NCBI RefSeq assembly: GCF_035654295.1
Contig: NZ_DASRXF010000016.1
Span: 10,663-74,662, forward strand
Reading direction: 5' to 3'
Source: Noviherbaspirillum sp.
Lineage (GTDB): Bacteria > Pseudomonadota > Gammaproteobacteria > Burkholderiales > Burkholderiaceae_D
Length of the DNA stretch: 64,000 nucleotides
A program made the position numbers and the translations under genes. This document shows positions 1 to 64,000 of the stretch, in pieces. The notes beneath the pieces were generated by a model. It made no database searches, was not told where the DNA came from, and was given only the letters and a program-made list of their open reading frames with translations. The stretch's first letter is position 1; the number at the start of each line of letters is the position of its first letter.

Positions 1-2
1 CG

Positions 3-1403
3 ATGCTGCGCCAGCTCGCCGACGAGGAAGTCTGGGTGCTGGGCGTGAAGGATTCGGAAAACGCGCGGCGCGCGGCCGCCCCCGCTTCGCGCAGGGCGCT
101 GGGCGACGAAGTGCGCCAGCTCTACCTGCAGGACTACGCCAGCCTGTGGGAACGCTTTATCGCCGACCTTGCGCTGGTGAAGACAGCCAACCTGTCGCAG
201 AGCATCGAGCAGGCGCGCATTCTCTCCGCGCCCGATTCGCCGCTGCCGCGCCTGTTGCGCGGCCTGGCTCGCGAGGTGACCCTGGGCGAACGCCCGCGCA
301 CGGAAAAGCCGCCGCCCGGCAAGGTGAAGGACATGATCAGCCAGGGCAAGGATCAGTTGGGGGCGCTGATGGGGATGCAGGGGCAGGACAGCGCGATGCA
401 GGAACCCGAAGGCCGCAAGGTAGAGGCCATTGTCGACGAGCGCTTCGAGGCCTTGCGCCGCTTCGTGCGCAGCCCGGGCGGCAACCAGCCGGCGCCGGTC
501 GACGCCTCGCTCACGCTGATCAATGATCTCTATACGCTGCTGACGGCGACCGACGCCGCGCTCAAGGCAGGCAATACCCTGCCGCAGAGCGAGGTGCCCA
601 ACCGCGTCAAGGCGGAAGCCGCGCGTATGCCTGAACCCATGCGCAGCATGCTCACCGGGCTGGCGGACGCCAGCCTGCGCCAGGCGATCAGCTCCAGCCG
701 CAGCAATCTCAGCACCAAGCTGGCGGGCATGGTGGGCGAGCCCTGCCACAAGGCCCTGGCAGGACGCTACCCCTTCACCCCCGGCAGCAAGAAGGATGTG
801 GTGCCGGAAGACTTCGTGCGCATCATGGCGCGCGACGGCGTGATGGATGAGTTTTTCCAGAAAAACCTCGCACCCCTCGTCGACACCAGCACGCGGCCCT
901 GGCGTTTCCGCAACCTCGGCGATCCGTCCACCGGCGGCGTGTCCGAGGCCCTGATCCAGTTCGAACGGGCCCAGGAGATACGGCGCGTGTTCTTCCCGCC
1001 GGGCAGCAACGGCTTCGGCTTCCGGGTGAACATGCGCCCGGTGGACATGGACAAGGGGATCGACCAATCCATACTCGATATCGACGGCCAGCTCGTGAGC
1101 TACGCGCATGACAATGTGCCGGCGATGCTGGTGCAATGGCCGGGGCCGCGCGCCAGTAACCAGATCACGCTCACGGTCACGTTGGCGCGCGGCGGCGACC
1201 AGTCGCAATCCTACGAGGGCCCATGGGCGCTGTTCCGCCTTTTCGAGCGCGCGCAGATCGTGCGCAGTGCGCAGCCCGAGCGGTTCCGTGCCACCGTCCA
1301 TATCGCCGGACGCCGCGTGACCTACGACGTGACGACCAGCAGCGTGCAGAACCCATTCCGCTTGCCCGAACTACAGGCCTTCCAATGCCCAGCGAAACTC
1401 TAG
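3..1403 (+). CDS. tssM: TssM/IcmF-family T6SS membrane-complex protein, C-terminal 466 aa (5' end outside window)
   Basis: ORF open at the left edge. C-terminal IcmF-type region recognised by eye. Overlapped by 19 nt by tagF and embedded in a T6SS cluster. Confidence 0.85.
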   Translation: MLRQLADEEVWVLGVKDSENARRAAAPASRRALGDEVRQLYLQDYASLWERFIADLALVKTANLSQSIEQARILSAPDSPLPRLLRGLAREVTLGERPRTEKPPPGKVKDMISQGKDQLGALMGMQGQDSAMQEPEGRKVEAIVDERFEALRRFVRSPGGNQPAPVDASLTLINDLYTLLTATDAALKAGNTLPQSEVPNRVKAEAARMPEPMRSMLTGLADASLRQAISSSRSNLSTKLAGMVGEPCHKALAGRYPFTPGSKKDVVPEDFVRIMARDGVMDEFFQKNLAPLVDTSTRPWRFRNLGDPSTGGVSEALIQFERAQEIRRVFFPPGSNGFGFRVNMRPVDMDKGIDQSILDIDGQLVSYAHDNVPAMLVQWPGPRASNQITLTVTLARGGDQSQSYEGPWALFRLFERAQIVRSAQPERFRATVHIAGRRVTYDVTTSSVQNPFRLPELQAFQCPAKL

Positions 1404-2044
1404 CCCCAGGCGAGATCGGGTGGTACGGCAAGCTGCCGGCCGCCGGCGATTTCCTCCGCCACCATCTGCCGGATGCCTTCGTCGACGACTGGGATGCCTG
1501 GCTGCGCGCCGGCATGGCGGCCGCGGCGGATGCGCAGGGCGAGGACTGGCAGGACAGCTTTCTTCGCTTTCCGGTCTGGTATTTCCTGCGCGGCAATGAC
1601 GGCAGCGGCGCGTGGGCCGGACTGCTGCTGCCGGGCGTGGACCGCGTTGGACGCTTGTTCCCCATGACCGTTGCCTTCAACATCCCGCCGGACGACTTTG
1701 GCGGCCTGGCATTCGCGCAGATCGAGACGCGCCTTGCCGCGATCGAAGACCACACTCTCGCGGTGCTCGGCGACGACGACCTTGAGCGTTTTGAAGAAGC
1801 GCTCGCCGCCTTGCAGCCCTTGCAGCCGGAGCCGCAAGACACGTCCGCCACGTCCGCCACGCCGGCCGCCCTGGTCGAGACACTGGGCAAACAAGCGCTT
1901 TACGCAAGCCTCGCAGAGCGTGCGGTCTTCTGGTCATCCGTCCACGCCGCGGAGAAATTCCTGCACGCGCTGCCGGAACCCCTGCAGGCCGACAGCTTCT
2001 GCAAGCTCGTTCTGCCCGCTCCCATCCCTATCCTGAGTGAATGA
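1385..2044 (+). CDS. tagF: TagF/ImpM (DUF2094) T6SS-associated post-translational regulator
   Basis: In-frame ATG at 1385 inside track ORF 1223..2044. The N-terminus GWYGKLPAAGDFLRHHLP is the typical TagF start. Position directly after tssM matches H1-type clusters. Confidence 0.8.
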   Translation: MPSETLAPGEIGWYGKLPAAGDFLRHHLPDAFVDDWDAWLRAGMAAAADAQGEDWQDSFLRFPVWYFLRGNDGSGAWAGLLLPGVDRVGRLFPMTVAFNIPPDDFGGLAFAQIETRLAAIEDHTLAVLGDDDLERFEEALAALQPLQPEPQDTSATSATPAALVETLGKQALYASLAERAVFWSSVHAAEKFLHALPEPLQADSFCKLVLPAPIPILSE

Positions 2045-4613
2045 CATGGACGACGACAATGACAGGACCGTAGTGCGCAGCAGCCACACGCACCGGCCGC
2101 AGGCGCCGCGCGATTTCGGCGCGCAGACGCAGGGCGTCAACGGGCTGCCGGTCGGCACCCGTCTGGGCGAGTTCGAGATCACCGGACTGGTGGGTGAAGG
2201 CGGCTTCGGCATCGTGTATCTCGCCTACGATCATTCGCTGGACCGCCAGGTGGCGCTGAAGGAATACATGCCCGCGGGCATGGCCTCGCGCACCCAGGCC
2301 TTGCAAGTGACCGTGCGCTCCCGCCACTATGTCGACACCTTCACGATGGGCCTGAAAAGCTTCGTGAACGAAGCACGCATGCTGGCGCGCTTCGATTCAC
2401 CCTCGCTGGTGAAGGTCTATCGCTTCTGGGAAGACAATGGCACTGCGTACATGGTCATGCCCTACTACGACGGCGTCACGCTCAAGCAGGCGCTGACGGA
2501 CCGGCTGGTGGTGCCGGACGAAGAATGGCTGCGCCGGCTGCTGACCAATCTGCTCGATGCGATCGACACGATCCACCAGGTGCAGTGCTACCACCGTGAC
2601 ATCGCCCCCGACAATATCCTCATCCTGAAAGACGGCAGGCCGCTGCTGCTGGACTTCGGCGCCGCGCGCCGCGTCATCGGCGACCTCACGCAGGGCCTGA
2701 CCGTGATTCTCAAGCCCGGCTTCGCGCCCATCGAGCAGTATGCGGACATCCCCGGCCTGAAGCAGGGTCCGTGGACGGACATCTACGCGCTGGCCGCGGT
2801 CGTCTACTTTGCCATCACCGGCAAGACGCCGCCGCCATCGGTGGCGCGCATCGTCAACGACGAGATGCTCCCGGCACGCGAGGCGGGGCGAGGACGGTAC
2901 AGCGAGCATTTCCTTGGCGTGATCGACCGCGCGCTTGCCGTCAAGCCCGAGAACCGCATCGGCTCGGTGGCCGAACTGCGCGATGCGCTCGGCCTGCAGG
3001 CCGGCATTTCACGCACCATGCCGGGCCTCGGCGCGCGCGCGCCCGCCGGCGGAGCCAGCCCTTCCCCATGGCCGGGCACGCAATCTCCCCGCCGCACCGG
3101 CACCGGGAAGACGGCGCAGGACGACGACTGGCACAAGACCATGGTCTCCGACCAGCGTCAGATGCCGCCCAGGAAGCGCAGCAAGGTCGGCGCGATCCTC
3201 GGCACTCTGGTTGTCCTCGCGGGCGTGGGCGGAGGCGTGGCCGGATACCGCTGGATGACCGGTGCCGGCAATCAGGAAACGCCTACCGCAGAACGGCCGG
3301 CGGCCGCAACCGACGAAGTGCAAAGCTCAGGCTCCACCGAGGGCGCCGGGACCTCCGCCTCCGGACCGGGCCCGGGCACCCCCCCGCCCCCGGCGGCTGA
3401 TGCATCGCCTCCCCCTCCAGCCGCCCCGCCCGCCACGCCGCCCGCAGCCATCACGCCTGCACCGGCACCGCCGCCCCCGGTCGCGCTCAACACGGAAAAG
3501 CCCGCGCCCGAACCCCGTCAGGCCAAGCCGCTGCCGCCCGCACCTGCTGCGCCGACGACCGCACCCGCAGCGCCGGCAGCGCCGGGCCTGTCAGCAGAAG
3601 ACGAACTCTGGCGCGCGGCAACGGAAAAGGATACGCGTTCCGCCTATGAGGCCTACCTGAAGAAGTACCCGCGCGGCAAACATGCGCAGGCCGCGCGCGT
3701 GATGATCGACAGCACCGCGCCGAAACTGACGCAGGCGGAACCCGCGCCCGCTGCGCCAACGCCGCCGGTGAAAGAAGACAAGCCCGCGCCGCCGGCGTCA
3801 AAATCGCCCGACACGGCTACCGCCATGAACAATGCGACGGCACCGTCCGCGCCAAAGCCGGAAGCAAAGCCTCCCGCTCCGGAGCCGGAACGCCGCCCCG
3901 CGCAAACGTCCGTCAATCCGGCAGGTACACCCTCCGTCGCCCCGCCTGCGCCCCCGCCTGCCCCTGCTCCCGCCGCGCCACCGCCGCCCGTCACACTCAG
4001 GACCCCCGGCCCCGACCCGTCCACCGAGGCGAAAAAGGAAGCGCCAAAACCCGAAACGCCTCCGCCGCCGCCGGCAGGCACGCAGAAGACGATCAAGCTC
4101 GCGGGCCAGACCATGACCGGCAATTTCACTGCCGATCCTGCCACCGGCATCGTGTCCGGCAGCGGCCATATTGTCTGGGACAACGGCGACCGTTACGAAG
4201 GCCGCCTCGTCAAGGGCAGCAAGGAAGGCCGGGGCCAGTTCACCTGGGCCAACGGCCAGCGCTATACCGGGGACTGGGCCGGCGACGTACCGAACGGCAA
4301 AGGCGTGCTCCGCTTCGCCAACGGCAACCGCTATGAAGGCGAGGTCAGGAACGGCGAGCCCCACGGCCAAGGCACCATCCGTTTTCCGAGCGGCGACGTC
4401 TATACGGGCGGCTGGATGAAAGGCAAGCACCACGGCCAGGGCAAGTACACCTGGGCCAACGGAACGTACTGGGAAGGCGAGTTCAGGGATGGCGCGAAGA
4501 CCGAGAACGGCAAGACGGTGTTTGCCGATGGCCGCGTGCAGATGGGAACCACCGCCTCGGCCGAAGCAGGCGGTGCGCAGCAGAACACCTCGGGCAGCAC
4601 GACTGAGAGATAG
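2037..4613 (+). CDS. ppkA: Hanks-type Ser/Thr protein kinase, PpkA-like: N-terminal kinase, one TM helix, Pro/Ala-rich linker, five C-terminal MORN repeats
   Basis: Kinase motifs VALKEY, HRDIAPDNIL and LLDFGAA are visible. TM segment VGAILGTLVVLAGVGGGVAGY lies at about 3183-3255. Five 23-aa units (YEGRLVKGSKEGRGQFTWANGQR etc.) span 4194-4539. Start is GTG 2037 (overlaps the tagF stop) or ATG 2046. Confidence 0.85.
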   Translation: MNDMDDDNDRTVVRSSHTHRPQAPRDFGAQTQGVNGLPVGTRLGEFEITGLVGEGGFGIVYLAYDHSLDRQVALKEYMPAGMASRTQALQVTVRSRHYVDTFTMGLKSFVNEARMLARFDSPSLVKVYRFWEDNGTAYMVMPYYDGVTLKQALTDRLVVPDEEWLRRLLTNLLDAIDTIHQVQCYHRDIAPDNILILKDGRPLLLDFGAARRVIGDLTQGLTVILKPGFAPIEQYADIPGLKQGPWTDIYALAAVVYFAITGKTPPPSVARIVNDEMLPAREAGRGRYSEHFLGVIDRALAVKPENRIGSVAELRDALGLQAGISRTMPGLGARAPAGGASPSPWPGTQSPRRTGTGKTAQDDDWHKTMVSDQRQMPPRKRSKVGAILGTLVVLAGVGGGVAGYRWMTGAGNQETPTAERPAAATDEVQSSGSTEGAGTSASGPGPGTPPPPAADASPPPPAAPPATPPAAITPAPAPPPPVALNTEKPAPEPRQAKPLPPAPAAPTTAPAAPAAPGLSAEDELWRAATEKDTRSAYEAYLKKYPRGKHAQAARVMIDSTAPKLTQAEPAPAAPTPPVKEDKPAPPASKSPDTATAMNNATAPSAPKPEAKPPAPEPERRPAQTSVNPAGTPSVAPPAPPPAPAPAAPPPPVTLRTPGPDPSTEAKKEAPKPETPPPPPAGTQKTIKLAGQTMTGNFTADPATGIVSGSGHIVWDNGDRYEGRLVKGSKEGRGQFTWANGQRYTGDWAGDVPNGKGVLRFANGNRYEGEVRNGEPHGQGTIRFPSGDVYTGGWMKGKHHGQGKYTWANGTYWEGEFRDGAKTENGKTVFADGRVQMGTTASAEAGGAQQNTSGSTTER

Positions 4614-4708
4614 GAGATTCGTACGTAAGTTGTATGGCGCGGCGGAGGGTATCGGCTATATCGTTATTCAACCGCTCATGAACAGCAACCAGAACAAGGA
4701 GAGATGCC

Positions 4709-5191
4709 ATGGCTGTGGATATGTTTTTGAAACTTGACGACGTCAAGGGTGAATCGCGGGATTCCAAGCACAAGGATGCGATCGAGGTACTCGCCTGGAG
4801 CTGGGGCATGAGCCAGACCGGCACCACGCACACAGGAACCGGCGGCGGCGCGGGCAAAGTGAGTGTTCAGGACCTGTCCATCACCAAGTACATCGACAAG
4901 GCAACGCCGAGCCTCACGATGTACTGCTGTAACGGGAAGCACTTTAAGGAAGGCGTCCTCATCGTGCGCAAGGCGGGCGAGAAGCCGGTCGAGTATCTGA
5001 AGATCACGATGAAGGAAATCATCGTCTCCTCCGTCTCCACCGGCGGCAGCGGCGGCGAAGACAAGCTGACGGAAAACATTTCCCTGAACTTCGCCGAGTT
5101 CAAGGCCGAGTATGTGCCGCAGAAGGCGGATGGGTCTTCGGATTCGACGATTACTGCGGCTTGGCATATTGCGGAGAACAAGCAGGGGTAA
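4709..5191 (+). CDS. hcp: Hcp (TssD) T6SS tube protein, Hcp1-type
   Basis: 160 aa. MAVDMFLKLDDVKGES...LAWSWGMSQ...GGGAGKVSVQDLS..KYIDK.TP closely resembles P. aeruginosa Hcp1 as I recall it. SD AAGGAG lies upstream of ATG 4709. Confidence 0.93.
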   Translation: MAVDMFLKLDDVKGESRDSKHKDAIEVLAWSWGMSQTGTTHTGTGGGAGKVSVQDLSITKYIDKATPSLTMYCCNGKHFKEGVLIVRKAGEKPVEYLKITMKEIIVSSVSTGGSGGEDKLTENISLNFAEFKAEYVPQKADGSSDSTITAAWHIAENKQG

Positions 5192-5230
5192 CAAGCTGTT
5201 CGCTACAGTCAGCAGAAGGAGACGGGTCGC

Positions 5231-5273
5231 GAGGCGACGCGCGGAGAACGGCAAGAAACGATCGCGTCGCTTC
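5231..5273 (+). terminator. Possible weak hairpin/attenuator downstream of hcp
   Basis: An 11-bp stem (5231-5241 pairs with 5263-5273, one G-U) with a 21-nt loop, followed by a pyrimidine-rich TTCTCCTCTCC tract but no clean U-tract. Function not established. Confidence 0.25.
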
Positions 5274-5308
5274 TCCTCTCCCTGCCTGGCATCTTTAGGA
5301 GAATCGCC

Positions 5309-5689
5309 ATGCCAGTTTTCAGGCCTGCACATCTCCTCTACGAAGGAGGAAGCGAGGAGATCAATAGGTACCGGGGGAGAAAGGTACGATCCATAGGAAA
5401 AGTCGCCCTGTATCTGCCGCCGGGCCGTCCCGAGCCAGGCGGCTCTGTGGTGTATTTGAAGTCGATGTACGTTGAACCGGCCTGGACAGGATTTATCGGG
5501 GGATGGCATGCGGAAAACGGCTGTATCGCCCTCGCTTACCCCAAGGCACAACCCATCGGCGAGGTGATGACCTTCGAAAAGCTCATGTCGGGACGGAACC
5601 TGACCGAATGCCACATATTCAACCTGGTGGACATGTCCACGTTCAGGTTTCACTTCGAGATGGAAGACACCGGCCGTTCCAAGACCTAG
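5309..5689 (+). CDS. Hypothetical small protein (126 aa), no recognisable domain
   Basis: GGAG lies 7 nt before ATG 5309. Sits in a lower-GC islet directly downstream of hcp. No signal peptide or TM helix visible. Confidence 0.55.
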   Translation: MPVFRPAHLLYEGGSEEINRYRGRKVRSIGKVALYLPPGRPEPGGSVVYLKSMYVEPAWTGFIGGWHAENGCIALAYPKAQPIGEVMTFEKLMSGRNLTECHIFNLVDMSTFRFHFEMEDTGRSKT

Positions 5690-5824
5690 GCGAATCTCAC
5701 GAAGAGGGCCGCTGATTTTCGCTCTTGCTTCAGTGGCCTTCCATTCTCCCGATCCGGCCTATGTGCCACGAGTGCGGCGTCTCGTTTCTCATGAGTCGCT
5801 CCACGGTGTGGCAAGGAGAAAGTG

Positions 5825-6337
5825 ATGACTACATTAGACAACACCGGATTCTCCATCCTGATGCCGAAGGACCGGCCGCGTCCAAAAATCACAAACCGGA
5901 CGCATGCCCGATTACGCCATACCTACAACATGTGGCACGACGATCTTAAGGAACAGCTGGCAGAGGAAGAGGCTGTCGCACAAAAGAAATACAAGGCCAA
6001 AGAAAATCAGATTCTTTTCGATGACAATTTGAACATAGAAGATCCTCGAGGAAAGAGCAAATATACGCAGGGAAGAAAAAGCAAGTTCGACTCGGACACT
6101 TTCATCCGGCAAGCGGTTGACGAGTCCTATAAGCATCCTGCTATCGCAAAACCGGGTAAGGAAAAATCCCATTCGCACTCCATCACTTTCGACTTCGGAT
6201 GCGAAGTGGGATTTGATGCAAGGCATAACCGCCGGACGTCCACGGTAACGGTTGTTGTTCATCCCGGCAAATCCGACGGCCCGCCGGAAGGCAGATTCGA
6301 ACCCGGAGAAGTCATCACCGTTTACCCCGGCTTTTAG
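5825..6337 (+). CDS. Hypothetical protein (170 aa): Lys/Glu-rich N-terminal half and compact His-rich C-terminal region
   Basis: AAGGAG at 5813-5818 lies 6 nt before ATG 5825. The gene sits in the lowest-GC part of the islet (60-nt lines counted at 35-48% GC). No domain recognised. Confidence 0.55.
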   Translation: MTTLDNTGFSILMPKDRPRPKITNRTHARLRHTYNMWHDDLKEQLAEEEAVAQKKYKAKENQILFDDNLNIEDPRGKSKYTQGRKSKFDSDTFIRQAVDESYKHPAIAKPGKEKSHSHSITFDFGCEVGFDARHNRRTSTVTVVVHPGKSDGPPEGRFEPGEVITVYPGF

Positions 6338-6457
6338 TTTCCAACAGTAGAGGGATTTTCGCCGCGCTATCGTCAATAGACCTGTTTGGCCGGCCCGTTC
6401 TCCCGTTCAGAATCTCGCGCGGCATATGGCCTTCTTTTCATTTTCAAGGAGCATAAC

Positions 6458-6922
6458 GTGGCACTAACTTTCGATCCCCGGTGCAAAAAACTGCTGCAGG
6501 AGGAATACGCGCGCCTGAAGTATTTCAATGGACCGCTCTGCAGCATAGTGGAAGGCCTTTCGGCCTACGTATCCGGCCTGTGCAAGAAGGACGTCATGGT
6601 CACCTGCATCTGCCGCACCCAGGCCCGCAACGACGAAATCTACGCTTGCATGAAGGAGAAAGCGCGTCCCAAGCCGCGCAAGACCGCGCACAGCGTTTAT
6701 GCCGCCATCGACTTGCGGTCCCGCGGGCTTGAAAAGCACATTCCAGCCATGCTCGATTGGCTTAATCAGTACAACAGCAGTAATGCCAACCCCACGAAGT
6801 CCGGCCGGACCGCCTTCTTTCATGAGGTCAACGGGCATGGCCCTCACTTTCATGTCCAGTACCAATTGAAGACGATCAAGCAAAAGCCGCTGACCAAAAT
6901 GCATGCCAAGCAGGTACGGTAG
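6458..6922 (+). CDS. Small protein (154 aa) with LAS-type (peptidase M15-like) zinc-binding signature, putative peptidoglycan peptidase
   Basis: AGGAG lies 6 nt before GTG 6458 (the track start 6386 is a TTG). Motifs are VTCICRTQARNDEIY, then AHSVYAAID (H-x6-D), then GPHFHV (H-x-H). Order and spacing are as in YcbK/phage M15 peptidases. Pattern-level call only. Confidence 0.5.
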   Translation: MALTFDPRCKKLLQEEYARLKYFNGPLCSIVEGLSAYVSGLCKKDVMVTCICRTQARNDEIYACMKEKARPKPRKTAHSVYAAIDLRSRGLEKHIPAMLDWLNQYNSSNANPTKSGRTAFFHEVNGHGPHFHVQYQLKTIKQKPLTKMHAKQVR

Positions 6923-6998
6923 ACGGCCACTCGCAGCTCCGTGAAGGATGGCTCCTCGAGAACTCGTGCGTCGTTGCTTTGCGGGGGAGGAGGTAACG

Positions 6999-7463
6999 CT
7001 AGCCGGCACTCCAGCTAAACGGCACCCATCCTCCCTTCACACCGCCAGACGAGGCCTGCGCCGCGTACTCATAGGTTACCCGCTGGAACGTGAACGCCAC
7101 GGCTTCCTCGGGCAGCTCGCGCTGGCTGTCGTGGGCCATTTCCACATTGGTCAGGCGCACCCGCTCGAACCTGATGGTGGCAAACAGCTGGGCGGCGCCG
7201 CCTGCACGCCGCATCGACAGTTTCGCCGTCGGAATTTCCTTGCCGGCCACGCAGCGCGCCATCAGCGCCGGAGAGGCGGTGTCAATGAGATGCGTGAACC
7301 GGAACTCTCGTACGTCCCCCCTGCCCGTTCCCTTGCCAGACAGGTTGTGCTCCGCATGCCAGTTCACACCCCAGTTCCAGCCGGTGACCATGATGGCGCC
7401 CTTGTAGTCGGCATCCACCGCTTCACCGGTGATCTGGTCGAACTGGATGAAGCAATCGCCCAT
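6999..7463 (-). CDS. hcp: Second, divergent Hcp (TssD) paralogue
   Basis: 154 aa in the position immediately after tssC. Hcp-like features are FIQFDQITGEA...GAIMVTGWNWGV and ...F.F.HLIDTASPALM. Much less similar to Hcp1 than the ORF at 4709. Confidence 0.8.
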   Translation of the reverse strand: MGDCFIQFDQITGEAVDADYKGAIMVTGWNWGVNWHAEHNLSGKGTGRGDVREFRFTHLIDTASPALMARCVAGKEIPTAKLSMRRAGGAAQLFATIRFERVRLTNVEMAHDSQRELPEEAVAFTFQRVTYEYAAQASSGGVKGGWVPFSWSAG

Positions 7464-7476
7464 CGCTCACTCCCTG

Positions 7477-8961
7477 TCAGGCGGCCTTCTGCGACGGCAG
7501 CTTCGATACCAGGCGCAGGGAGACGGTGAGTCCTTCGAGCTGGTAGTGCGGCCGCAGGAAGAACTTGGAGCTGTAGTAGCCGGGATTGCCTTCCACATCT
7601 TCCACCACGACCTCGGCCGAGGCCAGCGGACGGCGTGCCTTGGTTTCGTCGGAGGAAATGGACGGGTCGCCGTCGACGTACTGCATGATCCAGTCGTTCA
7701 GCCAGCGCTGCATGTCGTTGCGTTCCTTGAAGGAGCCGACCTTGTCGCGCACCATGCACTTGAGGTAGTGCGCAAAGCGGCAGACCGCGAACAGGTACGG
7801 CAGCCGGGCGCCGAGATTGGCGTTGGCGGTGGCATCCGGATCGTCGTATTCGGCCGGCTTGTGCAGGGACTGGGCGCCGATGAAGGCGGCAAAGTCGGAG
7901 TTTTTCTTGTGCACCAGGGGCATGAATCCGGTCTTGGCAAGTTCGCTTTCCCGCCGGTCGGAGATCGCGATTTCGGTCGGGCATTTCATGTCCACGCTGC
8001 CGTCGTCGGTCGGGAAGCTGTGTACCGGCAGATTGGGTACCGCGCCGCCCGACTCGATGCCGCGTATCTGCGTGCACCAGCCGTAGAGCTTGAAGGCGCG
8101 GGTGATGTTGGCGGCCATTGCATAGGCGGAATTGGCCCAGGTGTAGCGGCTGTGGTCGCCGGCGGCGGTGTCTTCCTCGAAGGCGAAGTCTTCCACCGGG
8201 TCGGTCTTCTGGCCGTACGGCAGGCGGGCCAGGAAGCGCGGCATGGCCAGGCCGATGTATTGCGAGTCTTCGGAATCGCGCAGGGTCCGCCAGGCTGCGT
8301 ATTCCGGCGTCTGGAAGATCTTGGTCAGGTCGCGCGGGTTGGACAGTTCCTGCCAGGAGTCCATCTGCATCACCGTCGGCGAGGCGCCGGCGATGAAGGG
8401 GCAATGCGCCGCCGAGCCGATCTTGGCCATCTCCGACAACATTTCCACATCCTGCGGTGAATGGTCGAAATGATAGTCGCCCACCAGGCAGCCGAAGGGT
8501 TCTCCGCCGAACTGTCCGTACTCCGCTTCATAGATCTGCTTGAAGAGCGGGCTCTGGTCCCAGTTGGTGCCCTTGTAGCGCTTCAGCGTCTTTTGCAACT
8601 CGGCTTTGGAAATGTTCATCACGCGGATCTTGAGCATCTCGTCAGTTTCAGTATTGTTGACGAGATAGTGGAGCCCGCGCCATGCGCCTTCCAGCTTCTG
8701 CAGGTCGGGATGGTGCAGGATCAGGTTCAGTTGTTCCGACAGCTTGCGATCGAGCGCCGCCACCATCGACTGGATGGTGTCGACGACGTCGTGCTCCAGC
8801 AGCTGCGTCTGCTCCAGCGCCTGCTGCGCCAGCGTCTTGACGGCGGTTTCGACGGCAGTCCTGGCTTCGTCGGTCTTGGGCTTGAATTCCTTGTTCAACA
8901 GGCGCGCAAAGTCGTCGAATTGAACCGCGCCCTGTAATTGCTCTACTTGCAGCTCTGCCAT
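7477..8961 (-). CDS. tssC: TssC (VipB) contractile sheath large subunit
   Basis: 494 aa. Typical TssC sequence throughout, for example PFGCLVGDYHF and LKCMVRDKVGSF. Follows tssB. Confidence 0.95.
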   Translation of the reverse strand: MAELQVEQLQGAVQFDDFARLLNKEFKPKTDEARTAVETAVKTLAQQALEQTQLLEHDVVDTIQSMVAALDRKLSEQLNLILHHPDLQKLEGAWRGLHYLVNNTETDEMLKIRVMNISKAELQKTLKRYKGTNWDQSPLFKQIYEAEYGQFGGEPFGCLVGDYHFDHSPQDVEMLSEMAKIGSAAHCPFIAGASPTVMQMDSWQELSNPRDLTKIFQTPEYAAWRTLRDSEDSQYIGLAMPRFLARLPYGQKTDPVEDFAFEEDTAAGDHSRYTWANSAYAMAANITRAFKLYGWCTQIRGIESGGAVPNLPVHSFPTDDGSVDMKCPTEIAISDRRESELAKTGFMPLVHKKNSDFAAFIGAQSLHKPAEYDDPDATANANLGARLPYLFAVCRFAHYLKCMVRDKVGSFKERNDMQRWLNDWIMQYVDGDPSISSDETKARRPLASAEVVVEDVEGNPGYYSSKFFLRPHYQLEGLTVSLRLVSKLPSQKAA

Positions 8962-8992
8962 GTCGGTCTCCTGCGGCGTTTGATGGTGACGG

Positions 8993-9490
8993 TTAGCTTG
9001 CTTCCGGTTTCGGGCTGGCCGCTAGCGACTTGAGCAGCTCCGGGTCGTTCAAGACTTTTTCGATCAGTTCCTCCGCGCCCGTCTTGCCGTCCATGTAGGT
9101 GATGAGATTGTTGAGCTGCTGCCTTGCCTCCAGCAGCTTGCGCAGCGGCTCGACCTTGCGCGCCAGCGCACCGGGGGAAAAGTCGTCCATGCTCTCGAAG
9201 CTCATTTCCACCTTGATGTCGCCTTCGCCCGTCAGCGCGTTGGGCACCGTGAATTCGGCGCGCGGCTTCATCGCCTTCATCGCGGCGTCGAAATTGTCGA
9301 CGTCGATCTCGACGAACTTGCGCTCCGCCACCGGGGGCAGCGGGTCCTTGGGCTTGCCGGCGAGATCGGCGAGCACGCCCATCACGAAGGGAAGCTGCAC
9401 CTTTTTCTGGGCGCCGAAGACTTCGACGTCGTATTCGATCTGGACGCGCGGTGCGCGGTTGCGTGCGATGAATTTCTGACCTTGTGCCAT
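8993..9490 (-). CDS. tssB: TssB (VipA) contractile sheath small subunit
   Basis: ATG 9490 is preceded by AGGAGG. RAPRVQIEYDVEVFGAQKKVQLPFVMGVLADL is the canonical TssB N-terminus. Confidence 0.93.
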   Translation of the reverse strand: MAQGQKFIARNRAPRVQIEYDVEVFGAQKKVQLPFVMGVLADLAGKPKDPLPPVAERKFVEIDVDNFDAAMKAMKPRAEFTVPNALTGEGDIKVEMSFESMDDFSPGALARKVEPLRKLLEARQQLNNLITYMDGKTGAEELIEKVLNDPELLKSLAASPKPEAS

Positions 9491-9534
9491 GCTGCCTCCT
9501 GTCATGCTTGCGATGAATATTCAGACGCGCCTGC

Positions 9535-10581
9535 TTACGCCTCTTCCCTGCTGCCGGCCACCATGTCCACGGCGGAAATCGCGTCGGGCGCGATGTCGCG
9601 CACGATGTCGTAGAAGCTCATGGTGGAGAGCCGCTGTGCGCGGCGCAGCAGCAGCGGCGCCGGATTGGTCGGTTCATGCTTTTCAAAGTAGGTGCAGATG
9701 AGATCGAGCATGCGGGCGGCATCGGCGCTGGAGCGGATTTCGTTCGATAGCTGGACGCCCGCGGCCTGGCGCGCAACCGCAGGGGAAAGCTGTTCTTGCA
9801 CGGGCTCCGGGACAGGCTCGCCCGCCGATTCGCGCGGGGCCTCGTCGGACACGAACTTCCGGCAGTATTCGGCCAGCGGACGCAGGCGGTCGATCAATGG
9901 CTGCAGGTCCGGCGCGCGTTCCACGCCGACCTGTCCGGACAGATAGGCATGGAGCGCGCGCGTGAGCTCGACGGCACGCTGCGCATGGTTCTCGGAAAAG
10001 TGTCCTTCGGATTGCGCGGAGGCGACCAGTGCATCGATCTCGGGCAGCGCCAGCGGACGGGTGCTGCTATCCGATGACGGCGGCAGTATGCCGAGCGCGA
10101 CTTCCAGCTCACGCACCGTGCAGCCTCCCATTCCCCGCGCCGACACGAAGACGCAGTCGCGGATGTCGGCCAGCAGGCCGGCGCGGTCCGACAGCGGCGC
10201 CAGCGCATTCATCCTGAGGGTGGGGTCGTTATCCTCGCTCTCGTCCAGCTGCGGGTAGATGTGGTCCCAGAGCGTGCGGCACAGCCGCTCGATGATCTGC
10301 AAGCCCTGGACCAGGCCGGCGGGGCCGTGCAGGTGCGTGAGCGCGCGGGTCAGCGCGCAGGCTACGCGCAGGTCGCGCGTGCGGGCCGCCAGCGTCGTCG
10401 CCTGGACCAGCACCTGTTTCCAGTCGGGCGGCTCGGCGGGTATGACGGTCTCGCCGAACTGGCGCTCCGCCCTTCCGCGCTGTGCGACGTCGAGGGCAAG
10501 GAACGCATGGTCGTATTCCAGATCGGAGCCGGCCGGGTTGTCGCCATCCAGCACGCTGCAGAACTGTTCGATCTCGATCAA
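9535..10581 (-). CDS. tssA: TssA (ImpA_N domain) T6SS assembly protein
   Basis: 348 aa. The ImpA N-terminal pattern DNPAGSDLEYDHAFLAL is present. First gene of the tssABC-hcp operon. Confidence 0.88.
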   Translation of the reverse strand: MIEIEQFCSVLDGDNPAGSDLEYDHAFLALDVAQRGRAERQFGETVIPAEPPDWKQVLVQATTLAARTRDLRVACALTRALTHLHGPAGLVQGLQIIERLCRTLWDHIYPQLDESEDNDPTLRMNALAPLSDRAGLLADIRDCVFVSARGMGGCTVRELEVALGILPPSSDSSTRPLALPEIDALVASAQSEGHFSENHAQRAVELTRALHAYLSGQVGVERAPDLQPLIDRLRPLAEYCRKFVSDEAPRESAGEPVPEPVQEQLSPAVARQAAGVQLSNEIRSSADAARMLDLICTYFEKHEPTNPAPLLLRRAQRLSTMSFYDIVRDIAPDAISAVDMVAGSREEA

Positions 10582-10767
10582 GGTCTTCTCCTGTCGCTTG
10601 CGCAGATTACTCTAGCGAGAAATGCAAGGCGTGGCACTAGTACTGAAGCTGTATCCCGCGCCTTCGCAACGCGTGTCGCGCAGCAATACGGCTTTCGTAC
10701 GATTGACCCTCGCCGCGCACTCTCGATACAGTCGGACGATGCGAACTCTCTTGCAGGGGAAGCGAAC

Positions 10768-11559
10768 ATGCACGTTGCGGATACGAGGGCGGCGCAGTCC
10801 GAATTGATCGGCCAGCTTCGCAAACGCCCGGATGATGTCGATGCGCGTCTACAACTTTTCCGCTACGCGGTTGTCGACGGCAACTGGGATCGCGCGCTGA
10901 ACCAGCTGGACGTGGCGGAAAGACTGGACGCCGGTTTGTCGCATACCGCGCTGGTCTACCGGCGCAACATTGTGTGCGAAGGCTTGCGGCAGCGTGTGTT
11001 CGGCGGCGAAGGAACCCCGCTCTTCCTTGGCACGCCGCCGCCGTGGATCGGCTATCTGGTCGAAGCCTTGCGTGCCGAAGACGACGAAACATCCGCAAAG
11101 CTTGTACAGGCTGCGCTGGGCGCTGCGCGTTGTGCAAGCGGAATCATCGATGGCGCACCATTCGCCTGGCTGGCCGATGCCGACAGCCGGCTCGGCCCGG
11201 TGCTGGAAGCCTTCATCGACGGCAAATACTATTGGGTGCCGTTCGAACATTGTTCCCGCATCGCGATACCCGCCCCGGAGGATTTGCTCGACCTCGCATG
11301 GTGCCCGGCGGAACTGACGCTGACCAACGGCGGAACATGCAACGGCTACATTCCCACGCGCTATCCCTCCTGCGCCGCCGATGCCACCGATACCGCCGAC
11401 GCACTCAAGCTCGCACGCCTCACCGAGTGGCATCCCTGGTCGGATAGCCTGCAGAAGGGCGCCGGGCAGCGCATGTTCGTCAGTGACGCGGGCGACTACG
11501 CGCTGCTCGATTGCCGCGAGATCCGCTTCGATGCCCTGCCTGCGGACCTGCCGCAATGA
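10768..11559 (+). CDS. tagJ: TagJ/ImpE/SciE-type T6SS accessory protein
   Basis: In-frame ATG 10768 inside track ORF 10261..11559. TPR-like N-terminus ...RLQLFRYAVVDGNWDRALNQLDVAERLD is typical of ImpE. ATGA overlap with tssE. Confidence 0.8.
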   Translation: MHVADTRAAQSELIGQLRKRPDDVDARLQLFRYAVVDGNWDRALNQLDVAERLDAGLSHTALVYRRNIVCEGLRQRVFGGEGTPLFLGTPPPWIGYLVEALRAEDDETSAKLVQAALGAARCASGIIDGAPFAWLADADSRLGPVLEAFIDGKYYWVPFEHCSRIAIPAPEDLLDLAWCPAELTLTNGGTCNGYIPTRYPSCAADATDTADALKLARLTEWHPWSDSLQKGAGQRMFVSDAGDYALLDCREIRFDALPADLPQ

Positions 11560-12098
11560 GCGCAGACCTGTATTCGCGCGACCGTCTGCAGCCGGCGCTC
11601 ATCGATCGCCTGATCGACGACGCGCCGCAAGACAGGCAGGAAGCGCCGGAGACCAAGGCGATTTCACGCTCCCGCCTGCGCGAAATCGTGTTGCGCGACT
11701 TGAGCTGGCTGTTCAATGCCACCGCGCCGCTCGGCGCCGTGGACGAGCGGCGCTATCCGCAGGCGCGCCATTCCGTGCTGAATTACGGCATGCCCTGCCT
11801 GTCGGGCAAACTCGCGTCGCGGGTGGAGCTGTTCGATCTTGAACAAACCCTGAGGCAGGCCATCCTCGATTTCGAGCCGCGCATCTTGCCCGCCTCGCTG
11901 GCCGTGACCGGCAGGCAGCCGGAAGACGAACTCGGTCATCACAATGTGCTTCAGTTCGAGATCACCGGCGAATTGTGGGCGCAGCCTTACCCCGTCGAAT
12001 TGTGGCTGAGGACGGATGTCGATTTCGAGACGGGCATGGTCAAGGTGCAGGACGGCAAGCTGAGCGCGTCAGCCTTGCGGGCACCGGGAGCAACCTGA
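11556..12098 (+). CDS. tssE: TssE (gp25-like) baseplate protein
   Basis: ATG 11556. LQPALIDRLIDD...LREIVLRDLSWLFN...NYGMP is the typical TssE pattern. Confidence 0.9.
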   Translation: MSADLYSRDRLQPALIDRLIDDAPQDRQEAPETKAISRSRLREIVLRDLSWLFNATAPLGAVDERRYPQARHSVLNYGMPCLSGKLASRVELFDLEQTLRQAILDFEPRILPASLAVTGRQPEDELGHHNVLQFEITGELWAQPYPVELWLRTDVDFETGMVKVQDGKLSASALRAPGAT

Positions 12099-12099
12099 C

Positions 12100-13995
12100 A
12101 TGCATCCCCGCCTGCTGGAGTACTACAACCGGGAACTGGCGCACCTGCGCGACATGGGTGCGGAATTCGCGCAGGAATTCCCGAAGGTGGCGGCACGGCT
12201 GGGAATGGAAGGCCTCGAGGTCGCCGATCCCTATGTGGAAAGACTGATGGAGGGCTTCGCCTTCGTGGCGGCGCGCATCCAGCTCAAGCTCGATGCCGAG
12301 TTTCCGCGCTTCTCGCAGCACATGCTGGAGATGGTGTATCCGCATTATCTTGCGCCGCTGCCTGCGTTTGCCATCGTCGCGCTGCAACCGAACTTTGCGG
12401 AAAGCGCGCTCGCGTCCGGCGTGAAGGTGCCGCGCGGCAGCACCATGCACAGTGTCATTCCGCGCGGCCAGCAGACGGCGTGCGAGTTCCGTACCGCGCA
12501 CGATGTCACCCTCTATCCGATCTCGCTCACGCGTGCAGCCTCTTTCACGCATGCTGCCGACCTGCCGCTCAACCAGGCGAGGCTCGGTGCGCCGCCGCGT
12601 TCCGGCTTGCGCCTGCGGCTGGGATGCCACGGCGGCCTGCAGTTCAGCCAGATCGCCTGCGATGCCCTTCCCTTTCATATCAATGCCGCCGACGATCTAG
12701 CCGTCCCCCTGTACGAGCTGATCTTTGCGCACTGCATTGGCGCCATGGTGGTCCAGGAGGGGAAACTGCTGGCGACCCTCCCGCCCGAAGCGATCATGCA
12801 GACGGGATTCGATCCCGGGGAAGCGCTGCTTCCCTTCGGTCACCGTTCGTTCGACGGTTACCGCTTGCTGCAGGAATACTTCGCGTTTCCACAACGCTTT
12901 CTTTTCTTCAGCGTCACCGGTCTGGAACGTGCCTTGCGGGCGGCGGGGCCGGGCGAGATCGAGATCGTATTGCTGTTCGACCGGCATGAGCCGCGGCTCG
13001 ACGGCGCATTGGAAGCGGAGCATTTCCGCCTGTATGCGACGCCGGCCGTCAACCTGCTGGAGCGCCGGGCGGACCGCGTGCCGCTTGGCGACGGCGAATT
13101 CGAACACCATCTGGTTATCGACCGCACGCGCCCGCTCGACTATGAGGTCTTTTCCGTGCAGCGCGTGCGCGGCTTCGGCAGCGGCGAGACCGCCGAGGTG
13201 GAATTCCTCCCTTTTTACTCCAGCGTGCACGGCCAGGGCCACGGCAGCGCGGGTCAGGCCTACTACACCTTGCGCAGGGAGCCGCGCAAGCCGTCTGCCC
13301 GCCATCAGCAGACCGGCGGGCGCAGCGGCTATGCGGGAACCGAGGTCTTCATGTCGCTGGTCGACGCCCGCGAAGCGCCCTACCCGGGCAGCATCAAGCA
13401 GCTGGGCGCGGAAGTGCTGGCGACCAATCGCGATCTTCCGCTCCTGCTGCCGGTCGCCGCGCAGAATGCGCTGTCGCTCGATGCATCGGCGCCGGTATCC
13501 CGCATCGCCATCCTGCGCGGGCCGACACGCCCCCGTTCGGGCGCGCCGGAAGGCGACCATGCGTGGCGCCTGGTGCATCACCTGTCCTTGAATTACCTCA
13601 GCCTCGGCGGCGAGGAAGAAGGCGGCGAGGAAGAAGGTGGCGTACGGCAGGACGGCGTGCGGGCGCTGCGCACGCTGCTCGGCCTGTACACGGATGCGGG
13701 CGACCCCGGCATGCGCAAGCAGATTGACGCGCTGCAGGCCATTGCGTCGCGGCCTGTCGTGCGGCGCCTGCCCATTCCCGGGCCGATCGCCTTCGGACGC
13801 GGGATCGACATCGACATCCATCTGGACGAGTCGCGCATGGCCGGCAGCGGCGGTTTTCTGCTGGGCGCGGTGCTGGAACGTTTCTTCGCGCAGTACGTAT
13901 CGATCAATTCTTTCACGCAGACCAGGCTTGTCTCGGCCTCGCGTGCGGAGGTGTATCAGTGGCCGGCGAGAATCGGACGCAAGAGCCTGGCATAG
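12100..13995 (+). CDS. tssF: TssF baseplate protein
   Basis: 631 aa. The canonical N-terminus MHPRLLEYYNRELAHLRDMGAEFAQEFPKVAARLGM is present. Confidence 0.95.
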   Translation: MHPRLLEYYNRELAHLRDMGAEFAQEFPKVAARLGMEGLEVADPYVERLMEGFAFVAARIQLKLDAEFPRFSQHMLEMVYPHYLAPLPAFAIVALQPNFAESALASGVKVPRGSTMHSVIPRGQQTACEFRTAHDVTLYPISLTRAASFTHAADLPLNQARLGAPPRSGLRLRLGCHGGLQFSQIACDALPFHINAADDLAVPLYELIFAHCIGAMVVQEGKLLATLPPEAIMQTGFDPGEALLPFGHRSFDGYRLLQEYFAFPQRFLFFSVTGLERALRAAGPGEIEIVLLFDRHEPRLDGALEAEHFRLYATPAVNLLERRADRVPLGDGEFEHHLVIDRTRPLDYEVFSVQRVRGFGSGETAEVEFLPFYSSVHGQGHGSAGQAYYTLRREPRKPSARHQQTGGRSGYAGTEVFMSLVDAREAPYPGSIKQLGAEVLATNRDLPLLLPVAAQNALSLDASAPVSRIAILRGPTRPRSGAPEGDHAWRLVHHLSLNYLSLGGEEEGGEEEGGVRQDGVRALRTLLGLYTDAGDPGMRKQIDALQAIASRPVVRRLPIPGPIAFGRGIDIDIHLDESRMAGSGGFLLGAVLERFFAQYVSINSFTQTRLVSASRAEVYQWPARIGRKSLA

Positions 13996-15050
13996 ACTGG
14001 TACGCGGCCTTGTCCGCGCAGCCGTATGCCTTCGACTTCTACCAGGTATTGCGGCGCATCGACGCCATTCATCGCGGCCTGCCGCGCCTGGGCGATGCGC
14101 TGCGTCCCGCCGACGAAGCGGTACGCCTGTGCCAGGAGCCCTCGCTCACCTTTGCGCCGGCCAACGTGAGCGCCTTCGAGCATCGCCCTCATGGCCCGCC
14201 ACGGCTGGCGTCGCGCTTTCTCGGCCTGTTCGGGCCGCAGGGCGCACTGCCCACGCACCTGACCGAGCTTGCGCGCGCGCGCCTGCGCTCCTACGGCGAC
14301 CCGACACTGGCGCGCTTTGCCGATCTCTTTCATCACCGCCTGCTGTGCGCGTTCTACAAGGCGTGGCGCCAGGCGCAGCCGGCGGCCTGCCACGACCGCC
14401 CGGAGAACGACCGTTTCGCCGCGTATATCGACGCCCTCTTCGGCGGCGAGCTTCACGATGACGCCCTGTCGCACGCCCGGCGCCATTTTGCCGGCGTACT
14501 CTCCCGGCGCACGCGCAATGCCGCCGGGCTGGAAGCCGTGTTGTCCGGTTATTTCCGCGTTCCGGTCTGCCTGGAATCCTTCCACGCGCGCTGGATGGAT
14601 CTTCCGCGGGATCAGCTCTCCACCCTGGGTGGCGCAAGGAACAACTGCATCGGACGCAGCCTCGTGCTGGGCCGGCGCATCCGGGATGCGCAGCATCATT
14701 TCCTGCTCCGCATCGGGCCGTTGACGCTGGCCGAGTACACCGCGCTGCTGCCCGGCAGCAGCGCGGCGGCGCGACTGCGCAACTGGGTACGTTTTTATAC
14801 CGACCGCCAGTTCGGCTGGCGCGCCCAGCTCACGCTGCGGCGCGAAGAGGTGCCGGCCTTGCAGCTTGGCCGGCAGCGGCGGCTGGGCTGGGACGCGTGG
14901 TTGGGCCGTCCCGCTCCCGGCGCAGCAGTGAAAGGCCATTTGCTGAATCCGGAACAGCGAACCGCCGCGCAATCCGCTCCAGGCATTTCCGCACCCGCCA
15001 TCCATCCCGAGATCCGCACCATTCCTGAGGAGGAGCCATGTCTGAAATAA
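13959..15050 (+). CDS. tssG: TssG baseplate protein
   Basis: 363 aa with GTG start. PYAFDFYQVLRRIDAIH is typical of TssG. Overlaps the tssF end and the clpV start. Confidence 0.9.
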   Translation: MAGENRTQEPGIDWYAALSAQPYAFDFYQVLRRIDAIHRGLPRLGDALRPADEAVRLCQEPSLTFAPANVSAFEHRPHGPPRLASRFLGLFGPQGALPTHLTELARARLRSYGDPTLARFADLFHHRLLCAFYKAWRQAQPAACHDRPENDRFAAYIDALFGGELHDDALSHARRHFAGVLSRRTRNAAGLEAVLSGYFRVPVCLESFHARWMDLPRDQLSTLGGARNNCIGRSLVLGRRIRDAQHHFLLRIGPLTLAEYTALLPGSSAAARLRNWVRFYTDRQFGWRAQLTLRREEVPALQLGRQRRLGWDAWLGRPAPGAAVKGHLLNPEQRTAAQSAPGISAPAIHPEIRTIPEEEPCLK

Positions 15051-17734
15051 CCCGTGTCGCGCTGTTCGGCAAACTCAATCCGACGCTCTACAAGGCACTC
15101 GAAGGCGCCACCGTGTTCGCCAAGCTGCGCGGCAATCCCTACGTGGAATTTGTCCACTGGCTGAACCAGGTCCTGCAATTGCCGGACTCCGACCTGCATC
15201 GCATCCTGCGCCACTTCGAATGCGATGCCGGCGTGCTCGCCGCCGACGTCACGCGCAGCCTGGACCGGTTGCCGCGCGGCGCAACCGCCATCTCCGACAT
15301 TTCCCAGCATATCGAGGACAGCATCGAGCGCGCCTGGGTCTACGGCACGCTGATGTTCGGCGCCAACCAGGTACGCAGCGGCCATCTGCTGGTCGGCATG
15401 CTCAAGACCCCGTCCTTGCGCAACCTGCTGCTGCAGATCTCGGCGCAGTTCCAGCGCATTCAAATCGACACGCTTTCCTCGCGCCTGCACAGCATGGTCG
15501 AGGGTTCCTGCGAACAGGGGCAGGCGGCAAGCGGTGCGTCTGCGGCGCCCGGCGAGGCAAGCGCGGCGATTCCCCCGGCGGCGATGGGAAAGGAAGAAGC
15601 GCTCAAGCGTTTCACCCAGGACCTGACCGAGCGTGCGCGCGCCGGTGAAATCGATCCCGTGACGGGCCGCGACGAGGAGATCCGGCAACTGGTGGATATC
15701 CTGATGCGGCGGCGGCAGAACAATCCCATCCTCACCGGGGAAGCCGGCGTCGGCAAGACGGCGGTGGTGGAAGGATTCGCGCTGCGCATCGCGCGCGGCG
15801 ACGTCCCGCCGGCGCTCAGGGATGTGCGACTGCTGTCGCTCGATATCGGCCTGCTGCAGGCCGGCGCATCCATGAAGGGGGAATTCGAGGACCGGCTGCG
15901 CCAGGTCATTGACGAGGTGCAGGCATCGCCCTCGCCAATCGTGTTGTTCGTCGATGAAGCGCATACGCTGATCGGCGCAGGCGGAGCAGCCGGCACGGGC
16001 GACGCCGCCAATCTGCTCAAGCCGGCGCTGGCGCGCGGCACCCTGCGCACCATCGCCGCCACGACCTGGGCCGAGTACAAGAAGTACATCGAAAAAGATC
16101 CCGCGCTGACCCGCCGCTTCCAGGTGGTGCAGGTACATGAACCGGACGAGGAAAAAGCGATACGCATGATGCGCGGCGTGGTCACGCCGCTTGAAAAGCA
16201 TCATCGCGTGCAAGTGCTCGACGCCGCCGTGCGCGCCTCGGTGCAGTTGTCGCATCGCTATATTCCGGCCCGCCAGCTCCCAGACAAGTCGGTCAGCCTG
16301 CTCGATACCGCCTGCGCCCGGGTGGCGGTGAGCCAGCATGCGACGCCGCCGGAAGTCGAGGACCTGGCGCGGCGCATCGAAGCATTGGAAGTCGAAGCCG
16401 GCATCATTGCCCGTGAAGAAGCGATCGGCGAAGAGGTGCAAGCGCGCAAGGAAGAAGTCCTGCGGGCGATGGCAGCCGCGCGCGACCGGCACGCCACGCT
16501 TGAATACCGCTGGAAAGAGGAAAGGCAGCTGGTCGATCGCATCCTTGCCCTGCGCGGCGAGTTGCGCAAGGAAAACCAGGCGGTGGATGACGAGGCGGGA
16601 TTCGGCACCGACGCCGGCCGGCAATCGCAGCTGGCGCAGTTGCGCGAGCTGCAGGCGGCGCTGGCGCGGCTGCAGGGCGACAGGCCGCTCATCCTGCCCT
16701 CGGTGGATGAACAGGCGGTGGCCAGCGTGGTGGCGGACTGGACCGGCATTCCGGTGGGGCGCATGGTCAGCAACGAGGTGAACGCGGTGCTGCGCCTGGC
16801 CGATACGCTCAACGCCCGCGTGCTCGGCCAGCGGCATGGCCTGGACATGATCAGCCGCCGCATCCAGACGGCCCGCGCCAGGCTGGACAACCCGGACAAG
16901 CCGGTCGGCGTCTTCCTGCTCGTCGGCCCTTCGGGCGTGGGCAAGACGGAAACGGCGCTGGCGCTGGCCGAGGCCTTGTACGGCGGCGAACAGAACGTGG
17001 TGACCATCAACATGAGCGAGTTCCAGGAAGCGCACACCGTCTCCACGCTCAAAGGCGCGCCGCCAGGCTACGTGGGCTATGGGGAAGGCGGCGTGCTGAC
17101 CGAAGCGGTGCGGCGCCGCCCCTATAGCGTGGTGCTGCTGGACGAGGTGGAGAAGGCCCACCCCGACGTGCACGAACTGTTCTTCCAGGTATTCGACAAG
17201 GGCCGCATGGAAGACGGCGAAGGACGGATGATCGATTTCCGCAATACCATCATTCTGCTCACATCCAATGTGGGCAGCGACCTGGTGATGAATCTTTGCA
17301 AGGACCCGGAGCTGGTGCCGGACCCGGAGGCACTCGCCACCGCCTTGCGCGATCCCTTGCTGAAGGTGTTTCCGCCGGCGCTGCTGGGTCGCATCGTCAC
17401 CATTCCCTACTACCCGCTGTCGGATGCCATGCTGGGCGACATCGTGCGCTTGCAGCTCGACCGCATCGTGCGCCGCGTGCAGGAGAACCACGGCATTCCG
17501 CTGTCCTATGGCGACGAGGTGGTGCGGCTGGTCGCCAGCCGCTGCACCGAGCTGGAAAGCGGCGGCCGCATGATCGATGCCATCCTGACCAATACGGTCC
17601 TGCCCCGGATCAGCCGCGCCTTGCTGGAGGGGATGGCGGCGGGGGAAACGATTGCCGGCATCCGGCTCGGGGTGGAGGACGGGGATTTCACGTACGCCTT
17701 CGACAAGTCCCCTAATCCGGCGGTTGCGGCGTAA
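15038..17734 (+). CDS. clpV: ClpV/TssH AAA+ sheath-recycling ATPase
   Basis: 898 aa. Two Walker A motifs (GEAGVGKT, GPSGVGKT) and a ClpB-like organisation. GGAGGAG lies before ATG 15038. Confidence 0.95.
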   Translation: MSEITRVALFGKLNPTLYKALEGATVFAKLRGNPYVEFVHWLNQVLQLPDSDLHRILRHFECDAGVLAADVTRSLDRLPRGATAISDISQHIEDSIERAWVYGTLMFGANQVRSGHLLVGMLKTPSLRNLLLQISAQFQRIQIDTLSSRLHSMVEGSCEQGQAASGASAAPGEASAAIPPAAMGKEEALKRFTQDLTERARAGEIDPVTGRDEEIRQLVDILMRRRQNNPILTGEAGVGKTAVVEGFALRIARGDVPPALRDVRLLSLDIGLLQAGASMKGEFEDRLRQVIDEVQASPSPIVLFVDEAHTLIGAGGAAGTGDAANLLKPALARGTLRTIAATTWAEYKKYIEKDPALTRRFQVVQVHEPDEEKAIRMMRGVVTPLEKHHRVQVLDAAVRASVQLSHRYIPARQLPDKSVSLLDTACARVAVSQHATPPEVEDLARRIEALEVEAGIIAREEAIGEEVQARKEEVLRAMAAARDRHATLEYRWKEERQLVDRILALRGELRKENQAVDDEAGFGTDAGRQSQLAQLRELQAALARLQGDRPLILPSVDEQAVASVVADWTGIPVGRMVSNEVNAVLRLADTLNARVLGQRHGLDMISRRIQTARARLDNPDKPVGVFLLVGPSGVGKTETALALAEALYGGEQNVVTINMSEFQEAHTVSTLKGAPPGYVGYGEGGVLTEAVRRRPYSVVLLDEVEKAHPDVHELFFQVFDKGRMEDGEGRMIDFRNTIILLTSNVGSDLVMNLCKDPELVPDPEALATALRDPLLKVFPPALLGRIVTIPYYPLSDAMLGDIVRLQLDRIVRRVQENHGIPLSYGDEVVRLVASRCTELESGGRMIDAILTNTVLPRISRALLEGMAAGETIAGIRLGVEDGDFTYAFDKSPNPAVAA

Positions 17735-17740
17735 GGGATC

Positions 17741-26115: not shown

Positions 26116-27390
26116 ATGGAGAAATTCAAACGGGCCGTCGTAATGGCGGTTGGATCGGGAGGAGACGTGGCTCCCCTCGCTGCCGTCGCAGCGAAGCTGG
26201 CCGCCCACGGCATGGAGACGACGCTGATGGCACCGCAGCGATACCGGCACCTCACGGCGGGAACAGCGGTGCAATTTCAATCGATCGGGGCGGACGACGT
26301 CTTCGAGGAGGTTTTCGGCAGCGCAGATGTATGGAGTGCGACCAAAGGGCTGGAGGCTTCGTGGCGATATTATGGCGCGGCGATGTGCACCGGATTGCGC
26401 GTCTTGCGCCAGGGCTGGCATGCCGCCGATACCATCCTGGTAAGTTCGTCGTTCGCCGTTGCGGCCCGTTTGGCCGAGGAAATCGACGCGTACCGGAATA
26501 CCACTGTCCATTTGTCGCCATCGATTGTGTTTTCGGCCCACAGGCCGCCAAAGTGGCCTGTGGTTTCCATCCCGCAGCACTGGCCCTTGCGGCTAAAGCG
26601 CATGATGATTGCCGCGGCTGAACGAATCGCCACCGATCGTGTGATCGGCTCGCATGTGAACACGTTTCGCTCGGAACTTGGCTTGCCGCCGGTTCGGAAT
26701 CTGTTTTCGCAATGGATCCACTCTCCACGGCGTGTGATCTATGCGTTTCCCCGCTGGTTCGCGCAGGCGGCACCGGATTGGCCGGCTCAGGGGGCATTCG
26801 CCGGATTCCCGAGGTGCATGCAGCATCAGCGCGCTCTCCCCGTGGCACTGGAAGCATTCCTTCGACGCGGGACCGGGCCGGTCATGGTCATTACGGCGGG
26901 TACGGCCGTCGCTTCGCGGCCACGTTGGGTGGAGCGGCTTACAGCCTTCGCTGTTACGCAGGGTGCCAGGGTAGTCGTCATCGAGCCGGATGCGCAGGGG
27001 GACGAGATCTCGCCCGCCGTGCACAGGACGCCCTTTGCACCATTTGACCTGCTCCTGCCGCGTGTGCAACTGATCGCTCACCATGCCGGCATCGGCACCA
27101 TGGCAGAAGCCCTGCGCGCGGGATTGCCACAACTGTTGGTGCCAAGCGCGCACGACCAGCCGGACAACGCCTGGCGTCTGCAACACCTCGGGATTGGACA
27201 TAGTCTGCGCCCTGCCCCCACCCCGAATGACCTTACGCGCGCCTGGAATTGGGCACTAGGTAACAGCGCCCTTCGGCCGGTGTTGGACGAGGTGCAGGAC
27301 AGGATCACGCAAGACGAAGAAGGGGCCGGCCGCATCGCAGAAATGGTGATCGACACGTTCCGGGTACCCGGCTTGCCAGGCAAGACCTAG
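26116..27390 (+). CDS. GT1-family glycosyltransferase (MGT/RhlB-like)
   Basis: 424 aa. N-terminal GSGGDVAPLAAVA and C-terminal HHAGIGTMAEALRAGLPQLLVPSAHDQPDNA match the UDP-glycosyltransferase signature region. Confidence 0.8.
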   Translation: MEKFKRAVVMAVGSGGDVAPLAAVAAKLAAHGMETTLMAPQRYRHLTAGTAVQFQSIGADDVFEEVFGSADVWSATKGLEASWRYYGAAMCTGLRVLRQGWHAADTILVSSSFAVAARLAEEIDAYRNTTVHLSPSIVFSAHRPPKWPVVSIPQHWPLRLKRMMIAAAERIATDRVIGSHVNTFRSELGLPPVRNLFSQWIHSPRRVIYAFPRWFAQAAPDWPAQGAFAGFPRCMQHQRALPVALEAFLRRGTGPVMVITAGTAVASRPRWVERLTAFAVTQGARVVVIEPDAQGDEISPAVHRTPFAPFDLLLPRVQLIAHHAGIGTMAEALRAGLPQLLVPSAHDQPDNAWRLQHLGIGHSLRPAPTPNDLTRAWNWALGNSALRPVLDEVQDRITQDEEGAGRIAEMVIDTFRVPGLPGKT

Positions 27391-27395
27391 TTCAT

Positions 27396-27464
27396 AGGCT
27401 GGGATGCAATCCCGGCACTGTTTAACCATCATGACGATAGCTGGGATTTCATCCCAGTCTACCG
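27396..27464. repeat. 70-bp double-hairpin intergenic repeat, copy A
   Basis: GCTGGGAT-gca-ATCCCGGC at 27398-27416 and GCTGGGAT-ttc-ATCCCAGT at 27440-27458. About 80% identical to copy B at 31979-32044 in the same orientation. Confidence 0.8.
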
Positions 27465-27720
27465 AGATGTATGATGGCTTTTGGCCGGTTTCGACCAGCG
27501 CTGCGCTCAGCCGCTCAATTGATGCGCAAGCCGAACACCGGCTCCGGGCCGGCATGCTGGCCGAACTCAATCCCAGGTTGAGCTATGGCGGCCGCCTGTG
27601 GCAGAGAGCAAACGTCGATTAGCGCGACCATGACGCGGGAAAGTTGGTGAAAAGAATCCGACATCGCCCTCGTCTATGCGTCTTTGCAGGAGTACACAAG
27701 TCTTGCGCTTCCTGGCAAAA

Positions 27721-28188
27721 ATGGCACTACGTATGCCGAAGCTGGCGATCGCTGCATTGTTGTTGGCGCTGGCGGGTTTGGCCGGCACCATGAGCTATGC
27801 CGGGTATCTTGTTGTCGGCGTCGTTGCAAACCATCTCGGTACTGGCCGTGTGATGGCAGGCCTGTTGCTTGGAGTGCTGTTTGCGAGGCTGCCGTGGGCA
27901 CGCGAAGGGAAATGGCGCAGCATTGGTCTGTTACCGAAGCGGGCTCGGCTGCCAGTACTGCTTGCCTTGCTTGCCTTCTGCTTGCTCAGCTATCTCTACC
28001 GTGGCGAACTGCTGCCCACGCTGGTTCTGGGTTTCGCCATGACATTTCTACTCACGTATCGAAGGATGAGACAGCTGGTTATTAGCCGGGCGATATCGTC
28101 TCTCTTCAAATTTTCGCCTGACCCAAAACATCCAAAGAGCACCGATGACGCAGTCATTGATGTCGAATTCCGAGAAAAGAAAGACTAA
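27721..28188 (+). CDS. Hypothetical integral membrane protein (155 aa, about 4 TM helices)
   Basis: ATG 27721. Four hydrophobic stretches (LAIAALLLALAGLAG, VMAGLLLGVLFA, LPVLLALLAFCLLSYL, LVLGFAMTFLL). A decayed second copy lies at 30061-30268. Confidence 0.6.
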   Translation: MALRMPKLAIAALLLALAGLAGTMSYAGYLVVGVVANHLGTGRVMAGLLLGVLFARLPWAREGKWRSIGLLPKRARLPVLLALLAFCLLSYLYRGELLPTLVLGFAMTFLLTYRRMRQLVISRAISSLFKFSPDPKHPKSTDDAVIDVEFREKKD

Positions 28189-28251
28189 GCGTCTGAATTC
28201 CGCCGTAGGTGAAGACGCGATTCGTGGAGCGGGTACTGGTAAGGCCCGCAG

Positions 28252-29862
28252 CTAGGTGAGACGAAGCACGTTATCGGTGCGTGCCGTTGCCTTGTCATCG
28301 AGTTTGAAGACGCCCACCGCAGCCGACAACCTGCCGGCCTGGTCCCGCATCGCACTCGCCGCCGCCGCGGCCTCCTCCACCAGGGAAGCATTTTGCTGGG
28401 TTACATGATCCATGTGGGAGATCGCCACATGCACTTGTTCAATGCCGGATTGCTGCTCGCCGCTTGCCATGGCGATTTCGCTGACGATTTCGCTCACCCG
28501 CCTCACCTGCTCGACGACCTGGTGCATCTTGGAACCGGCGTGGTCGACCAGCTTGCTCCCCAATTCCACCTTGTCGACGGAACCGGAAATCAGCACATGG
28601 ATATCCTTGGCAGCGGCGGCAGAGCGTTGCGCGAGGTTGCGCACCTCAGAGGCCACCACCGCGAACCCCTTGCCTTGCTCGCCGGCCCGCGCCGCTTCGA
28701 CCGCGGCGTTAAGCGCGAGAATATTGGTCTGGAAGGCGATCCCCTCGATGACGCCGATGATGTCGGCCATTTTTTTCGATGAGGTATGAATAGCCGTCAT
28801 TGTCTCGACCACCTGCGACATCGCGGCTTCGCCCTCGGCGGCCACATCCGACGCGGATGACGCGATCTGGTTGGCGTGCCGCGCATTGTCGGCATTCTGT
28901 TTCACCGTGCTCGTCAGTTCTTCCATCGACGACGCGGTCTCCTCAAGCGAGGCGGCCTGCTGCTCGGTGCGGGACGACAAGTCCAGATTGCCCGCAGCGA
29001 TCTGGTTTGAGGCTGTGGCAATCACATCGCTTCCGGTATGCACTTCACCGACAATGCGGGCCAGGTTGTCCCGCATCTGCTTGATCGCGTACATCAGGCT
29101 GTCCTCGTCTCCCGGCCGGACGTCGACGCTCACCGACAGGTCCCCTTGCGCGATCGCATTGGCGATTTCTTTGGCTTTCACCGGCTCGCCGCCAAGCTGG
29201 TGGCGGATACTGCCCGCGATGACCGCGGCAACGCCTATACTGAAAAGCATGGCCAGCGCACCCGAAACAATCAGCAAGCGCTGCGAAGCACTCGCCATGT
29301 CCTCGATATCGTTGCGCATCGTCGTGATCGATGCTGCCTGATACGCCGTCAGTTTACCGATGCCGGCGACATAGTTATTGAGCGCCGGTTCAAGCGTCGA
29401 TTGAACGAGGCGGCGGGCATTCTCCTCGCTGCTGCGCTTTTCCTTGAACACTTCATCGCGCGCCGCAATGTAAGCACTCCTCAGCGCCGCAATCTCGGCA
29501 AACAAGGGCTTTTCTTCCGCGTTCTGGTTAAAAGTGTCCAGTTGCTTCTGTATCGCGGAAATTCTGGCGCTTGTTTCCTTGATCTTCTTTTGAACCTGCT
29601 CCTGGCGCGCGGCGTCGTCCGATTCCGCCACCGCGATCGTGCGAGCGCCGTTGAGATTGGTGCTCGCCGCCCACTCCGCTACCAGCCGCTCTTTCGCCAT
29701 CACTTCATCGACCATCCGTTCGACGGCATTCTTGGCACCGTGCAGACGCAACGAAGCAAAACCGACGATGAGCACTAACATCAGCAAAGAGAAAGAAAAT
29801 CCAATTGCCAACCGTGTACCGACCGTTGTTCTGTCAAGCTTCATATTTGCCTTTTGATCCAT
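28252..29862 (-). CDS. Methyl-accepting chemotaxis protein
   Basis: N-terminal TM helix plus sensor, HAMP, and the conserved signalling region [28 protein letters not shown] ... [24 protein letters not shown]. Confidence 0.93.
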
Positions 29863-30060
29863 TGCGTTGACGCCAATAATGCCTTGCTGGCAATTCCCCT
29901 ACAGCAACAATAGGTATTCAGTTGCCATTTTTCCTTGACGTAAATCAACATGCTGCACGTCGAAAAGTGTGTTGACGCTGAACAATGTTCAGAGTTCCCG
30001 TTTCGGTCCGGGAGGAACGACTCGAGCCGGAAGAAGGTCCGATCGCGGCAGTTGTGCCTC

Positions 30061-30268
30061 GTGTGGCAGAGAGCGAAGTTTGATGAGCGCGGCCATGACG
30101 CGGGGGAGTAGGCCTGGTGCTCTTGCGTTCTGCTTGCTGAGCTATCTCTCCTGGCCCAACACATCGAAAGAGCACCGATGGCGGAGTCATTGATGTTGAA
30201 GTGCGAGAAAGGAAAGACTAAAAGTCAGAATTCCGCCGTAGGTGAAGACGCGATTCGAGCAAGCGGCC
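30061..30268 (+). pseudogene. Decayed partial copy of the 27.6-28.2 kb membrane-protein locus
   Basis: Three collinear blocks match 27598-27648, 27961-28010 and 28121-28236 at roughly 75-85% identity, with the intervening sequence deleted. No intact ORF. Confidence 0.7.
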
Positions 30269-30341
30269 CGAAGCCGTCATTGCCGCTTCCTCAAAGCAGT
30301 CATCGGAACTCGCTCGCGCGACAAGTTAAATTGGCTCGGCT

Positions 30342-30647
30342 TCATTCAACCTTTTCCTCGAATTTGTTTAGCTCTTGGATCACGGATCGATTGTTTTTAT
30401 AACGCCTTTTAAGCGCAGCCAGCCGTCTATCCGTTCCAGAACAGAAGATATCTAAGCTATCGATGATGAAGGTGCGTCGCTCAATTTGTTCTGGACTGTC
30501 TCCCTCGTAGGGTTCGCAGCGAAAGTGGTCACATGTGTTTCGTTCCGCGATGAATTCCTTGACCTCTTTCGGCAGCGGTTTTGGTCCAGCTTCCGCAACG
30601 GCGAAAACTGAGAATAAACCAAGAAGTATCAGCGCTCTCATTGCCAT
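30342..30647 (-). CDS. Small secreted protein (about 101 aa, 4 Cys), hypothetical
   Basis: Signal-peptide-like MAMRALILLGLFSVFAVAEA. AT-rich gene. Start is ATG 30647 or 30641. Confidence 0.5.
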   Translation of the reverse strand: MAMRALILLGLFSVFAVAEAGPKPLPKEVKEFIAERNTCDHFRCEPYEGDSPEQIERRTFIIDSLDIFCSGTDRRLAALKRRYKNNRSVIQELNKFEEKVE

Positions 30648-30867
30648 ATAGTACAGAGCTGACCGATACAAGTGTACGTGTACAGTGACAATTTAAACAC
30701 TGTGCAGGTTTTCATACGTGCAGCGATAAATTTCGCTTAATGGACTGAGATGTCCTGCGAGCCGATAAATAAAAGTCATTCTCATCGTTGTTTGTATCGA
30801 GTACGAGAGGAATGCCTTGAGAGCATTGTATTGGTCCAGTCAAGGCAATCCTGGCCAGGATGACCTG

Positions 30868-31830
30868 CTATTCAAACTGCCACGCCTTTACGTAGTTGAT
30901 TTCAAAAGCGTTGGACTCACCTGTCGGGGTGGTGTCATCCGGATCGCCGCTGGCACTGCCGAACCAGAGGTCCAGTATAGGAAATAGCGGATCTGTTATC
31001 GAAGCCTGCAGCGAATAGACTTCCTTGCCATCGAAGTAGAAGGTCGCTTTATCGGGCTCCCATTTGAGGCCGTAACGATGAAACCCGGCAGACAGGTCAG
31101 GCGTTGCAACCTTTGAATAGCCGGCCCTGTCTCCCCGGTCGATCCACACCACCGGCGCGTACATCATTGGAACGGGAATACCGTCCTCGCCGGGCGCCCC
31201 CCACGGAGCGGCTCCGCCCGGGTACGCTTCGAGAATATCGATCTCGGGCCGCCGGCCATCTTGATAGCCAAGCAGCCAGAATGCAGGCCATACGCCTTTG
31301 CCTTTGGGGAGCTTGGCTTCCATTTCAAAGTATCCGTATTGCTGCGAAAAGCGGCCGTCGGTATCGAAGGTGCGGTTAAAGAATTTACCGTTCGTCCCAC
31401 GTTCGGGCCAGATCTTGAGCGTGCCGTCCTTTACGGCGTAATTGGTTACCGCAATATCGGCGTCCGTGCGCTCGGTGTTCCAGATGCTGCGGTCAAGGCC
31501 GGCGTCGAAGCTGTCGTGGAAAGTGAGCCTGTAGCCGCTGGGATCTTGTCCCGTAGGGCCGCCTGACGCGAGGAGAGTTGCCGGGTATAAGGAGGAAGTG
31601 TGGGAAGCTTGAGGCGAGCTGGAGTTTGCGGTTGAAGCAGATGCAGGAGGGGCTGCTTGTGGCGGACTGTCGGTTGTTCCCGATACTACGCCTGCATGCG
31701 TTAGCGTCGATGAAGTGTCGGGAGCCGATGCCGCTCCGCTTTCAACTGAGGTACCGCCGCATGCTACGAGTAATCCGGCAACTGCCGCAGAGATCAGATA
31801 GGTGTTTACTCTCGAATTAGGTTCAATCAT
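30868..31830 (-). CDS. Glycoside hydrolase family 16 lipoprotein (beta-glucanase-like)
   Basis: Lipobox LLVACGG, a Ser/Pro-rich linker, and the GH16 catalytic motif EIDILE preceded by GVWPAFWLLG. Confidence 0.85.
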   Translation of the reverse strand: MIEPNSRVNTYLISAAVAGLLVACGGTSVESGAASAPDTSSTLTHAGVVSGTTDSPPQAAPPASASTANSSSPQASHTSSLYPATLLASGGPTGQDPSGYRLTFHDSFDAGLDRSIWNTERTDADIAVTNYAVKDGTLKIWPERGTNGKFFNRTFDTDGRFSQQYGYFEMEAKLPKGKGVWPAFWLLGYQDGRRPEIDILEAYPGGAAPWGAPGEDGIPVPMMYAPVVWIDRGDRAGYSKVATPDLSAGFHRYGLKWEPDKATFYFDGKEVYSLQASITDPLFPILDLWFGSASGDPDDTTPTGESNAFEINYVKAWQFE

Positions 31831-31978
31831 TAGAACTTCTCCATTGTAAAAAATGGTAGTTCGAGAGACTCAACTCCTCATAGTTCCGGCAATAGTTCTA
31901 TGTTTTCCTATAACTTTTGCTATTACGATTCGAAAAAATCGATATGGAACTTGCTGGCAGTTGCGATGCAGAGTTCGC

Positions 31979-32044
31979 AGGCTGGGATGTAATCCCAGCA
32001 TGTTTGCCCATTTTCGATAGCTGAGATTGCGTCCCAGCCTACCG
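31979..32044. repeat. 70-bp double-hairpin intergenic repeat, copy B
   Basis: Perfect 8-bp stem GCTGGGAT-gta-ATCCCAGC at 31981-31999 plus a degenerate second hairpin. Collinear with copy A. Confidence 0.8.
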
Positions 32045-32065
32045 CGTTTGCAGTCTCCTCTCAGA

Positions 32066-33211
32066 TCATCGCGTGATGCCGAGCTGGACGCGCTTCTTCT
32101 CCTTGAACGTGTACAGGGTCAGCGTCCCGTTCCTGACATCGCCCTTCGGGTCGAATGCAATCCGTCCCGTAAGGCCGTCGTATTCGAGCGTCGCGAGCTG
32201 CCCCAGGTACTTTGCGGGATCCGTTGAACCCGCCTTGCGCATGGATTCCACCATCACCATGACGGCGTCGTATGCATAGGGCGCGTACAGCTGCACGTCC
32301 GAGCCGTAGCGTTTGCGATAGGCCGTCCTGAACGCGTCGACCTTTGTCTTGTGCTTGTCTTCGATCCCGCCGGCCTCGGCACAGGTCACAAGCCCTTCAC
32401 CGATCGCGTCGCCCGCCAGTTGCAGCATGCTTTCGGTGCACACGCCATCGCCGCCCATGAACTTCGCGCCAATGCCCAGCGATTTCATCTGGCGCAGCAT
32501 GGGGCCGCCGACGGCGTCCATGCCGCCGTAGAAGATCAGGTCCGGCTTTTTCGACTTGACCGCGGTCAGGATGGCGTTGAAGTCGGTTGCCTTGTCATTG
32601 GTGAATTCCCTGGTGACGATTTCACTTCCGCCCTTGGCGCGCACAGCCTTCACGAACTCGTCAGCCACCCCCTGGCCGTAGGCAGTGCGGTCGTCGATCA
32701 CCGCGATGCGCTTCGCCTTCACGGTGTCGACCGCGTAGCGCCCGAGCACGCTTCCCAGTTGCGCGTCGTTGGCCACGAGCCGGAACGCGGTTTTGTATCC
32801 CTGCTGGGTGTAACGAGGATTGGTTGCCGATGGAGAAATCTGTGGAATGCCCGCGTCACTGTAGATCTTGGCAGCGGGGATCGTCGTCCCCGATGTGACA
32901 TGTCCGATGACGCCGTTTACTTTTGCATCGGCCAGCTTTTGCGCGGCGGCGGTACCGAGCCGGGGGTCGGCGCCATCATCCTCCGACATCAGCTCGAACC
33001 GCACATTCCTGCCGCCAATCACAGGTTTTGCCGCATTCAGCTCCTCGATCGCCATGCGTGCACCGTTCTCATTGTCCTTGCCAATGTGTGCAATCGGGCC
33101 GGACAGGGGCCCGGCGTGGCCGATGCGCACGACCACCTCTTGCGCCTGTGTTGCGGCGGCGCCCGTCGCCAGGACAATAGCTGCCCCCGCCAGATACCTG
33201 CGTGAATTCAT
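32066..33211 (-). CDS. Branched-chain amino acid ABC transporter substrate-binding protein (LivJ/K family)
   Basis: Signal peptide followed by the type-I periplasmic binding fold pattern VRIGHAGPLSGPIAHIGKDNENGARMAIEELN. ATG 33211 is preferred over TTG 33220. Confidence 0.85.
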   Translation of the reverse strand: MNSRRYLAGAAIVLATGAAATQAQEVVVRIGHAGPLSGPIAHIGKDNENGARMAIEELNAAKPVIGGRNVRFELMSEDDGADPRLGTAAAQKLADAKVNGVIGHVTSGTTIPAAKIYSDAGIPQISPSATNPRYTQQGYKTAFRLVANDAQLGSVLGRYAVDTVKAKRIAVIDDRTAYGQGVADEFVKAVRAKGGSEIVTREFTNDKATDFNAILTAVKSKKPDLIFYGGMDAVGGPMLRQMKSLGIGAKFMGGDGVCTESMLQLAGDAIGEGLVTCAEAGGIEDKHKTKVDAFRTAYRKRYGSDVQLYAPYAYDAVMVMVESMRKAGSTDPAKYLGQLATLEYDGLTGRIAFDPKGDVRNGTLTLYTFKEKKRVQLGITR

Positions 33212-33428
33212 TCGCTCCAACTCCTAAAGTGTTGATGTCTGCTGCTTCTCTTATTGCGTGAGCCTCTAACTTGCCCGAGCTGAATGAATTGCCCGGCATG
33301 TTTTGTACGCATCGGTACATTAAGGGTGAACAGAGAAAGTGTCAAGCGGTGGTCATGCACCGACGACTTTCTCTATACACTGCGGGCATCGGAAATGGCG
33401 CTCAGAACCAACGGGAGCGGGTGCAGAC

Positions 33429-33452
33429 GCCGGCCCCGCGTTAGGGGCCGGG
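33429..33452 (-). terminator. GC-rich hairpin downstream of the 33470 gene
   Basis: Perfect 9-bp stem GCCGGCCCC/GGGGCCGGC with a 6-nt loop, 18 nt after the stop codon. No U-tract, so terminator function is uncertain. Confidence 0.35.
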
Positions 33453-33469
33453 CAAGACAAACAACCGCG

Positions 33470-34021
33470 CTAGCGGCCGCGCTGCGACATTTTCCCCAGT
33501 GCGATGGCAAGTGCGGCACCGCCCAGTGCTTTGACCAGGGTCGGGTTCTGCGCATAGAAGCGGCTCATCTGGTCGATCACGCCGGGATTCTCGCGTTCGG
33601 CATGCATGGCGAGTTCCTGGAATTCATCCGGGCTCATCCGTTCCACGTCTTCGGGGCGCACGTTCATCTGCTGTTGCCCCATCGCGCCGCCGAGCAGCCC
33701 GCCGAGCATGCCGCCTCCGCCTACGCCACGGTTCAGGAATGAGCCGATGACCGCGGGGCCGAGCGCACCGAGAAGCTGGTTCATCATGCCTGCGCGCTGT
33801 TGCGTGTCCGCCTGGCCGAAGAGTTGCCCTACCATATTGGGAAACGGCGGCGTCTGGTTGGAGCGAAATGCCTCGCTCAGTCCGTCGGCGAGTTCGTCAT
33901 GATGCGACGATTGCGCCACCTGGTCGAAGTGTTGCTCAACATCGTTCGGCGGCTGGGTGGGGTTGGCACCACCGCCGTACTGTTCAAGAATACGTCCAAT
34001 ATCGAAACCTAGTCCCATCAT
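33470..34021 (-). CDS. Hypothetical Gly/Gln-rich protein (183 aa)
   Basis: AAGGAG lies before ATG 34021. No domain recognised. Confidence 0.6.
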   Translation of the reverse strand: MMGLGFDIGRILEQYGGGANPTQPPNDVEQHFDQVAQSSHHDELADGLSEAFRSNQTPPFPNMVGQLFGQADTQQRAGMMNQLLGALGPAVIGSFLNRGVGGGGMLGGLLGGAMGQQQMNVRPEDVERMSPDEFQELAMHAERENPGVIDQMSRFYAQNPTLVKALGGAALAIALGKMSQRGR

Positions 34022-34116
34022 GCTCTCCTTTGTACACGGGCCGCCTGAGCGGCCCAATGTAGGAAGCGGATATGGGAATGAAGTTCCTTGATCGTTTGCG
34101 CAGGGAAAGGCGGCGT

Positions 34117-35478
34117 TCAGGGGAGGTAATCCGGCGCTGGGCCGAATCCCGACTCCTGGGTGGCGAGCGTCGCGGCCTGGCTTCTGAGGCCGTCGAATAT
34201 CCGCTCAGCCACTTGAACCGGAAAATCGCCGGGCAGTTGCGCCGCGACGTCGTCGATCACTTTCGGAGTGCGATCGATGAAATGCCGGATGGTCTCCTCG
34301 AAGTCCGCTCCGAGCGCGTTGACTTTCGCGAGCGCGTTCCAGTGCCGCCGGCGGATTTCGCATATCTTGTAATGGACATTGCCGGTGCGCACGGCCATTG
34401 CCAGTTTTACTTTCGGCCACTGGAACATGTTCGGGGCATCCCCGATGGCAGGCCAGGCCGACAGGATGTCGTAGAGTGGCGTCATGCGAAAGGCATCGCC
34501 GCGATCGATGAAGATGCTGAAATTCTTGGCATGTCCGTCGGGGGCGGCAAGCAGCCAGAAGAGCAGCTGTGCGGCAAGGAAGTTGCGGCGGTCTTCGAGG
34601 GCGCGCGAACTGCCGCGCAGGCGGTCCAGGATAGCCGCCATTCCGGGGCCGCCCATGCTCTCGTACTTGCTTGTCGCCGGTTGGCCGAGCGCCTGGCAGA
34701 AGTCTTCCTGCGGCAGCCGGATGATCCAGTCCTGCTGGACAAGACGATCGAAGCGTTCAACAACGAGTACGGTATGGCGACCGAACCGGCGGATTTCGCT
34801 TGGCGCAACGGGCAGGCCATATGCCTCTGCAATCCGTGCGCACAGCCATTCGTTTTCCACCGACGTCGAGAAGTCGGCCTGCGCGGTTCCAACGATGCCG
34901 AGGGGAAGCTTCAGTATATGTGTCGTCGGGGTGGCACCGTGAGGCCGGCACCACTTGCCGCCATGCCAAAGCAATGCCGTCTTTTCCTGGGCACCGGCGA
35001 TCGAGATCCGTAGTTCATCGTCTTGCGGACCGCCGGGTGCGGCAGGCGATATCGTCCCATCCAGCAATCGCTCGACCTGTTCGTCCGTCAAGGGTTCAGC
35101 GTCAATGCGCCGCACTTGCGGCGGCTCCGATCCGGCGGGAAGCAGCATGACCGAACCGACGCAGTCGCGCCCGATCTTCTCCAGGACGTCAAAAGCGCCG
35201 GTGGAGGCCGCACCGAATTTCTGCGCAAGGCGCCGGCGGATATCGGCGCTGTCGGGCAGCAGGTTGTCGAAGTAACTGGATACGATCGGACCGGTGATGG
35301 CGGCCGTGCCGACGGCCAGCGGCATGGACAGCGAGAGAGGACGTTTGCTGGGGCTTGCAAGCCAGGATGCTTCGTAGGCGAAGCTCTCCCCGGCGCGTGG
35401 TGCCAGCGTCCATTTGCCGACCAGCTCGCCGTTCATCCAGACGTCAAGGACGCGCTTCGCAGAGGGGCGGCCGGCCAC
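34117..35478 (-). CDS. hipA: HipA-family serine/threonine kinase toxin
   Basis: GTG 35478 overlaps the hipB stop by 1 nt. HipA motifs are VWMNGELVG, SIAGAQEKTAL and the catalytic loop APDGHAKNFSIF. The longer track ORF (to 35880) runs through hipB and is rejected. Confidence 0.9.
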   Translation of the reverse strand: MAGRPSAKRVLDVWMNGELVGKWTLAPRAGESFAYEASWLASPSKRPLSLSMPLAVGTAAITGPIVSSYFDNLLPDSADIRRRLAQKFGAASTGAFDVLEKIGRDCVGSVMLLPAGSEPPQVRRIDAEPLTDEQVERLLDGTISPAAPGGPQDDELRISIAGAQEKTALLWHGGKWCRPHGATPTTHILKLPLGIVGTAQADFSTSVENEWLCARIAEAYGLPVAPSEIRRFGRHTVLVVERFDRLVQQDWIIRLPQEDFCQALGQPATSKYESMGGPGMAAILDRLRGSSRALEDRRNFLAAQLLFWLLAAPDGHAKNFSIFIDRGDAFRMTPLYDILSAWPAIGDAPNMFQWPKVKLAMAVRTGNVHYKICEIRRRHWNALAKVNALGADFEETIRHFIDRTPKVIDDVAAQLPGDFPVQVAERIFDGLRSQAATLATQESGFGPAPDYLP

Positions 35479-35738
35479 TACCAGCCCTCCCCTTCGTTTG
35501 GCGGCGATACGCCTGGATCGTCGCGATCCACGGCATGAAATTCCGCACCCAGTGCCATCATGATGGTCAGGAGGGAGTCGAAACGCACTTTCTCCGGCGC
35601 GCTCTCGATCTTCGCAATCCGTTCCTGGGACAAGCCGATCCTGGCCCCGAGCTGTTCCTGCGACCAGCCCCGCGCCCGCCGGAGGGATTTCAGATACGGG
35701 CCCAACTGGCCGGACGTGCGAATCGGTGAGGAAGTCAT
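35478..35738 (-). CDS. hipB: HipB-like XRE-family HTH antitoxin
   Basis: ATG 35738 is preceded by GGAG. HTH LRRARGWSQEQLGARIGLSQERIAKIE is present. Immediately upstream of hipA. Confidence 0.88.
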   Translation of the reverse strand: MTSSPIRTSGQLGPYLKSLRRARGWSQEQLGARIGLSQERIAKIESAPEKVRFDSLLTIMMALGAEFHAVDRDDPGVSPPNEGEGW

Positions 35739-35750
35739 GGCGCGCTCCAA

Positions 35751-35851
35751 TTATTCTTCCAGAGGAATAAAACCAGTTTATTCCGTGAAAAGAATAAGGA
35801 GAAGATATTCTTTTTTGGGAATAAATACAAGTTATTCCGATAAAAGCATAA
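35751..35851. promoter_or_regulatory. Four phased palindromic operators TTATTC-N8-GAATAA upstream of hipBA
   Basis: Sites at 35751-35770, 35778-35797, 35805-35824 (aTATTC) and 35832-35851 (GcATAA). Centre-to-centre spacing is exactly 27 bp. Confidence 0.8.
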
Positions 35852-35919
35852 TTATTGCTGTGATGCACGAGGCCCCACACGCCGAGCGCCCTTTCCTGCT
35901 TAACCGACCGGGAACTCCG

Positions 35920-36294
35920 TCATGGCTTGCGCCTGCCCCGCAGGCGAGGCAGTGGAAGCACATCGCGCTCGGCGGCATCGGCGAACGCGAAGCATGCGGC
36001 AAGCATGCGCAGATCGTGGTCGCTTGCGCCCGCCTCGCGAAAGACCTTGCGCCAGTCCGCCACGACAGCCTTCACCTCGCGCACGATGTCAAACGCCTCC
36101 TCCGGGTCGAGGAAGAAGCGGCCGCACTGGCTCAAGGCATTTTCCAGCGTGCCGGCGCAGCCGAATACGCCGACGCCGATCGACTGCGGGGCGTTGGGCG
36201 CCTCCAGATGCGGCAGGATGTCGAATGCGGGCGTCAGGCGAACCTGCCCCGGGGAGATCATGAGCACCCCATGATTGCGCAAGTGGTCGTCCAC
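35920..36294 (-). pseudogene. Orphan C-terminal fragment of a second, different HipA-family kinase
   Basis: Begins at the catalytic-loop motif DDHLRNHG, then TPAFDILP. The roughly 300 N-terminal residues are missing because the porin gene ends at 36318. Confidence 0.7.
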
Positions 36295-36317
36295 GTTGCC
36301 GCGCTCAGACTTCGGCG

Positions 36318-37574
36318 TCAGAACCGATGCCGCACGCCCAGTTGCACCGCTCTCGCATCCTGTCCGCCGCGCGTGGTGAAACCGCCGCTGTAACCCGCGC
36401 CACCCAGTGCGTACTGTGCGTTCGCCTCGTTGTTGGCGATGGCGAAGAACAGGTACACGTCGGTCCGCTTGGACAGGTTATGGTCGTAGCCGAGCGAGAT
36501 CAAGGTCACGTCGCTGTCGGGGAACAGGTCGTTCCTGGTGTGGGCAACCGCGCCCATCAGGCGCCCTGCCCCGATGGTGTAGTGCATGCCGAGCGAGGCG
36601 CTGTCGGCATCCAGCCGTGCGTTCGAGTTGATCGTTGCCACTATGGCGGGCACGAGCGCAGCGCCTGCAGTGCCGAGCGATGCGGCGATCGTCGGCGTCA
36701 GTGCGAAGCCGATGCCGGGGTTGTCGTTCTTCATCGTCATGTAACCGGCAAAGAACTTCATCTTGCCCAGGGTGTACGAGCCCCCCACCACACCAGTGCG
36801 CAGCGAACGGGCGCCGAACGGGTCGTCCTCCCGGTTGTAGCCGATGCCGACGTTGAATCCGTGCGCCTGGTACCGCACGTTCCCGCCGACGAAGCGGTTC
36901 GATACGCCGAGCGAACCGGAACCGCGGTCTTCGGGGCTGTACATCAGCGATGCGCCAAGGCCGTTCGGCAGTTGCAGCCGGTACTGGATCGCATTGCTGG
37001 AACGGATGGCGACGCCCGGCGTATAGAGCGCGCTGGTACCGGTCGTGATACCTCCCCAGCCGCCGACCGTACCGGTTTCAAAGGTATCGGCGATGGCGCC
37101 GATTTCATAGGCAGGCGTGTACTGGCGTCCAAACAGGATGGCGCCGGCCGGCGTGATCAGGCCCACCATTGCCGTACGGTCGAACAAGGCGCCGTTGGCA
37201 TTGACGACGGTGGGGTTCTGTCCCAACGCGGTGGCCAGTGCGACGGATGTCGCCGCCGGCAGGGGCGCACCTTGCAGCAGCGCGAAGTCGGGATTCCTGC
37301 CGAGATATCCATTGCGCAGCTCGCCGGTATCCAGCTCGAACCGCGACTCCAGCGTAAACGTTGCCTTGAAGCCGCTGCCAAGGTCTTCCATTCCCTTGAA
37401 ACCGATTCGCGAGCCGTCCGCAAGGCCGCTGGCGAGGTTGTACTGCGTGCCGTTGCCGAAGCGCGATGCCTGGATGCCGGCATCGGCAATGCCGTAAATG
37501 GATAAGCTGGTTTGTGCAAGCGCCGGCATGACGCCAAGGATGCCTGCCAAGGCAGTGAGAGTCTTGAACTTCAT
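36318..37574 (-). CDS. Outer-membrane porin (general Gram-negative porin family)
   Basis: ATG 37574 is preceded by GGAGG. Signal peptide MKFKTLTALAGILGVMPALAQ, then TSLSIYGIADAG, and a C-terminal ...GVRHRF. Confidence 0.9.
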   Translation of the reverse strand: MKFKTLTALAGILGVMPALAQTSLSIYGIADAGIQASRFGNGTQYNLASGLADGSRIGFKGMEDLGSGFKATFTLESRFELDTGELRNGYLGRNPDFALLQGAPLPAATSVALATALGQNPTVVNANGALFDRTAMVGLITPAGAILFGRQYTPAYEIGAIADTFETGTVGGWGGITTGTSALYTPGVAIRSSNAIQYRLQLPNGLGASLMYSPEDRGSGSLGVSNRFVGGNVRYQAHGFNVGIGYNREDDPFGARSLRTGVVGGSYTLGKMKFFAGYMTMKNDNPGIGFALTPTIAASLGTAGAALVPAIVATINSNARLDADSASLGMHYTIGAGRLMGAVAHTRNDLFPDSDVTLISLGYDHNLSKRTDVYLFFAIANNEANAQYALGGAGYSGGFTTRGGQDARAVQLGVRHRF

Positions 37575-37755
37575 GTTGCCTCCATAGATTGTTTTTCTTC
37601 GCAGGAAGCCGCGCCGTCGCGTACCGCGGCGCTGCCACTTACTGAATATCAGTTCGTCGGCGGGCAAGCTTGGGAGGCGTCAAAGAATGAGAGGACTAAG
37701 GGACTGCCGCGACCTTGTGTGGAAAATTCGCGACGGGTTGGGTCTGCATTGCCAA

Positions 37756-37800
37756 TGCATGAGAGGGCTGGGCGGCAACGCCGTTGCCCGCCCTCATGCA
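37756..37800 (-). terminator. Imperfect GC-rich hairpin downstream of the Bug-family gene
   Basis: TGCATGAGAGGGCTGGGCGGCAAC / GTTGCCCGCCCTCATGCA, 16 nt after the stop codon. No clear U-tract. Confidence 0.4.
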
Positions 37801-37816
37801 TGAATAAACGCCTTGC

Positions 37817-38788
37817 TCAATCGGCACTGATGTTTCTCGCCCGGATGATATCGGGCCAGCGCTTCATTTCCGAATCCAGGTACTTCGCCAATTCTTCTGG
37901 AGAAGACCCGACCGGTTCCGCGCCCAGTTGCGCAAACCGCTTGGCGACGTCCGGATGCTTGATGGCGTTGGTGATTTCCGCATTGAGACGGTCCACGATC
38001 GCACGCGGGGTCTTGGCGGGAACGAACACCGCATACCAGCCGTTGAGCTCATAACCCTTCAGGCCGGCTTCGCTCAGCGTGGGCACGTCGGGCAGAACGC
38101 TCGACCGCTTCGTCGTCGTCACCGCCAGCGCCTTGAGCCGGCCCGAGTCGATGTGCGGCTTGGCCGAGGAGACGGAGTCGAACATGATGTCCACCTGCCG
38201 GCCGAGAAGATCGGTCATCGCCGGCGCGCTGCCCTTGTAGGGGACGTGCAGAATATCGACGCCGGCCATCGCGTTGAACAACTCGGCGCGGAGATGAATC
38301 GTGGTTCCGTTGCCGGCGGAGGCGTAGGTCATCTTTCCAGGCTGGGCCTTGGCGGCTGCGATCAGCTCGGTCACGTTGTTCGCCTTGATCCCCGGACCGG
38401 CCACCAGCACGTTCGGCACGATCGCCACGAGGCTCACAGGCTCGAAGCTCTTCACCGGGTCATACGACAGCTTGGGGTACAACGCGGGATTCACCGCATG
38501 GCCGATGGAGACAATCATCATCGTGTGGCCGTCGGGCTCGGATTTTGCGACCATCGACGAGCCGATCGTGCCTCCGGCACCGGGGCGGTTTTCGATGATG
38601 ACGGGTTGTTTCAGGCTCTGGGAAAGACGCTCGCCTATGGATCGCGCCATGCTGTCCATCGCGCCGCCCGGCGTGAACGGCACTACCCACTTGATCGGAC
38701 GGTTCGGAAAGTTGTCGTTCGCAACGGCGCCGAATGCGGTGCCAAGCAACATGCTGGCGGATAGCAGTTTTGCAAATGCAAGTTTCAT
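37817..38788 (-). CDS. Bug/TctC-family tripartite tricarboxylate transporter substrate-binding protein
   Basis: ATG 38788 is preceded by AGGAG. Signal peptide, then FPNRPIKWVVPFTPGGAMDSMAR, the typical Bug motif. Confidence 0.88.
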   Translation of the reverse strand: MKLAFAKLLSASMLLGTAFGAVANDNFPNRPIKWVVPFTPGGAMDSMARSIGERLSQSLKQPVIIENRPGAGGTIGSSMVAKSEPDGHTMMIVSIGHAVNPALYPKLSYDPVKSFEPVSLVAIVPNVLVAGPGIKANNVTELIAAAKAQPGKMTYASAGNGTTIHLRAELFNAMAGVDILHVPYKGSAPAMTDLLGRQVDIMFDSVSSAKPHIDSGRLKALAVTTTKRSSVLPDVPTLSEAGLKGYELNGWYAVFVPAKTPRAIVDRLNAEITNAIKHPDVAKRFAQLGAEPVGSSPEELAKYLDSEMKRWPDIIRARNISAD

Positions 38789-38816
38789 GTCATCTCCTGT
38801 TGGCAAATGGACCGCT

Positions 38817-39095
38817 TCAAGCGATCGCGGATGGGTGCTTGGCGAGCGGGGTCACCTTGATTTTCATGAACGGGAACAAGGGCAGGCCGGAAAGGAGCGC
38901 ATGCAGTTCGTCATTCGATTCGACATCAAACACGCTGTAGTTCGCATACTCTCCAACCACCCTGTAGAGGTGGACCCATTTGCCGATGCGCTGCAGTTCC
39001 TGCGCGTAGGCCTTTTCGTGTGCCTTGATATCGTCAGCGACTTTGGGCGCGATGTCGCGCGGAATGTCTACATCCATGCGGACCAGAAACAACAT
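38817..39095 (-). CDS. catC: Muconolactone delta-isomerase
   Basis: 92 aa. MLFLVRMDV...VGEYANYSVFDVESNDELHALL..LPLFPFM is the typical CatC sequence. Confidence 0.9.
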   Translation of the reverse strand: MLFLVRMDVDIPRDIAPKVADDIKAHEKAYAQELQRIGKWVHLYRVVGEYANYSVFDVESNDELHALLSGLPLFPFMKIKVTPLAKHPSAIA

Positions 39096-39105
39096 GGCGA
39101 TCTCC

Positions 39106-40242
39106 TTAATGTTTTCTGCTGTAATGGGAAAGCTTGTCTTCGTCGAGCGCGACACCGAGACCCGGCGCCTGCGGCAGGGCGAGCGCGTAATTCACGATGC
39201 CGGGACGTTCCACCACGATGTCGTCCTTGAGCAGCAAGGGGCCGAACAGTTCGGTGCCCCATTCGAGCGTTGCGCAGGCGGCAAAGGCATGCGCCGATGC
39301 GATGCTGCCGATGCTGCCCTCGAGCAGCGTGCCGCCGTAGCAGCCGATGCCGGCGGCGTCGGCCACCGCCGCGCAACGCAGCACGCCGAGCAGGCCGCCC
39401 GATTTGCCGATCTTGAGTGCGACGATGTCGGCAGCCTCATGACACGCGTAATCGAACATGTCGTGCGCGGAATGGACAGCTTCGTCAGCCATCATCGGCA
39501 CGTCGAAGCGCTGTGCAAGACGCGCCAGCCCGCGGCGGTTTTCACGCGCGATGGGCTGCTCGACCAGCATCACGCCGGCAGCCTCCAGTTCAGGAATGAA
39601 GCGGCAGGCGATGGCCTCGCTCCAGGCCTGGTTGAGGTCCACCGTAAGCTCCGCTCGTTCGCCCAGCGCGGCCTTGATGGCAGCGACGTGCTTCACATCG
39701 TCCCGGGGATCGCGCTTGCCGATCTTCAGCTTGAACACCTTGTGCCGGCGCAGCTCAAGCAATTCCTCGGCTTCGGCGATGTCGCGCCGGCTGTCGCCGC
39801 TGGCCAGCGTCCACAGCACGGGAAGCGACTCGCGCACCGCGCCGCCGAGAAGCTGGTGCACCGGGACGCCGAGCCGCTTTCCCTGCGCGTCGAGCAGTGC
39901 GGTTTCGAGGGCGGACTTGGCAAGGGCATTGCCCTGCACGGATCGCGCCACGCGCGCCATGACGGCGTTGACGCTGCGCGCGTCCTCGCCGACGACCAGC
40001 GGGGTCACGTAGCGGTCGAGCGTGAGCTTGATCGACTCGGGGCTTTGGTCGCCATAGGCGAGTCCGCCGATGGTCGTCGCTTCGCCGATGCCTTCGATGC
40101 CGTCGGCGCATCTCAGTCGGAGGATGACGAGCGTCTGGGTGCGCATGGTGGTCATTGCCAGCCGATGCTCGCGTATGGTCGGAAGGTCGACGATCACGGC
40201 TTCGAGCGATGTGACGGGAACAGGTTTGATGTTAGAGTCCAT
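39106..40242 (-). CDS. catB: Muconate cycloisomerase (MR/MLE superfamily)
   Basis: 378 aa, adjacent to catC and divergent from a LysR regulator. Enolase-superfamily pattern FKLKIGKRDP..D. Confidence 0.88.
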   Translation of the reverse strand: MDSNIKPVPVTSLEAVIVDLPTIREHRLAMTTMRTQTLVILRLRCADGIEGIGEATTIGGLAYGDQSPESIKLTLDRYVTPLVVGEDARSVNAVMARVARSVQGNALAKSALETALLDAQGKRLGVPVHQLLGGAVRESLPVLWTLASGDSRRDIAEAEELLELRRHKVFKLKIGKRDPRDDVKHVAAIKAALGERAELTVDLNQAWSEAIACRFIPELEAAGVMLVEQPIARENRRGLARLAQRFDVPMMADEAVHSAHDMFDYACHEAADIVALKIGKSGGLLGVLRCAAVADAAGIGCYGGTLLEGSIGSIASAHAFAACATLEWGTELFGPLLLKDDIVVERPGIVNYALALPQAPGLGVALDEDKLSHYSRKH

Positions 40243-40303
40243 GTGTTCAGAGAGTGCTGGCTGGATAAGGCTGTCAAGAGGATGGTAGGTGCAGCCTCTT
40301 CAT

Positions 40304-40320
40304 GCGTCCAATATCATTTC
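40304..40320. promoter_or_regulatory. 17-nt motif GCGTCCAATATCATTTC in the catB-catR divergent region
   Basis: An identical 17-mer recurs at 44643-44659 upstream of catA. It lies 62 nt from the catB start and 29 nt from the catR start. Confidence 0.5.
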
Positions 40321-40348
40321 CATCCTGCGCCATACTCAGGAGGTATCG

Positions 40349-41275
40349 ATGGAACTGCGGCAATTGCGTTATTTCGAAGTGCTCGGGCGCACGCTCAACT
40401 TCACCCGCGCGGCCGAGCAGTTGCATATCGCCCAGCCCCCGCTGTCGCGCCAGATCCGGCAGCTGGAGGAAGAGCTCGGTGCGGAACTGATCGACCGTAA
40501 TGCGCGGCCGCTGGCGCTGACAAAGGCCGGGGTGTTCTTCCTGGAGCAGTGCACGCAGATGCTGGGCCGGCTCGACGAGGTACGCGCGGCGACGCGCCGC
40601 ATCAGTGCAGGCCAGCGGCGGTGGTTCGGGATCGGCTTCGTGCCGTCGGCGCTCTACGGCTTCCTTCCGGGCCTGATCCGGAGCTTCAGGGAAAACAGCG
40701 AGGGCGTCGAAGTCGTCCTCTCGGAGATGACATCCATCCAGCAGGCGGAAGCCTTGAAGGCCGGCCGCATCGACGCCGGCTTCGGCCGCCTGCCGCTGGA
40801 CGATCCTCAGCTTGTATGCGAAGTGCTCGCGCAGGAACCGCTGGCGGTCGCGCTGCCGTGCCGGCATCCGCTGACCAAGGAGCCGCACATCTCCCTGGCG
40901 ATGCTCGCCTCCGAGCCGTTCATCCTCTACCCTGCCCGCCCGCGGCCGAGCTATGCGGACCAGGTGCTGCAGCAGTTCCGCGTGCGCGGCCTGAATTTGA
41001 AAAATGTGATCGACGCCAACGAAATGCAGACCGCGATCGGCCTTGTTGCCGCAGGACTGGGCGTGACCCTGGTGCCGGGATCGGTGCAGCGCTTGCGGCG
41101 TGACGACATCGTGTATCACGCGCTGCATGAAAAGGACGTGGCCTCACCGGTCATCATGAACACGCGCGCGGGCGATGCGAATCCGGATTTGCAACGGTTT
41201 ATCGAGGCCGCGCGGGTACATGCTGCGCCCGATTCCGCCTCTCCGGTTCCCTCCCCTTTGCAGGGGGAGGGTTAG
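40349..41275 (+). CDS. catR: LysR-family regulator (CatR/BenM-like)
   Basis: ATG 40349. HTH MELRQLRYFEVLGRTLNFTRAAEQLHIAQPPLSRQIRQLEEELG is present. Divergent from catBC. Confidence 0.85.
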   Translation: MELRQLRYFEVLGRTLNFTRAAEQLHIAQPPLSRQIRQLEEELGAELIDRNARPLALTKAGVFFLEQCTQMLGRLDEVRAATRRISAGQRRWFGIGFVPSALYGFLPGLIRSFRENSEGVEVVLSEMTSIQQAEALKAGRIDAGFGRLPLDDPQLVCEVLAQEPLAVALPCRHPLTKEPHISLAMLASEPFILYPARPRPSYADQVLQQFRVRGLNLKNVIDANEMQTAIGLVAAGLGVTLVPGSVQRLRRDDIVYHALHEKDVASPVIMNTRAGDANPDLQRFIEAARVHAAPDSASPVPSPLQGEG

Positions 41276-41359
41276 GGTGGAGGTAGTGCGGTTGAGCCGT
41301 CGCAGAGGTGTAATCAGCGTCACTACCCCATCCCAGCCTTCCCCCTGCAAGGGGGAAGG
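41249..41359. repeat. REPIN-like inverted pair of about 40-bp GC-rich units
   Basis: Unit 1 spans 41249-41288 (hairpin CCCTCCCC/GGGGAGGG). Unit 2 is inverted at 41321-41359 (hairpin CCTTCCCCC/GGGGGAAGG). The units are about 80% identical as reverse complements. Confidence 0.75.
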
Positions 41360-41399
41360 AGCCGTTCAGCGCTCCGTCGCCGGGAGGACAGGTTTACTG

Positions 41400-42179
41400 C
41401 TAGGCCTTCAGGAAAGCTAGCAACGCATCTGTGAAGCGGACGGGCTGCTGCAGGTTGGCGATGTGCGCCGTATTCAGCTCCACGTACTGGGCGTCGCGGA
41501 TCGCCTTCACAAGATACAAGGCATCCGACGGCGGCGTAGGCAGATCACCGTTGCCGGCGATGACCAGCGTCGGTGCGGCGATGTTTCTTACTTCCTCGCG
41601 CAGGTCAGCATCCCGCACCGCATGGCAGTTGGCGGCGTAGCCTTCAGGATCGGTGGCGACCAGCATGCGGCGCAGCTGCGCCACCAGCTCGCCGTGCGCC
41701 TGCGCGAAATCCGGCGTCAGCCACCGCGCGACGACTGCATCGGCGATCGACTCCATGCCCTCGGCGCGAACCTTCTCCACACGCGCGGTCCAGTTGTCGG
41801 GCGGGCCGATGAAGGCGGCGGTATTGCTGAGCACGAGGCTGTCTATGCGCTCGGGAAAATCGAGCGCGAGCCGCATGCCTGTGATTCCGCCCATCGACAA
41901 TCCGCAGAAATGCGCCTTCGCAATGCCGAGGTAATCCAGCAGGTCAACGACATCGGCAGCAAGGCGGGCCATGGTATAGGGGCCGGGCGGCACGCCGGAT
42001 TGACCGTGGCCCCGGGTGTCATACCGCAGGACACGGAAGTGCTCGCTCAATCCCGCGATCTGCGGCGCCCACATTTCCAGGTTGGTGCCAAGCGAGTTTG
42101 ACAGGACAAGCACGGGTTTGCCCGGATCGCCGTCAATACGGTAATGGATGCGGGTACTACCCAATTCGGCAACAGGCAT
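41400..42179 (-). CDS. pcaD: 3-oxoadipate enol-lactonase (alpha/beta hydrolase)
   Basis: 259 aa. IHYRIDGDPGKPVLVLSNSLGT..MW and the nucleophile elbow GLSMGG are present. Context is the cat/pca genes. Confidence 0.85.
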   Translation of the reverse strand: MPVAELGSTRIHYRIDGDPGKPVLVLSNSLGTNLEMWAPQIAGLSEHFRVLRYDTRGHGQSGVPPGPYTMARLAADVVDLLDYLGIAKAHFCGLSMGGITGMRLALDFPERIDSLVLSNTAAFIGPPDNWTARVEKVRAEGMESIADAVVARWLTPDFAQAHGELVAQLRRMLVATDPEGYAANCHAVRDADLREEVRNIAAPTLVIAGNGDLPTPPSDALYLVKAIRDAQYVELNTAHIANLQQPVRFTDALLAFLKA

Positions 42180-42190
42180 TGCTTCCTCGA

Positions 42191-42307
42191 TTAAACACGT
42201 TCAATGGCAACGGCGATCCCCTGCCCCACCCCGAGGCACATCGTCCACAGGGCAAACCATCCGCGCGTGCGCTGCAGCTGATAGGTGGCCGTCGTGACAG
42301 GCGGCAT
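42191..42307 (-). pseudogene. 38-codon relic of a 3-oxoadipyl-CoA thiolase gene (pcaF)
   Basis: Minus-strand translation gives MPPVTTATYQLQRTRGWFALWTMCLGVGQGIAVAIERV*. Over its last 35 residues, 24 match the C-terminus of the intact thiolase at 45984..47189 ([37 protein letters not shown]). Confidence 0.8.
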
Positions 42308-42967
42308 TCATCGTCCGGAACCACCCTCTGTCCGGGTGTCGATGAGCGGCACGCCGGTCAGCTCCTGCAGTTCCTCAAAGCCGATGTCCGAATAGATTTC
42401 CCGGACGTGCAGGCCATCCTTGCCGACTTCCAGCATGGCGAGGTCGGTATAGATACGGCTGACGCAGTTCATGCCGGTCAAGGGATAGCTGCATTGCGCC
42501 ACGATCTTGCTCTCGCCCTGCTTGGTCAGGTGTTCCATCATCACGAATACCTTCTTTGCACCGATGGCGAGGTCCATCGCTCCGCCGACGGCGGGAATGG
42601 CGCCGGGCGCACCGGTATGCCAGTTCGCCAGGTCGCCGCGAGCGGAGACCTGGAACGCGCCGAGCACGCAGTAGTCGAGATGACCGCCGCGCATCATTCC
42701 GAACGAGTCGGCATGATGGAAATACGCGCCTCCCGCCAGCAGCGTCACGAACTGTTTGCCGGCATTGATGAGATCGCCGTCCTCCTCACCGGGCGCAGGC
42801 GCCGGGCCCATCCCCAGCACGCCGTTCTCGCTGTGCAGGATAATCTCGCGGTCGCCGATGTGATTGGCAACCAGTGTCGGCACGCCGATCCCGAGGTTCA
42901 CATAGGCCCCCTCGGGAATATCGCGCGCCACGCGCTGCGCCATTTCGTCTCGCGTCAAGCGTTTCAT
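42308..42967 (-). CDS. pcaJ: 3-oxoadipate CoA-transferase subunit B
   Basis: ATG 42967 (ATGA overlap with pcaI). Catalytic-Glu motif ILHSENGVLG is present. Confidence 0.9.
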   Translation of the reverse strand: MKRLTRDEMAQRVARDIPEGAYVNLGIGVPTLVANHIGDREIILHSENGVLGMGPAPAPGEEDGDLINAGKQFVTLLAGGAYFHHADSFGMMRGGHLDYCVLGAFQVSARGDLANWHTGAPGAIPAVGGAMDLAIGAKKVFVMMEHLTKQGESKIVAQCSYPLTGMNCVSRIYTDLAMLEVGKDGLHVREIYSDIGFEELQELTGVPLIDTRTEGGSGR

Positions 42968-43641
42968 TCTTGCTCCTTGTCCGTCACGCGCACCACGCGC
43001 TGCACGAAGATGCCCGGGGTCACGACTGCCTCCGGATCGAGCTCGCCCAGCGGCACCACCTGATCGACCTGGACGATGGTGGTTTTCGCCGCGCTCGCCA
43101 TGATCGGGCCGAAGTTGCGCGCCGTCTTGCGATACACGAGATTGCCCCAGCGATCGGCGGCAAGCGCCTTGATCAGGGCGAAGTCGGCATGCAGCGGCAA
43201 TTCGAAGACATAGTGGCGGCCGTTGATCTCCCGGCATTCCTTGCCCTTGGCCAGCAGGGTGCCGTAGCCGGTCGGCGTGTAGAAACCACCGATGCCGGCG
43301 CCCGCAGCGCGGATACGCTCCGCCAGGTTGCCCTGCGGGACGAGTTCGAGCTCGATTTCGCCGCGGCGGAACAGCTCGTCGAACACATGCGAGTCGGTCT
43401 GGCGCGGGAAGGAACAGACGATCTTGCGCACGCGCTTCGCCTTGAGCAGCGCGGCCAGTCCGGTATCGCCATTACCCGCATTGTTGTTGATGATGGTGAG
43501 TTCCCGCGCGCCCTGTTCGATGAGCGCGTCGATGAGCTGCGACGGCATGCCAGCCGTACCGAAACCACCGATCATGACCGTCGCGCCGTCGGGGATATCG
43601 GCGACGGCGGCGGAGAGGGATGGAAGGATTTTATCGATCAT
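42964..43641 (-). CDS. pcaI: 3-oxoadipate CoA-transferase subunit A
   Basis: 225 aa. MIDKI.S...AV.DI.DGATVMIGGFG..G.P is the typical subunit A pattern. Confidence 0.9.
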   Translation of the reverse strand: MIDKILPSLSAAVADIPDGATVMIGGFGTAGMPSQLIDALIEQGARELTIINNNAGNGDTGLAALLKAKRVRKIVCSFPRQTDSHVFDELFRRGEIELELVPQGNLAERIRAAGAGIGGFYTPTGYGTLLAKGKECREINGRHYVFELPLHADFALIKALAADRWGNLVYRKTARNFGPIMASAAKTTIVQVDQVVPLGELDPEAVVTPGIFVQRVVRVTDKEQE

Positions 43642-43659
43642 GGATGTCCAATCCTGCGA

Positions 43660-44589
43660 TTAGGCAGCGCTCGGCGCAACAGCCCGTTCGTAACGTCCCA
43701 GGTGCAGGGCGTCCTGCTCGCCGGCGGCGGGCTGCAGCTTGAAATCGAAGCGGATGCGGGTGAAGGCGAAGTCGATGCCGAGCGATTCGTATCCACCCTG
43801 TGCCGGTACCTCTTCGAGCGTCACGACGAGGCCGTCGCGGGTGGCGAAGGCAAAGTCGTCGTCGATATAGGTATCGCCGGGAATATTGACCTGCGTGGTG
43901 AGGGCGCGCTTGCCGCCGGCCGACACCAGGAAGTGGATATGTGCAGGCCGGTTGCCGTGGCGGCCCAGCAGGTCGAACAGTTCCGAGGTCGGGCTGTCCG
44001 GCGGGATCGCATAACCCGGCGGGAGCACGCTGCGGAAGCGGTAACGGCCCTGCGCGTCGGTGACGATACGGCGGCGCAGGTTGTAGGGTTCCTGGCTGGG
44101 ATCGAAATGCGAGTAGGCGCCCTTCTCGTTCGCGTGCCACACATCGACGACGGCGCCCGGCAACGGATTGCCTTCGATGTCGCGCACCGTGCCTTCCATG
44201 ACATAGACGCTGCCCGGCATTTTCCCGTTGTCCAGGCGTGCCTCGTACTCGGACTGCGGCGCCCCCGGCACATACAGCGGGCCTTCGATGGCGCGCGGCG
44301 TTCCGGCGGCAAGCCCTGCGCGCGCATCCGCTTCATCTTCGAGAATGTCGAGCAGGCGGTCGAAGCCCAGGCCTGCGGTGATCAGGCCGATCTGTCCGCT
44401 CGCGCCGAGACGGGACAGCCACTGCATTGCCGCCCAGAACTCCACGGGCTTGACCTCGAATTCCTCGATCGTCTTGAACAGGTCGGCGACAACGCGCTTC
44501 GTAATGGTCCGTACCCGTTCGTTGCCGTCCTTGGCCCTTGCCTCGGTGACCCGGCGCAGCAATTCGCTTCGATCGAACTCATTCTTCAT
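43660..44589 (-). CDS. catA: Catechol 1,2-dioxygenase (intradiol family)
   Basis: 309 aa. Intradiol motifs IEGPLYV, YRFRSV.P..Y and GRHGNRPAHIHF are present. Hydroxyquinol dioxygenase is not excluded. Confidence 0.85.
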   Translation of the reverse strand: MKNEFDRSELLRRVTEARAKDGNERVRTITKRVVADLFKTIEEFEVKPVEFWAAMQWLSRLGASGQIGLITAGLGFDRLLDILEDEADARAGLAAGTPRAIEGPLYVPGAPQSEYEARLDNGKMPGSVYVMEGTVRDIEGNPLPGAVVDVWHANEKGAYSHFDPSQEPYNLRRRIVTDAQGRYRFRSVLPPGYAIPPDSPTSELFDLLGRHGNRPAHIHFLVSAGGKRALTTQVNIPGDTYIDDDFAFATRDGLVVTLEEVPAQGGYESLGIDFAFTRIRFDFKLQPAAGEQDALHLGRYERAVAPSAA

Positions 44590-44642
44590 CGCAGACTCCT
44601 TTCATTCCAGTGATGGAATCATGGTATGTGCCGTCGCGATGA

Positions 44643-44659
44643 GCGTCCAATATCATTTC
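44643..44659. promoter_or_regulatory. Second copy of GCGTCCAATATCATTTC, upstream of catA
   Basis: Identical to 40304-40320 in the same orientation relative to the downstream minus-strand gene. Lies 54 nt from the catA start. Confidence 0.5.
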
Positions 44660-44776
44660 GGTCCGCGGCGATATCTTTAAGGTATAACGCCGAGCATCCT
44701 TACGCTGCGGCTTGCCATACCTTTCGGCTCACCTGCCAAACGTGTTCCTGCATGTCCAAATGATCGGGCGCAGCCG

Positions 44777-45769
44777 CTATGCGATCCGGACGACGGTACG
44801 TCCTTTGACACGGCCGGCAATAAAGTCGTCGAAGCAAGCAGGCAGGTCGTCGAAGTCAACGACGCGTGTGACGGCGTCGAGATGGCGCGGCTTGAGGTCG
44901 GATGCGAGGCGGTCCCAAACCCTCTGCCGCGTCGGGAACCCCATGTAGCCGGAATCCACGCCGAGCAGGCTGACGCCGCGCAGGATGAACGGGAACACGG
45001 TCGTGTCCATCTTGGCGCTTGCCGCATTACCGATGCTGGCGACCGTGCCGGCCTGCTTCATCGTGGCGAGGATCCAGTGCAGGATCGGCCCGCCCACGTT
45101 GTCGACGGCGCCGGCCCAGAGCCCTGCTTCGAGCGGGCGGACCTTGTCGAAGTCGATGGAGGAAGTCGGCTTGATCTCGGCGGCGCCGAGCATCTTGAGA
45201 TAGTCCGACTCGCTCTCCTTGCCGGTCAGCGCAACGACGTGATAGCCGAGCCGCGCCAGCATGTCGATGGCAAGACCGCCCACGCCGCCCGTGGCGCCGC
45301 TGACGACGACCGGCCCATTGCCCGGGGCAAGGCCGTTGTCTTCCATGCGAACAATGCCGAGCGCCGCCGTAAAGCCGGCGGTGCCAAGCGCCATGGATTC
45401 CTTCAGATCGAGTCCGTCAGGCAAGGCGACAACCCACTTCCCCGGCACGCGGGCGTACTCCGCGTAACCGCCGTGGTGCGACACGCCGATATCAAAACTT
45501 GTCGCGATCACTTTCTGGCCGGGGGTGAAACGCGGGTCCGTGCTCTCCGTGACTTCCCCGGCCATGTCGATGCCGCCCACGCAGGGGAAGCGGCGGATGA
45601 TCTTGCCCTTGCCGGTTGCCGCGAGCGCGTCCTTGTAGTTGATGCTGGAGTAGTGGACGCGGATCGTCACTTCACCGGCATCCAGCTGCTCGGGCGAAAG
45701 CGTGGTCAGGCGCCCGCCGACCTGCCCGTCGGCCGACTGCTCGATAAGGTAGGCTTTGAATTGAGGCAT
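44777..45769 (-). CDS. YhdH/AcuI-family NADPH-dependent acrylyl-CoA reductase / MDR oxidoreductase
   Basis: ATG 45769 is preceded by AGGAG. Strong resemblance to E. coli YhdH as recalled (VHYSSINYKDALA.TGKGKIIR.FP). The longer track ORF runs through REP repeats and is rejected. Confidence 0.85.
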   Translation of the reverse strand: MPQFKAYLIEQSADGQVGGRLTTLSPEQLDAGEVTIRVHYSSINYKDALAATGKGKIIRRFPCVGGIDMAGEVTESTDPRFTPGQKVIATSFDIGVSHHGGYAEYARVPGKWVVALPDGLDLKESMALGTAGFTAALGIVRMEDNGLAPGNGPVVVSGATGGVGGLAIDMLARLGYHVVALTGKESESDYLKMLGAAEIKPTSSIDFDKVRPLEAGLWAGAVDNVGGPILHWILATMKQAGTVASIGNAASAKMDTTVFPFILRGVSLLGVDSGYMGFPTRQRVWDRLASDLKPRHLDAVTRVVDFDDLPACFDDFIAGRVKGRTVVRIA

Positions 45770-45840
45770 CGGTATCTCCTGGTTGAACCTGACTAGTTTA
45801 ACGCAGGTGCGGATGGAGTCTTTTCCTTGCCGGAGCGCGT

Positions 45841-45967
45841 GGCGGGTTTCGCTGCGCTTTACCCACCCTACAGTGCTTATAGAAAAACGTAGGGTGGGTA
45901 GAGCGAAGCGAAACCCACCACCGCCCATAAAGAACCGTAGCGTGGGTAGAGCGAAGCGAAACCCGCC
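45841..45967. repeat. Three copies of a 33-nt REP-like unit (one inverted, two direct)
   Basis: Inverted copy at 45841-45872. Direct copies at 45888-45920 (ACGTAGGGTGGGTAGAGCGAAGCGAAACCCACC) and 45935-45967. Copies 1 and 2 can form a stem of about 30 bp. Confidence 0.85.
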
Positions 45968-45983
45968 ATGCACCCCACCCGTC

Positions 45984-47189
<1,206 letters not shown>

Positions 47190-47210
47190 GCTGTTTCCTC
47201 TGAAAAAATA

Positions 47211-48737
47211 TCACGGATGGAAGCGGTGGCCGCTCCACACCTTCTTCTGGATCAGCGGCGACACGCGATAGCGGTCCTCGCCGTACAAGCGTGCAAGATT
47301 GAGCAGCACGCGCATCACATAGGCCACCCCGATGCTGTCCGCCCAGGCCAGCGGCCCGCGGGGATAGTTGACGCCCTTTTGCATGGCGACATCCGCGCCG
47401 GCGGCGTCGCACACGCCCTGGTTCACCGCATCGGCGGCCTCGTTGGCCAGCATCGCCACCGTGCGCATCACCGCGAGGCCGGGCACGTCGGCAAGGCGTG
47501 ACACGGCATAGCCTGCCGATTGCAGGAAGCCGACCGCGGCGAGGAATGCCTGCGGGTCGCACTGTTCCGAGGCCGACACGGCCAGCCGGACGGCCTTGCC
47601 GTAGTCCAGCGCGAGGTCGAACAGCACGAGATTGGGCCTGCCCTCCTCGGCTGCGCGCTGGGTGGCGCTGCGCCCATCGGTGAGACAGAGCACGGCGTCG
47701 CCGCACTGAATCAGCGCGTCGTCGCCGCTACTTTCCTGCGCGGTCACGTCCACTCCGGCTGCCTGTGCCTGCGATACGACGGCATCGACGAAGGGGGAAC
47801 GGCCCGATACAGTCACGCGCGCGGGATGCGGCGCGGCATCCTCTGACGCCGGCTGCGGCTTGCTGCCGTCGTCATAGCGATAGAAACCGCGCCCGCTCTT
47901 GCGGCCAAGGAAGCCGGCGTTGACCAGTTCCTGCTGCACCAGGGAGGGCGTAAAGCGCGGGTCGTTGAAGTAGGCATTGAAGACCGACTGCGTGACAGCG
48001 AAGTTGACGTCATGCCCGATCAGGTCCATCAGCTCGAACGGCCCCATGCGGAAGCCGCCGGCTTCGCGCATGACGGCATCGATGGTGGCGGGATCGGCGG
48101 CCTGCTCGTTCAGCAGGCGCAGCGCCTCCGCGTAGTACGGCCGGGCGACGCGGTTGACGATGAAGCCTGGCGTGGACTTCGCGTGCACCGGCGACTTGCC
48201 CCAGGCAAGCGCGGTATCGAAGATGCGGTCGGCGGCTTGTGCATCCGTCGCCAGTCCGCTGATCACTTCCACCAGCGCCATCAGCGGCACCGGATTGAAG
48301 AAATGCATGCCGACGAAGCGCCCGGGATGCGCCAGTTTCGCCGCCAGAGCGGTGACGGAAATCGACGATGTATTGGTGGCGAGGATGCAGTCCTGGGCGA
48401 CCACCTTTTCCAGGTCGGCGAACAACTGGCGCTTGATGTCGAGATTCTCGACGATGGCCTCGACCACGAGGCCGGCGCCGGCCAGTTCGGCGATGGCTCC
48501 CGCCGCTTGCAGGCGGCCGCCCGCGGCGTCGGCTTCCTCCGGTTTCATGCGCCCCTTTTCAGCCAGCATGCCGAAGGTCTTGCGGATGCCAGCAATGGCC
48601 TTCTCCACCGCTTCGGGCCGGGTGTCGTACAGCTTCACCGTGTGGCCGGCGGCGGCGGCGATCTGGGCGATACCCGAACCCATGGCACCGCTGCCGACGA
48701 CGGCGACGAGGGTCGATGCTGCCAATGCATTACTCAT
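47211..48737 (-). CDS. paaH: 3-hydroxyacyl-CoA dehydrogenase, long PaaH-type (508 aa)
   Basis: Rossmann motif VAVVGSGAMGSGIAQ, a 3HCDH core, and an extra C-terminal 3HCDH_C-like domain. Confidence 0.8.
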   Translation of the reverse strand: MSNALAASTLVAVVGSGAMGSGIAQIAAAAGHTVKLYDTRPEAVEKAIAGIRKTFGMLAEKGRMKPEEADAAGGRLQAAGAIAELAGAGLVVEAIVENLDIKRQLFADLEKVVAQDCILATNTSSISVTALAAKLAHPGRFVGMHFFNPVPLMALVEVISGLATDAQAADRIFDTALAWGKSPVHAKSTPGFIVNRVARPYYAEALRLLNEQAADPATIDAVMREAGGFRMGPFELMDLIGHDVNFAVTQSVFNAYFNDPRFTPSLVQQELVNAGFLGRKSGRGFYRYDDGSKPQPASEDAAPHPARVTVSGRSPFVDAVVSQAQAAGVDVTAQESSGDDALIQCGDAVLCLTDGRSATQRAAEEGRPNLVLFDLALDYGKAVRLAVSASEQCDPQAFLAAVGFLQSAGYAVSRLADVPGLAVMRTVAMLANEAADAVNQGVCDAAGADVAMQKGVNYPRGPLAWADSIGVAYVMRVLLNLARLYGEDRYRVSPLIQKKVWSGHRFHP

Positions 48738-48750
48738 CAGGCTCTCCTCA

Positions 48751-49740
48751 TTATTGTGTAGTCAGGACGACCTTGCCGTTCACCTTGCCGTGCTTGACGA
48801 GGGACAGCGCTTCGGCGAACTGGTCCATGGGGAAGGCCCGCATCACCTTCGGCTTGAGCTTGCCGGCGGCGTACAGCGCGAACAGCTCATCCTGCACGCG
48901 CCGCACCCAGGCAGGATCGCGCTCGCGGTAATCGCTCCACTGCAGGCCGGACACCGCGATGTTCTTCACCAGCAGGTAGTTGGCCTTGATGGTCGGAATG
49001 CGGCCGGCGGCAAAGCCGATCACTACCATGCGGCCGCGCCACGCCATGGCGCGCAGGCTGGCGTCGAAGACATCGCCGCCGAGCGGGTCCAGCACCACGT
49101 CGGCGCCGCGGCCGTCCGTCACCGCGTGTACCTGGCGGCGGACTTCCTCCTTCAGGTTGTCCACGCCGAGGTCGATGATGTGGTCGGCACCGCTCTCGCG
49201 CGCAAGCTGTGCATGGGCTTCGTGGCGCACGCCGGCGAGCACGGTGGCCCCGAGCGCCTTGGCGATCTGGATGGCGGCCAATCCAACGCCGCCGCCGGCG
49301 CCGGTGACCAGCACCGTTTCCCCGGTACGGTACTGGCCGCGTTCCATCAGCGCGAAATGCGCGGTCTGGTAGACCAGCCCCATGGCCGCAGCGTCGGTGA
49401 AGGACATCGCATCCGGGATGACGAAGCAGTTCTCGCCGCGCGCCACGAGCTGCTCGGCATAGGCGCCGTACTCGACCTGCGCCACGACGCGGTCGCCGGG
49501 CTTGCACGATGTCACACGGCTGCCGGCCGCGGCGACGACACCGGCCGCATCCTTGCCGGGACTGAACGGGCGCGGCGGCAGGATCTGATACTGGCCGCCG
49601 ATGACGAGCAGGTCGGGATAGTTGACGCCGATGGCGCTCACGTCGATCAGCACCTCATCGTCGCCGATGGCGGGAGTGGGAACGTCTTCGATCTTGAGGG
49701 ACTCGGGCTCGCCGTGTTCCCTGATGAGGATGGCACGCAT
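48751..49740 (-). CDS. NADPH:quinone oxidoreductase / zinc-type alcohol dehydrogenase family
   Basis: [15 protein letters not shown]... and [23 protein letters not shown] are present. ATG 49740 is preferred over GTG 49752. Confidence 0.8.
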
Positions 49741-49757
49741 GGTTCTTTCCACGTTTC

Positions 49758-50876
49758 TCAGTCCAGTCCAAACTCTTGGTTGGCCTCGCCCAGCGCCGGA
49801 TAGCCGCTCACGGGAGCATCGTTTCGGAAGGCGCCGGCCACCGGCACCGGCAGCGCCGCGATGCGGCGGCCATTGCTCTCCAGTTCCTTCGCAAACAGCC
49901 CGCGCGCATGGAAGTGCTCATCCTGCATCGCTTCGTGCATGGTCGCGACGACCACGCTGCAGACGTCCTTTCCGGCGAAGCGTTCGCGCCAGTGCGCAGC
50001 GGGCTTGGCGCCGATGATGGCAGCGATCGCCGCGCGCACACCGGCAGGGTCCTTGCTGTCATCCTGCAATTCGGGCGGTGCCTCGATCGCTTGCAGGAAG
50101 TTGGCCCAGAACTTGTCCTCCAGCGGACCGGCGGCGACGAACTTGCCGTCGCTGGTCCTATAGATCTGGTAGCGCGGCGAGCCGCCGGTCACAAGCTCGC
50201 CGCCCGGCGCCGGCCACTTCCCTTCCACCTGCCCGTTGCCGATGGCCCAGTAGAGGAAGGTGAACAGGTTGTCGGCCATCGCGATGTCGAGCTTGCATCC
50301 TTTGCCGGTACGGTCGCGCTGGCGCAGCGCCAGCAGGATGTTGACCACCGCGGGATAGGTTCCTCCCGCGATGTCGGCAATCAGCGCCGGCGGCAGGACA
50401 GGCGCGCCGTCGCTGCCGGCCGAGAGTCCGAGCATGCCGGCCTCGGCGACATAGTTCAGGTCATGCGCCGCGACATTCGCCTTGGGGCCGGTCTGTCCAT
50501 AGCCGGTGATGGCGCAATAAATGATCCCTGGGTTGATCTGCGACAGCGCCTCATAGCCCAGCCCGAGGCGGTCCATGACCCCCGGCCGGAACTGCTCGAC
50601 CACGATGTCGGCGCTTTCGATCAATCCGCGCAACCTGTCCGCCACGCCCGCTTCCTTGAGGTCGACGGCAATGCTGCGCTTGCCGCGGTTCAGCAGCCCG
50701 AAGTTCACGCTGTCGTCGCCGAACTTCGGCGTGTAGCTGCGCATTTCGTCGCCGCGCCCGGGGCGTTCGATCTTGATCACTTCCGCACCGGCCTCGGCGA
50801 GGATCAGGGTTGCCATCGGCCCGGGCAGGAGCGTGCTGAAGTCGAGCACGCGCACGCCTTCCAGTGGTCGCATCAT
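49758..50876 (-). CDS. Family III CoA-transferase (CaiB/BaiF)
   Basis: ATG 50876. [40 protein letters not shown] is the family signature. Confidence 0.85.
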
Positions 50877-50877
50877 C

Positions 50878-51534
50878 TCAGCCGCCCTTTTTCTGCGCGC
50901 GCGCCTTGGCCACTCGGGCGCGGCGCGCCGGCGCATAGGGCGACTCGCCATAGGCCTCGAACAAGGCCTGCGTCACATCGAAGTGATGGGCAAGCCCGGT
51001 GCGTTCCAGCAAGGCGATCGGCCCCTCCGGATAACCGAGGCCGAGCTTGAGCGTCAGGTCCATGTCGTCGGCAGTGGCCAGGCCCTCGTCGAGCCGGCGC
51101 AGCGTTGCGTTGTAGTAGGGACGTACGAGACGGTCGATGATGCGGCCGGCGAAATCGAGGCAGACCGCAACCTTCAGGCCTGCGCCTTCCAGCACCGCCT
51201 TGGCGGCATTGATCGCCGATTCAGGCGTATTCGGCTGGCGCACCAGTTCGACGAGGTTGGACGGATCGCTGTCGCCGAGGCGGAAGCGCGCGAAGCCGAG
51301 GATATTCGAACCTTCCCTGGCGCGGCTTTCGCCGGTGTGGACGCCGAGGCATTCCGTGCCCAGTTCGATCAGGATGGCGGCCTTGCCCTCCGCATTGCGG
51401 ATCTCGGGAAGCGCTTCACCGGCCTTCTCGCCGATGAGGATGACGACCTCGCCATCGTTGGATTTTCCCTCCAGCAGCGGATGGCTGGCCGGGAAAGAAC
51501 GGCTGTTGCCGGTATCGATAATGAAATAAGTCAT
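50878..51534 (-). CDS. 3-hydroxyacyl-CoA dehydrogenase C-terminal-domain-like protein without a Rossmann motif (218 aa)
   Basis: AGRIIDRLVRPYYNATLRRLDEGLATADDMDLTLKLGLGYPEGPIALLERTGL is the 3HCDH_C pattern. No GxGxxG motif. Resembles the C-terminal half of the PaaH at 47211. Confidence 0.65.
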   Translation of the reverse strand: MTYFIIDTGNSRSFPASHPLLEGKSNDGEVVILIGEKAGEALPEIRNAEGKAAILIELGTECLGVHTGESRAREGSNILGFARFRLGDSDPSNLVELVRQPNTPESAINAAKAVLEGAGLKVAVCLDFAGRIIDRLVRPYYNATLRRLDEGLATADDMDLTLKLGLGYPEGPIALLERTGLAHHFDVTQALFEAYGESPYAPARRARVAKARAQKKGG

Positions 51535-51537
51535 GTC

Positions 51538-52413
51538 TCAGCTCCCGAACATCGCGTTGCCTTCATAGGTATAGAACCCGCGCCCCGATTTGCGGCCGAG
51601 GTGGCCGGCGGCGATCATGCGCTTGACCAGCGGCGGGCAGGCGGCGCGCGGCTCGTTGGTAATGCCGTACATCGCCTCGCACAGCAGCAGCTGGGTATCG
51701 AGGCCGATCAGGTCGAGCAGTTCCAGCGGCCCCATCGGATAGCCCAGGCCCTCCTTGATCGCGCGGTCGATGTCGGCCGGCGAGGCCACGCCAGCCTCGA
51801 CGAGACGGATCGCATCGTTGTTGTAGGGGATGAGGAAGTAGTTGAGGATGAAGCCGGGGTTGTCCTTGGTCTTCACCGGACGCTGGCCCATGGCCTCGCA
51901 CGCGGCCCAGGCCTTGGCGAAGGTTTCCTCCGAGGTGTTCAGGCCGGGCGACATTTCCACCAGTTTCATCAGCTGCGCCGGCAGGCAGAAGTGCATGCCG
52001 ACGAAGCGGTCGTCGCGGCCGGAGCCGGCGGCGATCTCGGTGATGGATAGCGTCGATGTGTTGGACGCGAAGATGGCATGCGGCGGGCAGACCTTGTCGA
52101 GCTTCGCGAACAGCTCGTGCTTGACCTTCAGGTCTTCGAACACCGCATCGATGACGAGGTCGCACTCGCCCATGTCATCCAGGTTCGTGGTCATGACCAG
52201 GTTGCCGATGGCTGCGCTCATCTTTTCCTCGGTCATCTTGCCGCGCTGGACCGATTTCGCGAAGAAGTCGCGCGTCTGCTTCAGCGCCTTGTCGAGCGCC
52301 TCCTGGCGGGTGTCGAACACCACCGTACGGAAACCGGCGCGGGCGGCGACGATGGCAATGCCCGCTCCCATCGTGCCGCAACCGGCGACACCGATCGTCT
52401 TGATCTCACTCAT
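51538..52413 (-). CDS. 3-hydroxybutyryl/3-hydroxyacyl-CoA dehydrogenase (short form, 291 aa)
   Basis: IGVAGCGTMGAGIA Rossmann motif and PGFILNYFLIPYNNDAIRLVE are present. Confidence 0.88.
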   Translation of the reverse strand: MSEIKTIGVAGCGTMGAGIAIVAARAGFRTVVFDTRQEALDKALKQTRDFFAKSVQRGKMTEEKMSAAIGNLVMTTNLDDMGECDLVIDAVFEDLKVKHELFAKLDKVCPPHAIFASNTSTLSITEIAAGSGRDDRFVGMHFCLPAQLMKLVEMSPGLNTSEETFAKAWAACEAMGQRPVKTKDNPGFILNYFLIPYNNDAIRLVEAGVASPADIDRAIKEGLGYPMGPLELLDLIGLDTQLLLCEAMYGITNEPRAACPPLVKRMIAAGHLGRKSGRGFYTYEGNAMFGS

Positions 52414-52423
52414 TGGATTCCTC

Positions 52424-53590
52424 TCATTTGGTCAGGAAACTGCGGCCGATCAGCTGGCGGTGCACCTGGTTGGTGCCTTCCCAGATCTGCGTGATCTTGG
52501 CGTCGCGCATCAGGCGCTCGACGCGGAAATCCTGGCAATAGCCATAGCCGCCGAAGAGTTGCACCACATCGGTGGTGATGCGCATGGCAATGTCGGTGGC
52601 GCGCATCTTCAGCATGGATGCATCGATGCTGAAGTCGGTTCCGCCGCTGTCGACCAGCTTGCCCAGGCGCCACAGCCAGGATTCGCACATGGCGAGATCG
52701 GTCGCCATGTCGGCCAGCATGAACTGGATGCCCTGGAACTCGATGATCTTGCGACCCGACTGCTTGCGCTGGTTGATGTATTCGACGCCATCCTCGAAGG
52801 CGGCGCGCGCGATGCCGAGCGCATGGGCGGCCACGCTGGGACGCGACTTGTTGAGCGAGGAGAACAGGATGTTCAGGCCGTCTCCCGGGTTGCGCAACAG
52901 GTTGGCGCGCGGCACGCGGCAGCCGTCGAAGGAAATGGTGGCGGTGCTGGAAGCGCGGTGTCCCATCTTCTGCTCGGTGCGCACCACCGACAGCCCCGGC
53001 GTACCCTTCTCCAGGATCACGACCGAGATGGCCTTCTTGGGATCCTCGATCTCGCTCCATTTGCCGAACAACACATAGACATCGGCCACGTCGCCGTTGG
53101 TGATGAAGGTCTTGCCGCCATCGATGACGATGTCATCCCCGTCCGGCGTAAAGCGGGTGCGCATGCCGGTGGCGTCCGATCCTGCATCGGGCTCGGTGAT
53201 CGCCAGTGCGGCGAGGCCGCCTTCGGCGATGCGCGGCAGCAGGCGCTGCTTCTGTTCGTCCGAGCCGAAGTCGATGAGCGGCTTGATGGCGTGGAAATTG
53301 GTCGCCCAGATGATGCCGGTCGAGGCGCAGGCCTTGGCGATCTCGCGCACGCACTCCAGGTAGGCCGTGTAGGACAGTTTCGCCCCGCCGTACTCCTCCG
53401 GGATGAACATCGCGTTCAGGCCGAGGTTGTTGATCGCCTTGACGTTTTCCCAGGGGAATTCGCCGGTCTTGTCGTAGTGTTCGGCGCGCACCATCAGCTC
53501 GCTGCGCGCCAATGCACGCACGCTGTCCAGCAGCTGCTTTTCGTCGTCCGAAAGTTCGATGCTCGCATCGAGCCGCTCAAAAATATTCAC
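52424..53590 (-). CDS. Acyl-CoA dehydrogenase
   Basis: 388 aa. ACAD pattern ALAITEPDAGSD...GGYGYCQDFRVERLMRDAKITQIWEGTNQV is present. Confidence 0.9.
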   Translation of the reverse strand: MNIFERLDASIELSDDEKQLLDSVRALARSELMVRAEHYDKTGEFPWENVKAINNLGLNAMFIPEEYGGAKLSYTAYLECVREIAKACASTGIIWATNFHAIKPLIDFGSDEQKQRLLPRIAEGGLAALAITEPDAGSDATGMRTRFTPDGDDIVIDGGKTFITNGDVADVYVLFGKWSEIEDPKKAISVVILEKGTPGLSVVRTEQKMGHRASSTATISFDGCRVPRANLLRNPGDGLNILFSSLNKSRPSVAAHALGIARAAFEDGVEYINQRKQSGRKIIEFQGIQFMLADMATDLAMCESWLWRLGKLVDSGGTDFSIDASMLKMRATDIAMRITTDVVQLFGGYGYCQDFRVERLMRDAKITQIWEGTNQVHRQLIGRSFLTK

Positions 53591-53608
53591 GTCAGTTCTC
53601 TTTGAAGG

Positions 53609-54355
53609 TTAGTGCGCGACGCCTTGCGCGCCGTCGATGTAAATGGTCTCGCCAGACAGGAAAGGCGAATCCGCCAGGAACAATGCCTTGACCAGCTTCG
53701 CCACGTCTTCCGAGGTGCCGGGCTCGCGGCCGGGGATGCGCTTTTCCAGGTACTCGCGCAGCGGGCCTGCGGACATGGCTTCCTTGTTCAAGTCGGTCAT
53801 GATGTAGCCGGGGGCGACGTCGATGACGCGGATGCCCTTGCCGGCCCACTCCACGGCCAGGCAGCGGGTGATCGCGCCCACCGCCGCCTTGGAGGCGCAG
53901 TAGGCGAGGTTGCGCTTGACGCCCAGCTTGTCGAAGAAAGACCCGATGTTGATGATCAGGCCGCCGCCCGATGCCACCAGGTGCGGATAAATGTGCTGGC
54001 AGCTCATGAAGACCGACGTGGTGTTGGTGACGAAGACGGTCTCGTAGTCTTCGTGCGAGAAGCTGGCGCTGGGGCCTTCGAGGTGGACGCCGGCATTGTT
54101 CACCAGGCCGGCGACCGGACCGCCCAGCTTTGCCGCTTCCGCGAACGCGTCGCGCAGGCTGTCGCTGCGGGTGACATCGCAGGTGAAGGCCTTGCAGCGC
54201 CCCAGCGCTTCCGCACTCGCGCCCGGCACGGCCGGCAGCTCGCCGCGGCGCGACAGGCAGGCGACGGTATACCCGAGTTCGGCCAGCGCGATCGCGATGG
54301 CGGCGCCGATGCCCCGGCTGGCGCCGGTGACGATGATGGTTCCTTTTTCCGACAT
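53609..54355 (-). CDS. Short-chain dehydrogenase/reductase
   Basis: TGASRGIG cofactor motif and YCASK catalytic motif are present. Start is ATG 54355. Confidence 0.88.
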   Translation of the reverse strand: MSEKGTIIVTGASRGIGAAIAIALAELGYTVACLSRRGELPAVPGASAEALGRCKAFTCDVTRSDSLRDAFAEAAKLGGPVAGLVNNAGVHLEGPSASFSHEDYETVFVTNTTSVFMSCQHIYPHLVASGGGLIINIGSFFDKLGVKRNLAYCASKAAVGAITRCLAVEWAGKGIRVIDVAPGYIMTDLNKEAMSAGPLREYLEKRIPGREPGTSEDVAKLVKALFLADSPFLSGETIYIDGAQGVAH

Positions 54356-54357
54356 GG

Positions 54358-55125
54358 TCAGCAATCCTTGAATTGGGGCTTGCGCTTTTCGAGGAAGGCG
54401 GCCATGCCTTCGTTGGCATCCTTCGTCTGGTAGGCGAGCGTGGAAAGGTCGGCCTCGATCCTGAGGCCTTCGGTCAGCGGGGTTTGCAGCGCGCGTTGCA
54501 CGGCACCGCGCGCCAGGCGCAGCGCCACCATGCCGTGGCCGCTGAATTCGCGGGCGAAGGCCATGCCGGCTTCGACCGCATCGCCCTCCACCAGCCGGTT
54601 CACGAGTCCGATGCGCGCCGCCTCGTCGGCGGCAACGGTGCGACCCGTCATGATCATTTCCAGGGCGCGTGCTTCGCCGACCACGCGCGGCAAGCGCTGA
54701 GTGCCGCCATAGCCCGGAATCAGGCCGAGCTTGATTTCCGGCAGGCCGACCTTGGCATTTGCGGTGGCAAGGCGGAAGGTGCAGGCCAGCGCCAGTTCCA
54801 GCCCGCCGCCGAAGGCATAGCCGTTGATGATGGCGACCGACGGCATGGGCAGCGTGTCGAGCCGCCCGAACACTTGCTGGCCGAATTCGGCGCCGCGCTT
54901 CTGCGCTTCGAGGTCGCGGTTGGTGAGCTCGGCGATATCCGCGCCGGCGCAGAACGCCTTTTGCCCGGCACCGGTGATGAGAAGCGCGCGCGCCTTGGAC
55001 TTTTCCGCTTCGTCAAGACAGCGGCCGATATCGCCGATCAGCGAGAAGCTCAGGGCGTTCAGGGCTTCCTGACGGTCGATGGTGAGGATCGCGAATTCGT
55101 CGCGGTAGGATAGTGTGATCGGCAT
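54358..55125 (-). CDS. Enoyl-CoA hydratase (crotonase family)
   Basis: 255 aa. Crotonase pattern ITGAGQKAFCAGADI ... INGYAFGGGLELALACT is present. Confidence 0.88.
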   Translation of the reverse strand: MPITLSYRDEFAILTIDRQEALNALSFSLIGDIGRCLDEAEKSKARALLITGAGQKAFCAGADIAELTNRDLEAQKRGAEFGQQVFGRLDTLPMPSVAIINGYAFGGGLELALACTFRLATANAKVGLPEIKLGLIPGYGGTQRLPRVVGEARALEMIMTGRTVAADEAARIGLVNRLVEGDAVEAGMAFAREFSGHGMVALRLARGAVQRALQTPLTEGLRIEADLSTLAYQTKDANEGMAAFLEKRKPQFKDC

Positions 55126-55127
55126 GG

Positions 55128-56804
55128 TCAGTTCGCCTTCCCGTTGGTTTTATTGTCGTCGCCTACCCAACGCACGGGGGCAGGTTGGATGCGGCCCTGC
55201 TTGACCCATTCCACCAGCTCGCGCTTGAGGATCTTTCCGCTGGCGGTCTGCGGAAATTCATCGAGCGGAATGTAGAACTCCGGCATGTCGAACTTCGACA
55301 GCCCGGCATCATGCAGGTGCTTCAGGATTTCATTGCCTGCCGGCGGCCTTGCCCCCTCGGTGCAGGTGACGGCCAGGCAGACCCGTTCGCCGAGGCGATC
55401 GTCGGCCACCGGGAAGGCGGCCGCCTTGAGCACGGCCGGATGCGTGATGGCGAGGTCTTCAATGGTGGACGGATGGATGTTGTGGCCGCCGCGGATGATG
55501 AGGTCTTTCTTGCGCCCCATGATGACGAGGCAGTCGTTTTCGTCGAACATGCCGAGGTCGCCGCTGAGGAACCAGCCGTGCGCGTTGAAGGATTTCTCGG
55601 TGGCCGACTGGTTGTTGAAGTAACCGAGCATCAGGCAGCCGCCCCGCCCGCCGATCTCTCCGATCTCGCCGGGCTTGGCCTCGATGTCCGGGTTCTCCGC
55701 ATTCCACAGCTTGACTTCATAGGCGCCGCAGGCACGGCCGCAGGTGCCGACGATGGTATCGGCGCTGTCGGTGGGCAGCGTGTACTGGTGCGAGCCGTTT
55801 TCGGTCATGCCGTAGATGTTCTGCGGCAGGATGCCCCGGTTCAGGAAGCCCTGGGCGATTTCGCGTGGAATGGCGGCGCCCGCCATGTAGAACACTTTTA
55901 CCTTCCCGAGCTTGTCGAGGCCGCGCCGCTTCGTTTCGGCCAGGATATCCATCGCATGCGTGGGCACGCCCATCACATAGGTCGCGCCGGTCTCGAGTAT
56001 CCAGTCGATCGGCTTCAAGCCGGAGGGCAGGTCGTTCACCACCAGTTCCATGCCGGCGACAAGCGCCTGCTCGATTGCCACCGTTGCGATGTGGTGGCTG
56101 ATCGGGCTGAGACTGAACAGAATCGTATCGGCATCGTGCCCCCAGTCCTTCACCATCGCCCTGCCGTTGGCAAGCAGAGTGTTGTCGCTGTGCATGACGG
56201 CCTTGGGCAACCCCGTGGTGCCGGAGGTGAAGGCGAGGTAGACCACCTTGTCCGGATTGGTTTCCGGCTCGAATTGCGACCCCGCCCCGTCCGCTCGCGG
56301 AAACTCCCCGGCGCCGTCGCGCGAGGGCTCCAGCCAGTAGGAGCGGCGCAGGCTCTTGACGGCGCCGATCTCGTCGGCCACGCCTTCCCGCTTGCCATCG
56401 GCGCCATAACCTCTTTGCCCGAAGAAGGCTTCGCAATCGATGCGCTCGATCAGCCGCACGATCTCCGCCACCGTATAGTTCTGGTGCAGCGAGGGATTGC
56501 AGATGTAGCCGTTGCGCGAGCAGGCGAGGAAGATGATGACCGACTCCACGCGGCTGGGCAGCCACACCGAGACGCGCGAGCCCTTGCGCAGGCCCGCAGC
56601 GGCAAGATCGGCGGCGACCGCGTCCGTCCATTCCAGGAGCTGTTCCCACGTCAGCCGCCGCGTGCTGTCGCGCAGCGCCCACGCGCCGGGACGTGCCTGC
56701 GCATGCGAGCGCAGCAGCGTGTACAAGGTTTTGTCCTGCCAGACGCCGGCTGCGTAATACGCGCGCGCCTGCTGCGGATCGTGGAGGGTAAGGACCGTGT
56801 TCAT
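55128..56804 (-). CDS. AMP-dependent acyl-CoA ligase
   Basis: 558 aa. AMP-binding motif YLAFTSGTTGLPKAV is present. Confidence 0.88.
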   Translation of the reverse strand: MNTVLTLHDPQQARAYYAAGVWQDKTLYTLLRSHAQARPGAWALRDSTRRLTWEQLLEWTDAVAADLAAAGLRKGSRVSVWLPSRVESVIIFLACSRNGYICNPSLHQNYTVAEIVRLIERIDCEAFFGQRGYGADGKREGVADEIGAVKSLRRSYWLEPSRDGAGEFPRADGAGSQFEPETNPDKVVYLAFTSGTTGLPKAVMHSDNTLLANGRAMVKDWGHDADTILFSLSPISHHIATVAIEQALVAGMELVVNDLPSGLKPIDWILETGATYVMGVPTHAMDILAETKRRGLDKLGKVKVFYMAGAAIPREIAQGFLNRGILPQNIYGMTENGSHQYTLPTDSADTIVGTCGRACGAYEVKLWNAENPDIEAKPGEIGEIGGRGGCLMLGYFNNQSATEKSFNAHGWFLSGDLGMFDENDCLVIMGRKKDLIIRGGHNIHPSTIEDLAITHPAVLKAAAFPVADDRLGERVCLAVTCTEGARPPAGNEILKHLHDAGLSKFDMPEFYIPLDEFPQTASGKILKRELVEWVKQGRIQPAPVRWVGDDNKTNGKAN

Positions 56805-56818
56805 GGCGCCGCTCTCGC

Positions 56819-57604
56819 TCAGTGACCGAACTTGGACGCGTCGGGCGAACGCTTTTCGCTGAACGACTTCGACAGCTCCTTCGACTCCTCGGTGTCGAGG
56901 TTCAGGCGCAGCAGCAGGTCATGCGTGACGCGCGACAGTCCGCCCACGCCGCCGTGGCGGGCGCCGAAGGCCGCCTTGATCGAGGCCAGCGCAAAGGCGC
57001 CGCGCTCGGCGATCTCCAGCGCCATTTCGCGCGTGGCGGCGGCCAGCTGGTCGTCGGGCACCACCTTGTTGATGAGGCCCATCTCCTCCGCTTCCCTGGC
57101 GCTGATCTTCGGATTGCGGAACCAGATTTCCTTGGCCTTCTTCTTGCCGACCAGGTCTTCCAGGTACCAGGTGCCGAAGCCTGCGTCGAAACTGCCCATC
57201 ATCGGCCCGACCTGGCGGAACACCGCGCTTTCCTTGGCGATGGTGATATCGCACATCACTTGCAGCACGTTGCCGCCGCCGACGGCAAAGCCGTTCACCG
57301 AGGCGATCACCGGCTTTTGCAGGCGGTCGATGGCCTCGTACATGTCGAGCACCGGCAGCACGCCGGGGTAGAGGTGGGTGTCGGGCATGCCGGTCTTTTC
57401 GCCGCCGATGCAGAAGAAGCGGTCGCCGGCGCCGGTGATGACGATGACCCGCGTGCGGGTCTCGCGGCGGATATCGTTGATGCAGTCACGGATCTCGTGG
57501 CACATGGTTTCGTTGAACATGTTGCCGTTGTCGGGACGGTTCAGCGTGATGGTGCCGATGGGGCCGTCTTCGGTGTAGAGGATGGTCTCGAACTGGCGTG
57601 TCAT
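56819..57604 (-). CDS. MenB/BadI-subfamily crotonase (possible 2-ketocyclohexanecarboxyl-CoA hydrolase type)
   Basis: 261 aa. ITGAGDRFFCIGGE, GGGNVLQVMCD.TIA and VGPMMGSFDAGFGT resemble the MenB/BadI branch as I recall it. Confidence 0.65.
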   Translation of the reverse strand: MTRQFETILYTEDGPIGTITLNRPDNGNMFNETMCHEIRDCINDIRRETRTRVIVITGAGDRFFCIGGEKTGMPDTHLYPGVLPVLDMYEAIDRLQKPVIASVNGFAVGGGNVLQVMCDITIAKESAVFRQVGPMMGSFDAGFGTWYLEDLVGKKKAKEIWFRNPKISAREAEEMGLINKVVPDDQLAAATREMALEIAERGAFALASIKAAFGARHGGVGGLSRVTHDLLLRLNLDTEESKELSKSFSEKRSPDASKFGH

Positions 57605-57643
57605 GTCTCGTTCTCCTGGTGTGTATGTGTGTGGATGGATGTC

Positions 57644-58876
57644 TCAGAGCAGTCCTGCGTCGTCCAGCTTCCGGATCGCGTCGTCGTCCCAGCCTAGCCA
57701 TGTCGCGAAGGCGTGCCGGGTATCTTCGCCCAGGCGGGGCGGGTCCTTGCGGTGGGTGTGGTGATTGCCGTCGAAGCGGATGCCCAGGCCGACCTGGGGT
57801 ACGGGCACGCCGTTGCGGCGGGGCGCGTAGAACAGGCCGCGTTCGGTCAGGGTCGGGTCGGTCACCACCTGGTCGAGGCTGTTGATCGGCCCGGCGGGGA
57901 TGCGCGCGCCGGCGAAGAGGTCGAGCCAGTGGACGCGCGGCTTGGTGAGCAGGATGGCCTGGATCTCCTGCACGATTTCCGGACGGAAGGCGCGGCGGCC
58001 GGCGTTGTCGGCGAAGCGCTGGTCCTGCGCCATGTCAGGGCGCCCGATCGCTTCGCAGAAACGCTTCCAGATCGCATCGTTGCCGAGCCCGAGCGTGATC
58101 GGATGGTCGGCCGTGTAGAAGGTGCGATAGATCGCGATCACGCTGTCGGTGCCGCCGCTGCGGCGCGGCAGTTCGCCCGAACCGAGATAGGGAACGATGC
58201 GCGGCGTCATGAATCGCGTCATGCTCTCGACCATCGCGATGTCGATCTCGTGTCCGCGGCCGGTGCGGTTGCGGTCGATGAGGGCGGCCATCGCCGCCAT
58301 GGCCGCATCGGCGCCGGACAGCAGGTCGGCCGCCGGCGTGCCCACCTTTTGCGGGTCGCGCTCGGGGGACTCGCCGGTCAGGTCCATCACGCCGCTGTAG
58401 CCTTCGGCGATCAGGTCGTAGCAAGGCTGGTCGGCCTTGGCGCCTTCCAGCCCGAAGCCGGTGATCGATACATGCACCAGCCGCGGATTGATATGCCGCA
58501 GGCGCGCATAGTCGATGCCGAGTTTCTTCTGGCTGCGTCCCACCTGGTTGATGAGGATGACGTCAGCGGCCTTCACCAGTGCATGGAGGGCTTCGAGCCC
58601 GGCGGCCTGCGCATAGTCGAGCGTGACGCTGTGCTTGTTACGGTTCACGCTCAGGAACCACAGGGATTCACCGTCGAGGAAGGGTGGCCCCCAGGCGCGC
58701 GCGTCGTCGCCGCGGCCGGGGCGCTCGATCTTCAGCACTTCGGCGCCGAGGTCGGCCAGCAGCAGCGATGCATAGGGGCCGGCGATGGAGGTCGTCAGGT
58801 CAAGGACGCGGATGCCTTCGAGCAGGTCAAGCGCGGGAGAGTCCGGGGCCGGGGCGAGTTGTTCAGCAGGCAACAT
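57644..58876 (-). CDS. Family III CoA-transferase (CaiB/BaiF)
   Basis: ATG 58876. [39 protein letters not shown] is the family signature. Confidence 0.85.
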   Translation of the reverse strand: MLPAEQLAPAPDSPALDLLEGIRVLDLTTSIAGPYASLLLADLGAEVLKIERPGRGDDARAWGPPFLDGESLWFLSVNRNKHSVTLDYAQAAGLEALHALVKAADVILINQVGRSQKKLGIDYARLRHINPRLVHVSITGFGLEGAKADQPCYDLIAEGYSGVMDLTGESPERDPQKVGTPAADLLSGADAAMAAMAALIDRNRTGRGHEIDIAMVESMTRFMTPRIVPYLGSGELPRRSGGTDSVIAIYRTFYTADHPITLGLGNDAIWKRFCEAIGRPDMAQDQRFADNAGRRAFRPEIVQEIQAILLTKPRVHWLDLFAGARIPAGPINSLDQVVTDPTLTERGLFYAPRRNGVPVPQVGLGIRFDGNHHTHRKDPPRLGEDTRHAFATWLGWDDDAIRKLDDAGLL

Positions 58877-58913
58877 GAGTGTGTGTGTACGTCGAATGTG
58901 GTCTCCTTCACTT

Positions 58914-58929
58914 TGCAACGTCCGTGCCA
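58914..58929 (-). promoter_or_regulatory. Sigma54 (-24/-12) promoter for the minus-strand CoA-pathway operon
   Basis: The minus strand reads TGGCAC-GGACG-TTGCA, a perfect match to TGGCAC-N5-TTGCW. It lies about 38 nt upstream of ATG 58876 and next to a sigma54 activator gene. Confidence 0.8.
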
Positions 58930-58951
58930 CCGCGCTCCGCCTTGAGCGGCG

Positions 58952-58967
58952 TGGCACGAAAACTGCC
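58952..58967 (+). promoter_or_regulatory. Sigma54-like -24/-12 element facing the activator gene
   Basis: The plus strand reads TGGCAC-GAAAA-CTGCC, with GG and GC at the correct 12-nt register and a weaker -12 element. It lies about 85 nt upstream of ATG 59051. Confidence 0.4.
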
Positions 58968-59050
58968 TGTTTTCACTGGAAAATCGCGGGCTTAAGTGGT
59001 GCAAGGACAGCATTGCGCAACAAATCCGGGGCGATGCAAGCAGCGCCGGC

Positions 59051-60790
59051 ATGCACAAGCTGTCTTCCCGATGGACAGTCGCGGCGGCGAATTCTGTATT
59101 TACAGGAGACACACTGAAACTCATGGATGCGACAAGGGAATATAACCCGGCCGCCTTTGGCGTGCTGATACTGGACGCCGATGGCAAGGTGATGTGCGCA
59201 ACCGGCTTTGCCCGCGACGATGCCATCCGGCAGCGGGTTCTGGAGTGCTATCGAAACGAGGGGCGCCGGCGGGGCATGCTGGCCGTCGCCGGCGCTCCCA
59301 GGCTGATCGCAAGCTTCCGTTCGGGGGAGGACTCGACCCTGATCTTCATTCAGCATGCCGCCAGCCAGTCCACGCTATTCGATTTCGTCGCCAATGTCGA
59401 CTTCGCGCACGCGGTCTTCGACTACTTCCTGAACAATCCCTACGAGTCGGTGGTGGTGGTCGATGGCCAGGCGCGCATCCGGTACATTCCCCCGGTCCAT
59501 GAACGTTTCTTCGGCATCGCCCACGGCGAGGCGATCGGCAAGAAGGTCACGGAGGTGATCGAGAACACGAAACTGCATGAAGTTGTCCGCACCGGCAAGG
59601 CCGAGATCGGCAAGCTGCAGGAAATGGGCGGCGTCACCCGCGTCGTCGCGCGCATCCCCCTGGTCGAGAACGGCAAGACGGTCGGGGCGCTCGGACGCGT
59701 GATGTTCAAGGGCCCCGAAACAGTGGTTGCGCTCGGCAACGAAGTGGCGCAGCTTCGTTCGAAGGTGGAGTTTTACCGCAACGAACTCACCGGACTGAAA
59801 CGGCGTACCTTCGGCCTGGACAAGATGGTCGGCAACAGCGATGCGATTCGCCAGCTCAAGGCCGACATCGCCAAGGTCGCGCCGCTGTCGGTGCCGGTGC
59901 TGATCATCGGCGAGAGCGGCACCGGCAAGGAACTGGCCGCGCACGCCATTCACGCATTGAGCCAGCGCAGCGAGAATCCGATGGTGTTTGTCAATGCCGC
60001 CGCCCTGCCCGCTTCGCTGGTGGAAAGCGAACTGTTCGGCTATGAAGCCGGCGCCTTCACCGGCGCCGAAAAAAAGGGCCGCAAGGGCAAGTTCGAGCTG
60101 GCCGACCACAGCTCGCTGTTCTTCGACGAAATCGGCGATATGCCGTCGGACGTACAGGTCAAGCTGCTGCGCGTCCTGCAGGATGGCATCTTCGAGCGCG
60201 TGGGCGGCGACCGGCCGCGCCACTCGGACTTCCGCCTCATCAGCGCGACCAACCGCGATTTCCGGGAGATGATCGCCAACGGCGAGTTCCGGCTCGACCT
60301 CTACTACCGCATCAGCGGCGTCACCATCCGCATGCCGAGCCTGCGCGAGCGGCGGGAAGACATTCCTGAGCTGGTGCAAAGCTTCCTGCTTGCGTTTGCC
60401 GAGCGGCACCACACCTCGGCCAAGGGCGTGGATTCGCGCGTCTATGCCTACCTGAAGGAGTTGCCGTGGCCGGGCAATGTACGGCAACTGCTGCACGAGG
60501 TGGAAAAAGCGGCGATCTTCTGCGATGGCCCGGAAATCACGCTCGATAATTTCCGTCTGATGTCGCCGCCTCCGCTACCGGCGGCGGACGCCGCGCCACG
60601 CGCACCGGTCCCGGGCAGGATGCAGGACGCGATCGAGGAACTGGAAAAAACGATGATCCGCGACGCCATGCACAAGCACAAGGGGAACAAGAGCAAGGTC
60701 GCGGAGGAGCTGGGAATTTCGCGCGCCTACCTCTACAAGAAACTCTCCGGCGAGGAGCCGGAGAGCCTGGATCGTCAAAAAGACTGGTAG
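59051..60790 (+). CDS. Sigma54-dependent transcriptional activator (sensor/PAS-like N-terminus, AAA+ domain, Fis HTH)
   Basis: Walker A GESGTGKE, the sigma54-contact motif GAFTGA, and C-terminal NKSKVAEELGISRAYLYKKL are present. Start is uncertain (ATG 59051 or 59123). Confidence 0.9.
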   Translation: MHKLSSRWTVAAANSVFTGDTLKLMDATREYNPAAFGVLILDADGKVMCATGFARDDAIRQRVLECYRNEGRRRGMLAVAGAPRLIASFRSGEDSTLIFIQHAASQSTLFDFVANVDFAHAVFDYFLNNPYESVVVVDGQARIRYIPPVHERFFGIAHGEAIGKKVTEVIENTKLHEVVRTGKAEIGKLQEMGGVTRVVARIPLVENGKTVGALGRVMFKGPETVVALGNEVAQLRSKVEFYRNELTGLKRRTFGLDKMVGNSDAIRQLKADIAKVAPLSVPVLIIGESGTGKELAAHAIHALSQRSENPMVFVNAAALPASLVESELFGYEAGAFTGAEKKGRKGKFELADHSSLFFDEIGDMPSDVQVKLLRVLQDGIFERVGGDRPRHSDFRLISATNRDFREMIANGEFRLDLYYRISGVTIRMPSLRERREDIPELVQSFLLAFAERHHTSAKGVDSRVYAYLKELPWPGNVRQLLHEVEKAAIFCDGPEITLDNFRLMSPPPLPAADAAPRAPVPGRMQDAIEELEKTMIRDAMHKHKGNKSKVAEELGISRAYLYKKLSGEEPESLDRQKDW

Positions 60791-62550
60791 CAGTGAACAG
60801 CCCTCGCGCCTTCCATGACTGCCGTCGCATGGGCGGCAGCGTGCGGCGCGATGTTGGTGAAATAGAACTCGGCCAGCCCGATGATTCCGTTGAAGTAGGC
60901 GTCCGGATCTCCTCGTTCGCGCAAAGCCGCGGCGGCTGTCGCGGCACGCACGAGCTGCCACCCTCCGCAGGTGATGCCGGCCAGGTGCAGAAAGGGCGTA
61001 CTTGCGGACAAGACCTCGCCCATCTCCTTCTCGCCCTTGAACAGCACCCAGTCGACCGCTTCCTGCAGCGTGTCGATGCTGCGCATCAGCCGGGCGCCCA
61101 GGCCCGCGACGGGCGATTCCTCGGCGCGCCGGGCCGCGGCCCGCATTTCGGCAATCAGGAGACGGAAGGCTTCGCCCTTGTCGCGCAGTGTCTTGCGGTT
61201 GATCAGGTCTTGTCCCTGGATGCCGGTGGTGCCTTCGTAGATGCTGGTGATCCTCACATCCCGCAGATACTGCGCCACGCCGGCTTCCTCGACAAAGCCC
61301 ATGCCGCCGTGGATCTGTATGCCGAGGTTGGCAACCTCGATGCCGAGTTCGGAGCCCCAGCCCTTGACCACGGGCATCAGCAGGTCGAGCAGCTGCCTGC
61401 TGTGTTTCGACCTTTCCGGATGGGGATCGCAGCGGGCACGGTCAAACCAGCCTGCCGCCGTATAGGCCAGCATCCTTGCCGCCATCACGCGCGCGCGCAT
61501 GGCAAGCAGCATGCGCCTGACGTCGGGGTGGCGGATGATGGGAACGTTGGTTTCACCCGTCTGGGCGTCCCGGCCCTGGCGCCGCTCGCCGGCATATTCA
61601 AGGGCTTTCTGCCAGGCGCGCTCGGCGAGCGCGATGCCTTGCAGACCGACGTTGAAGCGGGTCTCGTTCACCATCACGAACATGTACTCGAGGCCGCAGT
61701 TCGGTTCACCGACCAGGTAGCCGACCGCCCCATCCTTGTCCCCGTAACTCATCACACAGGTCGGGCTGCCGCGGATGCCCATTTTGTGTTCGACGGCAAT
61801 GCATTGCATGTCGTTGCGCGCGCCGGGCGTACCGTCCTCGCCAACGAGGAACTTGGGGACCACGAACATCGAGATGCCGCGCACGCCGGGCGGTGCATCG
61901 GGAAGACGTGCGAGCACGAGATGGACGATGTTGTCGGCCAGCTCGTGATCGCCGTAAGTGATGAATATCTTTTGCCCGAACAGGCGATAGCTGCCGTCCG
62001 CATGGGGCACGGCGCGCGTCTTCATCGCGCTCAGGTCCGAGCCGGCGTTCGGCTCGGTGAGGTCCATCGTCGCCGTCCACTCGCCGCTGGCGAGCTTGGG
62101 CACGAAGGTCGACTTCAGTTGTTCGTTGGCGGCCAGCAGCAAGGTTTCGGCAGCGCCCTGCGCCATCGGTGGCAGCAGGTTGAACGCCATGTTCGCCGAA
62201 TAAAACATTTCGGTGACCGGCGCCGCGACCAGCTTCGGCAGCCCCTGTCCGCCGAACTCGGGCGCCATGCCCAGCCCCACCCAGCCGGCGTCGCGGAACT
62301 CGGCGTAGGCCTCGATCCATCCGTCCGGCGTGACCACCCTGCCGTTCTCCACGCGGCAGCCCTGCGCGTCGCCCATGGGGTTGAGCGGAGCCAGCACGCC
62401 GGCCGAAAAGCGCGCCGCCTCGTCAAGGACCGCTTCCGTCAGTTCGACGCTTGCTTCTTCGCAGTTCGGCAGGCTGCCGATCTGCTCAAGATCCGCCAGG
62501 TGACGCAGAATGAACTGCATGTCGCGCAGCGGTGCTGCATACGCATTCAT
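60775..62550 (-). CDS. Long-form acyl-CoA dehydrogenase (591 aa)
   Basis: ATG 62550 overlaps the thiolase stop by 1 nt. ACAD core with N- and C-terminal extensions. The 3' end overlaps the convergent activator gene by 16 nt. Confidence 0.85.
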   Translation of the reverse strand: MNAYAAPLRDMQFILRHLADLEQIGSLPNCEEASVELTEAVLDEAARFSAGVLAPLNPMGDAQGCRVENGRVVTPDGWIEAYAEFRDAGWVGLGMAPEFGGQGLPKLVAAPVTEMFYSANMAFNLLPPMAQGAAETLLLAANEQLKSTFVPKLASGEWTATMDLTEPNAGSDLSAMKTRAVPHADGSYRLFGQKIFITYGDHELADNIVHLVLARLPDAPPGVRGISMFVVPKFLVGEDGTPGARNDMQCIAVEHKMGIRGSPTCVMSYGDKDGAVGYLVGEPNCGLEYMFVMVNETRFNVGLQGIALAERAWQKALEYAGERRQGRDAQTGETNVPIIRHPDVRRMLLAMRARVMAARMLAYTAAGWFDRARCDPHPERSKHSRQLLDLLMPVVKGWGSELGIEVANLGIQIHGGMGFVEEAGVAQYLRDVRITSIYEGTTGIQGQDLINRKTLRDKGEAFRLLIAEMRAAARRAEESPVAGLGARLMRSIDTLQEAVDWVLFKGEKEMGEVLSASTPFLHLAGITCGGWQLVRAATAAAALRERGDPDAYFNGIIGLAEFYFTNIAPHAAAHATAVMEGARAVHCYQSF

Positions 62551-63716
62551 CAGTGCGGCCTCGCGATCACCATGGCGATGCCGATACCGCCGCCGATGCA
62601 CTGGGTCGCCAGTGCATAGCGCCCTTCGCCGCGCGAGAGGCGCAGCGCAGCCTTGCCCACCAGGCGGCCGCCGGTCGCGCCCAGCGGATGACCGAGCGCG
62701 ATCGCGCCGCCATCGGCGTTCAGTTTTTCCGGCGCGATGCCGAGCTCGCGGCGGCAGGCTTCGGCCTGGGCGGCAAACGCCTCGTTCATTTCGACGACAT
62801 CGATGTCCTCGATGCTGAGCCGGGCGCGCGACAATGCCTTGCGGCTGGCGCCGATCGGCCCCAGTCCCATCACATCCGCGGCGCAGCCGTCCACCGCGAA
62901 GCTCACCACCTCGGCCAGCACCGGCAGGCCATGGCGCATGGCGAACGCCTCGGAGCAGACAAACAGCGCGGTGGCGCCGTCCGTCATCGGCGAAGTCGAG
63001 CCCGCCGTCACCGTGCCGCCCTCCTTGAACGCGGGCGCCAGGCTGGCCAGCTTTTCCATGGATGGCATGCGGATGCAGCCGTCCTTGTCCACCCGTTCGC
63101 CCTTGACGTCGATGGCGACGATTTCCTGCGCCAGACGGCCGTCCTCTTGCGCGGCCAGCGCCTTGTTCTGGCTGTCGAATCCGAAACGGTCCTGCTCTTC
63201 ACGCGTGATGCCGTAGCGCTCCGCCACACGCTCGGCAGTCAGGCCGACTTTCATGTAGGCGTCCGTCTCCTCCTGCGACCAGGCAGCCGGCGGCGCAATA
63301 TTGAAACCGAACATGGGCACGCGCGACATCGACTCGACGCCGCCGCAGATGAAGGCTTCGCCGGCGTTGGTGGCGATCATGCCGGCGGCCATCTGAATCG
63401 ACTGCAGCGCCGAACCGCACCAGCGGTTCACCGTCACCCCGGCGACGGAGTCCGGCAGGCCGGCCAGCATGCCGACGATGCGCCCCAGATTCAAACCTTG
63501 TTCGCCTTCCGGATAGGCGCAGCCCCAGATTACGTCCTCGACCTCGCTCGCCGGGACCTGCACCTTTTCCATCAGTGCCCGGATCACTTGCGCGCTCAGG
63601 TCGTCGGGACGGATTTCCGCCAGCGCCCCCTTGCGGGCCGCGGTAAAGGGCGAGCGTACATATGCAGTGATAACTGCCTTCTTTGATTCCAATTCTTGCT
63701 CCAGATTAAGGTTCAA
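62550..63716 (-). CDS. Acetyl-CoA C-acyltransferase (thiolase)
   Basis: 388 aa. Thiolase motifs NRWCGSALQ, NEAFAAQ and GHPLGATGGRL are present. The start is uncertain (the track start is a TTG). Confidence 0.85.
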   Translation of the reverse strand: MNLNLEQELESKKAVITAYVRSPFTAARKGALAEIRPDDLSAQVIRALMEKVQVPASEVEDVIWGCAYPEGEQGLNLGRIVGMLAGLPDSVAGVTVNRWCGSALQSIQMAAGMIATNAGEAFICGGVESMSRVPMFGFNIAPPAAWSQEETDAYMKVGLTAERVAERYGITREEQDRFGFDSQNKALAAQEDGRLAQEIVAIDVKGERVDKDGCIRMPSMEKLASLAPAFKEGGTVTAGSTSPMTDGATALFVCSEAFAMRHGLPVLAEVVSFAVDGCAADVMGLGPIGASRKALSRARLSIEDIDVVEMNEAFAAQAEACRRELGIAPEKLNADGGAIALGHPLGATGGRLVGKAALRLSRGEGRYALATQCIGGGIGIAMVIARPH

Positions 63717-64000
63717 CGATAGCTGCGGCGTTTCGACTCGCTGTCGCTGTGCACGCCCAGGTAGAGCTCCCTGACGACGGGATTGCGGGTCAGCTCTTGG
63801 CTCGGCCCGTCCAGCATCACCTTGCCGTTTTCCACGATGTAGCCGTGATGGGAGACGGAAAACGCCATCGACGCGTTCTGCTCGACCAGCAGCATCGACA
63901 CGCCTTGCTCGCGGTTGATGCGCGAGATGATGGAAAAGATTTCTTCGACCAGTTTCGGCGCCAGGCCGAGCGAGGGCTCGTCGAGCAGGATCAGACTGGG
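63713..64000 (-). CDS. LivF-like branched-chain amino acid ABC transporter ATP-binding protein, C-terminal part (5' end outside window)
   Basis: The frame stays open to the window edge: PSLILLDEPSLGLAPKLVEEIF... (Walker B/D-loop) continues into ...LLVEQNA..A..V..HGYIVENGKV. Confidence 0.8.
   Translation of the reverse strand, partial: PSLILLDEPSLGLAPKLVEEIFSIISRINREQGVSMLLVEQNASMAFSVSHHGYIVENGKVMLDGPSQELTRNPVVRELYLGVHSDSESKRRSYR

Follow-up and report, generated by a model that had tools for sequence, protein, structure and literature searches.

What three small genes of foreign composition are doing between two facing Hcp tube genes is the question raised by one interval of the Noviherbaspirillum sp. 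DNA analyzed here, a stretch of 64,000 nucleotides that we call the window. A first-pass annotation of the same DNA had taken the three genes for a horizontally acquired, Hcp-linked cargo module (effector, immunity and/or chaperone) lying between two converging T6SS core operons. The arms do converge, as a left arm of tssM-tagF-ppkA-hcp1 faces a right arm of hcp2-tssC-tssB-tssA, which continues beyond tssA with tagJ-tssE-tssF, a 363-aa ORF, an 898-aa ORF, vgrG, fha, and pppA. Both arms, however, form a single T6SS cluster, and an interpretation as two separate T6SSs was rejected. With PpkA, PppA, Fha, and TagF, the cluster is an H1-like T6SS of a Noviherbaspirillum-related betaproteobacterium. 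The Hcp of Noviherbaspirillum malthae is 91% identical to Hcp1; hcp2, the convergent second tube gene, ends tssA-tssB-tssC-hcp2, and Hcp2 found no relative when used as the query in a scan of genome contigs. The features of the 1.8 kb between the facing hcp genes, and of its two borders, are as follows.

Positions 4709 to 5191, + strand: hcp1 (Pfam T6SS_HCP, 5.2e-44), with which the conserved part of the tssM-tagF-ppkA-hcp1 operon ends and whose stop codon bounds the slot on the left.
Positions 5192 to 6998, no strand assigned: the variable slot, or islet, proposed to hold cargo and flanked by the hcp1 and hcp2 stop codons.
Positions 5309 to 5689, + strand: ORF1, 126 aa, 14.2 kDa, pI 8.6, with an AGGAG Shine-Dalgarno sequence 7 nt upstream of its ATG.
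Positions 5825 to 6337, + strand: ORF2, 170 aa, 19.5 kDa, pI 8.9, with an AAGGAG Shine-Dalgarno sequence and GTG 5822 as an alternative start.
Positions 5930 to 6130, + strand: the stretch of lowest GC in the islet (44.8%), in and around the first, Lys/Glu-rich extra segment of ORF2.
Positions 6458 to 6922, + strand: ORF3, 154 aa, 17.7 kDa, pI 9.7, with an AAGGAG Shine-Dalgarno sequence 6 nt before its GTG and TTG 6386 as an alternative start.
Positions 6614 to 6853, + strand: predicted active-site codons of ORF3, namely R53 (6614-6616), H78 (6689-6691), D85 (6710-6712), H130 (6845-6847), and H132 (6851-6853).
Positions 6999 to 7463, - strand: hcp2 (Pfam T6SS_HCP, 2.9e-29), whose stop codon bounds the slot on the right.

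Recounting confirmed three same-strand ORFs of the lengths first given between the hcp stop codons, with Shine-Dalgarno sites where they had been described (7, 6, and 6 nt before the starts of ORF1, ORF2, and ORF3); the stops of ORF3 and hcp2 lie 76 nt apart rather than the 77 nt reported. The claim that none of the proteins has a signal peptide or transmembrane helix was also upheld, as Kyte-Doolittle hydropathy over 19 residues peaks at 1.08, and none of the ORFs or alternative starts on the two strands between 5150 and 7050 has a signal-peptide-like N terminus.

The interval between hcp1 and hcp2 is a replaceable, hypervariable slot, and its content differs in each related lineage. We aligned the sister loci L107, L110, L111, and L112 at the left edge and mapped the right edge against L110. 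In the sister loci, hcp1 orthologues sit in the same tssM-tagF-ppkA-hcp1 operon, and homology between the window and all four loci stops exactly at the hcp1 stop codon. Homology to L110 returns exactly at the hcp2 stop codon, where L110 retains the convergent hcp2 (80% identity) and then tssC (97% identity). Across four lineages with Hcp1 proteins that are 91 to 94% identical, four unrelated gene sets follow hcp1: outside the window, L107-L110 carry in the slot a Gly-zipper lipoprotein and a lipoprotein of 230 aa together with a protein of 84 aa; L112 carries Tae4 and proteins of 328 and 130 aa; and L111 carries proteins of 342 and 252 aa, CsgG, a HELAH protein of 160 aa, a signal-peptide protein of 142 aa, and others. 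The L112 Tae4 is full-length and scores 53.3 bits against a Pfam cutoff of 27, and its gene starts 118 nt past hcp1, compared to 117 nt for ORF1 in the window. The hcp1 stop codon marks the start of the slot, which houses a known effector in a sister lineage; the unrelated sister contents and the breakpoints at hcp stop codons bear out the Hcp linkage that the first-pass annotation had proposed. Neither 80 GTDB loci that carry Hcp1 homologues nor the sister lineages contain a homologue of ORF1, ORF2, or ORF3.

Composition agrees with the horizontal origin proposed at the outset. Islet GC is 54.7%, compared to 63.7% for the window and 62 to 69% for core T6SS genes, which bears out the reported drop from flanks of about 65%, and the 60-nt counts given at the time were exact (29/60 for 5941-6000 and 21/60 for 6001-6060). 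GC3 (0.57 to 0.74 in islet ORFs versus 0.79 to 0.87 in core genes) and a CAI-like index (0.43 to 0.58 versus 0.63 to 0.76) likewise mark the islet as foreign, and in 3 of 3 contexts ORF3-family genes are GC-poorer than the host locus. Searches of the islet edges found no direct or inverted repeats, no IS ends or scars, and no tRNA-like scars; an Rfam search of 4600-7600 gave no match, and no sigma-70-type promoter-like sites were found within the islet. Terminator-like sites were not in excess (4 observed, 3.1 expected from shuffles), and the only one on the + strand lies between ORF1 and ORF2. All nine metagenomic copies are 100% identical (DNA was compared for four) and so carry no information on selection. 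A 99%-identical variant, P0001, is also on record.

Sequence searches of ORF1, ORF2, and ORF3 against Pfam, NCBIfam, PHROG, PADLOC, and PDB returned no match. ORF1 is an orphan, as its only match in a database search was itself. Its GC3 of 0.69, above GC1 (0.54) and GC2 (0.44), follows a coding pattern, the sole support for ORF1 being coding, and its CAI-like index is 0.46. One annotation starts ORF1 at M53, leaving a product of 74 aa.

ORF2 has diverged from the rest of its rare family, whose members are about 128 aa long and are carried on mobile elements. It has 17 homologues at 33 to 40% identity (E 6e-19), and the contexts surveyed include integrase/TIR/Mrr/nSTAND islands and a MobA plasmid-like contig. 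The window copy keeps all 27 residues that are invariant in the family, including motifs THARLxH, SKFDS, and GEVIT, and it carries two extra segments, or about 40 residues more than the 128-aa homologues, while the C-terminal TPWSKDQ tail of the family is missing. Its GC3 is 0.57 and its CAI-like index 0.43. No member of the family gave a signal in Pfam, PDB, or PADLOC, the ORF2 profile had no match in PDB, the family was not found in IMG/VR, and a search of BFVD with the ORF2 model returned nothing. Comparison of the ORF2 profile with that of ORF3 showed no relationship.

More can be said about ORF3, which shows the coding pattern GC3 > GC1 > GC2. Use of GTG 6458 as its start is supported because the homologue P0002 aligns from residue 1. 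It has homologues at E 7e-67, and a profile search gathered 113 relatives, revealing the pattern R ... H-x6-D ... H-x-H, in which H78, D85, H130, and H132 are invariant (106 aligned relatives) and R53, T49, and H122 reach 90% conservation or more. ORF3 itself matched nothing in Pfam or NCBIfam at E <= 1, while relatives gave near-full-length, sub-threshold matches to VanY (22.3, cutoff 25), Peptidase_M15_3 (18.0, cutoff 23.2), and DUF5715 (23.7, cutoff 26.8). PHROG endolysin matches were obtained for 23 of 51 family members, with phrog_465 at 2e-7. Against PDB, the top match of the ORF3 profile was Ply500 (2vo9, E=0.028), and five of the nine best matches were M15/LAS peptidases (Ply500, VanXYG, an M15C protein, LysB4, and DacB), with the motif region of ORF3 aligning to the yR..eQ..Y ... 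sxHxxgxAvDl motif that Ply500, VanXYG, and the M15C protein share. An AF2 model built from a 2-sequence alignment had a pLDDT of 37.7 and uninformative Foldseek matches, although the order of its secondary structures fits LAS.

Because profile relatives, motif conservation, near-threshold Pfam scores, PHROG endolysins, and PDB matches converge, ORF3 is predicted to be a LAS/M15-type zinc peptidoglycan peptidase, from a previously unclassified family that has no Pfam model. With neither a curated model that matches ORF3 nor a usable AF2 prediction, this fold assignment rests on transitive sequence evidence that is individually sub-threshold, and as ORF3 and its relatives fall below all curated thresholds, the family is undescribed. 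The first-pass statement that none of the proteins resembles a known T6SS core or accessory protein stands in the sense that there is no direct match, but not for ORF3, which is LAS/M15-like by remote homology.

The contexts of ORF2 and ORF3 homologues speak against the idea of a co-inherited effector, immunity, and chaperone module. Homologues of the two never co-occur and have no conserved neighbor gene. The close relative P0002 lies between IS66/IS240 elements, another close relative (L099) has ordinary chromosomal surroundings, and distant members of the ORF3 family are found on viral contigs beside capsid genes. Taken together, ORF2 and ORF3 homologues reside in IS-rich, integrase/defense-island, plasmid, phage, and plain chromosomal settings, and their neighbors have nothing in common with each other or with ORF1, ORF2, or ORF3. 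A neighborhood survey never placed these homologues in T6SS loci, a finding that the first-pass annotation had itself named as one that would refute its reading. ORF3 is not in phage or prophage surroundings, as the flanks in the window are T6SS core genes and INPHARED gave no match, and tblastn of ORF3, P0009 (an ORF2 homologue), and P0036 (a phage-like member) against PLSDB and INPHARED returned nothing. What remains of the earlier inference is thus a foreign, hcp-linked slot, not a module of co-inherited parts.

Small effectors (below about 20 kDa) travel in the Hcp lumen in H1-type systems, and cargo genes often adjoin hcp. All three proteins fall within this size range and have no Sec signal (17.7 kDa for ORF3, 19.5 kDa for ORF2, and 14.2 kDa for ORF1). 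Immunity is another matter: as first noted, no periplasmic-type immunity protein is visible, there being no signal-peptide-bearing candidate in the islet, and no effector-immunity pair was identified in the slot. An effector acting in the periplasm without immunity would hit kin cells.

We favor, at about an even chance, a reading in which horizontal transfer has filled the interval, a hypervariable cargo slot, with three unrelated genes, of which ORF3 is the most likely working part, an Hcp-delivered peptidoglycan peptidase. The signal-less, basic, phage-endolysin-related ORF3 protein would be produced in the cytoplasm, which offers it no substrate, would be loaded into the Hcp tube, and would be fired into the periplasm of neighboring Gram-negative cells, there to cut peptidoglycan stem peptides. 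ORF3 is probably a secreted T6SS weapon, and it would be a functional analogue of the Tae4 amidase found in the same slot of a sister lineage. ORF2, a small putative enzyme, and the orphan ORF1 would be independent passengers of the slot that may serve as second cargo, as a non-canonical protection factor, or not at all.

A slot at the ends of convergent operons could also be a passive landing pad, a permissive recombination site gathering foreign DNA with no tie to the T6SS, in which ORF3 would be a phage-type endolysin gene left stranded, ORF2 a mobile-element gene that has diverged, and ORF1 spurious or young. The non-T6SS setting of all informative homologues, the missing partner and immunity genes, the extra segments and lost tail of ORF2, and the orphan status of ORF1 are consistent with such a history, as are the spacers of 117 to 135 nt between genes, which are long for a tight operon, and the N. 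malthae-type islet, which carries lipoproteins and no obvious effector. We nevertheless consider a passive site rather unlikely, since the slot lies exactly after hcp1 and holds a genuine Tae4 in L112, while in L111 a plausible HExxH protein is directly followed by a signal-peptide protein. In the window, ORF3 retains all invariant catalytic residues and ORF2 all family-invariant ones, every ORF has a good Shine-Dalgarno sequence, and no + strand terminator-like site separates hcp1 from ORF1.

A bolder version of delivery by Hcp, which we regard as improbable, would have ORF3 found a new class of stand-alone, Hcp-borne LAS/M15 effectors that derives from phage endolysins and lacks canonical immunity, with ORF2 as a second new toxin family. 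ORF1 or ORF2 could then protect unconventionally, in the cytoplasm or on loading; alternatively, ORF3 could act like VanX on a cytoplasmic substrate, either D-Ala-D-Ala or a precursor. The ORF2 family would, on such an account, move between mobile-element islands and T6SS cargo slots.

Slightly more doubtful still is that ORF2 is the main toxin, a nuclease-like enzyme with a cytoplasmic target, leaving ORF1 or ORF3 unrelated or ORF1 as cytoplasmic immunity. Cytoplasmic action would explain the missing periplasmic immunity protein, ORF2 is near the size range of Hcp cargo, and its family is rich in invariant His, Arg, Lys, Asp, and Glu, as is typical of enzymes. Its AF2 model (pLDDT 65.5) has an alpha plus antiparallel beta core of one helix followed by about five strands, and its best Foldseek match in PDB is 8hhj_B (E=0.044, probability 0.63), a chain from the complex of the RNase toxin MafB2-CT with MafI2 (PMC9970974). 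That match is not significant (TM-scores 0.24/0.36), however, and chain B may not be the toxin. The by-eye idea of a barnase- or BECR-like RNase, which we keep only as a minor rival, found no support in hhalign comparisons with barnase and RNase Sa (probability <1%, with approximate sequences of these two). The lack of any Pfam, PDB, or PADLOC signal across the family also argues against a toxin, as do the homologues, which have no delivery domain and, among the seven with surveyed neighbors, no conserved downstream immunity gene and no mutual similarity between neighbors; in the window copy, moreover, the conserved His of GEVITxHPG is replaced by Tyr. Least probable is that ORF3 is a TagX-like housekeeping L,D-endopeptidase opening the producer's own peptidoglycan for T6SS assembly, for although TagX is a Ply500-related LAS/VanY-superfamily peptidase found inside T6SS clusters, betaproteobacteria included (PMC5061870), and the ORF3 profile likewise has Ply500 as its top match in PDB, TagX has two transmembrane segments and a periplasmic domain whereas ORF3 has no such segment from either start (the extension from TTG 6386 is not hydrophobic), its relatives do not match the TagX domain family pfam13539, its codon usage is foreign, and its absence from sister and 80 related T6SS clusters means that it cannot be a required component.

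Returning to ORF3 as Hcp-delivered cargo, its secretion would add a stand-alone LAS/M15 peptidase to an Hcp-cargo repertoire in which, to our knowledge, papain-like amidases have so far predominated, and would illustrate clearly how a T6SS can enlist an endolysin lineage as a weapon. Neither ORF3 nor, by eye, the L112 Tae4 has a visible immunity gene, which raises the question of how kin killing is avoided. Four lineages with near-identical Hcp1 proteins, sharp breakpoints, and different candidate cargo make a compact natural system for studying what Hcp accepts. Genes directly downstream of hcp often encode effectors (PMC7400221), and variable slots after hcp yield new T6SS effectors; the slot described here offers three candidates, two of them from undescribed families.

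Among known systems, enzymes of the TagX type open the cell's own peptidoglycan in Acinetobacter, Burkholderia thailandensis, and Ralstonia (PMC5061870). TagX and ORF3 share a predicted Ply500-related LAS-family domain and a gene location within a T6SS cluster, but TagX is anchored in the membrane, conserved, and needed for assembly, whereas ORF3 is soluble, lineage-specific, and encoded in a variable slot. Closer in setting is Tae4 (PF14113), as the tae4-tai4 pair adjoins hcp in Salmonella SPI-6 and Enterobacter cloacae. Like ORF3 as we picture it, Tae4 is a signal-less cell wall hydrolase of about 17 to 18 kDa encoded after hcp, with a presumed route through the Hcp lumen, and in L112 it occupies the very same slot. 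In contrast, Tae4 is a papain-like NlpC/P60-type amidase and ORF3 a predicted zinc LAS/M15 peptidase, the PF14113 model does not match ORF1, ORF2, or ORF3, and the periplasmic immunity protein of Tae4/Tai4 systems has no adjacent equivalent for ORF3.

In predicted chemistry, the nearest relatives are the LAS/M15 peptidases, including Ply500 (2vo9), LysB4 (6akv), VanXYG (4f78), DacB (4d0y), VanY, and Peptidase_M15_3, with which ORF3 shares a conserved Arg, the H-x6-D metal ligands, a C-terminal His motif, and, in distant members of its family, carriage by phages. The C-terminal motif of ORF3 is H-x-H (HFH), unlike the D/E-x-x-H of Ply500 and VanX. M15-like domains do occur in T6SS effectors, in WHIX subclass II (PMC12135965) and in Tpe14 of A. 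baumannii (PMC6833914), where, as proposed for ORF3, a peptidoglycan-cleaving domain of the M15 type is T6SS cargo. Those effectors are large, VgrG- or WHIX-dependent proteins with adjacent signal-peptide immunity genes, whereas ORF3 is a stand-alone protein of 154 aa encoded beside hcp.

The stretch between the stop codons of hcp1 and the convergent hcp2 (5192-6998) is a replaceable cassette, which is the strongest result of this analysis. The first-pass annotation had placed this islet between two converging T6SS core operons. The convergence of the hcp1 side with hcp2-tssC-tssB-tssA stands, but both operons sit in a single T6SS cluster, since tagJ, tssE, tssF and further genes as far as pppA continue it beyond tssA. 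The cluster is H1-like and of the threonine-phosphorylation-regulated kind.

Features of the T6SS cluster in the window
Window start, plus strand: tssM (the window begins inside the gene)
Between tssM and ppkA, plus strand: tagF
2037-4613, plus strand: PpkA-type Ser/Thr kinase
4709-5191, plus strand: hcp1 (Pfam T6SS_HCP, 5e-44)
5309-5689, plus strand: ORF1, 126 aa
5825-6337, plus strand: ORF2, 170 aa
6458-6922, plus strand: ORF3, 154 aa
6999-7463, minus strand, convergent: hcp2 (T6SS_HCP, 3e-29)
Higher coordinates, minus strand, upstream of hcp2 in its operon: tssC, tssB, tssA
Past tssA: tagJ, tssE, tssF, ORFs of 363 and 898 aa (both unscanned), vgrG, fha, pppA

The PpkA-like kinase combines a very long linker rich in Pro and Ala with MORN repeats at its C-terminus, and the kinases of the sister lineages (797-1006 aa) share this architecture. 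Three ORFs flanking vgrG (18575-20779), at 17741-18532 (263 aa), 20959-21678 (239 aa) and 21675-22268 (197 aa), gave no Pfam match at 1e-3; they may encode VgrG-linked cargo, adaptor or immunity proteins, or be accessory genes that escape recognition.

Scanning GTDB genomes with Hcp1 yielded 80 loci at 57-78% identity. Nearly all carry tssA-tssB-tssC-hcp1 on one strand with no cargo, often with a second hcp next, and tagJ-tssE-tssF follow on the same strand in nine loci examined further; homologues of ORF1, ORF2 and ORF3 were found in none of the 80. Sister lineages were reached through three members of the 90% cluster of Hcp1, which includes a Noviherbaspirillum malthae protein of 91% identity. 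A tssM-tagF-ppkA-hcp1 operon is common to these lineages, and the genes after hcp1 are wholly different. In multiple alignment, homology breaks off with the stop codon of hcp1 and returns with that of hcp2, so that the islet boundaries of the first-pass annotation are exactly the homology breakpoints. The islet of the window itself recurs on nine or more metagenome contigs, which come from several samples, and the four copies compared as DNA are 100% identical. In the window (4709-10581) and the sister lineages, hcp1 follows ppkA and faces tssABC-hcp2, unlike in nearly all of the 80 GTDB relatives, where it follows tssABC directly on the same strand; the cluster has therefore been rearranged in this clade, and the variable slot sits at the junction of that rearrangement.

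What fills the slot differs from lineage to lineage. In L112, a sister locus, and in a 30-kb JGI contig, a Tae4 gene (164 aa) begins 118 nt past hcp1, followed by genes for 328-aa and 130-aa proteins; the L112 Tae4 is a full-length Pfam match (53.3 bits, cutoff 27). Across L112 3105-5198, Tae4 has a GC content of 43.6% against 53% for hcp, the 328-aa and 130-aa proteins gave no Pfam match and no signal peptide by eye, and no Tai4-like periplasmic immunity gene was evident by eye. Another sister locus, L111, has seven other genes after hcp1, CsgG among them. Two of the L111 products, encoded at 10003-10926, look like a metallopeptidase effector/immunity pair in the region downstream of hcp1: the first (160 aa) has a HELAH (HExxH-type) motif, and the second (142 aa), whose gene comes after a gap of 13 nt, clearly begins with a signal peptide. 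Pfam returned nothing for either. N. malthae and allied contigs (L107-L110) encode a Gly-zipper lipoprotein, an 84-aa acidic protein and a 230-aa lipoprotein, followed in L110 by a convergent hcp2 (80% identity) and tssC (97% identity); neither gene follows the islet in the N. malthae locus L107. Within this islet type (L107 7030-8638, L110 7285-8795), the first lipoprotein is Gly-zipper_YMGG, the acidic protein is cytosolic, and the 230-aa lipoprotein matches DUF1554 and Endostatin (C-type-lectin-like) weakly. Instead of effectors, the three may represent orphan immunity or surface proteins.

The islet has a GC content of 54.7%, whereas the window as a whole has 63.7% and core genes have 62-69%. 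GC3 is 0.69, 0.57 and 0.74 in ORF1, ORF2 and ORF3 (core genes, 0.79-0.87), and a codon index built on core genes gives 0.43-0.58 for the three ORFs and 0.63-0.76 for the core. GC is lowest at 5930-6130, in and around the first of two ORF2 segments that are absent from the ORF2 family; this first segment is Lys/Glu-rich. Local counts of 29/60 and 21/60 in the first-pass annotation were exact on recount, the Shine-Dalgarno sites it listed for all three ORFs are directly readable, and its distance of 77 nt to hcp2 measures 76. As it had also noted, no signal peptide or transmembrane helix occurs, here on any ORF or alternative start of either strand. Scans of the islet for repeats, IS scars, Rfam matches and promoter-like sites found none, and terminator-like sites were no more frequent than in shuffled sequence.

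ORF3 is the best cargo candidate of the islet. A word-indexed homology search found a sole relative, P0002 (71% identity); with an exhaustive profile search the number rose to 113. Across the 106 of these that were aligned, H78, D85, H130 and H132 never vary, and T49, R53, Y62, R87, H122 and Q134 are at least 90% conserved. The resulting pattern, R ... H-x6-D ... H-x-H, is the LAS/M15 signature. Among 51 family members scanned, Pfam matches to DUF5715 (13), VanY (9), Peptidase_M15_3 (8) and Peptidase_M15_2 (3) were all sub-threshold, some of them close to the cutoff and extending over most of the model: P0029 reaches 22.3 bits with VanY (cutoff 25), and the match of P0025 to Peptidase_M15_3 takes in positions 25-106 of 108. 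PHROG endolysin families phrog_465 and phrog_894 were matched by 23 of the 51 (best, 2e-7). Against the PDB, the ORF3 profile matched the Ply500 L-Ala-D-Glu peptidase at E=0.028, and its nine best matches also include VanXYG, an M15C protein, LysB4 and DacB; the printed alignments of Ply500, VanXYG and the M15C protein share the family motif, with LysB4 and DacB in the same profile region. Viral contigs of IMG/VR carry distant members, one of them (L102) close to genes for a major-capsid-like and a small membrane protein. For ORF3 itself, the AF2 model (pLDDT 37.7) is too low in confidence to support a fold. Judged by its sequence, ORF3 very probably belongs, catalytically intact, to an undescribed family of LAS/M15-type peptidoglycan peptidases of endolysin ancestry. 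Many of the members listed in the family alignment (P0026, P0032, P0034, P0036, P0042, P0064 and others) are extended at the N-terminus by 40-80 aa, unlike ORF3 and its close relatives. The extension opens with a hydrophobic MKxFLxFLxSLF segment, occurs mostly in AT-rich, phage-like sequences, and may be a membrane anchor or signal-arrest-release element.

The closest relatives of ORF3 show no T6SS linkage: the P0002 gene lies between IS66 and IS240 copies, and L099 (45% identity) is in an ordinary high-GC chromosomal neighbourhood. In three of three independent contexts, ORF3-subfamily genes are 6-10 GC points under their host locus, as expected of a mobile gene, which suggests repeated recent transfer.

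GC content of ORF3-subfamily genes and host loci (%)
ORF3, 6458-6922: 55.9 (host locus 63.7)
L001 10001-10456: 41.2 (host locus 51.4)
L099 1400-1828: 64.1 (host locus 70.4)

Small effectors travel in the Hcp lumen, and a common place for effector genes is directly downstream of hcp (PMC7400221). Given this habit and the Tae4 gene in the slot of this same hcp1 in one lineage, cargo is the most likely reading of the slot. ORF3 is small and basic. It would be harmless in the producer's cytoplasm, as an endolysin is, and on reaching a target periplasm should cleave stem peptides. We give about an even chance to ORF3 being a T6SS effector in a cargo slot: against it, the islet lacks a periplasmic immunity gene, ORF3 homologues occur outside T6SS loci, and ORF3 is not co-inherited with ORF1 or ORF2. 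The missing immunity gene may be a property of the clade and not evidence against secretion, because the L112 Tae4 slot also appears by eye to lack an obvious signal-peptide immunity gene. Passive DNA, acquired horizontally, is a possible if rather unlikely reading of the islet.

The homologues of ORF2 number 17, are about 128 aa long and show 33-40% identity; two come from Candidatus Thiodiazotropha MAGs. The family has 27 invariant residues and the motifs THARLxH..WH, SKFDS, FD.G..xGxD, R.....VT and GEVIT..PG; the window copy has two additional segments and is missing the conserved C-terminal tail. ORF2 may be an enzyme. Its AF2 model (pLDDT 65.5) is a helix followed by a five-stranded sheet, and the best Foldseek match, a chain of the MafB2-CT RNase toxin/MafI2 complex (PMC9970974), was not significant (E=0.044). 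Comparison with barnase and RNase Sa by hhalign was negative for both. The family had no match in Pfam, PDB, PADLOC, PLSDB or IMG/VR. The seven homologue contexts examined include no T6SS locus and share no conserved neighbour; they comprise integrase-flanked islands with TIR, Mrr, nSTAND or AAA_15/DUF4276 genes, a MobA-bearing contig and CHAT/TPR/patatin neighbourhoods. A toxin role is only a guess, and ORF2 as the main toxin is improbable. In two contexts (L004 8465-8956, L006 4471-4914), a neighbour carries an R-N-x-x-V-H (Rx4H, HEPN-like) motif with weak Pfam matches to HEPN_Apea, RiboL-PSP-HEPN or PBECR5; its link to ORF2 is unproven because its position relative to the ORF2 homologue differs between the two. 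Database searches found no homologue of ORF1 besides itself. It is called as 126 aa in JGI, Logan and ENA and as 74 aa from Met53 in one NCBI/UniRef record; codon-position GC and its Shine-Dalgarno site favour a real gene. A TagX-like assembly role for ORF3 is very improbable, as it has neither the transmembrane anchor nor the conservation across relatives that define TagX (PMC5061870).

The islet finding is real, and its candidates deserve testing. The closest known systems are Tae4/Tai4 modules adjacent to hcp, Ply500 and similar M15/LAS endolysins, TagX (PMC5061870), and large WHIX or VgrG-linked effectors into which an M15-like domain is fused (PMC12135965, PMC6833914). Variable effector slots linked to Hcp are already well known, as are effectors that hydrolyse peptidoglycan, and the architecture of the islet is conventional. 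The novelty lies in the sequence families and perhaps in Hcp cargo that consists of a stand-alone LAS peptidase and lacks canonical immunity.
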